64,000 nucleotides of DNA, from assembly GCF_009914755.1 (NCBI RefSeq), contig NC_060934.1; one strand, 5' to 3'. Positions within the stretch are counted from its first letter, which is position 1. The number at the start of each line of letters is the position of its first letter. The position numbers and the translations under genes were made by a program. Below are positions 1-64,000 of this stretch, in pieces. The stretch comes from the human T2T-CHM13v2.0 reference genome, Homo sapiens. The notes beneath the pieces were generated by a model that was given only the letters and a program-made list of their open reading frames with translations, did not search any database and was not told the DNA's origin.

Positions 1-132
1 TTAATTGGCTGGAGTGATGCCCAGGCATTGAAATTTCTTAAAAACTCTCCAGGTACCCACATAGAATGTATAACCAAAGCTAAGAATTTCTGTCATATCT
101 CTGTTCTTTGCTATCTTCTTTCCCTAGGTTCT

Positions 133-446
133 TTTTTAAAGTTTTATTTATTTTTTTATTCTTTGAGACAGGGTCCCACTTTGTCTCCCAGGCTGGAGTT
201 CAGTGACACGATCATGGCTTACTGCAGCCTTGACCTCCCAGGCTCTGGTGATCCTCCCACCTCAGTCTATCCAGTAGCTGGGACTACAGGCTTGTGCCAC
301 CATGTTCAACTAATTTTTGTATTTTTTGTAGAGACTGGGTTTCACCACCTTTTTCAAGCTGGTCTGGAAGTCCTGGTATCCAGTGATCCATGCGCCTTGG
401 CCTCCCAAAGTGCTGGGGTTACAGGTGCAAGTCACCACACCCAGCC
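133..446 (-). mobile_element. Alu (AluJ-like), full length
   Basis: Reverse Alu from T-rich tail through gagacagggt...cctcccaaagtgctggggttacagg...ccagcc; 12-bp TSD tccctaggttct at 121-132 and 447-458. Confidence 0.95.
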
Positions 447-2220
447 TCCCTAGGTTCTATAGCTAAGAAAGTTCTTTCCTCTTTTGGACTTGTTCCATAA
501 GTTTTCTTAAACCTTACATTTATCCCTATTAAGAGTCATCTTTTGACCCACTTTTTCAGATCTTGTTATGGTATTTTTGGCAGTCAATATATTTTCTGTC
601 TGCCTAGATTTGAGGGGATGACCACTGTGTCTGTTTTATCCTGGCCACTGACAAAAACAGTGGCTAGGTCAAGGCCCAAGACAGAACCCTCTGGCATGTT
701 TTTGTAAAGCTCCCTGTCATCTTTGGGTAAAATCACTCAACTATTTACCATTATTTCTCTTCCTTGCATTTCCCTATCTTTTCCATAAGAATATCAAGAG
801 TGATCATATTGAACATACATTAAAATTCTCTGATCTATCAGGTTAGTGGCCCTGTTGCAAAGGACAGTCTGATATAACTGTTCCATTTTATTCTCAATGG
901 TGAACATTTTACAATCTTGCTTAAAAAAAAAAACCCAAACCAAATAATTTTCCAGGAGATTTTTTTTTGAGACAGATAATAGATTTTCTTTACACTTTTC
1001 ATTTCTACTTTTTTTTGGAGCCTTAAATTTCATGAACAAATATAATAAAATCAGCTCAACTCTTTCTCCTCTAGAAAGATTTTTTTTTGTGTGTGGAGGA
1101 AGGGAGCTTTTTGTATATCATGCTCCAAGGGGAATGATGGCTACATTCCACCAAGAAGACATTTTTAACTCTCTGCTGAGGAGCTAAAAATGCTGTCTTC
1201 TTTGCCAAGAAATGTAATCCACTAAAACTATGAAATGGTCCAGAAACACTGAAAAGATTAGCATTGTTTCACACAGAGATTTCTCTCCACACTGTATGAA
1301 ACTTTGTGCCTTCTATGTGGGTACTATAGGTATATACAGTAAAGAAGAAACAGCTCTAAGTCTGCAGAGAGATAATAATGCCAGAGATAAGGGTGCTAAT
1401 CGGTGCTGTTGTCGCCATTCATTAGAACAACTTCTATCACAGAGCTAATCAAGAGGTGAGAAAAATGTTAAGTATTTATTCAGGAAAGAAAAATTATATG
1501 TATTAGATTATTGGTTTTCTTCTCATCTTTACATTTTTAACTATAAATACTTTTATGTTTTGCTTTAAAATGTGATGCTTCAAATTAACACATATCTTTT
1601 TCCTAAAAAATATTTTTTCTGAAAACAAGATAATAGTAGACAAAGTAATAACCTGCTATTTATTCCAAGATATCTGACATAATTGGTCAAAGATTCACAA
1701 AGCCTTGTCTGTGGACAGGGAGATAGGCTGTCTCTATAAGAACACTCTCTAACATCTTAAACATTACCTAACTAAAAGTGATCCACATGCAGAGAACCCC
1801 CGATGTAATGTGCTGAGAAACTACTGTTTGTCAAAGTGTTTCTGATTCTTTTCTTTAGCATACGAAGATGGAATATTTTTGCTCTATTTCTAGCTTTCAA
1901 AAATTATGTTTAGCTCTACTTGGTAACCCCCAATATACTGTCAAAGTGCCTCATGTCAAATATTCAACAACAAAATTATAACACAAATGTCACTTTTAAT
2001 TAGGTGCAATGTGTGGAACTAATTCTATGCTCATGATATTAAAAATGCGAAGTCACCCTAAAGCATCAAAAAATGCTCATAAAAACATTTCCTTAGCCTG
2101 CTGCATTCATTATCTAGAAATCAATGAGCCACACCCTTAGGCCTTCCAAAGCAAATGTTTCAGGACTCTATTTTCTAACTATGTTTCTGTGATAAACCAG
2201 ATTCTCATGAGAAGTTCCTG

Positions 2221-2536
2221 CTCCAAGCACAGTGGCTTACACCTGTAATCTCGGCACTTTGGGAGGACGAGGCAGGTGCAATCACTTGAGCCCAGGAGTT
2301 CGAGGCCAGCCTGGGCAACATGGTGAAAGCTGTCCCCACAAAAATTAGCTGGGCCTAGTGACACATGACTGTAGTCCCAGCTACTCAGGAGGCTGAGGTG
2401 GGAGGATCACCTGAACCTGAGAATTTGAGGCTGCAGTGAGCCATGATTGCCCCACTGCACTCCAGTCTCCAGCCTGGGTGACAGAGTGAGACCTAGTCAC
2501 CAAAAAAAAAAAAGAAAGAACAGAAAATAAAAGAGA
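2221..2536 (+). mobile_element. Alu (AluJ-like)
   Basis: tcacttgagcccaggagttcgaggccagcctgggcaacatgg, gaggctgcagtgagccatgattg, A-rich tail; TSD gagaagttc at 2209-2217 and 2537-2545. Confidence 0.93.
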
Positions 2537-3379
2537 GAGAAGTTCTTCATTTACTACTGAGACTTGTGTAGGAATTTTTAGATCCTACGTCAACTATAAA
2601 AATTCCCATGCACATTGCACAAAATTACAGATCAATATGTATGATTTCCAGTTGCCTGGAATAACATAAGTCCACATCTAAATGACCAGCAAAAATAAAT
2701 ATAGTCCTGATCAGTCATCATGTCTGTATCCATAGGGCAGGAAACTGTACAATTCAAAAGAAAGGAGAGACATTCCTCTTGAAGAGTTTTGGGAGGAAAT
2801 TAAACCAGAGTGAAATGAGTAAGAAAGTGTGACTAGAGGGATATTGAAAGGCTAGGTCACTCTGCCACTGAGGCCAAACATTGCAGGATTCTTCCCTTTG
2901 TTAGAAGCCAGGGACATCTTCTCAAATGATTTCCGAAATAAACTCAATAGTAAAACTTGACAGAATGCTTTACAGCAGTGTAAGAATTCCTAATAGGAAT
3001 AGTTTTCTTTTTCTTTTTTTTCTTTCTTTTTTTTTTTTTTTTTCAAAAAAAGAGGACTTAGGATGAAGAGTTAGGGTATTTCATTGGGAAAAGTCTAGCT
3101 ATTTGTGAAATTAAGCTCTTTTTCTGGCTATAGTAGAAACCAAATATTAAGTAGAGCTGGAACTACCCTAGAGATCATCTCATATGAGCCTTTATTTTAT
3201 AGAGGCATTAAGTAACAATTCAATGATTCACAGTTAGTTGGAGAGTTGGGAGCAGATTCTAGCCAAGAGCTCTTCCTCCTGCATCACACCATGGTCCTGC
3301 CACTCACTCTCTTCGTTTCTCTTGAACACTTCTATAATTATGTAAGAAACAACACATGGGTCTATTTATGAAAAACGGG

Positions 3380-3560
3380 TATAGAAAATAGATTATCACT
3401 GAACTGGTTTAAGTAGGGCCTTTGATAAAGAGGGCATAATTGTCTTCTAGTATCTGAAGGACTAGCTTCGGAGGAGGCAGTAGATTCATTTTCTTTCTCT
3501 TCAGTTAGAGTCCTGTGGCTCAAGATTTTGGATCAGGATAAGAGGTGTTTCTAATAATGA
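3380..3560 (+). mobile_element. L3/CR1-like LINE remnant
   Basis: ataattgtcttctagtatctgaagg...gtagattcattttc...caagattttggatcaggataagagg resembles the CR1/L3 3' region; highly diverged. Confidence 0.4.
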
Positions 3561-3692
3561 CAAGGAAAAGAAAGAGACATTTATTAAACCCTCACGATGC
3601 CAATAACGCCCTAATCACTTTACATGTTTGCCTTGTTTAATCTTCAGAACAATGGTGAAATAGGTTTTATTATTCCTATTGTAATGATATAA

Positions 3693-4347
3693 GAAGCCTC
3701 ATACACTGCTGGTAGGAATGTGTAGCTGCTTTGGAAAACAGTCTGGAAGACTCTCAAAAGGTTAAATATAGTTACTATTTGACCTAGCCATTCCACTCTA
3801 AGATATATACCCTCCAAAACTGAAAACACTGGTCCACACAAAACTTGTATATGAATCTTCCCAGCAGTAATTATTCATGGCGGGCAAAAAGTAGAAACAA
3901 CTGAAATGTCCTTCAGCTGATGAATAAACAACATGTATATATCTCAATGGAATATCACTCAGCCATTAAAAGAATGAAATACTGATGCATGCTACAACAT
4001 AGATGAACCTTGAAAACATTATGCTAAGTGAAGGAAGCCAGAAACTAAACACCACATAATGTATGATTTTGCTTATGTGAAATTTGCATAATAAGCAAAT
4101 GTGTAAAGTAAAAACATACATCACTAGTCACCTATAGGGCTGGGAAATGGAGGGGTTTCCAGGGTAATGGAGGGTGCCTGCTAATAGGAGTAGTGTTCTT
4201 TTTGGGGGATGAAAAAGCTCTGGAATTAGATAGTAGTGACGGTGACACAACTCTGTAAACATACTAAAAACCACTGAATTGTATATTTTAAATGAGTCAA
4301 ATGTATGGTATGTAAATTATATCTCAGTAAAGCTATTAAAAAGAAAA
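3693..4347 (+). mobile_element. Old L1 (L1MB/L1MC-type) 3' end
   Basis: ctcatacactgctggtaggaatg, gacctagccattccactc, gatgaaccttgaaaacattatgctaagtgaaggaagccag, ggggatgaaaaagctctggaattagatagtagtg, ends in aaagctattaaaaag. Confidence 0.88.
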
Positions 4348-5225
4348 TATGGAGAGTGAAACTCAGGAAATATATGCAATTCATTCAAGATTAAAAATTT
4401 ATTGGCTGACTCAAAATGCAATTACTTGGCAATTTAATACATTATCAGCTTACTACCCTTATGAAACAGAAAATGAACAAACTTTCATAGGAGAAAAGAG
4501 CAAACTCAAACATTTTCACGTAGCCACTGCTTAGGCTTCAACACAGCAATTCATTAACATATAGTTGCTCTTCCACTCCCCATACTGCCACTCTAGAAGT
4601 TTCATTTCATTTTGATAATAAAATTATTCCACCAACGCTTATATCCTAATCCTGAACACATCTTTAGCAGGATGTGGGAGGTATCAGATTTTTAAAGAAG
4701 TAAGGCTCCATTCTTTACAGAAGGTTTTTGAAAAACTGGCAAACAGGTTTACGTTTATGATATTTAAATATCAAAATTGTTAATAGAGGCATATTTAGCC
4801 ACAGGCTGGCACTATTAATCTTTTATGAAAACATCTTTCACCTAAATATTCACAAGTAACATTTAAAATACATCCTTTTTTTATAATTAAAGAGCAAAAA
4901 TTATTCAATTATTTTATATTATTCTTTTCGAACTAAAAAATATTTCCCAGTAAATCATGTGAAGTATGTACTTAAACTATTTTTTCAGAGAAGAACAGGT
5001 AATAAAAGAAAAAGGAAAACAGTTTAAGCAAACAAACTCGATTTATTCCTTGGAAATTTTATAGACTGTTTATGAATACATAAGTTGGAGAAACCTAATA
5101 AATACGGAGCTGCAAGTCATTGAAAGGCAAAGTAACTGAACTTACATAAACACAATGTGAAATTACTGAGACAAAGTTAAATTTAATATTTCAAGATAAA
5201 ATGGAAAAAACATATAAAAACTTTT

Positions 5226-5519
<294 letters not shown>

Positions 5520-5854
5520 TAAAAACTTTTCAAAAATATGTAATTTAGCACCATACATGCTTGAAGTGTGTATTGTCTATAAATGTGTGAAGAAATTATG
5601 AATTAAGTAAAAATGTGGAGAAGCTCTCATTTGTGAATTTTGAGTATCAAATTTCTGAAAGAAAAAGGAACAGCAATAATTAGGCTGTACTCATATTTAA
5701 GTATGGGTGTCTGATATTCTACAAATCTACAATTTTCAAGTAAAATAGCAAAATCACATTTTACATACTGGACTCTCTCTCCTCCTATTCCAACCAAAAT
5801 TTTTCCCTGACCAATCTCTTGTTTACCATGATTACTGATTCATACACAAGGATA

Positions 5855-6040
5855 TTCTAGCCTGGTTTCCAGTCCCAGCTCTGTCATTTACTAGATGGGT
5901 GAACTTTGGCAGATTTTGCTTTAAAATGCAGCTTTAAAATAAAGACAACATTAAGGTGAGAATAAATGAGATGATGGAATGAAAGAACTTCAGCATAATA
6001 TATTATATCACTCAATATACACTGGTTATTGTGATTTGTT
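5855..6040 (+). mobile_element. MIR remnant
   Basis: cctggtttccagtcccagctctgtcatttactagatgggtgaactttggcag...gtgagaataaatgagatgatg. Confidence 0.65.
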
Positions 6041-6129
6041 ATTGCACACCATGCATTAATAAAAGATAGGGCTAAAATGAAATACTGAGACAGACTTGTC
6101 TTTTTAATATTCTAATATTTCTTTGCGGT

Positions 6130-6228
6130 CATATACAAAGTGGTGTGTGCATGTATGTGTGTGTGTATATATACACACATGTATATATGAGAAGTATATA
6201 TAGGACCACTATATATATACCACTTTTA

Positions 6229-6275
<47 letters not shown>

Positions 6276-8279
6276 ACTTTTAGTGTATATATATATATAT
6301 ATATATACCACTTTTAGTATATATATATATATATATATACCACTTTTAGTATATATATATATACCACTTTTAGTATATATATATATACCACTTTTAGTAT
6401 ATATGTGTGTGTGTATATATATATATACACCACTTTTAGTGTATATATATATACCACTTTTAGTGCATATATATATGTATACCACTTTTAGTGTGTGTAT
6501 ATATATATATATACCACTTTTAGTGTGTGTATATATATATATATATACCACTTTTAGTGTATATATATATATACCACTTTTAGTGTGTATATATATATAC
6601 CACTTTTAGTGTGTATATATATATATATACATATACCACTTTTAGTGTGTATATATATATACATATACCACTTTTAGTGTATATATATACATATACCACT
6701 TTTAGTGTATATATATATACCACTTTTAGTGTATATATATATATATATACCACTTTTAGTGTATATATATATATATACCACTTTTAGTGTATATATATAT
6801 ATACCACTTTTAGTGTATATATATATATATATACCACTTTTAGTGTATATATATATATATACCACTTTTAGTGTATATATATATATATACCACTTTTAGT
6901 GTATATATATATATATATACCACTTTTAGTGTATATATATATATATATACCACTTTTAGTGTATATATATATATACCACTTTTAGTGTATATATATATAT
7001 ACCACTTTTAGTGTATATATATATATATACCACTTTTAGTGTATATATATATATACCACTTTTAGTGTATATATATATATACCACTTTTAGTGTATATAT
7101 ATATATATATACCACTTTTAGTGTATATATATATGCCACTTTTAGTGTGTATATATATATATATACATATACCACTTTTAGTGTATATATATACATATAC
7201 CACTTTTAGTGTATATATATATATATATATACCACTTTTAGTGTATATATATATATATATATACCACTTTTAGAGTATATATATATATATATATATATAC
7301 CACTTTTAGTGTATATATATATATACCACTTTTAGTGTATATATATATATACCACTTTTAGTGGTATATATATATATACCACTTTTAGTGGTATATATAT
7401 ATATACCACTTTTAGTGGTATATATATATATATACCACTTTTAGTGTATATATATATATACCACTTTTAGTGTATATATATATATACCACTTTTAGTGTA
7501 TATATATATATACCACTTTTAGTGTATATATATATATATATACCACTTTTAGTGTATATATATATACCACTTTTAGTGTATATATATATATATATACCAC
7601 TTTTAGTGTATATATATATATATACCACTTTTAGTGTATATATATATATATATATACCACTTTTAGTGTATATATATATATATATACCACTTTTAGTGGT
7701 ATATATATATATATATACCACTTTTAGTGGTATATATATATATATACACCACTTTTAGTGGTATATATATATATATATACCACTTTTAGTGTATATATAT
7801 ATATATACCACTTTTAGTGTGTATATATATATATATACACCACTTTTAGTGTGTATATATATATATACACCACTTTTAGTGTATATATATATATATATAC
7901 ACACACACCACTTTTAATGTATATATATATACACATACACACACACACAGTGCTTTTTAGTATATACTATATATATATAGTGGTGTGTGTGTATGTATAT
8001 ATATATATATGGTGGTATATATATATATATATATGGTGGTATATATATATATATATATGGTGGTATATATATATATATGGTGGTATATATATATATGGTG
8101 GTATATATATATATATATATGGTGGTATATATATATATATGGTGGTATATATATATATGGTGGTATATATATATATATATGGTGGTATATATATATATAT
8201 ATATGGTGGTATATATATATATATATGGTGGTATATATATATATATATATATGGTGGTATATATATATATATATATGGT

Positions 8280-8316
<37 letters not shown>

Positions 8317-8341
8317 GTATATATATATAGTGGTCCTATAT
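6130..8341. repeat. Compound AT-rich minisatellite: [CCACTTTTAGTG(TA)n] array (roughly 60 units), then a [GGTGG(TA)n] array (about 13 units)
   Basis: Directly visible; unit length varies with the (TA)n spacer; source of all YI-repeat ORFs in the track. Confidence 0.98.
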
Positions 8342-11300
8342 GCCATTTTTTATCTCACACTGAACATGTGCTGAATATAATATTTCTCTTCCAATTGTAA
8401 ACTTTTACTAACATTAAAGACTGGCTATCAACACATTATCAATTAGTCACATCCTTTCATTTATCAGATTGGAAAATGAATCCGTGCCAATGAAACCCAT
8501 TCTCTCACCAAATTGACTGTGCCTCACATATGGAACTGTGGTCTCATGGACATCAAGCTTTACAAGTTAATTGAATGGTCAAAGATAACTTCTATAATAA
8601 TCTATTTATCTGTGTGTAATTTCATTCCCCAACTTTAGACTTAGTGATAGAGAAAACAGGGAGCAGAATCGGAGTTGAATAGTTTTCCTCTTATAGATGG
8701 GAAAATATTTACAATAATCTTCCGTGTCAGTCTACAAAGTTTTTCGGCTTTCCTTGGTTTCCAGCTAGTCGAATCAGAAAAATCACAGAAATGGTGGGAT
8801 ATGAAGCATTTGAGCATTGAAGAACTTACAATATCACAGGGGAAATGTGTATTTTACAGCTCTTTGTTGTTATTTTAGTTGGATAGAAATTCGTCATTTT
8901 GGGTAACTGTGTGGGCCTCAGCTGTTCAATTGCACAACTACACATTAGGGGAGCTATGCTTGGTAAATTAAGTTAGATAACCATGACAATAAATAAACCA
9001 CAATGATTTCTTGCAAGTCAACATTTTCTGCCATCATGCAGTACTTTGCATTTTCCAATAATATCAATGCGGTATTATGTTTAAGCAATTTTATACTATT
9101 TTTTGAAACAAAAAAAGCCCTAGCAATTCACTGTCTCCTAGTACAAAAATAGAGAATGTCAGAATTCGTTGACTTGAGTAGAAGAAATACACATTTGAGG
9201 TGGTTCAGATATCAGGCTGTTGGAGGACAATCACCCCCGTGGCTGGTCAGTGATAGGCACAGGATAGACGCTGATGTTGACTTTGGTAACAATACCCAAA
9301 GCCCCGCTCTTACTGCAACCCTTCCAGAAAAGAGGACAACAAAGAACCACACAGACCAATAGTTGGGAGTGGGAGGAAATGGAATAGCACAGAGTAGAGA
9401 GGTAATCTAATAAAGAAGCCAAAGAATAAAAAACAAACAAACAAAAAACAAGTATAAAATAATAACGTTTACAGAGAGAACAAAACTTGAAATAAGTGCA
9501 GTTAATAAAATTAAAAGCAGTCATCCTTTCCCACATCCCCCAAACAAACCCTTTTTCTCATATTTTTCCCTGACTTGCAATCCTCTGACTTTCTAGGATA
9601 TGTCTTTTATCTCCCCTGGTGCCCTTATTATTTCTTCACAGCACTGATTTTTAAAAACCACATTGAAACAATATCAATATTAGCACTGCTCTAGCCTTTT
9701 GACATGTGTTGTCTCATTTGACATTTACAAAAAAGACCCCAAATCACACCATACAGATAATTTACACTGACAAAAAATAGTAATAAATGCAATTAGTTTG
9801 AAATTCCAAACAATACAGAAAAATACAAAAAGCAAATTACAAGCCAATTGGTCCCTATCTTCAAGGAAAACAAAGCCAAGAGTTCTTGCGCATAGTCCCA
9901 GAAAACAAACAAACAAAAACGTATATACACAGATATACAGTGTGTATGTGTCTGTGTGTATTACCTTTTTGTTACTGTTATTACTTTTAAGAAGATATTC
10001 TGCATAAACCAGTTGGTATCATTTTTCCAGTTACTGGTATACAGTATACTGGTCTATGCTGAAGATCTTCCCATGCAGATATATTTACACTTATTAATGG
10101 CTGCCTGGTATTCAGTTGCATGGATGTACCAACAGTCATTTGTTGAATGCCTTATAGGAAGACAAAGATGCAATGATGATTCTTATACATTATCATGAGG
10201 GCTTGTTTTTATGAGGATATCTACTGGATACATTCATAGCAGTGAAATTGTTTGATCAAACACTATATACCTTGTGACAATTGAAAAATATTGCCAAATT
10301 GCCTTTCAAGAATAACATTTTAAAACCCCCATCATTATTATAAGAAATTAATAATTTTTTACCTTAGATACATCAAAATACTTTTTACCCAAGGCCTGAC
10401 AACAAAATTCTATACTAAAATGCTAAACAGGACTGGAAAACATACATGCATCAAAGGAACAAGCTGAGATGAAAATGTGCTTTCATTCAATGGAGCTGCC
10501 ACTAGATACTGGAGCTTTCCTATACCGCAAATAAAGGCCCTAGAGAGAAGAGTTACAAAAAGGAGCCAAAAGCAGATTAATAATAATATTAATATTTGAT
10601 AAGGAGTCATTATCAGTGAAAGCCCTTGTATGCTCAGAATTTATTTCGGGGAAATTTAATAGAAAAAGTTTTAGAGAAGGAGAACTTAGATCTTATCAGA
10701 TAGAGTGGCTCTAATTTAGCATTTCAAGTGAAGCTTATGACAAATGTCAAGTAAGACTTGGAAATAAAGATTTTCAGAAGTTCAAGGCAAAGACTAATTG
10801 AATGATCTGCAAGCAGACATACATACGTGGTTAAGCACCACTGCAATCCTCTTTGCAATTACCTAGCAGTGCTGAAATCTCAGGATAGCACTTTGGTATC
10901 AATAGTCCTCATGCTATTATTTGAGACTAACTCAAGGTCAGAAAAAAAATCCCTTGATAATTTATATCATCACATAGATTTCCAGTAACAATTCAACCTT
11001 CAGCCAAGAACTAAGCCATCACAAAACACTGTAGTGCTAAATAATTTACTGTATTCATTAGGAGAATTCAGGGGCATCTTAATGTGTTCGGATAAAGGTT
11101 TCTGTGATTAGAAAAGTTCTGGAAATGCTTGATTTAATAAAGCTGAATAGAGTTGGGTTTTTGTTTAGTTTTCTTTTTCAGCTATGGGACTTCTCAGAGC
11201 TCTATTTCAGAGAGTGAGATATAGTTGCAGCATTTTATAAACTTATCAGAACAATGAATTCTTTTCCTCTTAAAATAATTCATGTATGTCTTAAGAAGCA

Positions 11301-12480
11301 ACATTGTTACTTTGTCAACAGAGACTGGGTCAGGCAACAGCAACCGCACAAGCATTAAGGATAGGATTATGTCCTACTCCATCCCTACTGCTCACACATT
11401 TCTTGACACATGGTAGAAATTGACTGAATATCAGGTGAATGAACAACTTATCATAATAAAGAAAAACTGAGATTTTAAACTTATACAACATTTGTAAAAT
11501 CATAGCATTCATTGCCTATGACAGCATCCTCTTCTTCATGGAGCTCAAAGATTCAGGAAAACAACCTGAAACACCTGATAACAAGGGCAGCAACCTACAG
11601 TTCCCCCGTCCTTCCCCACAGGCAGCTCTAAGGTAGGAATTATTTCATGCATAAGTAACAGAACACACACTTGAGAGTATTTTGAGCACAACTGAAGAAT
11701 ATTTCATGACATCAAAGAATGTGCACAGAATATCAAATAAAAAAAGATACAAACCTGAATATAAAACATGATTCCAATTTCGTAATATCCACAGACATGT
11801 CTATAGACACCCACAGACATTCACACTCATGTATTTAAATAGAAAAAATTCTGAAAGGAAATGCCTAAAAATATGTTAATAGTGATTTTTGTCTGAGTGA
11901 TGGATTACCATTGTTTTTTCTTTGTATTTCTATTTTCTAAAAGTTTACAAATAACATCAAGAACTTACATTTATTCATTTTATAAAGAAAATCCAGGATA
12001 TAAATCTATTTCCTAATGCTTCAGAAACTTCCAGATGCCTAAGTATTCTTTGTCTTAGGAATTACATTCTATATTCAAATGCAAGAGTATAAGTCAGGAT
12101 TTTACATTCACTAAGATGATCAGAAGACATAAACAAGGCAATAATGCGCATCTCAAATGTGATCCTATCATGAAGATAATAAGAAGATGAGTATGAAGGA
12201 CCCCTTAAGAAAAGGACAACTTTCCTATCCTGTTCATTTAGGAGCACTAGGTAATGCAATTCACTGAATGAATGACTAACGTGACTTCTCAACCTCAATA
12301 GGCTTGGGGTGAGGAGATTGAAGCATAAAAACCCAAGGGCAAATGTGGACATCTTCCTAGAGCGCTGGTTTAACTTAGGGAGGGTGAATGGTAATATGAC
12401 TTGGCAAATTACCCTTCTATGAAAACAATGACATATGACAGAGTGGAATGCAATGTTTACATGAACTTTTTGAATAAACA

Positions 12481-12851
<371 letters not shown>

Positions 12852-15254
12852 TCAGCAGTTTTTCAAAAAGTCCAGGTAGTGCAGGAAAGGGACAGGAATA
12901 CATACTTACAGAGAATGGACATGCTCAAACTTTATGGAGACAGTGCTTCCACGCACAGGCAAACTTAGAGATCTTTATGGCATTCTAATGCCAGAGGGCA
13001 GGACCAACATTCTTTAGATCACTGAAGTCACTCTGAAGAGAAGGCTGCCAAGAAGAGGGAAAGGATGAAAGATGCCTCCGCCTCTCTCTGAAAATGGGGG
13101 TCAGTGATAGGAACAATGGGTTGAATCAAAGGAAAAACAAATTTCCCAGCTTATATTAAAAACTTAAAAAAGATGTGCAATAAAACAGTTAAGATTGGGT
13201 GATTTTAAGATCTGTGATTTCATACTTCGGCCTCTAGCAATTGTGGCCTTTCAAATAGTAATCACACCTGAGTTTTTCTTTTGGCTAAGAATAAGACTGA
13301 ATAAGAGTTTCTGTAGCATTTAGGGTGTTTTCCAGTATGAATTTAAAACCTAATTATTACATATGCAAGTCTATTTGTTTTTTAAATATTCCATACTCAT
13401 TTTGAAAACAGCACACATCTCTGTGTGTGTGTGTGTATTCACAGAAAAAAGTATAGAAGAATATATACTACTATGTGATTAGTAGTTATTTCTAAGTAGT
13501 GGGAATGTAGGAGATTTTTATCTTCTTCATTATGCTTTTCTGCATTTAAATTTTTTCTGCAACATTTTTATATTTTAAAATATCTAAAAGAGAAATTGTT
13601 TATCATCTATATAATATAAATGTTATCTTGTTAACCCCAAACCTTTAGTCTTACCTATTGAAATGTGTGTCATTCAGGAGCTACCATTCACATCCAATCA
13701 GAAATTTAAATAAAATTTATAAAACTTGCTGGCAGCACTGAAAGTAGCACATTCATTTGAAGGATTTGGAAGGACTAACACACATATGCCACTATATAGT
13801 AATGCTGAATGAAAACAAAGCAATGATATGAATCTCAACTTTTTTATAAAAGCAAATGGATCATACCGATAGCCATCTATGACCATAATCCTTATCAGAA
13901 AAATACACGTCAACTATGACAGAAAAAGTTTTACCATCTCCCCATTTTATATAAATCTGAGTTGAAAATGATTATACTGTAACTATAGTTACTGATCATA
14001 GACAAGTGTTGCATTTCCTGTTCACTACTGTTCCTTGCGTCCATAAATTTTGGCTTCTGTTTGTCACATCAGCTCTATAGACATGTTTTAGTCCTATTTC
14101 AGAGCTGACAATAGAAGTCTGATTTTACCCATGTGGGAGAAAAAGCATCTCTAGATCTGTATTATACACAATTTTTCCTACCCCAAACAAAAGCATCTGA
14201 ACAAAAACCTGTTTTGTAAAGAAAAGCCAAATAGTTTAATTTTGAAACAGTCTATCAGATCAGGAAACAAAACCCAGTTATAAAATTTAGAGGGATTTTT
14301 TTTTCTCCTCAAAGAAGAGAACATATTACTAAGTGATAATTATTCCCACTACCTACTGGTATATCTTCACTAACTAGAGAGCCCTTCTCAAAGACTCTGG
14401 CCATATCCCACCAGCCTGTCTGGACACATTTCCACTGGTCTCATGGGACGGAGTCGCTTTCGAAAAAATCTGGTTCTGAAGCAGCCAAGATACACCAAAG
14501 ACACACACCATGCTGATAGATATATTCCAACTCCACCTAAAGCAGCGCTTTAAAAGTAAGGGTTTATAATCCCAAAAAGATCATCTCTAACCAATGTACA
14601 AAAAAGAAAACAACTGAAAGAGAAATCTTGGTTAAATCAAAACAACAGGACTTAGCAGAAACCTCTATGTTTTATTGTTGTTGTTTTAATAATATTTTGT
14701 CTTCAACATTGAAGCCAGGAGCTAAGAGAAATGAAGTCATACCTACATGTTTGTTATGAATCTGGTAACTGGGATCTCAGAATAAAATAACAAATAAAGT
14801 ATTTTTAAGAAGACTTTAATGGAGGAAAAGAGAACAATGAAGTTCCAAATTTTTTCTCCAAAATCATGTTCATAATGAAGGAGTTAATAAAGTTGAAGGA
14901 ACAAAAGGAGGAGCCTTTAGACATATCAAATGCTCGAAATATGGCAGCCCACATGTGACTTGATGATGTAAATTGTATAGAGGATAAACAATAATATAAT
15001 TTCTGTAGGCACAGCACATTATAACATCCTTTTTTAAGTGATTTTAACTTGTTTGCCTTGGTTACCTAAGAGAACGATCAGGAAATAACGAAAAGTAGGT
15101 AGAAACTATTTTCTTTCAGCTAACAAAGAGCTTCATAGAAAACTATAAGCTCCTACTCTGCTATTTTAAACTACATTATGCAATGCCAAAAATTATATGT
15201 AGGCACTAACCATATGTTTTTGATAAAGTTTAAGGGGGCAACTTCCAAAATGTA

Positions 15255-15480
15255 GCTTTACTCTAGTGGTGAGAATACTGAATTTACAGTCAAAATTCTG
15301 GATATAAATTGGATTTACAGCCAAAACTCTGAATATGAATTGGATTTACAGCCAAAACTCTGGCTCTGTTATTTCATAGACTGTATCAACCTAAGCCAGT
15401 CAATGGACCGTCTGGAGATTCAGTCCTTTCATTTGTAAAATGAAGTCCTTGTGTAAAAATTAAATTGGATTACAGGTACT
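15255..15480 (+). mobile_element. MIR remnant containing a 31-bp tandem triplication
   Basis: tagtggtgagaatactg...ctggctctgttatttcatagactgt...cagtcctttcatttgtaaaatg. Confidence 0.55.
15279..15363. repeat. 31-bp tandem repeat, about 2.7 copies
   Basis: tgaatttacagtcaaaattctggatataaat / tggatttacagccaaaactctgaatatgaat / tggatttacagccaaaactctgg. Confidence 0.9.
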
Positions 15481-16138
15481 AAATGAAAAACAACAATCAT
15501 TTTCGAATTCTAGTTGAAAACAATTCAGTCACAAATAGAGAGAAGTTTTTCTCCTAAATTAACATGCAAAACTGTTTATGAGCATCTTCCAGCTTCGAAA
15601 TTGCTAATGGTGGCACACTAAAGGAAAGAAAGCCTGCAAAAAAATCTTCTAGAACACCCACCAAAAAAGGTCACTTCTATTCTTAAGTAAAGCATGTGCA
15701 ATTCCACAATTCTGCATCCCACAGGAAATTACTGCTTAAAATATATACTTATTTTAATTTCAAGAAGTGGGGAGAGAGTGAAAGGGGCTTTGATGCTAAC
15801 ATTTTTGAAAAAAATTAACATCTTTCTGGAGACTTGATAATTATGGGATTTAATTTGTGGGAAATAAACATGGCAATGAGTAAGAAGCGTAAGGGGAATG
15901 GCCAATTTCTGTCTGGAAAAAGGAAAGATCATCATTCTCAACTGGAACAAGATCTTGCAAGTCCAAATACCTGAATTATATAGAATAAGCAGCAAAATGC
16001 AACACTGAAAGTCAAGGAGAGAATCACAGAAATTATATTTTTCTGTACTCTTGAATTATGTTCTAATTTCTAAAGCAAAATGAGTTGGGGCTACGAAGTA
16101 CAGGTGAATGCAAAATATACATACCTACTGACAGACAG

Positions 16139-16142
<4 letters not shown>

Positions 16143-16186
<44 letters not shown>
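16143..16186. repeat. (AC)n microsatellite, about 22 units
   Basis: Uninterrupted acacac run preceded by gacagacagac. Confidence 0.97.
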
Positions 16187-16187
<1 letters not shown>

Positions 16188-17379
16188 AGGTAGCATGAAG
16201 AATAGTGGAAAACAAAGTGTTACAGGGCTATTAAAACCAACAAGCACAGTAACATAATAATAAATGCTAGCTCCAGTTTGGTCAAGTCAATCTAAAATGA
16301 ATAAATAAAAATACATAAATTTAGAAAGTTCTTAGAAAGCCCAGGAAGTTCCCACATAAAAATTATATAAATGACTGAGAAAACAGGTAAGCAAAAAAAG
16401 ATAATAGAGTTATTCTAAAAAACATTTACCAAAAACCTAATTGTATATCCCTGTTCTTTCCACAGTAAAGAAACAATAAAACTAAGAAAGAGGTTGCAAA
16501 TGAACAGATTGAAACATTTTTATGTAATCTATTAATTATCCTGCAGGAAGGACATTCCTAGGATAATATGAAGTCAGGTGACTTTGTAAAACTTAAAATA
16601 TATAATTGACAAGTATGTAAAAAATCAACTATCATTACCCACTAAGTGAGACTTCCTTTTAATGAGAAATTAAATGCCAGTCTTCATTTGGGCAAACGGA
16701 AATGGGGAGAATGAATTCATCATTAATCTTCAAAGAGATGAATTTCTTTCCTGATATAACATTTATAATAAGAGGTTCTCCAGAGTCCAACCATGAAGCA
16801 GTCAACAATTAACATTTTTAAGAAACAAACCTGAAGAGGTTATTAGTCTGACTCAATGGGTTTTTCATGGTCCAATTTCAAGTTCAAAATCAAAACTTCA
16901 GAAAATTGCCATTTCTCATACTTCCTGATTTTGTTCGTAACAGTCACATATTTTTCTGCAATGCTAAAAAAATCTGTAGCTATTTCAGTAGGTTATATGA
17001 TAGATGATTTTAATACAATAGTAAAAACAAAAACTGAATGGAGTGAAGAATGACTAATGGAACTTTGTGAAATTACCATTATAGCTGTGTTTCAAATCTG
17101 ACAGCAAATATTTAAAGACAATTGAGATGAAATAAATGGTTATTCTTTCAAGAGTGGGTACAGATCATTAATATAAGCCAATTATTGCTGAGAACAAAGA
17201 AATACTGTACAAGAAAGATATAAATTTCTGATAATTTTGTTAGCCTGAAAAGGAAGGTGAAAGGAGAAAATGATGTTTTTGAGCTAATCACTTTCATTGA
17301 CAGAACTACTACTGTGTTTTTAAAGAGAAAAATTTGATAAATATATTTCATTAACACAAATCATGGAAAACCAAATGGA

Positions 17380-17600
17380 GCATCTTAGTGGTTAACAGCA
17401 TAAGCTTTAGGGTCAAAAGACCTGGATTACAGTATCTCTGAAACTTAATTTCCTCACATAAAATAAGGATTGTAATATCTACCTTAATAACCATAAGGGT
17501 TATTATGAAGTCTGAACAGGGTAGCTAATGAAAAGTATATATTATAATGTTGTTCTTGGCATACGAACACGGTGGTTATTTTTATTGTCATTATTGTTGA
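17380..17600 (+). mobile_element. MIR remnant
   Basis: tagtggttaacagcataagctttagggtcaaaagacctgg...tttcctcacataaaataaggattgtaatatctacctt. Confidence 0.65.
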
Positions 17601-17813
17601 TATTTTTCAAAGAAAAGGCAGCTGTTCCCAAACCACGATCTCATCTTTATTAGCCAAATTTTCTAAATACATGGAACTAAAGCCTCTTCTAAGATTTATT
17701 TTATTTACCAATATTTAACAAGCTGAACTTTGGTTGTCCTAGGAATCGCTTGAAATTTAAGTAATAAAAACATCATAGCAACTGAATGATTTTTTTCCTT
17801 AATAAAAAGCGTA

Positions 17814-18143
17814 CTGTCATGCACCACATAACGTTTCAATGATAAACCACATATATGATGGTGGTTACATATTATAAAACCACATTTTTATACTGCTTTT
17901 TCCTATGTTTAGATAGATTTAGATACACAAATACCATTGTGCTACAACTACCTACAGTGTTTAGTACAGTAACATGCTGCACAGGTTTGTAGACTAGGAG
18001 CAATAGACTATACTATATAGCCTAGGTGTGTAGTAGGCTATACCATCTGGGTGTGAATAAGTACACTCTGTGATATTTGCATGACAAAACTGCCTAGCTG
18101 CATTTCTCAGTACTTATCCCCATTGTTAAGTGACACATGACTG
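17814..18143 (+). mobile_element. Tigger3a/MER7A-like (TcMar-Tigger) MITE
   Basis: Termini ctgtcatgcaccacataacg ... gttaagtgacacatgactg after a TA; internal gcaatagactatactatatagcctaggtgtgtagtaggctataccatct. Confidence 0.88.
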
Positions 18144-18379
18144 CATATTAAGAGGATTAGCTGACTCATTTCTGGGTTTTGAGAGTTTTTGAAATCCTAA
18201 AATCAAATTACAGAATTATATGTCAGCTAAAAATTTTCAAAGTCATCCAGTGAAATACATTTCTTTACTATGAGGCTATCATGAAACTGAAACACCGAGA
18301 AGTGGAGACACTCCTATCTTAGATACCTCTTTTTATAGGCTGGTAGCATATAAAGAGACAGCCAACTATGTTGGTCGAA

Positions 18380-18630
18380 ATCATCCTTCAAGGTTCAGTT
18401 CAAACACAATCATCTCCATGAAGCCTCATACACAGCCAAAATTAACCTCCAGAATTTCACAACGCTTTTGATTACTTACCACACATTAACTTGTTTTCAA
18501 CATGTTTATGACAAACCTCTTTCTCCTTATAGATTACTTGAGGGAAGGGGCTTGGTCTTGTTTATGTTTGATTGCTCCCATTACATCATATACAGTAACT
18601 ATTCAGTACATTTGGAGGTTAGCAATAAAT
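18380..18630 (+). mobile_element. L2 3' remnant
   Basis: catccttcaaggttcagttcaaacac...tccatgaagcct...cttgagggaaggggcttggtcttgtt. Confidence 0.55.
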
Positions 18631-18699
18631 ACAAAAAGCTGGCGGGCACTGCCTTGGTGAAACAAAACTATTGTTCAGGAAATGTGGCCACTTATGACC

Positions 18700-19020
18700 C
18701 CTGACACAGCAGTGTTGATTAGATGAGTAGTGGTAGAGACAGGAAGGGTCAGGGACTACTCCTAGAGTTCCAACATGAGCACTTGACTCATGACAAGGAA
18801 GGAAAGTTCTAGAGAAGAGTCAATTTGGGGTGATATGATGAGTTCAATTTGGTCTTGTTCAGTTTAAAATGTCCATGAGAGCTCAAGACCTATTAGGTTT
18901 ACAAGTAGGGATCATCAGCATTTTAAACATGTTTAAAGCCATGGGCACAGACGAATGCTTACGGAAAAAATATCTTGAAGGGGAAGAGGAGAATGAAACT
19001 AGAAAAAAATTCACACCTAA
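18700..19020 (-). mobile_element. L2 remnant
   Basis: gatgagttcaatttggtcttgttcagtttaaaatgtcc...gatcatcagcat...tttaaagccatggg. Confidence 0.55.
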
Positions 19021-20094
19021 TGAATGAGATTACAAAGTAACCTAATTTGTGGCCCAGAGATCTGGGAACATTCAATTTCAATTGGAAGAGGTGAAAGAAA
19101 AAGGGATGTGAAAGCTAAAACAAAACTGATTGTTGGTCAATTTCCAAAAAAAAAATCAAGTCAATATATTTGTGCATCTACCATTCAGTCATTCAGCAAA
19201 TATCTCTTAAGCACTTTGTTAGAAATTGGAAAGACAATGATAAATAAGACAGAGTTTACCAAAGAAGATAATGAACATGGAAATAAGGCAGGGGGAAAGG
19301 TTTTCACAGAGGGCTCCCTGGCCAACCAACTTGGTTATTCACTACTTTTGGTAGTTTTATCTGCGAACTACAGATAAAAATCACAACTTGATGATACTTG
19401 CCAAAAAGTCACTCAAATAATCCCCCAAGCTCTGTGCAAACTCTGATAGTAATGCCCTTTTTAGGTTAATTTTCCTTTGGGCAGCAAATTGCTAACAAAA
19501 GTTTTGGATCCTTTCATGCATCATTATAGATTACCATGTTCATTTATACATCAGCATCTTGTAAATTTGGTCTGTTAGGATCAGTTTTCATGAACTAGAC
19601 TGCCAGTGCACACACCGACAGATGATTCCGCTGGACTTCCGAAGCTTAAGTCCCAGATCTTAGAAGCTAATGGCCTCCCTGAGATATTGCATCTTGTGAA
19701 TCTCTGACTGAGTAAACATTCAACCTCCCTGGTTATTCATCTCTATGAAACTTTCTTTTAAAGATTAATCAAAGTGATCTTAACAAGCCTGAACAACAGA
19801 GGATACTGTTTGTCAAACAGTAGCAAGGAGTACTTTACTGCTAAATGCTGATCTTTCTACGTGCCTGTGTCCAATCCCAAATTGTCATGATGAAGATTTT
19901 TGGAAATCCTACTGAACGACTGGCACAAGGCAACATGAGCACATGTTTTCAAAGTGATTTCACTGTATCTGCCAGCATGACTAATATCCAGGCCTTTAGC
20001 CAAAGCCAGCCTTACATTCTGCTGCCTGGCAGCAGCAGAATGGAATTGAGCAAAATTCCGTAGTTCCTATTGGCTATGAACACAAGGAAGATAT

Positions 20095-20414
<320 letters not shown>

Positions 20415-21121
20415 TGAAACTGGAGAGCAAAAGCCGTCATACCATACTTTCATTTGCATCCTAGCACAGACACCTAAACATTCATATTGTCTTTATCCCC
20501 AGTGAATTGCAAAGGCCTAGGGTTTCCCCAGAATTTGGGTTTACAGTACACACTCCCTGAGCGATATTCCTTAAAACAGGCATGTCCAGAAGCGCCAGTG
20601 GAGACTGCTATGAAATCCTGGCATTGCTCAAAAAATAGAAGTCAGATTAGAGTTCCTGGCACTGCTCTCCTTTTCTGTTCTTCAGTTCTCATATTTCCTC
20701 CCACTCCCCATATTGTTCCCTTGATTATGAAAAGTAATGCCTTCTGTCATCTCCTGTTGTTTCTTAATTCCTACCTCAAACTCATCAGCCTTGCTCCCCT
20801 TGTTGCTCTGACTCAAATGGCAAAGCTCTGCCTGCCCAACAATAATCACAGGGCATTGGACCTGAAGCATCTGCACTATCACCTATTCCAAACCCCACAT
20901 TCATAACAGGGGACACTGGTGTCCAGAGAAATTAAGTAAATTGCCTGAGAGCAACAAACTGATTTCTGCCAGAACCCAGATCTCCTAATTCCCAAACCAA
21001 AGATATTGCCAGCTTCTCCTTCAGCTAATCTTCAACCATTTTAAAATAAAATCTCCTTCACCAGATTTACAAGTGTTCTGAGATACCTACCCAAAATAAT
21101 CAAAACTACTCTCTAACAACA

Positions 21122-21412
21122 TTTTTTTTTTAAGACAGAGTCTCACTCTGTCACCCAGGCTGGAGTGCAGTGGCTGATCACAGCTTACTGCAACCTCGAC
21201 ATTGTGAGCTCAATAGATCCTCCCACCTCATTCTCTCTAGTAGCTGGGACTACAGGTGCATGCCACCATGTCTGGCTAATTTTTGTAATTTTTGTAGGGA
21301 CCAGGTTTCACCACATTACCCAGACTGGTCTTGAACTCCTAGGCTTAAGCGGTCCACCTGTCTTGGCCTCCCAAAGTGCTGGGATTACAGGTATGAGCCA
21401 CTGCACTCAGCC
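21122..21412 (-). mobile_element. Alu (AluJ-like)
   Basis: Reverse Alu; TSD tctaacaacat / tctaccaacat. Confidence 0.93.
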
Positions 21413-24400
21413 TTCTACCAACATCTTAAGAAGACTCATTTACTAAAGTAAAATAAAAAGCAAAAAGACTTAAGATTTCATCCAAAAGATTCTAATCCTT
21501 AATAAAAGAAAAAAGAAATAAAAGACAACAGATTATGTTATAGAATCATGTTCCCAAAGAAAAATTAAAGAACTAAGCACAGGATTTTCTAAATGTTGAG
21601 CATCAAGGAAGAACACATGAGCGTCACATCGTTCTCGTGCTTAATGTGGATATGTCAGTGCTGAGTTCTGTTAGATACATTATCTTGTTTAATCCTTGTA
21701 ACAATTTATAAGGAGTATTTTTTATCTGAATAGTGTAAATGGAAAATTAATGAAGTTATGTATCTTGTTAGTCCCAAGAATTGGTTATTAAGTGGCAGAG
21801 CTGGTGTTTGGAAAAAGGCCTGTTTGAGTCCAAGGCCCAGGCATTCAATCATCATAAAACACCTGATCTCTGGAGGACAGAAGCATGAAATACCATGATT
21901 CATACTAAGCAAAGAGACTTCTATCTGTAATATCTCTATTTAAAAACTTTAATTCCAAAATAATGAAAATACCTAACACTTCCAAAATATTTTTGCATGT
22001 AATGGGATTTTCATCAAATATATAGCCATAGAAACCAAGGTATAAGTCTGTAAATAACTACTTGTCCTTTTGCAACCCTTGCCGCCCATTTTCTTCTTTC
22101 CTCAGGCTCATGTTCCTTCAAAGATAATTTTCAGCATGGTTAAAAATAAGATGACAAAGACCTTTGATCCAATGGGTTCTGTTCAGCTCTTTTTGTATGC
22201 TTAGGAAAGTTAACTGATTTTTTTTCTCTTTGATTTTATATCAATGTGTAATAGCAATTTTAAAATGACACAGAGCATATTTTGTTAGGCTTTCGCTTTT
22301 AATGACAATGATTTCGAAGCCTGAATGTTTTCTCGACCTCCCCCTCCAGCCCCCAGGAACTCATGGAGCCCTCACCATGGGCCCATGTCAGCTACACACT
22401 CCACGTGCTTGTCTATACTGCCGAACAAGACCTTATGAGAAGGCAAGAAGAGAGTCTCTATTTATTCTTAGGTCACAAAGGGCTTGAATAGGCTTGCAAA
22501 AGATATGACAGTCGGACAGAACAATGTCGAGGTACTGTCCACAATATACAGATAAGCAAAGTGACCAGTTGACTTGATTAAGCTAACATTGTTAGAGAAC
22601 AAAGTTAAGATAAGGAGCCTGGACTTCCACCTTCTGATACCATGTGCATTCTTTCTGGAGATACCATTTCCCTCCTTATTAAACTCACATCCTAAATGAA
22701 GATAAGCAATAATAAAGTATTGCTAACATTCACTACCAATGATGCTAAATAAGGAAATACTGAAAATGCATAAGCCATTCAACGGAGATCTAAGATGGAA
22801 AAACCTGGAAAAGAAAAATAATAAGGAAAACTGAAAATCATTGAGGGGGATGGAAATGAGAGACCACCTTAGATGACGGTTGTGTCAACTGGGCTTATAA
22901 TGAGAGTAAAGCTTTATCAAGTTAATTAGTAAAAGACAGGCACAAATCTAGGGTATTCATTATTCAAATCTTGACTCTTCCAATTGGGGAAATTTGAATG
23001 AATGGGAATTAGATGATATCAAAGGATTATTTTTTAGATGCAATAATGGTAATCTTGGTTATTTTTAAAGTCCTATCTATTAGAGATATGTGGGAAAGAC
23101 TAAAGAAACAAGCGTGGCAATGAGTTGGTCATTAAGCTGGGTGATGGGTAATCAGTGGTTCATTACATTATTCTCTGTTAAAAAAAATCTAGGCTGTTAA
23201 TTATCAGAAAGAATTGAGTGAAGAGCCTGGTAAGACACATAAAGGCGAAACAGGAATGTCTAACTACATAGTCTGTGGAAGGACTCACTTGTTTTCTCCT
23301 GATGATGGACTCAGCATTACTATTGCACAGGCGAAAACAAAGACAGAATCTAAGCAACTTCCACCTATCACACATTAGGCCACTGAACTGAGTATTTCCC
23401 ATTCCTGACTCAAAGTTAACCTTTTCAAAAATTATGATATGGTTTATATTTAGAAACTAATTTAAGATGAATCCAATGTTACTTTCCTTTTATATCAAGT
23501 AAAATAATGAATTTCAAAGCCACATACACACACATATGTGTGTCTGTGTATTTTGGCATTTCTAAAAATGACATTGACTTAACTAGATCATTGATATAAT
23601 TAAATTCGATATTTCCTTGATGACCATGAGAATCATCAAAGAAAAATAATAAAGTACCACTAATCTCAAAAATTAATATAGTAAAAAGAGTAAACAGAAT
23701 AAATGAAGAATTAGGACACCCAGGTAATAGCACCAGAAAAACCTCTTGCTAACTCAAGCAAGTCACTCAACACTCGAGTCGGTTTCATCATCTGTACCAT
23801 GACTGGATTCTATTACATGCTACACAAGATTCTTCCAGTTCTAACATCCTAGAGGCTGAAATCTGTTTCTTTCCATGTCTACACCTGTTCAGGATCCCAG
23901 TGCTCACCAGAGATTATGACACCTCCAATTTTAGGAAGGCTACAGGTCTCGGCAAGTCCTACTGATGGAACAGCAAAAAGAAGTCTATTTCTGGCTTTTC
24001 TCATCGGATGTGAATGAAGCCATGCAAACAGGCAGGGAATCTCGGAGATATGTTACAGTCATGTGGAAGGGATTATCCTCAGGGAAGTCTTTAACAATGT
24101 GATCAGTTCTGTTGCAGGGATTATGGGGTTCTAGGGACATCAACAAGGGACACTAAACCTCTGGGAGAGGGCAGGAGGCAGGTAGTGAAGATGCTGGTAA
24201 ATCAGCCAAGCACAGCTCTCTAAGGGCGGGGTAGGTGTCCCCACCTGGTGTTCCCATTGTCTTTGTGATCAAGTCTCTGTACATCTGCCATACTGATTTA
24301 AAATTAGGTGTGGGCATTGTTGTGGCAGAGCGTGTGGCTTTCTTATTGTGGTGTATCTCCAGCTTTCAGTGTCTAGCACACTTGAGTTGTATTTGCTGGG

Positions 24401-24923
24401 ACAACATAGGATGGCTTGGAAAATGTCAGCATGATGGGCACATTGAGAACATTCTATCTAAAGCAACTGTAAATTTTAAAGTAATACATTGAAAAACTGG
24501 CTTTTGGGATACTAAAAATGGAGGGGATTGGGAAAGTTATAACTAAGAGAAAGTATAGAAAGATGATGAATGAATGAGATGGAAAAATGAAGGAAAAAAA
24601 GCAAAGAGGAAACCAGTGGAACAGGAAAGGGGTGCTTGAGAGCCTACTCAAAGAAAAACTTCCCTCAAAAAGAATGGAACGTCATGTTTCATAGGCTGAT
24701 GCCCCAGTTTTACCAACTGGCAAGAGACTGACCCACACACTAGAAGCAGTATTTCTGAACACGAATTCCCTGGAAGTGGTACAAATACGTGCAATGAGAA
24801 AAATAATTAGCAATTTCATAATTAAATCTCACTGATCCTCTAATAAAAAAAATAGTGAATAAAAAGTTGCTGATTAGTTTTAAATAAAATATTAAGCCTC
24901 AATTAAAATCTACAGTTATTTGT

Positions 24924-25259
<336 letters not shown>

Positions 25260-26131
25260 TTATAAGCACGTTTGAGTTCCAGACTTTCTGATTTTATTCT
25301 CCAATCCCTCTGCAGTCAAGACTTTATTCTTAAGACATTCCAAGCCATGGAATCTTAAGCTAAGAAATAAAAGTTTAACAATATATATTAAAATAAACTA
25401 AACTAATAACTGAACTGCTCTTACTGATATATTCAAGTAAACACTAAAAAATGTGTCCCTCCAATTTTCTGTAGTATATACAGCAATGCAATTTTAAAAG
25501 ATATGTTTCAAACTGGACTTTAATTCTTAAAAGTTATATGCTAAATTTTAGTCTGTTTTATAATAAACAAAAAATATTTTTTACTTAAATTCCACGCTAT
25601 TTATGCACAATGCTGAACTTTTAAGTTGAGGAGCCATATGTAATTATTCCCAAATTTAATAACACAAATATATTATTTGTTCCAAAAGTTAGAGCGATGA
25701 GCAATTAAAGGAAAAAAGAAACTTAAAAAGAACCTAATTCTTGAGAGGGGAAAATAACTAAACCAAATAGTAAGAACTCTATACTATCAATATTTTTTTG
25801 GAAAATATCTGTATTTTATTAATCCTGCATTACTCAGAATATTTAGTGTTTAGCACAACACCTGGAATCATCCAGTACTTTGCATTAAGATAAGAGAACA
25901 GGGAGTGGTATGAAGGAAATAAACTATGCAAAGAAGAAAAGTAAGATATTTAGGAGTCCTCACAAAGAAATCAAATATCTCAGGTAACCACGTTGGCCCC
26001 AATCTTCATTAAGCAAACACTAAAGCAAAGGAGTTTCCTAATAGCCTGAAAGAATAAGCCAAATGAGATAGAAAAGACATCAATAATTGTTGAGCATGAC
26101 AGATGGGCAGGACCATTAATAAATTAATAAG

Positions 26132-26345
26132 CAGTGATTCTTAAATTTTAGTGCACCTGAGAATCACATAGGGATGGTGGCAGTGCAGAGGGAGGAATAG
26201 TTGGTAAAATGCATATCCTGGGTCCCAGCAAAGAAAATCTGACTTGGAAAGTATACTTGGTAAATCCCAAGAGTCTCTAGAAACTAGACCTAAGATCTGC
26301 ATTTCTAATATTAATAAATTCCCCCAGATAATTCTGATGATGTTG
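26132..26345. mobile_element. MER5-type hAT-Charlie remnant interrupted by an Alu
   Basis: cagtgattcttaaattttagtgcacctgagaatcac...taagatctgcatttctaa...ccccagataattctgatg; resumes after the Alu at about 26620-26640. Confidence 0.65.
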
Positions 26346-26347
26346 CA

Positions 26348-26620
<273 letters not shown>

Positions 26621-27034
26621 TACTTTTCAAAACCCTGGGCATCTCATCAAACTTTCCTCCTAGAAGTTGAGAACAAACACATATGAATAGAAGTCAGGTT
26701 GAGTGCTTTTTCTACTATACCAAAATAAAGTAAGATACAGGGAAAAAAGAGGCGTACAGAGGGTAGAGAAGCAGAAACAAATACTAAAAAGTGTTTAATT
26801 AAATGAGATAGATGCCATTTGGATTTTTTTTGCATGTCAGCCAATTAAAATGTTTGCCAAAAGTAGCTTGATTTGAGAAAAATCCCTTAGGCCAAGTTTT
26901 GTTTTGCTTCAAAGTCTAAATGCTTGGACAAGTTTACACATGCCCTGGAAGAATGGGAAGGTGAACAGGAAAGGGTGGGCAGACGAAGAGCTCCTGAAAA
27001 ATATGTTGAGAAATATATTTTAAAATGTTTTGTA

Positions 27035-27405
27035 ATCATTTTATTGAGATGTTATTCACATCCTATACAACTCACCCATTTAAAGTGTAAATTTCAATAG
27101 TTTTAGTATATTTACAGAGTTGTGCAACCATCATAATTAATTTTAGAATATTTTATCACCCCCAAAAGAAACCCCATCCCCACTAGTAATCACCCTGTTC
27201 TCCCCTTTCTCCCAGCCCATTCTCCCAACCATGAACCTGCTTTCTGCCTCTACAGATTTGCCTATTCTGGGCATATCATATGAATGGAATCATAAATCAT
27301 ATGATATATTGGCCTCTTGTGTTTCACTTCTTTCACTTTGTTTAATGCTTTCAAGTTTCATCCACGTGATAGAAAATATTGGTATTTTATTCCTTTCTTT
27401 GCCAA
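27035..27405 (-). mobile_element. Old L1 (L1MB-type) 3' end
   Basis: ttttattgagatgttattcacatcc...cacccatttaaagtg...gttgtgcaaccatc...gatttgcctattctgggcatatcatatgaatggaatcat. Confidence 0.85.
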
Positions 27406-28852
27406 AAAATGCATTTTTCAATCAAATGTTTAGAAAAGATGAGTCTTGATAAAAGCTGTAGTTTATTCATGCATTAGACAACTGTACCATATGTTACTGG
27501 AGGATGTTAAATTGTTTAAATCAAATAATTAATCTTATTTGCTATGATTTGACATTACCAAACATAGCCTTGGAAATTTTGCTCATTTTCATGAATAGAT
27601 TTCAACCAGAAATGGATATGGTATCCTACTTTTATTCAGATAAAATACATTTAATTTTTTTTCTAGGCAAAATTATAGCACTTTTATTACAAGTGGTTAC
27701 TTTGGAAGCAAATGACAATTTTCACAATGACCATAGTCCATAGTCTCAAGAAATGTATAATCCAAAAGAGGCAAACAACATAAACATGAATAATAGTACT
27801 TCAAAGCAAAATATACATGTGCAGTTACCCTGTGCCAAGATAGCTTCTCCAATGCACAGTGAATTTAATCATTGATATTCCAAAATACCAACCCTGAAAG
27901 TAGAGGGACATTTTACTTGTTCATTGATACATCCCAAGTGCCCAGGAGCCAAGACTAATACACTAGACATAGATTAGCTTTTATGCTGTTAGTTATTATT
28001 ACATGTTATGTATTACATTATATTTTATTTATTATGAGTAGTTTGTTTTACAAATAAGTTTTATGAAAATAACTCACTCATTTTAGAAACACAAAAAGCA
28101 GAAAAATATAGAAAAATTAAATTAAAACCATCTGTGATCATATAACTCAAAGAAAAGCCACAGTTAACATTTAGCACATTTCCTTCTAGTTTTTCTGTAA
28201 ACATAAACAGGTATATTAATTGGTATTACTATACATAGTTCAAATTCATCTTTCACCATGACTGTGTTGCTTTTCAATATAATTCATGTATATACAACAA
28301 AAGGCTCTTTAAATATTAATATATATTTTTACAGTCATATTTGCATAATTTTCTTTAAAATATGTATGTATCCTGGTTCCACAAAAGCATGTGCATGCAA
28401 ATAAAGAACCAGCCTTTTAAAAATAATGTAAACATATCTCCATTAATGAACATCCTAAGAACAAACCTTCTTCACAGGAAAAAAAGCAAAGCCCTCCTAG
28501 AATCTGAAGCTATGCTCATATGTACTGAACAGGATAAAAACATTTTCTTGCCCACATTTATTCATCAGGGAACAGGCCATAACAAACTAAGGTGACCTTA
28601 ACAAGATTTGCTTTGGTGATATCAGTTTCTCCTTTCTCCAAAATTCCCTGCCTAGTGCACACTCCCCACTTAACCCCTGGAACCCACTGCCTTCTGCTGC
28701 TCTCCCTCCCTGAAATCAGAGCGCATATGTAGGATGAGCCCAAGCTGGAGGCAGCAGCCTGGACTACTTACTAGTCACAGTTCCATCACCTTAGATGAAC
28801 CATTTTATTATTCAAAGCATGAATGTCTCAGCTATAAAAGTGAAAGCTCTAC

Positions 28853-29022
28853 ACCAGTGGTTCTCAGAGTCTTATCTAGATCAACATCATCTAAAAACTT
28901 CTTGGCACATTCTCAGGGTCTTTCCCAGTCCTACTGAACCAGAAACTCTGGGATGAGGCCCAGAACATTTGTTTTAACACACACCATGCTTCTGATGCAT
29001 GAAAAAGTTTGACGACCACTGC
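28853..29022. mobile_element. MER5A
   Basis: cagtggttctcagag...ctactgaaccagaaactctgggatgaggcccag...aagtttgacgaccactg (inverted termini). Confidence 0.8.
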
Positions 29023-29049
29023 TCCGCACTTCCTCAAACCTCCTGCACC

Positions 29050-29410
29050 TCCTCCATCCTTAACCCTCACTAAAAACTGTTGTCCTGCCTTCCTACTTCC
29101 CTGTGAAAAATCAGGAAAGAAGACTTGGGTAGACTCAGAACATCATGACCAACCAGCCATTATCATTTACAGCTACACATCCTGTCTTTATCCATGACTG
29201 TTCTAAAGCTAGTCCCTCCACCTGTGCACTCACTCCCATCCTCTCTCCTGCTCAAGCACATTGCTTCACCAATTCTCCCTTCTCTCTTATTCATCAATAC
29301 TTTTCTTCCACTGGATCATTTTATTTAGCATACAAACTTGCTGTTATTTATTCTATCTTGGAAAAAAATTCCTGGGCTCCCACTTCCCTTGCTATTGCCA
29401 CCATTTCTTA
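29050..29410 (+). mobile_element. L2 internal remnant
   Basis: ctaaagctagtccctccacctgtgcactc...ttccactggatcattttatttagcatacaaacttgctg. Confidence 0.6.
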
Positions 29411-29414
29411 AAAA

Positions 29415-29895
29415 TAGAGGCATGACTGGCATATAATAAAATGTACAGATTCTAAGTGTTCAGGTTAGTCAGTTTTGATAATTGTCTAAACTTATGTAAA
29501 AATCACCCAAAACAAAATATAGAGCATCTCCATCCCTCAAGAAAGTTCTTCCCTGTCCCTTTCCAGTAAATTCTGCCTCACATGCTCAGGCCACCACTGA
29601 TCTGATTTATAGAACTAAGATTAACTTTGCCTGTACTGCAACTTAATCTAAATGGAATCATATATTATATACCCTTTTGTATCTGGCTTTTTTGTTCAGT
29701 ATAATGCATTTGATGTTCATCTATGTTGTTGCATGGTATCAGTTATTCATTTCAATTTTTAATTGTTGATTAGTATTTCATTCTATGAATATAGCACACT
29801 ATTCATCTATTGGTGGATATTTGGACTGATTCTAGTTTTTTAATAATATGACTAAGGTTAAAATCAACATTTGTATATTAGTCTTTTTGTAGAAT
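29415..29895 (-). mobile_element. Old L1 (L1ME-type) 3' region
   Basis: aaaatgtacagattctaagtgttcag...aaatggaatcatat...cttttgtatctggcttt...ttcatctatgttgttgcatg...ggtggatatttggactg. Confidence 0.8.
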
Positions 29896-30351
29896 GACTT
29901 GTGTTTGATGAAGAAACATATAAAGTGAGGGATCGACCTAGGTGAGTTATTGTCTTGCATAAATCAACTGTTCTTAAATTGCAGACTTGGCAAAATGCAG
30001 GAAGAACCTCTTTCTTAAATGAACTAGATAGCTCAATCAAAAACCGTGCCTCTGTGAATGCAAATCATAATAACATTTTCAAGGCATTTGAGAGAAATGT
30101 TGACTCATTTCTTTACCCATAAATACTTTACCAATCATTCTTTCTATTCCTTTCTATCCACATACTATCAACACTTTGTGCCTACTGTGTTGAGGACTAG
30201 ATGTGAATAAGAATTGCTCCAGCCTCAAGGAAGTTTGATATAGTTGGGGAACTTAGACATGAAACACAGTGCAGTAAAATATCTTAAGTGCAAAATAAAA
30301 CTGTGTCCAAGGTAAAATGCTTCCCAAGAAAAGATTGATCAAATGATTGAG

Positions 30352-30575
30352 ACACAGTACGGTGTAGTGCTTAAGAGTACTGATCTAGGAGCCAGACTGC
30401 CTAAGGTCAAATCTCAGTTTTACTCCTTGGTACCTCTGAGTCCTTGGGCAGGTAGTTTCATCTCTCTGCACCTCTGTCTCCTCATATATAAAATATGGAT
30501 ATAAGAGTGCCTACCTCACAGTATTTTTGCATGGCTTAACATGTGGAAAGCACTTTGAACAGTGTCTGGTGATAT
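30352..30575 (+). mobile_element. MIR
   Basis: cagtacggtgtagtgcttaagagtactgatctaggagccagactgcctaaggtcaaatctcag...ccttgggcagg...gcctacctcacag. Confidence 0.85.
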
Positions 30576-30578
30576 ATA

Positions 30579-30901
30579 CGGTCATGCACTGCATAATGAT
30601 GTCTCAGTAAATGACAAACCTCATATACAACTGTGGTCCCATAAGATTATAATGGAACTGAAGATTTTCCATTGCACTAATACCTACCATTGTGTTATTA
30701 TCTTCTTACACTATTCAGTACAGTAACATGGTATTCAGGTTTGTAGCCTAGGAGTAATAAACCACACCATATAGCCTGGATGTGCAGTAGGCTATACCAT
30801 CTAGCTTTGTGTAAGGACATGTTGTGATGTTCACATACAAAATCACCTAACAATGTATTTGTTAGATTATATTCCTCTCATAAAGCAATGTGTGATGACT
30901 G
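30579..30901 (+). mobile_element. Tigger3-type MITE inserted at a TA in the MIR
   Basis: ta|cggtcatgcactgcataatg...ggtcccataagattataat...gtttgtagcctaggag...gatgactg. Confidence 0.85.
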
Positions 30902-31059
30902 CATTAGCTACCATCACCATCACCATGATTCCCTCATCCTCAGTTCTCCTGGCAGAGTAAAAGAGTTGTGAGGTCTTTAAAAGGGGATAATGATTGTCCT
31001 GAGACATAAAAGTAAATGAAACAGCATGAGGATAGACACTGTCAGAAATGGCACCGTGG

Positions 31060-32520
<1,461 letters not shown>

Positions 32521-32530
32521 AAGAGGATAG

Positions 32531-32873
32531 TGGACACTGTGATTGACTGCCCAACTTCCCTTCCACCTTACTACAAATGATCAGAACATATTAATCATGA
32601 TAATATCATTTCCTCTGCTAGCAACTAGGAGAGATATGGACCCAGTCAAGGCCAAAGATAAGTATGGTGGGAGACTTCTGGGGAATTTTTCTTTGTTTAT
32701 AGAAACAGAAAAAACCTGACCTTTAGTGAAATTGCTGAACTAATCTATCAACCAGATCCAAAGCCTGTCCTGCAGATTTTGGACTTTTGGTTATATGAGA
32801 GAATAACTGTCTTTAATGTATGAGACTATTTGAGTCAAGATTTCTATTACTTGAAGTGGAAAACATGCTGATA
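32531..32873 (+). mobile_element. Old ERVL-class LTR (LTR33/LTR16-like)
   Basis: 3' end ttttggacttttggttatatgagagaataa...tttgagtcaagatttctattacttgaagtggaaaacatgctgata resembles the LTR16/33 U5; sits inside L2. Confidence 0.55.
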
Positions 32874-33919
32874 GAAAAAAAATGTATCCACACTAGAGAT
32901 GGAAAAAAATCATTAGAATGGAAATGGGAAAAGTGTGCTTTTATTGAAACCAAGAGAATAAATTTCAATATGGAAAGACAAGCTTAAGAGATACATTATC
33001 TGACCTATGAAGGCACTGCATGTGTGTATGTGTGCTTATATAAAAACATTATTTATGCTGATATATAGTTCTATGTATCTCAATTTAGGCATTCTTGTGC
33101 TATCACTTTTGATCATTGTATTAAAATATTCATGATTAAGAATAATAAAAATCCTAAATACTTGCCTGTTCTCTCTCTACAGTAGAACCTGATGCTTGAC
33201 ATATAGTTTGCGGTAAATATTTGTAAAATGAATGCAAACTGGTTCCAACAAGGTAAGGTGTTTTCTTTTAGCCTTATTTTTAAAAAATTGAGTGACCAGT
33301 TTTATTTTTTATTAGTTACTATAACAGATCCTCTCTCAGTTACATTCAAGACGTATACACTTTAAAATTCAGGAATGTTATATGTTTCTGGGAACATGAT
33401 TTGATTTTTTAAGTATTACCACATAAAGTTAGTATTATGAATGACATAGCACAGATTTGATGGTATATCGATGTAAATATATACTTATAGATACAGCATA
33501 ATGCAAATGATTTGTTTCACCATTCTAAAGCATTACCACAGAATAAGATGAATCCTACAGGGATTAGCAAAGGATTTACAAGGCTAGACAACTCTAGCTG
33601 TACAAGGAACCAAGAAATCTAACAATACCTTTTCCACAAAAGATCAGATTAATAGCAGAAGGCAAGCCAGAACATGTCATCGCTCATCACTCATTCTTTT
33701 GTAAAAAAGAGAAACTCTACCTCCTTTAAGAAATGTTCACAAAGTAGCAAAAAGTTCAGGTCAACAGCAAAGTACAATTATTTTGTAGTGTAGACTGGTG
33801 GGGCAATTTTAAGAAGCTTTTCTAAAGTTTTATAAACCAAGACTAAAATTTCAAAGTCAATATCATCTATAACTATAGTAAGATCCCTGAGGTTAAGGCT
33901 CATGCTATAGTTCTAGAAT

Positions 33920-34085
33920 GCTACTACTCAAAATGTGGTCCAGGGATGAGCAGCATTGGCATTACATGGTAAGATATTGAAAATCAGATTCCTGGGCTAC
34001 ACCTAGACTTACTGAATCAGAATTTGCATGCTGACAACATCCATCAGTGCTTGGTAGACACATTACAGTTTGAGAAGCACACTTC
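33920..34085. mobile_element. MER5A/B
   Basis: ctactcaaaatgtggtccaggg...agcagcattggcattac...cctagacttactgaatcagaatttgcat...cagtttgagaagcac. Confidence 0.8.
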
Positions 34086-35565
34086 TAGAGTATCCTCCAT
34101 TTGACCTCTGGCTTGAGTTCTCATTGAAATAATACAGAGCCCATCATTCACAAAAGCTAGTCTCAGAATTCGAGTGCAATGCTTAATTGCTCATTGTGCA
34201 CAAGGGGGCTCCAGCAAAAAGCCAATAGTCTGACTCAGGACAAAACAATGTTATGAGAACAGCCTTTATGAAGCAGTATGAAAAATATTGGATATAACTT
34301 TTAATACTTAGACAGAAATTTCTGTGATCCTACTGCACATTCTAGCATATAGGGTAGAGGAAAGAGAAGAGGAAATCAATTTGCAATTTTATAATTATAA
34401 TATTAAGTGGGGCAAAGAGAGTTAAAAGATGTCAGCCCTCAAGCACAGAGGCAGCAGTTAGTTGTGATTTTTTTATAAGACTCCCAAAGGCTTGTCTTCA
34501 ATAATTAACTTGTCTTTGCAAATCCCTATTCAGAAAGGCATTTAATAAGTGTTCTTATAGCTGATGTAGTCTAAATTAAGGACAGATTACTGGTGTGTGC
34601 ATTTTTCATTTTTCTTTTTTTTTTTCCTCTTGTTTCCAATGTCAAGAATGGCAAAATTGTCTGCTTCTAATTTATATAGCTAGGGTCAACATAGTGTCTG
34701 GTATATGATGGAGCTCAATATGGAATGAGTAAATTCAAACAAAAATAAATTTTCTTTTCTCCTGTTGAGTAATTTATGATTTAGATGTGGATACTACCAA
34801 GGTTCAACATGGAACTCTACTTGCTGTATTCCCAGTCACCCATTGAACCCAAGAGTTTCCTAAGTTACTAAATACTAAGCAGTACTTACCAATTCAAACA
34901 AGTATTGGGGCATAATAAAAATGTCCTTAGACTTTCCCGTGTATTAAACCAACCTACTCATAACAGACTCTGTAGTACTCATGATGACAGAATTGTGAAT
35001 GAGGCCCTTTCCTATGTGTTGAGCAATTAGGTTGCTTCCAAACAACTGAAGATAAGCTCAAAACAAACCATTGGTAAAACAAGCCAGGCAAAATTCAATG
35101 TAATCTTCTTCCTATTTCTTTATCACTTTTATTTCTTCATAGAATACTACATAACATTTCGTCTCTGGGGGAATTTAATCTGCTCTTTTTTTTTTTCCAA
35201 AACAACTTCAAGAAGAAAATCTTCCATACAAACATTAGCTTTTCTTTTTATTATTATGGCTCAATTTATCCAACTTTAATTACTTTAAAGGCAAAGTACT
35301 TTCTGTCCAAGATAAGAGACTTGTTCAACTCTCATTTGGTATTCTCTGCATAACTTTTTGAGACCGAAAAAAAAAAAAAAAAAAGATCACCCTAATTTAC
35401 AAAGGAGAACGTCACAAGGCATGGTAAGGTTGAACTGCTTGGCCGGGAGGTAGGTCAGAGGCAGGTGGGAGAATAGGGCCTGAGTCTCCTATTTTCTACC
35501 TATTTGTACCACATCTTTGTATCTTTACTATTTACCAAAATTATACAGACTACCATTGGTGTTCA

Positions 35566-35938
<373 letters not shown>

Positions 35939-37021
35939 GGCCCAAGTAAGTTGTAATAAATATGTGCCTAGTATCAATCTTCTTAATAGCATAGTCAGAA
36001 TAATTGTAGTTGTTCTGGTACCTGCTTAATTACATTTAAATATGCTTAACCCCAAAAGCCAACAATAGAAAACACACAAAGTGAAGTCCCAGGCAGTCAT
36101 GTATTCACACTTTGTACTTCAGAGTTTGTGAGATAAGCCATAAAAATGCACAAAGCAAAATGCTGGAGGAAATTCAACATATACATGATTGATTTATTAA
36201 GCTTTTGTTTTTATTACATTTTGGCACACTTCCTGTACATGCCTCTCAAGATTCTTATAAGGAACAAAGAGAAGCATTCTTTGCTTGGTATTCTTTATAA
36301 TAGTATTTACAGACTAAAAATGTTCATTTGATTGGCACTGTAGCCATCTATTTTAAAAATAATGCTCAGATCCCCTTCGCAGTTTTAAAAAGCTACTCAG
36401 ACAACTTTGATGCACAAAGTTTGAAAAGTACTGTCCTAGATGATAACACAGAGATATAGATGCACCATACAAAGCACCGCACACTCACAAACAAAATATG
36501 GTTGCTATAAATCACCCACAAAATTTCATTTTACCCCTGTATCTCAGAGAACAGAACTTTCAGCATCTCTTAGGAAAGGAAAGTATTTTTAGAGGTTTTA
36601 TCTGCAGTTATGTTTACCTTTTGTTGGAACATCCATTATCACCGTCGGACTCCTGACAATCCACCCACAATCTCTATCTCCAAATTGCCTCATCTTCTGT
36701 TCTCATACAAGGTTTTTTCTAAAAGCCTTCCTTCCCATTTCTACCTCGCTGCCCCCAGACCTTTTTCTCCTTTCTGTCTTTGAATCACTGTGTATATTCA
36801 ACCTTCTGTGATTAGAACAACTGTTCTTCACATTCTCTTGATCTTTTATAGCTCAAAGCTAATTTCATAAGAAAACAAAACAAAACAAAAACCCTCCAAT
36901 TTACAGAGCACAGTTTGTGATATGCAGTTCAGTAAATATGTTGACTCTGGGTTTATTGAAGAGAATACCACAAAACTTCAAGCTTGAAGTTAGCTTATTT
37001 TTATCTTTTGACTTCATGACC

Positions 37022-37300
37022 TTTTTATTTTTATTTTTATTTTGTAGCAGGGCCTCACTCTGTCACCCAGGCTGGAGAACAGCACAATCACAGCTCACTG
37101 CAGCCTTGACCTCTTGGGCCAAAGCAATCCTCCTGTCTCAGCTTCCTGAGTAGCTGGCACCACAAGTGTGCATCACCATACCTGGCTAATTATTTCTTAT
37201 TTCTCCTAGCGACACAGTCTCACTCTGTTTCTCAGGCTGGTCTCAAACTCCTGGCCTCAAGTGATCCTCCCATCTTGGCCTCCCAAAGTGCTGGGATTAC
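37022..37300 (-). mobile_element. Alu (AluJ-like), 5' end missing
   Basis: T-rich tail, cacagctcactgcagccttgacctc, ends cctcccaaagtgctgggattac. Confidence 0.9.
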
Positions 37301-39239
37301 TGCCTTGATAATATTATAGCCAATGATAATATATTTTTAATGCACACACTAACTCTTTCAATCAACATTCTATCCCATTCCATTGTCTTTAACTGACTTG
37401 ACTGATTTTGTCATGTAAACTGCCATTCAAATCATTACTATTGTATGTCATTAAACTACAAAATTGTAAGGTGGCCATCAGGCATATTTGTAAAACAATC
37501 AATATACCTATGTTAAGGATAAAGATTTTATAAGTCCTTCACACTAATTCAATAAAAATGATTGATTTCAATCTATACTTGTCACATCAAGCAATTAATT
37601 AAAAGTCCAGTCACATTATCTTCTCACAGTATCTTAATCACAATTTTGTAAAGTGGCAGTTCTTTTAACCACTGTTCGTTTATTTGTTGTTATAGTCAAA
37701 GTACCCATTATATTGTCCTCCAGGATGTTGCAGGGGAGAAAAGACAGATTAAGACACATTCTCGCCCTCAGAGGTTCTAGTAGCCTCAATATGTCCATAA
37801 AACTTCATTAGAGTCCTGGCTACTTGACAAAAATGCATGTTCTTCCTCAAAAGGGTCATGAATAATGCCATACACTTCACTTCTAAAAAGTAACAGGAAT
37901 CTTATTTATAATACACCATGCGAAAATAAAATTAGCTAACTCATATTCAGCTGCATGTGGGCACCTGCAGGTAGCAATTACCAGTTGTCTATAAAGTATG
38001 ACTTATAGTGCTCATTATGCTTATAATACATATTTTTATAAGTCATCAATAAAGGAAAAGAAAACTAGAGCTCAACTTTTCAAAAAACTATACACAATAA
38101 GTAAAACATTATGCAATATCACAATCAAGGGGTCAAATTACTATCCACATAACACCAATTTCATTTTACCATTTCTGTCCAGATTAAAATGTGAGAGATA
38201 CGGAAAGAAAACACCACATTCATAAGGGATACTTAACACACAATGTTTCGCTAACATGGGTGCATCTTCCCATTCCATTCCTATTCCTACAGAAGAGCCA
38301 GACACTGACAGGATCAGAATGCCACATTACTAAGAGGCCAACTCAAAAATAACAAAAAGGAAGGCTTGGCCATGCTTGGTGAAATGTTATAAGCCCATTT
38401 TAATGTTTTGTGGTAAAAATTTGAAACGCACACATAAGAGAGTGTTGTATAATTTACTACTCTGTACCCATTAGTTGGCTTCACTGAGTATCAACACCAG
38501 GACAATCTGCTTTGTCCATACTGTTCCCAAACCCCACCCCCAAGCCCCATCCTATATCTACTGAATTATTTTAAATAACTGAAATAACTGCTTAAATATT
38601 TACCTTTCACATCTTTCAGAAACACTTAGGTTGACTAAATATCATCTAATATAGAACAGAAAACTATGGCACTTATCAAAAGCCAAAGAGCTTGACTAAA
38701 TTACCTGAGCTCCTGCTGCATCAATTATTGAGCAGAAAATGCTACCACCTTGGCTTGGTTGATGTCAGGTCTTAATAATATCTTAGGTGTTGCACGATCA
38801 GAGCAGTTCCAAGAAGAATGATCCTTGCCCTAAATCATGTCTTCCCATGCCCATTCCCCAAATCGGCCTTACTAACTAAATTTTCACTATAAGAATTATT
38901 CATCTGGGCTTTGTAAACTGAACTCTAGGAAGGGGTAACACTTTAAGCAACTGTCAATCATGCATACCAAACCTCATATTTGGCTTTTATGGGTAACAGC
39001 TAGTTAAGCATGATGAAGAAAAAAAGAGTTTCAATTTGTGGAAGGTATTAGGAATATAACTGAAACAGGTAATGTGAGGAAACCAGGTACCTTGTGCACA
39101 AAAAGAGGTGGGTGGAGGAGGGCTGCAAAGGCTATTCAGTTGCTTAACCTACTCTAGGCTCTATCCCAACAGTAAGTGCAGATACTCTAAAATAACAGTT
39201 GAAAATACAGTGAGGTTTTGAGATAACAAAGCCACCCTA

Positions 39240-39432
39240 GAACAATGATTCTCCAAGTGTTTTAAGAGGATCACTGGCACAGAAGCAACTGGGATAATGT
39301 TTTAAATTATCCAGGTTTCTGGGCCCTGCCTCATCCTTAATCTGAATCTCTATCGGTGTGATCTAAGAATCTGCATTTTATAGCAAGTACTTCAGGTGAT
39401 TCCTACAATGCCAAAGTGTAAGAACCACTGCA
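39240..39432. mobile_element. MER5B-like
   Basis: caatgattctccaagtg...ctaagaatctgcatttt...caggtgattcc...caaagtgtaagaaccactg. Confidence 0.75.
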
Positions 39433-40056
39433 CTAGAGGGTATTAATATTTTTCCTTCAAGGCCCAGAATTCTCACCTTGAAATCTGTCACATACATACA
39501 TAATATCATATTTCTCAATTAAATATTTGATTGTGGTAATTATATCCTGTTATTAAACAAATATTACCATTTGCAAAGTGCTATCTACCTTGAGATATGC
39601 AAGCAAACCATATAAATATTCTGCCTTCCAAGTCCTTATAGTCCCAAGTTAATCAACCATGTCATCAAATTGAAACATTAAAAGGTAGGAAAAAAATCAC
39701 CATCAAGAAACAAAGAAGCTGCTATACTCAAAGGTATTCTTTAACAACAGGTAAATTCTCTGCAAGCCCAAATCAACATAACCCTGAGAGCTTTTGACTT
39801 TAAGACAACCCAAGGAGGAATAGGGCAGAGAGGACAGTGGGCTGAGAGCAGGCAGGAGGTGAGAGGAGGAGGACGGAATGAAAACATCAGTGCTGAACAC
39901 TCATTCTGATTTGAGTCCTAATAGAAAGCACACTACATCACAGGGAACTCGCTTTCTTAAAGAGGGTGTATTTTTCTTTCCAAATGACAAACCACAGTGC
40001 TGACAAAGTGAATGTATTTCTTCAAGTAATGAACAGCACCTAGAAAATGAAAACTT

Positions 40057-40369
40057 GGCCGGGTGCAGCGGCTCACGCCTGTAATCTCAGCATTTTAGGA
40101 GGCCGAGGCAGGCAGATCACTTGAGGCCAGGAGTTTGAGACCAGCCTGGCCATGATGGAGAAACCCTGTTTCTACCAAAAATACAAAAATTAGCTGGGCG
40201 TGGTGGTGCACACCTGTAATGCCAGCTAGCTGGGAGGCTGAGGCAGAAGAAATGTTTGAACCCTGGAGGCAGAGGTTGCAGTGAACCGAGATTGTGCCAC
40301 TGCACTGTGGTCTGGGCCACAACAGTGAGACTCTGTCTCAAAAAAAAAAAAAAAAAAGAAAAGAAAAAG
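40057..40369 (+). mobile_element. Alu (AluS-like)
   Basis: ggccgggtgcagcggctcacgcctgtaatc..., poly-A; TSD aaatgaaaactt on both sides. Confidence 0.95.
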
Positions 40370-40401
40370 AAATGAAAACTTGTCCTTTAAAAGAGGACAC
40401 A

Positions 40402-40634
40402 GTTTGAGACCAGCCTGGGTAACATAGTGAGACCCCAAGTCTACAAAAAAAAGGAAAAAGAAAATTGAAAAATAGCCAGGCTTGGTGGTGCAAACCTGTA
40501 GTCTAGCTACTGGGGAGGCTGAGGCAGGAGCATCGCTTCAGCCCGGGAGTTTGAGGTTGCAGTGAGCTATGATTGCACCACTGCACTCTTTAGCCTGGGT
40601 GACAGGGTGAGACTCTGTCCATTATGCAGGGAAA
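40402..40634 (+). mobile_element. 5'-truncated Alu (AluJ-like)
   Basis: Begins at gtttgagaccagcctggg; TSD aaaagagga(c/t)aca at about 40389-40401 and 40634-40646. Confidence 0.88.
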
Positions 40635-41147
40635 AAAGAGGATACATTTTAACATCTTCCCAAATGACTACAGGATACCCCAAATTTAAGCAAAATAATG
40701 GAAAATACTTTGACCAGAACTTCTGACCAGCTAGAAAAGTTTTAGCTCAGGTGACAAAGCTGTCTGAAGCCTCAAGAATGAATTGATGGTAGCCTAGGTA
40801 CTAGAGCTACAGGGACAGTTCATGTAGTTACAGCCCCTGTAGCAGCAACTCTTGGGCCACAAGATGCAAATACTTACTCTTGCTTCATGGTAACATATCA
40901 CACTAACAAACAGATGCCAATAATAAGCCCCTTGATTGAAAACACATTAGAAAAAAGAGTATGTGGAAGCTAACAAGTGGCTCCAGTGCTGGACAGACCT
41001 GAGTTATATTCTAGATCTTCCGTGTTCTAACAGTGTGGCCCTGGTCCTCAGGATAACAGTGGCACGAACTATATAATCGTTGCCAAAGCTCAATGACGTA
41101 TCTATGTAAAACGTTTGGCAGAATATCTGGCATTAAAGAAAGCTCTT

Positions 41148-41301
41148 GTCGGGCATGATGGCAGATGCCTATAGTCCCAGCAACTTGGGACACTGAGGCA
41201 GGAAGCCCGCCTGAGGCCAAAAGTTTCAGGCTGCAGTGCGTGATGATTGTGCCTGTGAATAGCCACTGCACTCCAGTCTGCGCAACATAGGGAGACCCTG
41301 T
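41148..41301 (+). mobile_element. FAM (fossil Alu monomer)
   Basis: Monomer with 7SL/FAM-diagnostic gcctgtgaatagccactgcactccag...caacatagggagaccctg. Confidence 0.85.
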
Positions 41302-41592
41302 AGGAAGAAGGAGGGAGGGAAGGAGGGAAGGAAGGGAAAGAAAGAAAGGAAGAGAGGGAGGGAGAGAGAGAGAGAAAGAAAAAAGAAAGAAAAGAAAGAA
41401 AGAAAAAAGAAAAGAAAGAAAAAAGAGAAGAAAAGAAAAGAAAGAAGGAAGGAGTAAGAGAAAGGGAGGAAGGAAAAGAAAAAGGAAAATAAAGAGGGAA
41501 AGAAAGAGAAAGAGAACAAGACAGAAAGAAAAAGAAAAGGAAAGAAAAGGAACGAAGGAAGGAAGTAAAGAAGGAAGGAAGGGCGGGCAAGC
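41302..41592. repeat. Polypurine (GGAA/GAAA/GA) low-complexity tract, about 290 bp
   Basis: Almost exclusively A/G; derives from the FAM tail; source of F/L/S-rich ORFs. Confidence 0.95.
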
Positions 41593-41949
41593 AAGCATAC
41601 TCTCTGGTTCAATTACTTATGCATACTTAACTCTGTAATATGTGACCTTATATAAACTTATATTAATATATATTTGTAATTTACCATCCATTTATACTCT
41701 CATACATAAACAATCAGCAAGTAGGTTGAATGGATTCTGTTGACATGCTGCTCTTTAAACTTTTTAAATTTAGTGTTTATCATCAGAGGACTTTGGCATA
41801 CAAAGAGTAATTCTGTAAATTAAATAACGGTCATTAGCCAAAGAAATCTAAACTCTGAGAAAATGCAACTTATAAATTTAATTCTCTGCCAGAATTTGCT
41901 ATGAAGTTTTTAATAAAGGGAACAACCATTAGTTACAATCAATAATAAA

Positions 41950-42200
41950 ACAGTAGAGGTGACATTTATTGATCATTTCCTAAGTACCAGAACTATGCAA
42001 GCACTTTATATGGATTGTCTCACTAAATCCTCATAATAGCCCCATAAGGCCAAGGTCTATTATTAATACCATTTTACAGATTCAGAAACTGAGGCTTCTC
42101 AGAAAGTTAAGTAAATTTTCTAAGGTCACATGAGCAAGAGGCCACCCAATGTGAATCTGGAGTTTGGGCTGTTGATCACCAAGCTACAGTGCCTGGAACC
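41950..42200 (-). mobile_element. MIR
   Basis: catttattgatcatttcctaagtaccag...aatcctcataatagccccataag...ccattttacagattcagaaactgaggc...taaggtcaca. Confidence 0.85.
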
Positions 42201-43199
42201 CAGGACTGAAGCTCAGTATCTCTTTACTCCTCATCCACTCTTCCTTCTACAGACCACAGAGCCTGGGATAGGCATTATCAACATAATTCAGTTTATTAGA
42301 AACCAGAGGCAATAATCCCAAGATATCTCATATTCTCCTTTTGAAGTTCTCCACTTCTACAACAGAATTTGGTCTTTACAAGCTGTTTCCCAGGTGTCCA
42401 GAGCCCAAGAAAAATTCCAAGATGAGATGTTTGTCCAAGGTCAAGACATTCTTTGGATAGTGCCTACTGAGATCATCATCTCGGTTTAGGTGACAGTGAG
42501 TCTTATATATGCGTTATTTTTCCCAAGTAATGTGATACCTTGATTTCTCTTTAATAAACATTTCCAGAAAGACCAAAAAGAATGATTCTAACAGTGAGAA
42601 TTTCAAGCCCTATGACTAGAAGTAATGGAGATGTTGAGTTAAAAATACAAAAGTATAAGAGGGAACCAAATGGATACAGCAAGGTCTGTAAGCAAACCAA
42701 ACACATATCATAATTTCTTGTGATCTGTTTTACTCATAAAAGACATACATTGGATGTTTATCCAAAACCTAAAAACATGATGCTTTAATATAGAGATGGG
42801 AGTAAAACCTTGATGGACATCAAAGCTCCAAATAGTAGGTCTATCTCAGTAAGAGTTCACTAGAGCATGGAGATACTTGCTCACAACAGGGGCAATGTGA
42901 GGGCAGCAGGTTCAGTCTGACTGGCCATTGACAGTTTATGACAGGCATGGTAGGTGCAGCTTTCTTTATGCATAGCCAAATTTAGAGAAATTAAAGGGTT
43001 CACTTTGTCTCTGGTATTTTTCATGCATCAATTAATTGAAGTTTACTCCCATAAGGATTTGATTATAATAAAGACTTATTGGGTAGGAAAAGGCTTTTTT
43101 CCCCCCCAGAATGTAATTACTTTTGAATATTGCAGCAAGAAGTCCATCTGAAGAGTGGAATAAAATGACATTAGTTACTAAACAAATGTGTTTGGGATA

Positions 43200-43830
43200 C
43201 TGAGAGAATGTATCAAAACCTCATCTATGAAGTATTCTTGTTGAAAATATTAAAATAATAGAATCCCTCAGATTCAATTTCTAGTTTGCATGAAGTATGG
43301 GGGATGGAGGAACAAATTAAAAAATACAACTAGGATGAAATAAGAAAAATGTAGAATACAGAACATTCTATAGGACCCCTGGTCAAATTTCATCAATATC
43401 AATGCCAAGAAACAGAGAGGAGGGAAAAGTAGAAATTGTTCTAAAATTTAAGTCTTGAGAGATATAACAAATGCAATGAGTGGAAACTGACTTGAATTGA
43501 GATTCAAACTAGCTACAGAGGGCATATGTGAGCCATAAGGGAAACTTGAATGTAAACTAGGGATTAGAGCATATGAAGGGATCATTATAACTTTTCTATG
43601 TGTGAATATTGTTGTAGTTATCTAAAAAAAACTCCCTTTTTTAGACACGTATATGAAGCATTTAAAAGCAAATGATATGTCTAAGATTCATTTTGTAATA
43701 TTTCAGCGCTCTCTACCCCCAATGACAAAATAGCAATATGGCAAAGTGTTGAAGCTTGCAAGATGGGATTTATTAAATCATTGTCTCCACTTTTGTGCGT
43801 GATTTTTATAGTAAAATGTTTTCTTTAAAT
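43200..43830 (+). mobile_element. Old L1 (L1MC/ME-type) 3' UTR remnant
   Basis: gaacattctatagga...acaaatgcaatgagtgg...gattcaaac...gggaaacttgaatgtaaactaggg...gcaatatggcaaagtgtt. Confidence 0.6.
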
Positions 43831-45669
43831 AGAGATAATCTAGAATTCCAAATATATAAAACTATTATACATAGTGTTAATCAACATGAATTATAAAATG
43901 CATGACCTTTAAAAATTATAGCATAAAAGATATATATATAAATTATATTTTTGAAAGAGTTGACATTTTACTTGCAGACTAAAAAAATTCACTCATCTCA
44001 TTTGCCTAATATTTTATATTAAACATTAATCTTTTATTTCATCTACCAAGATATATTTTGTCTTTAATATTTTAGTTCTTGAAGACTAATTTTTGTTCAA
44101 ATTAAGCATTAGCAATTGTTCTTCTGGAAATTACAAGAGACCATATTTTTCATCAGGGAAAGAACCGGAAGTTCTTCCTGATCAAGATTCTGAATTCAAC
44201 CTTACATTTACTGGCATTTCCAAAGCTATGACATCTTCAATTCCTTATGCTACAAAATCCTTTTGGCAGAGGAGGATCCAGAGGTACAATGAACACCCCA
44301 AGTCCTCATTTCCTCCCACTCCAACTCTTTCAGAATATTCCAGTTTCTTTTGGACCCCATAAATTTCCAGCATCTGTATTAAAAAACTCTGAAATAAGTT
44401 AGACTATTTTTAAAAAGCTCTTTTTTTTGATTTTACAAAACCTCCAAACTGTATTTTCCAAGCACAATTAAATATATTGCGATCTCAAGCAGATCAAACA
44501 ACCTATTGTGGTTTACACAGTAAAATGGCGAATATCACTGTGTGGGGCAGGTTCAAATTTGTCCAGCCAGCCCTCAGAAACAACTTGCTTCTGCAGCCAC
44601 CTGGATCAAGTTTCTCCACCCAATTAAGTATTCATACTCACAATAAACCCCCCAAACCTATTTTCTCAGAAGAGCACAACAGAAGAGAAAAAAGGACTGG
44701 GTGATTATTTTATATTTTTTAAAATATAAAAAATAAAACTGATGAGAGTGCTCACTGATGCAGGAAAATATGCAAATACAGTTATTTCCTTCCCATCCAG
44801 TTGTATTATTTTACTAACAAAAAAGTGCTGTTCTTCTATAACAGCTATTAAAATGATTCTGCTCCTACAAGGGAAGCAACTCAGTTAACATCAGCACCCT
44901 TTAAAGGACTATGCAAATGACACATAATGCAAACAAAATCACTCAAGAAAATCCCAAAGTGACTCTAGAAAGCTTACCTGGGAATAACAACTTTGGCTAT
45001 TTCTGAACTTCTATTAAAGAGAAAGATGTGGCTGGGGCATCTTTCCAAAGTTTGGGGACTCAAAAATGTGTTATGATGTGAACCATATACTCCAAACATA
45101 AACACAATTCACTGTATATTAAGCTACCTTTAAGTTTCACGGGCTTCTGAAGAACCTCCAGTTTTGCCAGGATTAAAGGCTCTGGATTTTAGCAGATGCA
45201 GACATGACTCTGCTTCTAATCAGAATTAAATACTTGTGTGACCAGGAGTATCCCAGTAAAATCCACGATATTTGAAACTAGTAGTATGATGCTTATTGGG
45301 TCAAAGCATAATGTTGATTGAGATTTTAATTTCTGATGAATAAACTATAAAGAAAATTTACAAGATTCAAGGTCCAGAAGGAGGTAAACTAAAAATTTCA
45401 CAGGTCTGAAGTTCGTGCCCAGTTCTCTCAAGGCCTCATCTTGAAAGTTCTTACATCCAAATTTTTTTTAAAAGGACATTTTCCCATTAGCAGTGAAAGC
45501 AGTTACTTTGCAAATACTACGTGGGAAAAATATTTTATTTATAATTCATAATCCCTAATTTATGAAATGTGAAATATATTAATTTGTTGTGAAAATAACC
45601 ACCATTATAAAATGGCATTTATTCACACATCCATCCAGCATTTAGAAATGGGTTGTTCAAAGAAATGGT

Positions 45670-45798
45670 AGCTGTTTAAGATGATGGATATGCTAATTAC
45701 CCTGATTTTATCATTACACAAATATATACATATATGGAAACATCACATCGTGCCTTCTAAAATACGTACAATTATTATGTATCAATTTTTCTAAAAAG
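45670..45798 (+). mobile_element. Short L1MA-type 3' end
   Basis: gatgatggatatgctaattaccctgattttatcattacaca...tacaattattatgtatcaatt; TSD aaagaaatggt at 45659-45669 and 45799-45809. Confidence 0.85.
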
Positions 45799-47089
45799 AA
45801 AGAAATGGTTGTTTAAAAACTTGTATGAAACTTGGTGCTTTGGTGGGGGGTATATATTTGTTTACTTTAACAATAATCACTGCCAAAAATTAATGCGTCA
45901 CAATGGCATAATAATTATGAGTTAAAAGAATCATACCACCTAAACATATTCACTTAGAAAAAAATCAAAATGAAATAGGTTAGCATTTAGAATACTCGTA
46001 ACATTGAGCCACTCAAATAAAATTTCTAAAGGTAATGACAAGATTTCTATACATTTATCCCAGATGAAGCTATAATAAATAGGAAACCAATGAATCCAGG
46101 TACTATCTAAGTATGCCAATCTGAAAACACACTTAGGCATATTTCAACAAATACTTTAATGCAGTATCTGTTTTCCAATAATAAATGAAAAGAACAGCAA
46201 AGAAAACCATCAAGAATTTATATTTAAGTGTAATTTTTCTTAATTTTCAATTGTTCAGAGTGAAAAAGTAATAACCATTCTCAATGTAAAGAAATAGCCA
46301 ACTAGTAAATTAGACTTCAAATTTTACCAAAAAAAGCAAAATGTTACTAAACTCCTAGAGAATTAAGAGTAATGAAGATATTAAAAGGATTTAGCTATAA
46401 CAGTCCTATAATGTTTTTTAAAAGCTACTTAATACTTTAAAAAGTCTATAATGACAATGTATTTTTCCAATAGTAAGTTGAATAGGAATCCACATTCCTA
46501 TTTAGCTTAAAATGCCTCTGGACTTCCTTCTAAATATAGATCTAATATTTGAACATCAAAATAGTAAATACAGTCTTCAAATATTTAAAAAGGAAACTCC
46601 AATTACACTTCTTTGATTAGAACTGTGAATTTTTTTAAATAGAAGTCTAATAATACTGTAGTCTTTAGGCAACTATTAATTTAGAATGTTTTACTTTGGG
46701 TGGGACTTCAGACCATTCTTTCAGCCAAGTGTTTTTCTTTTCTCTAAGCTACAAAAACCACTTCATGACAATTACATCACTATAGTCTGGTGATTTTCTA
46801 AGTTTCATTCCAAACTGGCCAGATGTGAAATGCAATGTGCTGTGATGCAGATGCATTGAAAACACCAACAATGCCAAATGATTTCAGGCTTTTGGTAAAA
46901 ATTATTCTCCAGAAGCTCACCCAACAAGCTTGCAAAGTGAATCTCATTTTTCATTATTTCCGCTTTGCAGGGTAGAGATGCTTACTAAACCAAGAGAGCC
47001 GCTTTTGGAGGAAGACGGGAGTCAGGGAATGAAGGGAGGGGGCAACTTGATATCACGAGCTATGTTTAAAATGGAAAACCAGCACTTAC

Positions 47090-47241
47090 CCTCTCTCTTA
47101 GGACACACACTCCAACAGCATCCATGGCACCTGCATATCAGTATTTTTGAACTGCCTTGAGTTTTAGTCCACAAAATGGCAACATGAGTAAGAGCCAGAC
47201 AGGAAGCATAATAAGCAATGGCCAATGCCAAGTTCACTTAC
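47090..47241 (-). other. Candidate recursive-splicing exon (RS-exon), 152 nt, non-coding
   Basis: Minus strand: tttaaacctctgcttttccttttgtag|GTAAGTG at the start and GAGG|gtaagtg at the end; stops in all three frames. Confidence 0.6.
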
Positions 47242-47899
47242 CTACAAAAGGAAAAGCAGAGGTTTAAATCTCTCTAATCATGAAGGCACAATTACCTCTT
47301 CACATCTCTACTAATTAGCTTTGACTTAAAGCAGATTATGTGACAAAGAAAAAGACAAATATAACTGTGTGGCCTTTAATAACACTGCTTGAAAATAGAA
47401 GGTCCCTTCCCCCACCTACAATCTATAAATTCTTTGACAGATACAAGTTAATTAGATGCAGAAGTAGAATATTTTCTTTATGGTGAGTTCATAAACAATT
47501 GATTGCTCTTCAGTTTGTTGAAGACAATAAAACAGGTGATTGAACCAGGAATCGCTTAAGATCTTGAGGATGTTTCCCAGGAAGTGTCTAATGATTGTTG
47601 CTGGATCAGTTGCAACTCTTTCTTTACAGGACTAAATGGTGCTAGTTATTGCTGGGAGTTTGCCAATGTAGTTCTAGGGCAACTGGCAGCTAAAAAAGCC
47701 GTAAATAGAGCAGCAAATACCATCACTGTTCACTACCCTGCAGTTTTCTGCCCTTAAACACTTTGGTGTGCACATCCTCAAAAGTATATTTTAAGACAAA
47801 CATTCCTCTTGTCTTGAGACATAGGAAATATGCAAAATAGTGAAGCACCAAGGACATATAACTAGCAAAAAAAAAAGTCAACATAATCTCCTCTAACTC

Positions 47900-48100
47900 T
47901 AGCACAACTAGTATGCATGAGCTCACATATTGTGTCAAATACCAAAGCATTTTACATGTACAAATTCACTTAATATTTTAAACAATTATTTGAGGCATAA
48001 ACTAGTAGTATCCTCATTTTTTTTGTAAACAAGGAAGAAAAAGAAGAGTTAAGAAACTTGCTGAAAGCCACATGTTCAAGAATGGCAAAGCTAGAATAAA
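47900..48100 (-). mobile_element. MIR remnant
   Basis: gagctcacatattgtgtcaaatacc...cattttacatg...tatcctcatttt...gttaagaaacttgctgaaagccaca. Confidence 0.65.
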
Positions 48101-49149
48101 GATATGTGTGCTTTGTGGGATTCATATAATGTCTGTATTTTGTGTATTATTGTCAACTCAGATTTCATAGATTCATGAGTTAAGACATAAAGTTCTTTCC
48201 CTCATGGGATTCATTTTGACATGTTTTTGAAAGACTTGAGGAAGAGTCTGCAATTGTGCACTTCAAAAAAATCAAAATGATAACAGTATGGTTTTATAGC
48301 TATTTTCTCCAAGATAGTGAATATTATTCCCTTAGAACAAACTATTAACAATCAGTCTTTGGTAGAAATAAAACGCTTCAGTGGATCAAAGTTTGCAAAG
48401 TATCAAATTATTATTTGTCCTTAGATGAATTCTCTAAAACCAGTCCCACTAAAGTTTCTTTAAGGATTGTTCATAGGACTGATACCTGATATATAAAATA
48501 TGAGATAATACACATAACATAACCTTCTATAGTCAATGGCATCAGACCTCCTTTCAAAGCATCCCCACATGGAAGCAGTGTACTCACTCCCCTGTAGTTA
48601 CCATCTCTCATTTTTTAGAGCTGTCTTCAGACATTATATGAATCCCACAAGGCCATGGTCTCTTTATAACATTTTGATTTTGACTTAAAAACCATATTAT
48701 TTAGTGGAAGTAGTCCTTCATCTAGTATCAAATAACTTTTTATTTTTGAAAAGTCAAATCTCCCCTTACAAAATATTTGCAATCATTAAGGTTATTGCAT
48801 AGACACATAGGTAAGTGATAGGTAGACAGAGCTTTCATATATATATCTACATATCAAGGCAAGTATCCCTTGAATACAAATAGTACTTTCTATCGTGAAG
48901 ACTCTGAAGGGCAAAGTATTCCTTTGAATGTTCTGGCACATGCGTGGTTTTCTCCCTCCACTAATAAACTTATCTTTGGGGCCAATCATATAAGGGATCT
49001 GATTCAAAAGTCATTGATTACCCACCATGTGCCAAGTACAATACTAAGCATTTCACCTATGTCAGCTGATTTTAGTTTAGCAAATATCCTCTTTAAAATA
49101 TAGTGTAATTCTTATTTTACAGATAAACAGATTTAGAAATGTAGCGTCA

Positions 49150-49530
<381 letters not shown>

Positions 49531-51719
49531 CTACACTGTAAGACATGCTTTGGGCTGCCTGCTTCCATTTGACTGCATGACTATCTCTGCTTTATAAGGA
49601 AAAAGTGATATATGCATCTACAGAGTGAGAAAACATTTTTTTAAGGAGAAAATAGCATTCATCAGGTCTAGTTAACTTCTGTTTCTTATGACTATATTTT
49701 AGATCTGTGTACCCCATGTTATTGACTGCTCTGGATATCACTTGAACACCGGTATGAAATTAAGCAGGCATATTCATGAGCCAATTTTATTTCAAATAGA
49801 AATGGTCACAATTGTTTAATCCTTATTTATCTCCTTTCTACTCTCAATTTGTCAGCAAGAGAATGTTGGCCAATAAAAAACAGGTCTGCAATGGGTATTT
49901 TGTTACTATGACTTACTATGACTTTAACTTTTAGCCGTGAAAGGATAAAAGAGGAATATGACAAGAAAATGAATGCGACTACAAAACTGAAAAGGCAGCT
50001 CCAAATAATTGTAGAATTGTGAATTCTACAAGATTAAAAAGTAACTATTGTGTTGGAAGAGCAGTAGTACAATCTGTGCTTTGCCCTAACAAAGTTCCAT
50101 CTCTGAATTACATAATAAAAGCTATTGGCTAGAGATAAAATAAATACTTAATGTGTCTCACAGAGGGTATCCTTAATAAAAGGATTATTTTATGCAAGTA
50201 GCTCTTCATGTGTCTCAGAATATTATTTTCAAAGCATTCACAGATGACTGCAAGTGGCCTCCAGCCTCTTATGACACACATTAAGAGACAAGACCTCAAC
50301 TCTCTATGGAATACTGAAAGGATAAGCTCAGTTCCACCAGTACCAGAAGGAACTCCTGCTTCCCCCACTTTTCTCGCACTATCAGCAGGACAATGGGGAA
50401 AGGCATTTTTTTTTTTTTTTTAAGGAGAGGAGACTTTGCAAATTGTGCAGTACACAGAATATTTTCCTATCTAAAGAGAGATTCAAATGCCTCTGGTAAT
50501 GACAGAATTTCAGAGACATTTAAAGGTCTCAATTCTTGATGTAAACATTGAGTCAAGATTGAAATAGCTATCCTGAAATTATCTAGGTTTTGGAAACTTT
50601 AGCAGCTCTCCACAGAGCACAGAGTGTCCTTCTTCACTGTGGCAACACTCAGGGAATCCCCTTTCCTGGACAAGAGGCACACATCACATGTTTCCAGGAA
50701 CTTTCGTCTTTTCCATCAATTAAAAAAAAGTACAAGGTGCAGACACCAGTCTGGGTCTTATCTTGTATAGGAAAAGTTCATTTTCATCTCCCAGAAGTCA
50801 GGGAAGTAAATAAAACAAAACAAAAACCAAAACCATAAAAACAGAATTGAATAGGGTCATTTTGCATCAATGGTCTTAGTGCAGTCACTAAAAACCAACA
50901 CTCTCATGTCTTCAGCTGCTTTTACCCCCTGCATCAAACAATGCAAATAATCCTTGAAAAGCCTTTTTAAACTAAAGAATAAAGAATTATAAAAGGAAAT
51001 GTTCATCCAATTAGTGAAAAAGCACTACTGATTTTAAGTGTTTAAGATACCACCAATTGGGAAAGTATCATGATGTACATGACAGGGGTTATTTTTCATA
51101 CTGAGGAAATAGAAAAAAGATCTTTCTGCAGGAGAAAAGAAAATTCTTAAGCAAAATCAATTATTCACTGCAGTGCAAGGAAAACGATTTTGCTGCTGGT
51201 CCAGGATGCTATCAATTTCCTGGCTTCAGACATTCTTACTCTCTTCATTTAATGGGAAGATGATTCTTTCAAAACCTTATGGCAATCTGGAAAAATTGTC
51301 CTTGAGGGAATAAGATTTTTTAGAATATTACTGACTATGGTTCTGATGCAGAACAAAGAAATATTAGCCATAAGAAAACTACTTCTGTGTTATCATTTGG
51401 ATTAAATATATGCTAATGAACAAGTAGAATTAAGAGCTGCAGGAACGGTTAGAATATAGCAGTAATGGTGGCCTCTATTTCAGGAGACCCAGGGAATTCC
51501 TGCAAGGTAAACTCCAAGTAGAAATAACAAGGAAGAGCATTATTTTCCATAATTTACGTGATTCATATTTATTTTCATTAAAAACTTGCACTTAGGAACT
51601 GCTGAATCATGAACAACTTTAATGTTAAAAACACAGCTGTGTCTCAATGAGGAAAAATAAAAAATTGACAGAAATCTGAATTTGTTTCAAGAGGTTCATA
51701 CCTTTATTAGTGTTTTTCC

Positions 51720-51852
51720 TCTCTAAACTACGTGTCTTCCTCCCTCATGAGATTAATAATTGAGGAGAGGAATTCATTCATCTTTGTATTTCTAGCATCT
51801 AAAATAGTGATTGATCCATAGGTTATGTTCAATATTGCTCAGTAAATGAATA
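51720..51852 (+). mobile_element. L2 3' end
   Basis: attcatctttgtatttctagcatctaaaatagtg...cataggttatgttcaata...gtaaatgaat. Confidence 0.65.
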
Positions 51853-52454
51853 AAGACACATCTAGGTGTGAGTAGCTATGGTGGAAACAAAGATTATAAG
51901 ATGTGGTCATTACTGTCAAGGTTAACAAAGTAATTGGGGATATTTAAACATAAAAATCCAACTACCAGTCAAGATTCTACTTTATATGAGGGTGTTTGTT
52001 CCAATGGTGTTACTTACTATCCATGGGGGTTCAGACTAATGAGATACCACTCTAGGTTGGCAGTGAGAACCAGGGAGACTTTTTTGAGGAAGTGAAACTC
52101 AAAAAGAAGTGAAACATTGAAGGGAGTTGAGTCTTAATATAAGGGAAGTTTGGTTAGAATAGGTGGTTAGTGTGAGTAGGAAAAAAAGAAAAGGTTGGTA
52201 AAATATGAGTCCAAATTTGAAAGTCTTATGGCTTCAATTTGACAACAAATCAATCTCTCCCTAAATATACTGTACTGTTTGCCCTCAACATACTGTGAAA
52301 AATTAGAGACCCTATCTTTTTAATATCTTTTAAAGTAATGCATAGCATATGGAAGGGGAAACATGTTTAACAGACATTCTTATGCATAGCACTATCTCGG
52401 GTAGTCATAAGAAACAAGTAATTATTAATGAATTAAAATAGCCTTACATATAAA

Positions 52455-52921
52455 CAATTGAACCCTGAGCAACATGCGTTTGCACGGAGTGAGTCCACTT
52501 ATACACGGACCTTTTTCAATAAAAGTTACACTGAGTGGGTCTGCCTCTCCTTCCCCTTCCTCCACCTCAGCCTTTGCTGCCCTTGAGACAGCAAGACCAA
52601 CCCTTCCTCTTCCTCCTCAGCCTATTCAACCTGAAGACGAGGATGAAGATCTTTATAATTATCTACTTCCTCTCAATGAATAGTAAATGTTTCCCTCCTT
52701 ATAATTTTCTTAACCTTTTCTGTAGCTTCCTTTATTATAAGAACACAGTATATAAAACGTATGCAAAATATGTGTTAGTTGACTGTTTACATTATCAGTA
52801 AGGCTGCCCGTCAACAGTAGGCTATTAGTAGTTAAGTTTTGGGGAAGTCAAATTATACACAAGAGTTTTTACTGTGCAGGGGGTCAGTGCCCCGGCCCCC
52901 TCTCTGTTCAAGGGGCAACTG
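52455..52921 (+). mobile_element. Tigger2a/MER28-like MITE
   Basis: Termini caattgaaccctgagcaaca ... tgttcaaggggcaactg; internal cctcctcagcctattcaacctgaagacgaggatgaagatcttta. Confidence 0.88.
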
Positions 52922-54479
52922 ATCAGCAGATGGATAAAATAAAAATTCCAAAAAGAAGCAAACCCTATCAGGAGTGATATTTAAAATGTAATAGCCAGTA
53001 AAGTTTAGGTATTAAGCAATCAGAATGGCCCAGGTGAACTGGGCTTAGAGTTCACCTGGTTGATTATTGGCTCCAGTTCTAACATCTCCTTTCTCAAAAT
53101 TACCTATTATCAGCTTTCTGTTCTTTACATTAATCTTGCAGTTGGATCCCCCCATATACATCCTTTAATCCCTTCAAATAAGCTCTTTTCTATTTGAGTT
53201 TTCTTGAGTGAGTTTCTCTTCTTTGAAATCTAAAACAAATAGGAAAAACACAAAGCAAATTGATGGCCTATATATATCCCTATCCCTCACTGCATGTCAA
53301 CGTTATTCTGTGACTGTCCTTTCAGGGGCCTTTCTTCTTCGAGATTGGCAATAAAATGTTCTCCTAATGAAGAAAATAGAACCGCTAAAGGATAAAAAAC
53401 TAGTGAATATGTTTCCAAGTTGCTTCTATGTCAACTTATCTGACTCAAAAGTGATTTAATAAAAATAAACACATAAAAGTGTATCAAATAAGCTGTTTCT
53501 CTCATATTTCATATAAAATGACAAATTTTATTGTAGAGAGTTGTGTCTTTGGTTGATAACTAACTAGATCTCTAGGCTCTAAATAAAACTGATAATTTTA
53601 AAAAATATACTATTGCCAAAATTTACATACACTATTGCCATCGGATAAATAAATGTGAATATGTTGCACTTAAAGCTAAATAGGCTTAATAATATGTAGG
53701 AATACTAGAGCTATACTATAAGAAGTTCTGATCAGGAAACTATATAGGTAATGTGTTATATTAGACATTTTGGGGTGATGCAGGTACAGATACTTCCAAA
53801 AGGCATCTGATATCATAGGCAAACAAGGGCAGAAATTATTAAATCAACTTAGCAAATACTTCCCAGTGTTCTTATTACTTAGGGAATGAACTGAGACTGC
53901 AGGAAGCATTGACCATAAGCACTCCCCAGTGGTTCTAGCCCCTGCACATTCAGCAGGGTCTGGGCTGGCCTAGCATGAAATGAAGAACCTCCAGGCAAAA
54001 ATCACAATTTTATAAGAAATGCTATATCCAGAAAGAGGATCTTCATGATTACACAGGAACTTCTCTGGCCTATGAGAAGAAGGGAAATAAGTTTTCAAAA
54101 TAAAGCAGTGATAGACAAGGCCTAGAATAATGATTAGTTAACTTTAATAAAGGGCTTTAATGTAATTATAAATCATTATTAAAATATATGTGCCTGGGAT
54201 TTACTTGAAGCTGTTGTATATTATAGTAGTTAACCAGCAGGGTATTTTAGAGCCACCATCATCTCCTTCAACACCAAGTTCCATCCTTGCTCGAGTGCCA
54301 CCAGGGTTCGTGGTTACAGCCTTGGGACATGAGAAATTGTTATTTCCTCATATTCTACCTTGCTTAGAGTTAGGAATCAAAGAAAGCAGCTAAATAGAGA
54401 AAACCAGAAGCAAACAAACTGACAAACATTAAAAGCTAAAATCATGTCATTATACTAGTAAAAACTATTCATTCCACTG

Positions 54480-54780
54480 GTATCTTTTGGAACCAACTAT
54501 GTACCAGGCCCAGTGCTAAGTGCTGGATAAACACCAAGTAAATGCATTCTCTTATAATCCAGAGCTTGCAATCTAGTAAGGGAGATAGATGACCTCAAGC
54601 AAATAAATCAGTGTGTCACTACCAGTTGTGGTCAATGCTTTGAACAAAATTGACAGGGGCAGGGATAATGTAATAAATAGGGAATTGTGATCCCTATTTA
54701 TAGGGGATAGAATAATGGAGAATGTAGTAGGGACCTACTAAGTGTGGCCAAGGAGGAGGTGAAATTTATGTGAAGGTCAC
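54480..54780 (-). mobile_element. L2 3' remnant
   Basis: actatgtaccaggcccagtgctaagtgctgga...gagcttgcaatctagtaagggaga. Confidence 0.65.
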
Positions 54781-55259
54781 CTCCCTCCAACAGTCATCTG
54801 AGGACTCAATTCCATAACAATGAAGATGTAAATGAAGAACAGTCATAAAATGTTTATAACAGTAGCCCCCAAAAAGAGAAAAAGGTATCAAGAACCTTGG
54901 CTGAAATAGAAGAAAAACCTACTTGTAACACAAATCCATGGGACTGAGGGCACAGGTACTGGGAGCCAGGATCTGTTCTGGGAAATCTCATTTAACAGAC
55001 TTAAAACTACTGACAGTACCCCTGGAAGAGAGAGGGACAGAGTGGTGGGAAAACCACAAGATTGGCATCAGTAGAGCAGCTTCAAGCTTGGTTTTCACTG
55101 TAACGTCCTACTTTAATTAGCCAAGTGTCTAATATTTTGAAAGACTGTAGCAACTTACTCCTGTAGACAAAATAATGAGGCTGCTGTTTTGCCAAATATT
55201 TTCTCACCATCTCTAACCACTCCCATCAGAAAATGGAGGAAAAAAAAATTAGGAGTAGT

Positions 55260-55392
55260 TAGTAGTGAGCTCCTATGATCCCAGTTACCCAGAGGATCAC
55301 TTGAGCCCAGGAATTCAAGGCTGCTATGAACTATGATTGTGCCTGTGAATAGCCACTGCACGCTAGTCTGGGCAACATAGCAAGACCCTACT
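55260..55392 (+). mobile_element. FAM (fossil Alu monomer), partly deleted
   Basis: gaggatcacttgagcccaggaattcaaggctgc...gcctgtgaatagccactgcac...gggcaacatagcaagaccct. Confidence 0.8.
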
Positions 55393-55676
55393 TTGTACAT
55401 TTTTTTTAAAATGCACCAACACTCCAAATATGTAGGTTTAGCTGTCACTAAAGGGATCACAGAGCAGAATTTTCTTTTTCCTAAAGAGAAGGGAGACAAT
55501 GCTCTTCTTAAAACCTCTGTGAAAAATAGCCTCCTTGATCGTTGCAGACTAAGGAAAATACTGTAGAGCCACGTTCCATGGAAAGAGCTTTGGAATGGAG
55601 CTGCTCTGGCTTTGAATCCTGGACCTCAATTTATCATCTCTGGGTGGTCTTGGGCAAGTTATCTGACCCACTCTGA

Positions 55677-55979
<303 letters not shown>

Positions 55980-56040
55980 GATTCTTAGTTTTCTTAGCTA
56001 TGAAACTGGTAGGCTTGTGAAGATGAAATGAGATTACCCA

Positions 56041-56081
56041 TCTATGGCCATACCATCCTGAACATGCTCCATCTCATCTGA
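56041..56081 (+). pseudogene. 3'-truncated (tailless) 5S rRNA retropseudogene
   Basis: tctatggccataccatcctgaacatgctccatctcatctga matches the 5S rRNA 5' end GTCTACGGCCATACCACCCTGAACGCGCCCGATCTCGTCTGA, mostly with CpG-type changes; TSD aaatgagattaccca / aaacgaggttaccca. Confidence 0.9.
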
Positions 56082-56521
56082 AACGAGGTTACCCAGAACA
56101 TGCACCCTTTGTACAATTTGAATTTGGGGCCACGTGTATGTATTTATTACCTGCCCAAAACAGCTAACGAAATAAAAAGACAGAAAAGTAAAAGCTATAA
56201 CTACAAGCCTGGCCAAGTCATAACTTTCTAAAACTCAGTTCTCTCATTTACAAAATCTAGAAATAACCTCTCAGGATTGTTGTGGGGACTCACACAAGAT
56301 GGCACATTTCAAAGTACTTTGTAAACTGTAAAATATAGACCAATATAAGACACTATTATTAAAAAAGAGAGAAAGAGAGAGAGAGAGAGAGACAGAAGTG
56401 CGCTCTGTATAAAACAAGATGACTCTCCCAGGGTAGAGACAAATCAGCCACTGGGGCCTCCCTCCCCAGCAGACAGTAAAGGGTAACTGGGAAGGGAAGG
56501 CACAGGAACCAGATAACCACC

Positions 56522-56700
56522 CCACTGGCTAGCTGTGTAAACTCAGCCAAGTTGCTTAACCTCGCTCTGCTCCTATTATGCATCTCATCATAAACATGAG
56601 AATAATACTACATCTCAGAGAAGTTGTGCAGTTTAAGTGGCATGACTCACTGGCTTAGCAAAGCCCTGAACAGCAGAAATACTGAATAAATGTAGCCAAA
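56522..56700 (+). mobile_element. MIR
   Basis: ccactggctagctgtgtaaactcagccaagttgcttaacctcgctctg...aataatactacatctcagagaagttgtg. Confidence 0.75.
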
Positions 56701-57049
56701 ATACGTTAGCACCACGCTACCCTAGAGGTTGGCATGGCTAAAACTTACTCTAAAGCCTGGGGCAAGAAGGACATCATGGAAGAACTTGTTCCATGCTGCC
56801 AGAAGTTTCTGGTGTTGTCATCCCATAATTTATGTAAAATGCACCTACTTCTTCTATCTTCAGATGACATGGTGCATATCAGCAAATGTCAAAAGAGAAA
56901 AAATAGCAAGCTCCTACTTCCCGGCAGATGAGATGCTCCCAGTGACACGTAGCAGGCCTATACTGTTGCTGCTCTGGCCTCCTTGAGCCACAAGCCCCCT
57001 AACGTTACTACAGGAAGCTGGATTCTTCAGATACCTATGAAAGGCACAC

Positions 57050-57215
57050 ACCAGGTTTTCTCACTCTTAGCCCATCATAAGAATCACCTGGGGTACTTGT
57101 TAAACATCTAGACTCCAGGCTCTACCTCAGAACTCCTGAATCAGAATCTCTAAGAGCCCTGAGAATCTATACCCCAAATGAACCTTAGGATCAGGCCTGT
57201 TTAGGATACAGTGTA
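57050..57215. mobile_element. MER5-type remnant
   Basis: agaatcacctggggtacttgttaaaca...ctacctcagaactcctgaatcagaatctct. Confidence 0.7.
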
Positions 57216-58269
57216 CTCAGAAGCGTAGCTGACTACTAGACACCGATGGTGATTCTTTATCACTTTCCCCTCCCTTCCAACTCCCAATCTCACGGCTTGT
57301 GAAACCATTATCTGCAGATTCATAAACACACATACACACTTACTAATTAACTTTAATGACAGGAAAACTATTTTCACCTGAAGACTACCAAGGGCTTGAA
57401 TACAAATTTTTTTGATGGAAACAGCTTTTAATTATCCAAACCAATATGCAATTCTGGCTTGCGATGCCTGAAGGCATTTTGATAATTCATGACTTACCCA
57501 AACTGATAAAAAGAACCCAGCCATGGCGTTGCTGGGAAGCACTGGGAGGCGTCCCCATCTCTTCCTTGGCTCAGATCCCAGTCTCCTTTCTACCTGGTTT
57601 CCTTCTGCCTTAGGGATGAGCAATGAAGTTATTTCCCCTTTATAATAAAAGCCTTTTCTGTAGATGCTGGAGAGCACAGTAAGAGAATATTACCCTTGCT
57701 TCCTTCCTTGCTGTAGGCTAAAAAGTAGGAAGAATAAAGAAAAAGTAACGTTGCAATATCTATGGAGCTGAGAGGAGCCCCTGGCCTAGACCCAATGCCC
57801 CGGGTGAGACATTAAAGAATGACAAGCTCCAGCAAAGAGGCTGAGAAAGTTGCTTTTGTGGCTTGAGGCACTTACTGGAACACAGACTAGCTCCTCTGTC
57901 TATCCACTCACCAAATATCTCATAGTGTCCTGTATTTAAGACACTAGACAGGTGTCACAGGAAAAATCCATGTTCAGGCAAAATCCCTGCCCTCCAGGAG
58001 CTTATAGCCCAATGCTGGTGGAAATGTTAATCCAAAGGAAGGATAAATGACAATATGTCCCAGAGGTTTGGAGGAGGAAGAAATCATTTTCTGCTAATTG
58101 AACTGCAAAATACCTTGGACACATTTATCTTGCCCCAGTTCCTCATTTTGCCAGTAGAGAAGCTGCCTCTCACTCTAAATTCTGATAACCTAAATAGGTT
58201 ATTGGAGAAGACAAGTGCTTGAAAATGAACTAAGAACAAGCCTCAGCATTCATCCTAGGTTTTCTAATT

Positions 58270-58385
58270 TCAAATAAGTCAACAAATGTATATTCGACAC
58301 CTACTATGCTCTAGGCCCTGTTCTAGATACTGGGGACACTGGGCAAAAAGAATAAATCACTGCCTTCAAAGAGCTTATATTCTCT
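58270..58385 (-). mobile_element. L2 3' end
   Basis: tcaacaaatgtatattcgacacctactatgctctaggccctgttctagatactggggacac...ctgccttcaaagagcttatattct. Confidence 0.75.
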
Positions 58386-58689
58386 TGTTCATTTTATTAC
58401 ACCTGACCACAGTAAGAACCAAGGCATAGAATCATAAAGATAACACTGGGAAATATGGATGACATCAGAGATGATGGTTTGTATATGTGTGCGTATAGGA
58501 TGAGGAAGATGGGTTAGAGGGTTGATCAGTTATTAGATTATTGAAATTTTTGTCATGAAGTGATCAGATATTATGCTCTGATCATGAGTTTCAATTTTAA
58601 CACAAGCAACACAAAGTCAAGTAACTCTATTGTATATTATGGGCCCAAGATTCAAGCTCAGGTCTGTTGATGTAAAATTCCATTTTAGC

Positions 58690-59070
58690 GGTACATATAC
58701 ACATGGAATACTACATAGTCATCAAAAAGAATGAAATCATGTCCTTTGCAGCAACATGGATGCAGCTGAAGGCTGTTATCCCAAGCAAATTAATGCAGAA
58801 ACAGAAAACCAAATTCTGCATGTTCTCATAAGTGCGAGCTAAACATTGGGTATACATGGACACAAAGATGGGAACAATAGAATAGACACTGGGGACGAAG
58901 GAGGGAGGAAATCAAGGGTTGAGAAACTACTTATTGAGTACCATGCTCACTACCTGGGTGATGGGACAATTCGCATCCCAAACCTTAGCATCATGCAATA
59001 TAACCATTAACGAACCTGCACATACACTACCTAAATCTAAAATAAAAGTTGAATTTAAAAAAATAATAAA
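58690..59070 (+). mobile_element. L1 (L1PB/old L1PA-type) 3' end
   Basis: ggtacatatacacatggaatactac...aaagaatgaaatcatgtcctttgcagcaacatggatgcagctg...aacctgcacata...aaaataaaagttg. Confidence 0.9.
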
Positions 59071-61849
59071 TTTTGACCATCTCCGTTCCATTCCAATCCA
59101 TTCATAGGAATGAAAAGAAGTCATGAAATAAGAAACATTTCAAAGGATTAAAATATGGCGATGAAAAAGTTACCTTCTAAGAGGCCTGCTCAGTTTGCAC
59201 ACAATTCCAGTATGCTAACAATCCTTTAATTGAACTTTTGTCTGTATATTCTCCTGACCATCTAGGTCATAAACTTCTCCAGCAAAGGCCCAGTCTTTTC
59301 TATTTTTTGTATTACTCCCTAGAGTACTTACTATGGTGTTTCTGCCCATTGTTGTCACTCAAATCATTTTGATTGGCAAACAGAAATTATTTGTCCTTCT
59401 AAAAACTGTTTGACATGATTCCTTGGCAAAAGTGAAAATCAAAAACAATTTTTACATATTAATAGACCAATTATACACAGTGACATGTTTCGAATTCTTT
59501 GAATTCCTACTTTGCTCAAAAGTCCTAATCATTTTTCCATTTTACAATTTTTGTCTTAGTTTTTTTTTAATTTGATTCATAGACTAGCTCAGCACTCTAT
59601 CTTGAGTACTGTTTCAGCAGCCAACCAGCCATTATAATCTAGAAAATCTGTTATCTCAAAAATAAAAGTAGTTAGAGTTGTCAAGTGTTATCTATTTTGT
59701 CACAACATAAATAAATCATGCCTAGGAGACTAGGTTATTAATTATGGACCTTATTTTATTTACTGTGTATCAGCTTTAAAGAGGTTATTTCTCTTCTTTG
59801 TAGAACATCTATATGTTACATCAGCTGAGTTCTAATTAATCTGCCTTATGAGTCAAGTTGCAACAGTATATTATTTTAAGAATGAATTACATCGTATTGC
59901 AACTAATTTTTTTAAATACCTAGTACAGTTTTCCATCCTTTAAAGGAATATATTATACATTATGTAATGCAAAAAGCTAATGTGTCTATAGCAAAGAAGT
60001 ACTCTACCTAGAAGCTATTAGCTACTTAGGCTCCTGATCAGACTGGGGAAAAAGCATAGTGGTATTAACTGTCTTACAGTTTAAATAAAGCCTGGAGTTC
60101 TGAGCAATGGTTAGTATCTGAGCACAAAATATAATTAGAAAATTCATGACAGGACTGATAAAGTTTATTTGTAATCATGATGAATTACCTTTGTAAGACC
60201 CATAGGTAAAATTAAAGACCAATACAGACAGTAGCTGCAACATTGGATAATGGTGTGGAATTAAGCACCCTAGTCATTTTAATGTTTTACATTTGAAACA
60301 TCATTTGTGGTTTCTTAGAAGCCACTCCAGGGCCCAATTTGAAATAACTTTTTTCCTTTGTAATGTAATTGATCAAAGTTGTGAAAAGGGTTGCCTTAAC
60401 TTAAAGGCCATCCTACCCCAAAAAAGCAATGACAAAATCTCCCATTTTCTAAATCACTTTCAATACATCACTGTCTTCTGGCTGTAGCAGATAATGAAAG
60501 CTACTAAAATATCAACAATGCTTCTACTTTAGAATGGCAGCAAACATAACCTCAGGAATAATTTAAGCATGGAGGGATGGAGGGGAGACTAGGTAGCATT
60601 GCTGCCATTAAGGGACTAAGAATACCTTGGGCAGAGAAGTTTCTTCACTTTGAACACAGTGTGATTAATCAGGGTAGTAAGAAAATGTCAGCTCCAAGGG
60701 ATTTGGAAAATGTGAGCAGTTTTCAGAAATAAACCACATGCCTAAAAATCAATGCAATTCCTTGCAGCTGAGCCCAGCTGAAGGCTATTGTCCTTATCTA
60801 GTTATCAGGAGTTGCTGCCTGCCTCAACCCACAAGCGCCTCCGTTTAGCCAGGTGTTTCCAATTTTATGCTTAGTTTCAATGCTCACGCTGGGGTTGTTT
60901 CCTGCTGACACAGGATGACATAATGGCTCTGACACAAAGGGACTGCTAGGGTTCCATATTGAGACTTTTTTTTTTTTTTCTGTAGCCAATGCATGCTTTT
61001 GGGCCAGATTTCTGCTTGGAACATGGCCCTTTTCTGTCTCCTTTGCTAGATTAAAAAAAATTCCTTCCCTATATCCCAGCTCCTTCCCTATATTCCACAA
61101 TTGTTGCTTGTATAAATCTTTGACCTTCTACCTGGACCCAGGTTTTAGATCTGTACCCATTCTCTAGCTTTGGGCTATCTGAGCTGACACTCTAACCTGC
61201 TGGGTTCCAGATCCTCTGGTCCAGCATAACTGCAAGTTGCTACGTACTTGTCTAGGAGGTTTCTAATCCTATCCACTGGCTGAATTCCTATCCTCTCCTA
61301 AATGGAGATAGTAATATCCATTTTATAATCCTCATAAGGCTTTATAAGGATAATATGAGTTAAAGGATATTTTTAAAGACTAAAATGATGATTCTTCTAT
61401 GAATATGAAACAGACATGTTTCAAAGATTTTATTGAAATCCTTAAATTAATGAGGAAACCAGTAAGACATTACAACCAGTTCAAATAGCAGACACATACA
61501 CGGACAATCTGAAATGCTGAAATGAATTAGAAGACACAAAACCTCTTCTACAAGAAAGATGGGTGGTGTCAATTGAATCTTCATAGATAAAATTTATTTG
61601 CCTATCAGTTTTCTATAGCCTATGTTAAAGATAATGAAAAGAACACACCTCTAGAGAATTAGATAACCAAGAACAGTATACTAGACATCACCTAACGGTC
61701 CATTAAAAAGACATCAAGTAATCTACTTTTGCCCATTTCAGAGTCTTTAACAGCCTTTCCTGGTATATGCAGAAGTAGATTTGTGCCAAAGAATTTTGAG
61801 AATAATATTTATGTACCAAAAGTAGTTCGTCAGAGATACACATTTTTCT

Positions 61850-62402
61850 TTATTTTATTTTATTTTATTATTATTATACTTTAAGTTTTAGGGTACATGT
61901 GCACAATGTGCAGGTTAGTTACATAGGTATACATGTGCCATGTTGGTGTGCTGCACCCATTAACTCATTATTTAGCATTAGGTGTATCTCCTAATGCTAT
62001 CCCTCCCCCCTCCCCCCACCCCACAACAGTCCCCGGAGTGTGATGTTCCCCTTCTTGTGTCCATGTGTTCTCATTGTTCAATTCCCACCTATGAGTGAGA
62101 ACATGCGGTGTTTGGTTTTTTTGTCCTTGCGATAGTTTGCTGAGAATGATGATTTCCAGTTTCATCCATGTCCCTACAAAGGACATGAACTCATCATTTT
62201 TTATGGCTGCATAGTATTCCATGGTGTATATGTGCCACATTTTCTTAATCCAGTCTATTGTTGTTGGACATTTGGGTTGGTTCCAAGTCTTTGCTATTGT
62301 GAATAGTGCTGCAATAAACATACGTGTGCATGTGTCTTTATAGCAGCATGATTTATAGTCCTTTGGGTATATACCCAGTAATGGGATGGCTGGGTCAAAT
62401 GG
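61850..62402 (-). mobile_element. 5'-truncated young primate L1 (L1PA2-L1PA4-like), about 550 bp, with ORF2 C-terminal remnant
   Basis: ORF 61968-62321 reads MFIAALFTIAKTWNQPKCP...WIKKMWHIYTMEYYAAIKNDEFMSF (L1 ORF2 C-terminus, frameshifted near the end); perfect 19-bp TSD cagagatacacatttttct at 61831-61849 and 62403-62421; lacks the L1HS-Ta ACA diagnostic. Confidence 0.96.
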
Positions 62403-62959
62403 CAGAGATACACATTTTTCTACTGATAAAATAAGAGCATGTGGTCATATACACTCTTTGTCACTACCATTAAAAAATAAAAGTTGTTGTAAGATTAAAT
62501 GGGATGCTTACATTCTGAACAATGATACCGGGTAAAAACAACAAGCATCTACATCTGCACACATATGTATAAACATACACTGGTCTATTCAAAAGGTGTA
62601 CAAGCCTTTGGCCAGGTCTTTTCTTGTATTAAATTAAAGGAATGCTCTGGTGCTCTTATACTCACATTCTATTCCTTCTGGCCTCTCCCACTTACTCATT
62701 CCACCACTACCATCTAAGTTATCTCTAGGTCCACTAATGTCCTGTCCTATACTCAGTGGTATAACCAAAGAGTTACAGACTCCTGATAATAAGAATCTCC
62801 TGGACTAAATCAAATCTTGTCTCCAAGAAAAGGTCTTGGGGATTTTAACCAGCCATCCCAGGTAATTCTAATTATCAGGCAAGTCTGAGAAACACTAGGT
62901 TAAGCAGCAACCTGGAACCTGGCTATGAAGAGAGTAATCCACAGAAGAGTATAGACCAT

Positions 62960-63325
62960 TGATACGGTTTGGCTCTGTGTCCCCACCCAAATCTCACTGT
63001 ATAGCTCCCATAAGTCCCACAAGTTGTGGGAGGGACCCAGTGGGAGATGATTAAATCATGAGGGCTGGTCTTTCCCATGCTGTTCTAGTGATAGTGAATG
63101 AATCTCATGAGATCTGATGGTTTTAAAAATGGGAGTTTCTCTGCACAAGCTCTCTCTTTGCCTGCTGCCATCTATGTAAGATGTGACTTGCTCCTCCATG
63201 CCTTCCACCATGATTGTCAGGCCTCCTCAGCCATGTGGAACTGTAAGTCCATTAAACCTCTTTCTTTTGCAAATTGCTCAGTCTCGGGTATGTCTTTACC
63301 AGTAGCATGAAAACAGACTAATACA
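62960..63325 (+). mobile_element. THE1B-like solo LTR (ERVL-MaLR)
   Basis: tgatacggtttggctctgtgtccccacccaaatctc...ccatgtggaactgtaagtccattaaacctct...aaaacagactaataca; 5-bp TSD accat/accac. Confidence 0.93.
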
Positions 63326-64000
63326 ACCACAAAAGCTGCTGACTAAAACCACATGTTTCATCATGCCTGGGGGGTGGCGGATACTGAGATTGGGGTCAAG
63401 TGAACTTGATTTGTCATAAACTCCCACGACGACACATGTACAAGGATGAAAGGGAGCATCATGTGAAAAGCATGAGGAGTCCATGAACCCACAGTTCACT
63501 TGATGAACTGGACCCATGAAGTGAAATATTGTGCAATGTAATCATTGAATACCCTAAGCTGAATCAATAATTCAGCACTGTATTTTGTCAGTTTTTGCTT
63601 ATTCAAATCATTGTGATATTTGATATCAAAACAAATTATTTAAATTAAGTACTTTATTTTCCCTCCTAATAATTTCATCTGACATTAATTTCTTTGTAGA
63701 AATTCCAACCCATAGGACAGTTCTTTCATGGGCAATTGTAGGAGAAACTGGTTAAGTCTAAAACCACAACACAGTTTCCATATGTAAACAGAAGCGTCTC
63801 ATTTTGAGAAAAATCTCAGAAGATTCTATTATAAATATAAACATCCATCTTGAAAAGAGACAGGATTTTTAACATTTTCACTCCCAGAAACCATGTAAAA
63901 ATGTCAAAGCTGATTTTCAATATTAATAGTCACAGCTGTCCTTCAGCATCTCAGAAAATCCATGTAAATGCTCTTTATTGATATGACTATAAGGTATACT

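What the first reader, a model, noticed from the sequence alone, without database searches (positions are those of the whole stretch)
47083..47275. Candidate recursive splice site with a poison RS-exon on the minus strand
Seen: the minus strand reads gatttaaacctctgcttttccttttgtag|GTAAGTG, a strong 3' splice site (no other AG in the preceding ~27 nt, branch-like tttaaac) directly abutting a consensus 5' splice site, with the junction at 47242/47241. A second consensus donor GAGG|gtaagtg lies 152 nt downstream (47090/47089). The enclosed exon has stops in all three frames (G-TAA, GT-AAG-TGA, and TAA at codon 26). Known: this is the architecture described for vertebrate recursive splicing in very long introns (e.g. 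CADM1, CADM2, ANK3, PDE4D, HS6ST3). There, the RS-exon is needed for exon definition, is normally removed through the reconstituted donor, and triggers NMD if included. Inference: this site lets a long host intron be removed stepwise. I cannot name the host gene or tell whether the site is already catalogued.
Basis: partly seen in the sequence, partly recalled or inferred. Interest (0 to 1): 0.85.

Follow-up and report, generated by a model that had tools for sequence, protein, structure and literature searches.

The report
Known ANK3 recursive splice site
This is a real two-in-one splice signal that lets a roughly 300,000-base intron of the human ankyrin-G gene (ANK3) be cut out in two steps, but it has been in the published catalogues since 2015-2018, so it is not new.

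Summary
On the minus strand a 26-nt AG-free, pyrimidine-rich tract ends in AG|GTAAGT at window 47242/47241. A second AGG|GTAAGT donor lies 152 nt downstream (47090/47089). The enclosed exon has stops in all three frames.

The interpretation also holds, but the site is already catalogued. Supplementary tables S1-S3 of Zhang et al. 2018 (PMC6110456) list one ANK3 recursive splice site at hg19 chr10:62268383 (-). It has a MaxEnt 3' splice-site score of 12.46, phastCons 1, RS junction reads and a sawtooth read-density step. I tied that hg19 coordinate to window 47241 through six exon and AGGT anchors in the window's own assembly. A review and two other papers credit an ANK3 RS site to Sibley et al. 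2015.

This is the only one of 1232 minus-strand AGGT sites in the ~337-kb host intron that combines a strong pyrimidine tract with a near-consensus donor.

One nuance: the site lies in introns only of transcripts that start at the two upstream promoters. The MAHAAS... first exon lies 120.6 kb downstream of it.

The 152-nt exon boundary rests on sequence alone. Novelty: already known. Interest: low.

The parts
47263..47270 (-). Putative branch-point region (gatttaaa; A residues at 47263-47265), just downstream of the last upstream AG (47271-47270)
   Evidence: Sequence. The AG-free zone of 26 nt places the branch point here by the usual AG-exclusion logic. This is inference; no branch point was mapped.
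47244..47262 (-). Polypyrimidine tract (cctctgcttttccttttgt)
   Evidence: 17 of the 20 nt before the AG are pyrimidines. The published MaxEnt 3' splice-site score for the mapped hg19 site is 12.46.
47242..47243 (-). Acceptor AG of the recursive splice site (end of the first intron segment)
   Evidence: Maps to hg19 chr10:62268383 of Zhang et al. 2018 S1-S3 through anchors.
47236..47241 (-). GTAAGT, which becomes a 5' splice site once joined to the upstream exon. With the AAG that ends either upstream exon it reads AAG|GTAAGT.
   Evidence: Upstream exon ends ...GGAAAAAAG and ...CTAGAAAG. 9 of 9 consensus positions after joining, against 8 of 9 for the distal donor.
47090..47241 (-). Predicted 152-nt RS-exon. 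Stops in all three frames. In the frame set by the phase-0 upstream exons the stop is codon 26, ending 74 nt before the exon end. 152 is not a multiple of 3.
   Evidence: GC 44% against 37-38% in the 500-nt flanks. Use of this exon was not shown here or in any text I could read.
47083..47089 (-). Distal donor GTAAGTG of the predicted RS-exon (AGG|GTAAGT)
   Evidence: the only GT with >=7/9 consensus matches among the 32 GT in the 520 nt downstream of the RS junction, apart from the RS donor itself.

Best explanation
Window 47242/47241 (minus strand; T2T-CHM13 chr10:61365242/61365241) is the previously described recursive splice site of the long 5' intron of human ANK3.

Transcripts that start at the 5'-most promoter or at the exon encoding MSEEPKEKNAKPAHRKRKGKK first splice their last 5' exon to this AG. 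That step removes 106,676 nt or 63,965 nt respectively (T2T lengths). The join recreates a perfect AAG|GTAAGT donor. That donor is then spliced to the common exon (SDANASYL...) 230,624 nt downstream, so nothing of the site remains in the mRNA.

The 152 nt that follow, closed by a second strong donor, most likely serve as the RS-exon. The RS-exon lets the acceptor be recognised by exon definition. If the distal donor wins instead, the exon is included, brings a stop at its codon 26 and shifts the frame, so the product should be removed by nonsense-mediated decay.

Shown in published data: the junction reads and the sawtooth step. Shown here: the sequence anatomy and the mapping. Inferred: the RS-exon boundary, the competition between the two donors, and NMD.
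For: 1. Anatomy: as set out under the observation check.

2. Published catalogue. Zhang et al. 2018 (PMC6110456; supplementary xlsx files read or searched) list ANK3 chr10:62268383 (-) with 3' splice-site strength 12.46 and phastCons 1.
- Junction reads in forebrain neuron progenitors from the donor at hg19 62332222 (total/unique): 4/4 at 30 min, 91/40 at 60 min, 91/44 at 120 min, 19/15 at steady state.
- Junction reads in H9 cells from the donor at 62374943: 5/5 at steady state.
- Sawtooth table S3: read-density fold changes of 3.57 (H9, stable; p 4e-4) and 4.72, 5.23 and 6.59 (FB at 60 min, 120 min and stable; p 3e-4 to 5e-4).
- It is the only one of the 5-6 putative AGGT sites listed for these introns that appears in S2 and S3.

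3. Mapping hg19 to the window, using distances measured in the window's own assembly.
- Donor after MSEEPKEKNAKPAHRKRKGKK at T2T 61429206: 63,965 nt from the site, against 63,839 in the table.
- Donor after ...GGFGSDYSRSSRK at 61471917: 106,676 against 106,560.
- Common exon starting at 61134617: 230,624 against 228,986.
- Five other tabled AGGT sites fall on AGGT sites in T2T with consistent offsets: 2,043 against 2,044; 10,530 against 10,531; and three sites all at +265.
- In the interval left open by these anchors (window 45868-47368) there are 4 minus-strand AGGT sites. Only 47241 has a pyrimidine tract: 17/20, against 6, 9 and 12 for the others.

4. Attribution. A review states that Sibley et al. 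2015 found highly conserved RS sites in ANK3 (passage). Two papers mention their ANK3 RS blocking experiment (passages). The mouse study says its 19 sites include all ten known mouse RS sites, names ANK3 among RS genes, and has an S1 figure legend that names Ank3.

5. The site fits the published class features: first or second intron, intron >51 kb, AGGTAAGT, pyrimidine-rich 20 nt.
Against: I could not read Sibley et al. 2015 (not held). I also could not read the supplementary PDFs of the mouse paper or the closed bioRxiv tables. So the identity of Sibley's ANK3 site with the Zhang coordinate is inferred from there being only one supported ANK3 site.

No source seen gives the ANK3 RS-exon boundaries.

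The hg19 and T2T distances differ by 127 nt upstream and 1,373 nt downstream of the site, so the mapping rests on anchors plus uniqueness of the motif, not on a base-level liftover.

Conservation was not tested here, because no vertebrate genomes are on hand. It rests on the tabled phastCons value and on the mouse report.

Published blocking of the site did not change ANK3 expression (as reported), and Zhang et al. argue that many human RS introns are also removed in one step (abstract and passages). The site may therefore be used without being required.

The bare octamer occurs at chance frequency.
Confidence: 0.93

Rival explanations
1. It is an ordinary, unannotated cassette or 'poison' exon of ANK3 whose 5' end happens to begin with GTAAGT. 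It is either included or skipped as a unit, and the reconstituted donor is not used in a second splicing step.
For: The 152-nt unit has a strong acceptor and a strong donor and is somewhat more GC-rich than its flanks: 44% against 37-38%. Junction reads to the acceptor would also arise from plain exon inclusion. The mouse study found that 46 of its 84 candidate RS sites were unannotated exons.
Against: A sawtooth step in read density at the site is reported in two cell types. That is expected for stepwise removal and not for a rarely included exon. The joined donor AAG|GTAAGT matches 9/9 consensus positions against 8/9 for the distal donor, which favours removal. [quoted passage not shown] Sibley et al. 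are reported not to detect RS-exons in mRNA unless a 5' splice site is blocked (passage).
Confidence: 0.05
2. It is a chance juxtaposition of splice-like motifs in AT-rich intronic DNA, with no function. The published ANK3 site lies elsewhere in the neighbourhood.
For: AGGTAAGT occurs at chance frequency in the window. Twenty GTAAGT hexamers lie on the minus strand of the window, so a second one within 500 nt has roughly a 15% chance (my arithmetic). The hg19 and T2T distances do not agree exactly.
Against: The interval allowed by six anchors holds no other AGGT with a pyrimidine tract. The tabled site has a 3' splice-site score of 12.46 and phastCons 1. It is the only 1 of 1232 AGGT sites in the whole intron with this composite.
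Confidence: 0.02

Closest known systems
ANK3 recursive splice site of Sibley et al. 2015 (Nature 521:371; not readable here) and Zhang et al. 2018 (PMC6110456, tables S1-S3, hg19 chr10:62268383)
   Same: Same gene, strand and intron, with the same upstream donors and downstream acceptor once mapped. Strong acceptor abutting GTAAGT. I take it to be the same site.
   Different: Nothing in kind. The only differences are assembly coordinates and small length differences between hg19 and T2T-CHM13: +127 nt upstream, and +1,373 and +264/265 nt downstream.
Vertebrate RS sites in CADM1, CADM2, PDE4D, HS6ST3, ROBO2, NTM, OPCML, NCAM1 and MAGI1 (the RS-exon-dependent class)
   Same: AG|GTAAGT with a long pyrimidine tract, in the first or second intron of a long brain-expressed gene, in an intron >51 kb, followed by a short exon-like unit with its own donor (class features from passages; anatomy here).
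   Different: For CADM2 RS1, deletion lowers expression in human neurons (2025 preprint, passages). For ANK3, blocking is reported to have had no effect on expression. The ANK3 site also sits upstream of an internal promoter and first exon, so only some isoforms ever carry it.
Drosophila ratchet points (Ubx and hundreds of long fly introns)
   Same: Acceptor and donor are juxtaposed, and the intron is removed stepwise with no trace left in the mRNA (introduction passages).
   Different: Fly sites were first described as zero-length exons. The vertebrate class, to which this site belongs, relies on a downstream RS-exon for exon definition (review passage).

Membership tests
Vertebrate recursive splice site (RS-exon-dependent class) | AGGT with a strong 3' splice site directly abutting a 5' splice-site motif | tested here: met
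   17/20 pyrimidines, a 26-nt AG-free zone and TAG|GTAAGT. Published MaxEnt score 12.46 for the mapped site. I did not compute MaxEnt myself.
Vertebrate recursive splice site (RS-exon-dependent class) | Lies deep in a very long intron (first or second) of a long gene, on the transcribed strand | tested here: met
   Minus strand, the same as the ANK3 exons. The site is 63,965 or 106,676 nt from the upstream donors and 230,624 nt from the common exon, so the introns are about 294.6 and 337.3 kb.
Vertebrate recursive splice site (RS-exon-dependent class) | A functional 5' splice site is reconstituted after the first step | tested here: met
   By sequence only. Both upstream exons end in AAG, giving AAG|GTAAGT, 9/9 consensus positions.
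Vertebrate recursive splice site (RS-exon-dependent class) | RNA junction reads joining the upstream exon to the site | not testable with these tools
   Published. Zhang 2018 table S2 gives 4, 91, 91 and 19 total reads in FB cells (30, 60, 120 min and steady state) and 5 in H9.
Vertebrate recursive splice site (RS-exon-dependent class) | Sawtooth step of nascent RNA coverage at the site | not testable with these tools
   Published. Zhang 2018 table S3 gives fold changes of 3.57 (H9) and 4.72-6.59 (FB), with permutation p <= 5e-4.
Vertebrate recursive splice site (RS-exon-dependent class) | High conservation of the AGGT across vertebrates | not testable with these tools
   The tabled 100-way phastCons over the four AGGT bases is 1. 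Ank3 is named among mouse RS genes. No vertebrate genomes were available to me.
Vertebrate recursive splice site (RS-exon-dependent class) | Downstream RS-exon closed by its own 5' splice site | tested here: inconclusive
   One strong donor (8/9) lies 152 nt downstream, the only GT of 32 in 520 nt with >=7/9 apart from the RS donor. Its use in RNA was not seen in any text or table I could read.
Poison (NMD-triggering) exon | Inclusion brings an in-frame premature stop more than about 50 nt before a downstream exon junction | tested here: met
   By sequence only. All three located upstream coding exons that can splice to the site or to the common exon end in phase 0. Frame 1 of the exon stops at codon 26, 74 nt before the exon end. 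Decay itself was not tested.

The most novel reading that the evidence does not exclude
The RS site is promoter-specific. It lies between the two upstream ANK3 promoters and the internal first exon that encodes MAHAAS...RKKK, which is 120.6 kb further downstream.

Its stop-bearing RS-exon might act as an isoform-selective gate. It would commit the long upstream-promoter transcripts early, before polymerase crosses the internal promoter, and would poison transcripts that start at cryptic upstream sites and reconstitute a weaker donor. It would leave the MAHAAS-initiated isoform untouched.

If so, variants at this site would change the ratio of ankyrin-G N-terminal isoforms rather than total ANK3. 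That could explain why blocking the site did not change overall expression.
Probability: 0.12. Interest if true: 0.45.

Novelty: already known. Interest (0 to 1): 0.12.

Why it matters
ANK3 (ankyrin-G) is linked to bipolar disorder, autism and intellectual disability, as stated in the mouse RS paper. [quoted passage not shown] Recent work shows that deleting the CADM2 RS site lowers expression in human neurons.

The ANK3 site is therefore a legitimate place to look for non-coding disease variants. As a discovery it adds nothing, because the site, its junction reads and its sawtooth pattern are in print.

What this check adds:
- Exact T2T-CHM13 coordinates.
- Evidence that this is the only such composite in the ~337-kb intron.
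- The observation that only transcripts from the upstream promoters contain it.

Tried and rejected
1. Direct transfer of hg19 coordinates with a single offset failed. The predicted positions of the flanking exons showed no splice sites. I replaced it with anchor searches.

2. A first fingerprint using only the 5,020-nt spacing of two tabled sites gave 3 candidate pairs among 30 AGGT sites, which is about chance. It became informative only when three sites shared the same +265 offset from the common exon.

3. A first filter for the common exon (pyrimidine tract >=15/20 plus a GTRAG donor) missed it. It was found by listing open frames. Likewise the MAHAAS first exon was missed by a GTRAG-donor scan and found when all GT dinucleotides were allowed. 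Its donor is GTATCT.

4. Sibley et al. 2015 could not be read by PMC id or by DOI.

5. Two searches of the paper library for ANK3 with 'recursive splicing' / 'recursive splic' each reported 6 papers and listed 5, and one search with 'RS-exon' found 1. None of the passages read gives the ANK3 RS-exon boundaries.

6. I did not compute MaxEntScan scores (models not on the script machine) or any conservation measure (no vertebrate genomes held).

7. The plus-strand AGGTAAGT at 48809-48816 is antisense to ANK3 and was set aside.

8. One search was an incomplete script that only listed locus lengths.

Full report
**1. Observation**

Read on the minus strand, window 47270-47236 is gatttaaacctctgcttttccttttgtag|gtaagt. 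The G of the AG is at 47242 and the G of the GT at 47241.

- The nearest upstream AG is 26 nt before the acceptor AG, and 17 of the 20 nt before the AG are pyrimidines.
- A second donor, agg|gtaagtg, has its junction at 47090/47089, so the enclosed unit is 152 nt.
- Translation of the three frames shows a stop at codon 26 in frame 1, a stop at the first codon in frame 2 and a stop at the second codon in frame 3.

The 'branch-like' tttaaac is only a loose match to the branch consensus as I recall it. Its A residues do sit 21-23 nt upstream of the acceptor, inside the AG-free zone.

**2. Is it more than chance?**

The octamer alone is not. AGGTAAGT occurs twice in the window on both strands together, against 2.73 +/- 1.52 in shuffles.

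The composite is rare.

- Of 217 minus-strand AGGT sites in the window, 8 have >=16/20 upstream pyrimidines. Only this one of the 8 carries GTAAGT.
- I fetched the rest of the host intron from the window's own assembly and scanned all 337 kb. There are 1232 minus-strand AGGT sites and 5 AGGTAAGT. Exactly one, this site, has >=16/20 pyrimidines and a >=5/6 donor.
- Downstream, the donor at 47089 is the only one of 32 GT dinucleotides in 520 nt (the RS donor aside) with >=7 of 9 consensus matches. It has 8/9.
- With 20 GTAAGT hexamers on the minus strand of the window, a second one within 152 nt has about a 5% chance by my arithmetic. The distal donor is therefore suggestive, not compelling, on sequence alone.
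- The 321-nt stretch around the site is single copy in the assembly.

**3. Host gene and intron**

The hub annotation places the window in ANK3 on the minus strand. I located the flanking exons by translation. Positions are T2T chr10, listed 5' to 3' on the minus strand.

| Feature | T2T position |
|---|---|
| 5'-most coding exon, MASSASSSPAGTEDSAPAQ, donor | 61589992 |
| Exon ending ...GGFGSDYSRSSRK, donor | 61471917 |
| Alternative first exon, MSEEPKEKNAKPAHRKRKGKK, donor | 61429206 |
| The site | 61365242/61365241 |
| Alternative first exon, MAHAASQLKKNRDLEINAEEEPEKKRKHRKRSRDRKKK, donor | 61244673 |
| Common 102-nt exon, [34 protein letters not shown], start | 61134617 |

- All three exons that splice to the common exon end in phase 0.
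- The site divides a 294,589-nt intron (from the MSEEPK exon) into segments of 63,965 and 230,624 nt. From the ...SRSSRK exon the first segment is 106,676 nt.
- The MAHAAS first exon lies 120,568 nt downstream of the site, so transcripts that start there never contain it. From memory only, I believe that peptide is the N-terminus of the canonical giant ankyrin-G isoform. Which RefSeq accession uses which first exon was not tested.

**4. It is already catalogued**

Zhang et al. 2018 (PLoS Genet, PMC6110456) searched human 4sU-DRB time-series data for RS sites. I read passages of the main text. I read part 1 of supplementary file 3 and searched all six xlsx files.

- Table S1 lists five putative AGGT sites in ANK3 intron hg19 chr10:62039397-62332222, and six in 62039397-62374943.
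- One of them, 62268383, has 3' splice-site strength 12.46 and phastCons 1 over the AGGT.
- Only that one appears in S2 (junction reads). In FB cells the total/unique counts from the donor at 62332222 are 4/4, 91/40, 91/44 and 19/15 at 30, 60, 120 min and steady state. In H9 cells there are 5/5 steady-state reads from the donor at 62374943.
- Only that one appears in S3 (sawtooth). Fold changes are 3.57 in H9 and 4.72, 5.23 and 6.59 in FB, with permutation p of 3e-4 to 5e-4.
[quoted passage not shown].
- A review says Sibley et al. found highly conserved RS sites in ANK3, CADM1, OPCML and NCAM1.
- Zhang et al. and a 2025 preprint both recount Sibley's blocking experiment on the human ANK3 RS site.
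- The mouse cortex study names ANK3 among RS genes, and its S1 figure legend names Ank3. It reports that its 19 sites include all ten known mouse RS sites.
- Sibley et al. 2015 itself is not held.

**5. Mapping the published coordinate to the window**

A single hg19-T2T offset did not work, so I used anchors.

| Anchor | T2T distance | hg19 tabled distance |
|---|---|---|
| Site to MSEEPK donor | 63,965 | 63,839 |
| Site to ...SRSSRK donor | 106,676 | 106,560 |
| Site to common exon | 230,624 | 228,986 |

Five other tabled AGGT sites fall on AGGT sites in T2T.

- 62330178 lies 2,043 nt from the MSEEPK donor, against 2,044 tabled.
- 62364412 lies 10,530 nt from the ...SRSSRK donor, against 10,531 tabled.
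- 62149520, 62214458 and 62219478 are all displaced by the same +265 nt from the common exon.

The two one-base differences suggest that the table gives the zero-based position of the G of GT. That is my inference.

The length differences add up: 127 + 1,373 + 264 = 1,764 nt, which equals 294,589 - 292,825. The anchors confine the published site to window 45868-47368. That interval holds four minus-strand AGGT sites, with 12, 9, 17 and 6 of 20 upstream pyrimidines. Only 47241 (17/20, GTAAGT) can carry a 3' splice-site score of 12.46. I therefore take the identity as established short of a formal liftover.

**6. Mechanism**

Shown in published RNA data: the upstream exon is joined to this acceptor, and read density steps up at the site.

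Shown here by sequence: joining either upstream exon (both end in AAG) makes AAG|GTAAGT, 9 of 9 consensus positions. The distal donor AGG|GTAAGT has 8 of 9.

This fits the published competition model, in which the reconstituted donor usually wins and the RS-exon is skipped (passages).

Inferred: the 152 nt act as the RS-exon for exon definition. If included, the exon places a stop 74 nt before its 3' end and shifts the frame, with more than 40 exon junctions downstream according to the hub's exon count, so NMD is expected.

The RS-exon is 44% GC against 37-38% in its flanks. That is a somewhat larger exon-intron contrast than the near-zero contrast Zhang et al. describe for RS-exons in general. 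This is a minor point that I did not pursue.

**7. Limits**

- Use is shown, but need is not. Blocking the ANK3 site did not change expression (as retold). Zhang et al. argue that many human RS introns are also removed by ordinary one-step splicing.
- Conservation was not tested here.
- The RS-exon boundary has no RNA support that I could see.
- Supplements that may settle this were not readable: Sibley's tables, the mouse paper's PDFs, and Tables S2 and S9 of the preprint.

**8. Verdict**

The feature is the known ANK3 recursive splice site. Novelty: already known. Interest: low. The one point that may be worth a follow-up is its promoter specificity relative to the internal MAHAAS first exon.

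Noticed in passing
window 6210-8329: A 2.1-kb AT-rich tandem array (period 26, about 58 copies, 85% matches; a second block of period 24 at 7963-8300). Between the anchors at window -3037 and 47241, T2T is 1,373 nt longer than the hg19 distances in the Zhang tables. A length difference in this array is a plausible source, but that was not tested.
   Followed up: partly
outside the window: T2T chr10:61244673 (window -73327), minus strand: An alternative first coding exon of ANK3 (MAHAAS...RKKK, donor GTATCT) lies 120.6 kb downstream of the RS site, so transcripts started there never contain the site.
   Followed up: partly
outside the window: T2T chr10:61303091 (window -14909), minus strand: A second AG|GTAAGTGA in the same intron, with a weaker pyrimidine tract (14/20). 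It is not among the putative sites that Zhang et al. list for this intron, so it presumably fails their strength or conservation filter.
   Followed up: no
window 22804 and 22431, minus strand: Two AGGT sites with very good pyrimidine tracts (18/20 and 17/20) but poor donors (GTTTTT, GTCTTG). They look like possible cryptic acceptors, not recursive sites.
   Followed up: no
window 48809-48816, plus strand: The only other AGGTAAGT in the window lies on the strand antisense to ANK3.
   Followed up: no
window 47242-64000 and beyond, up to T2T chr10:61429206: T2T is 127 nt longer than the hg19 distance between the RS site and the MSEEPK-exon donor. The place of the difference was not located.
   Followed up: no
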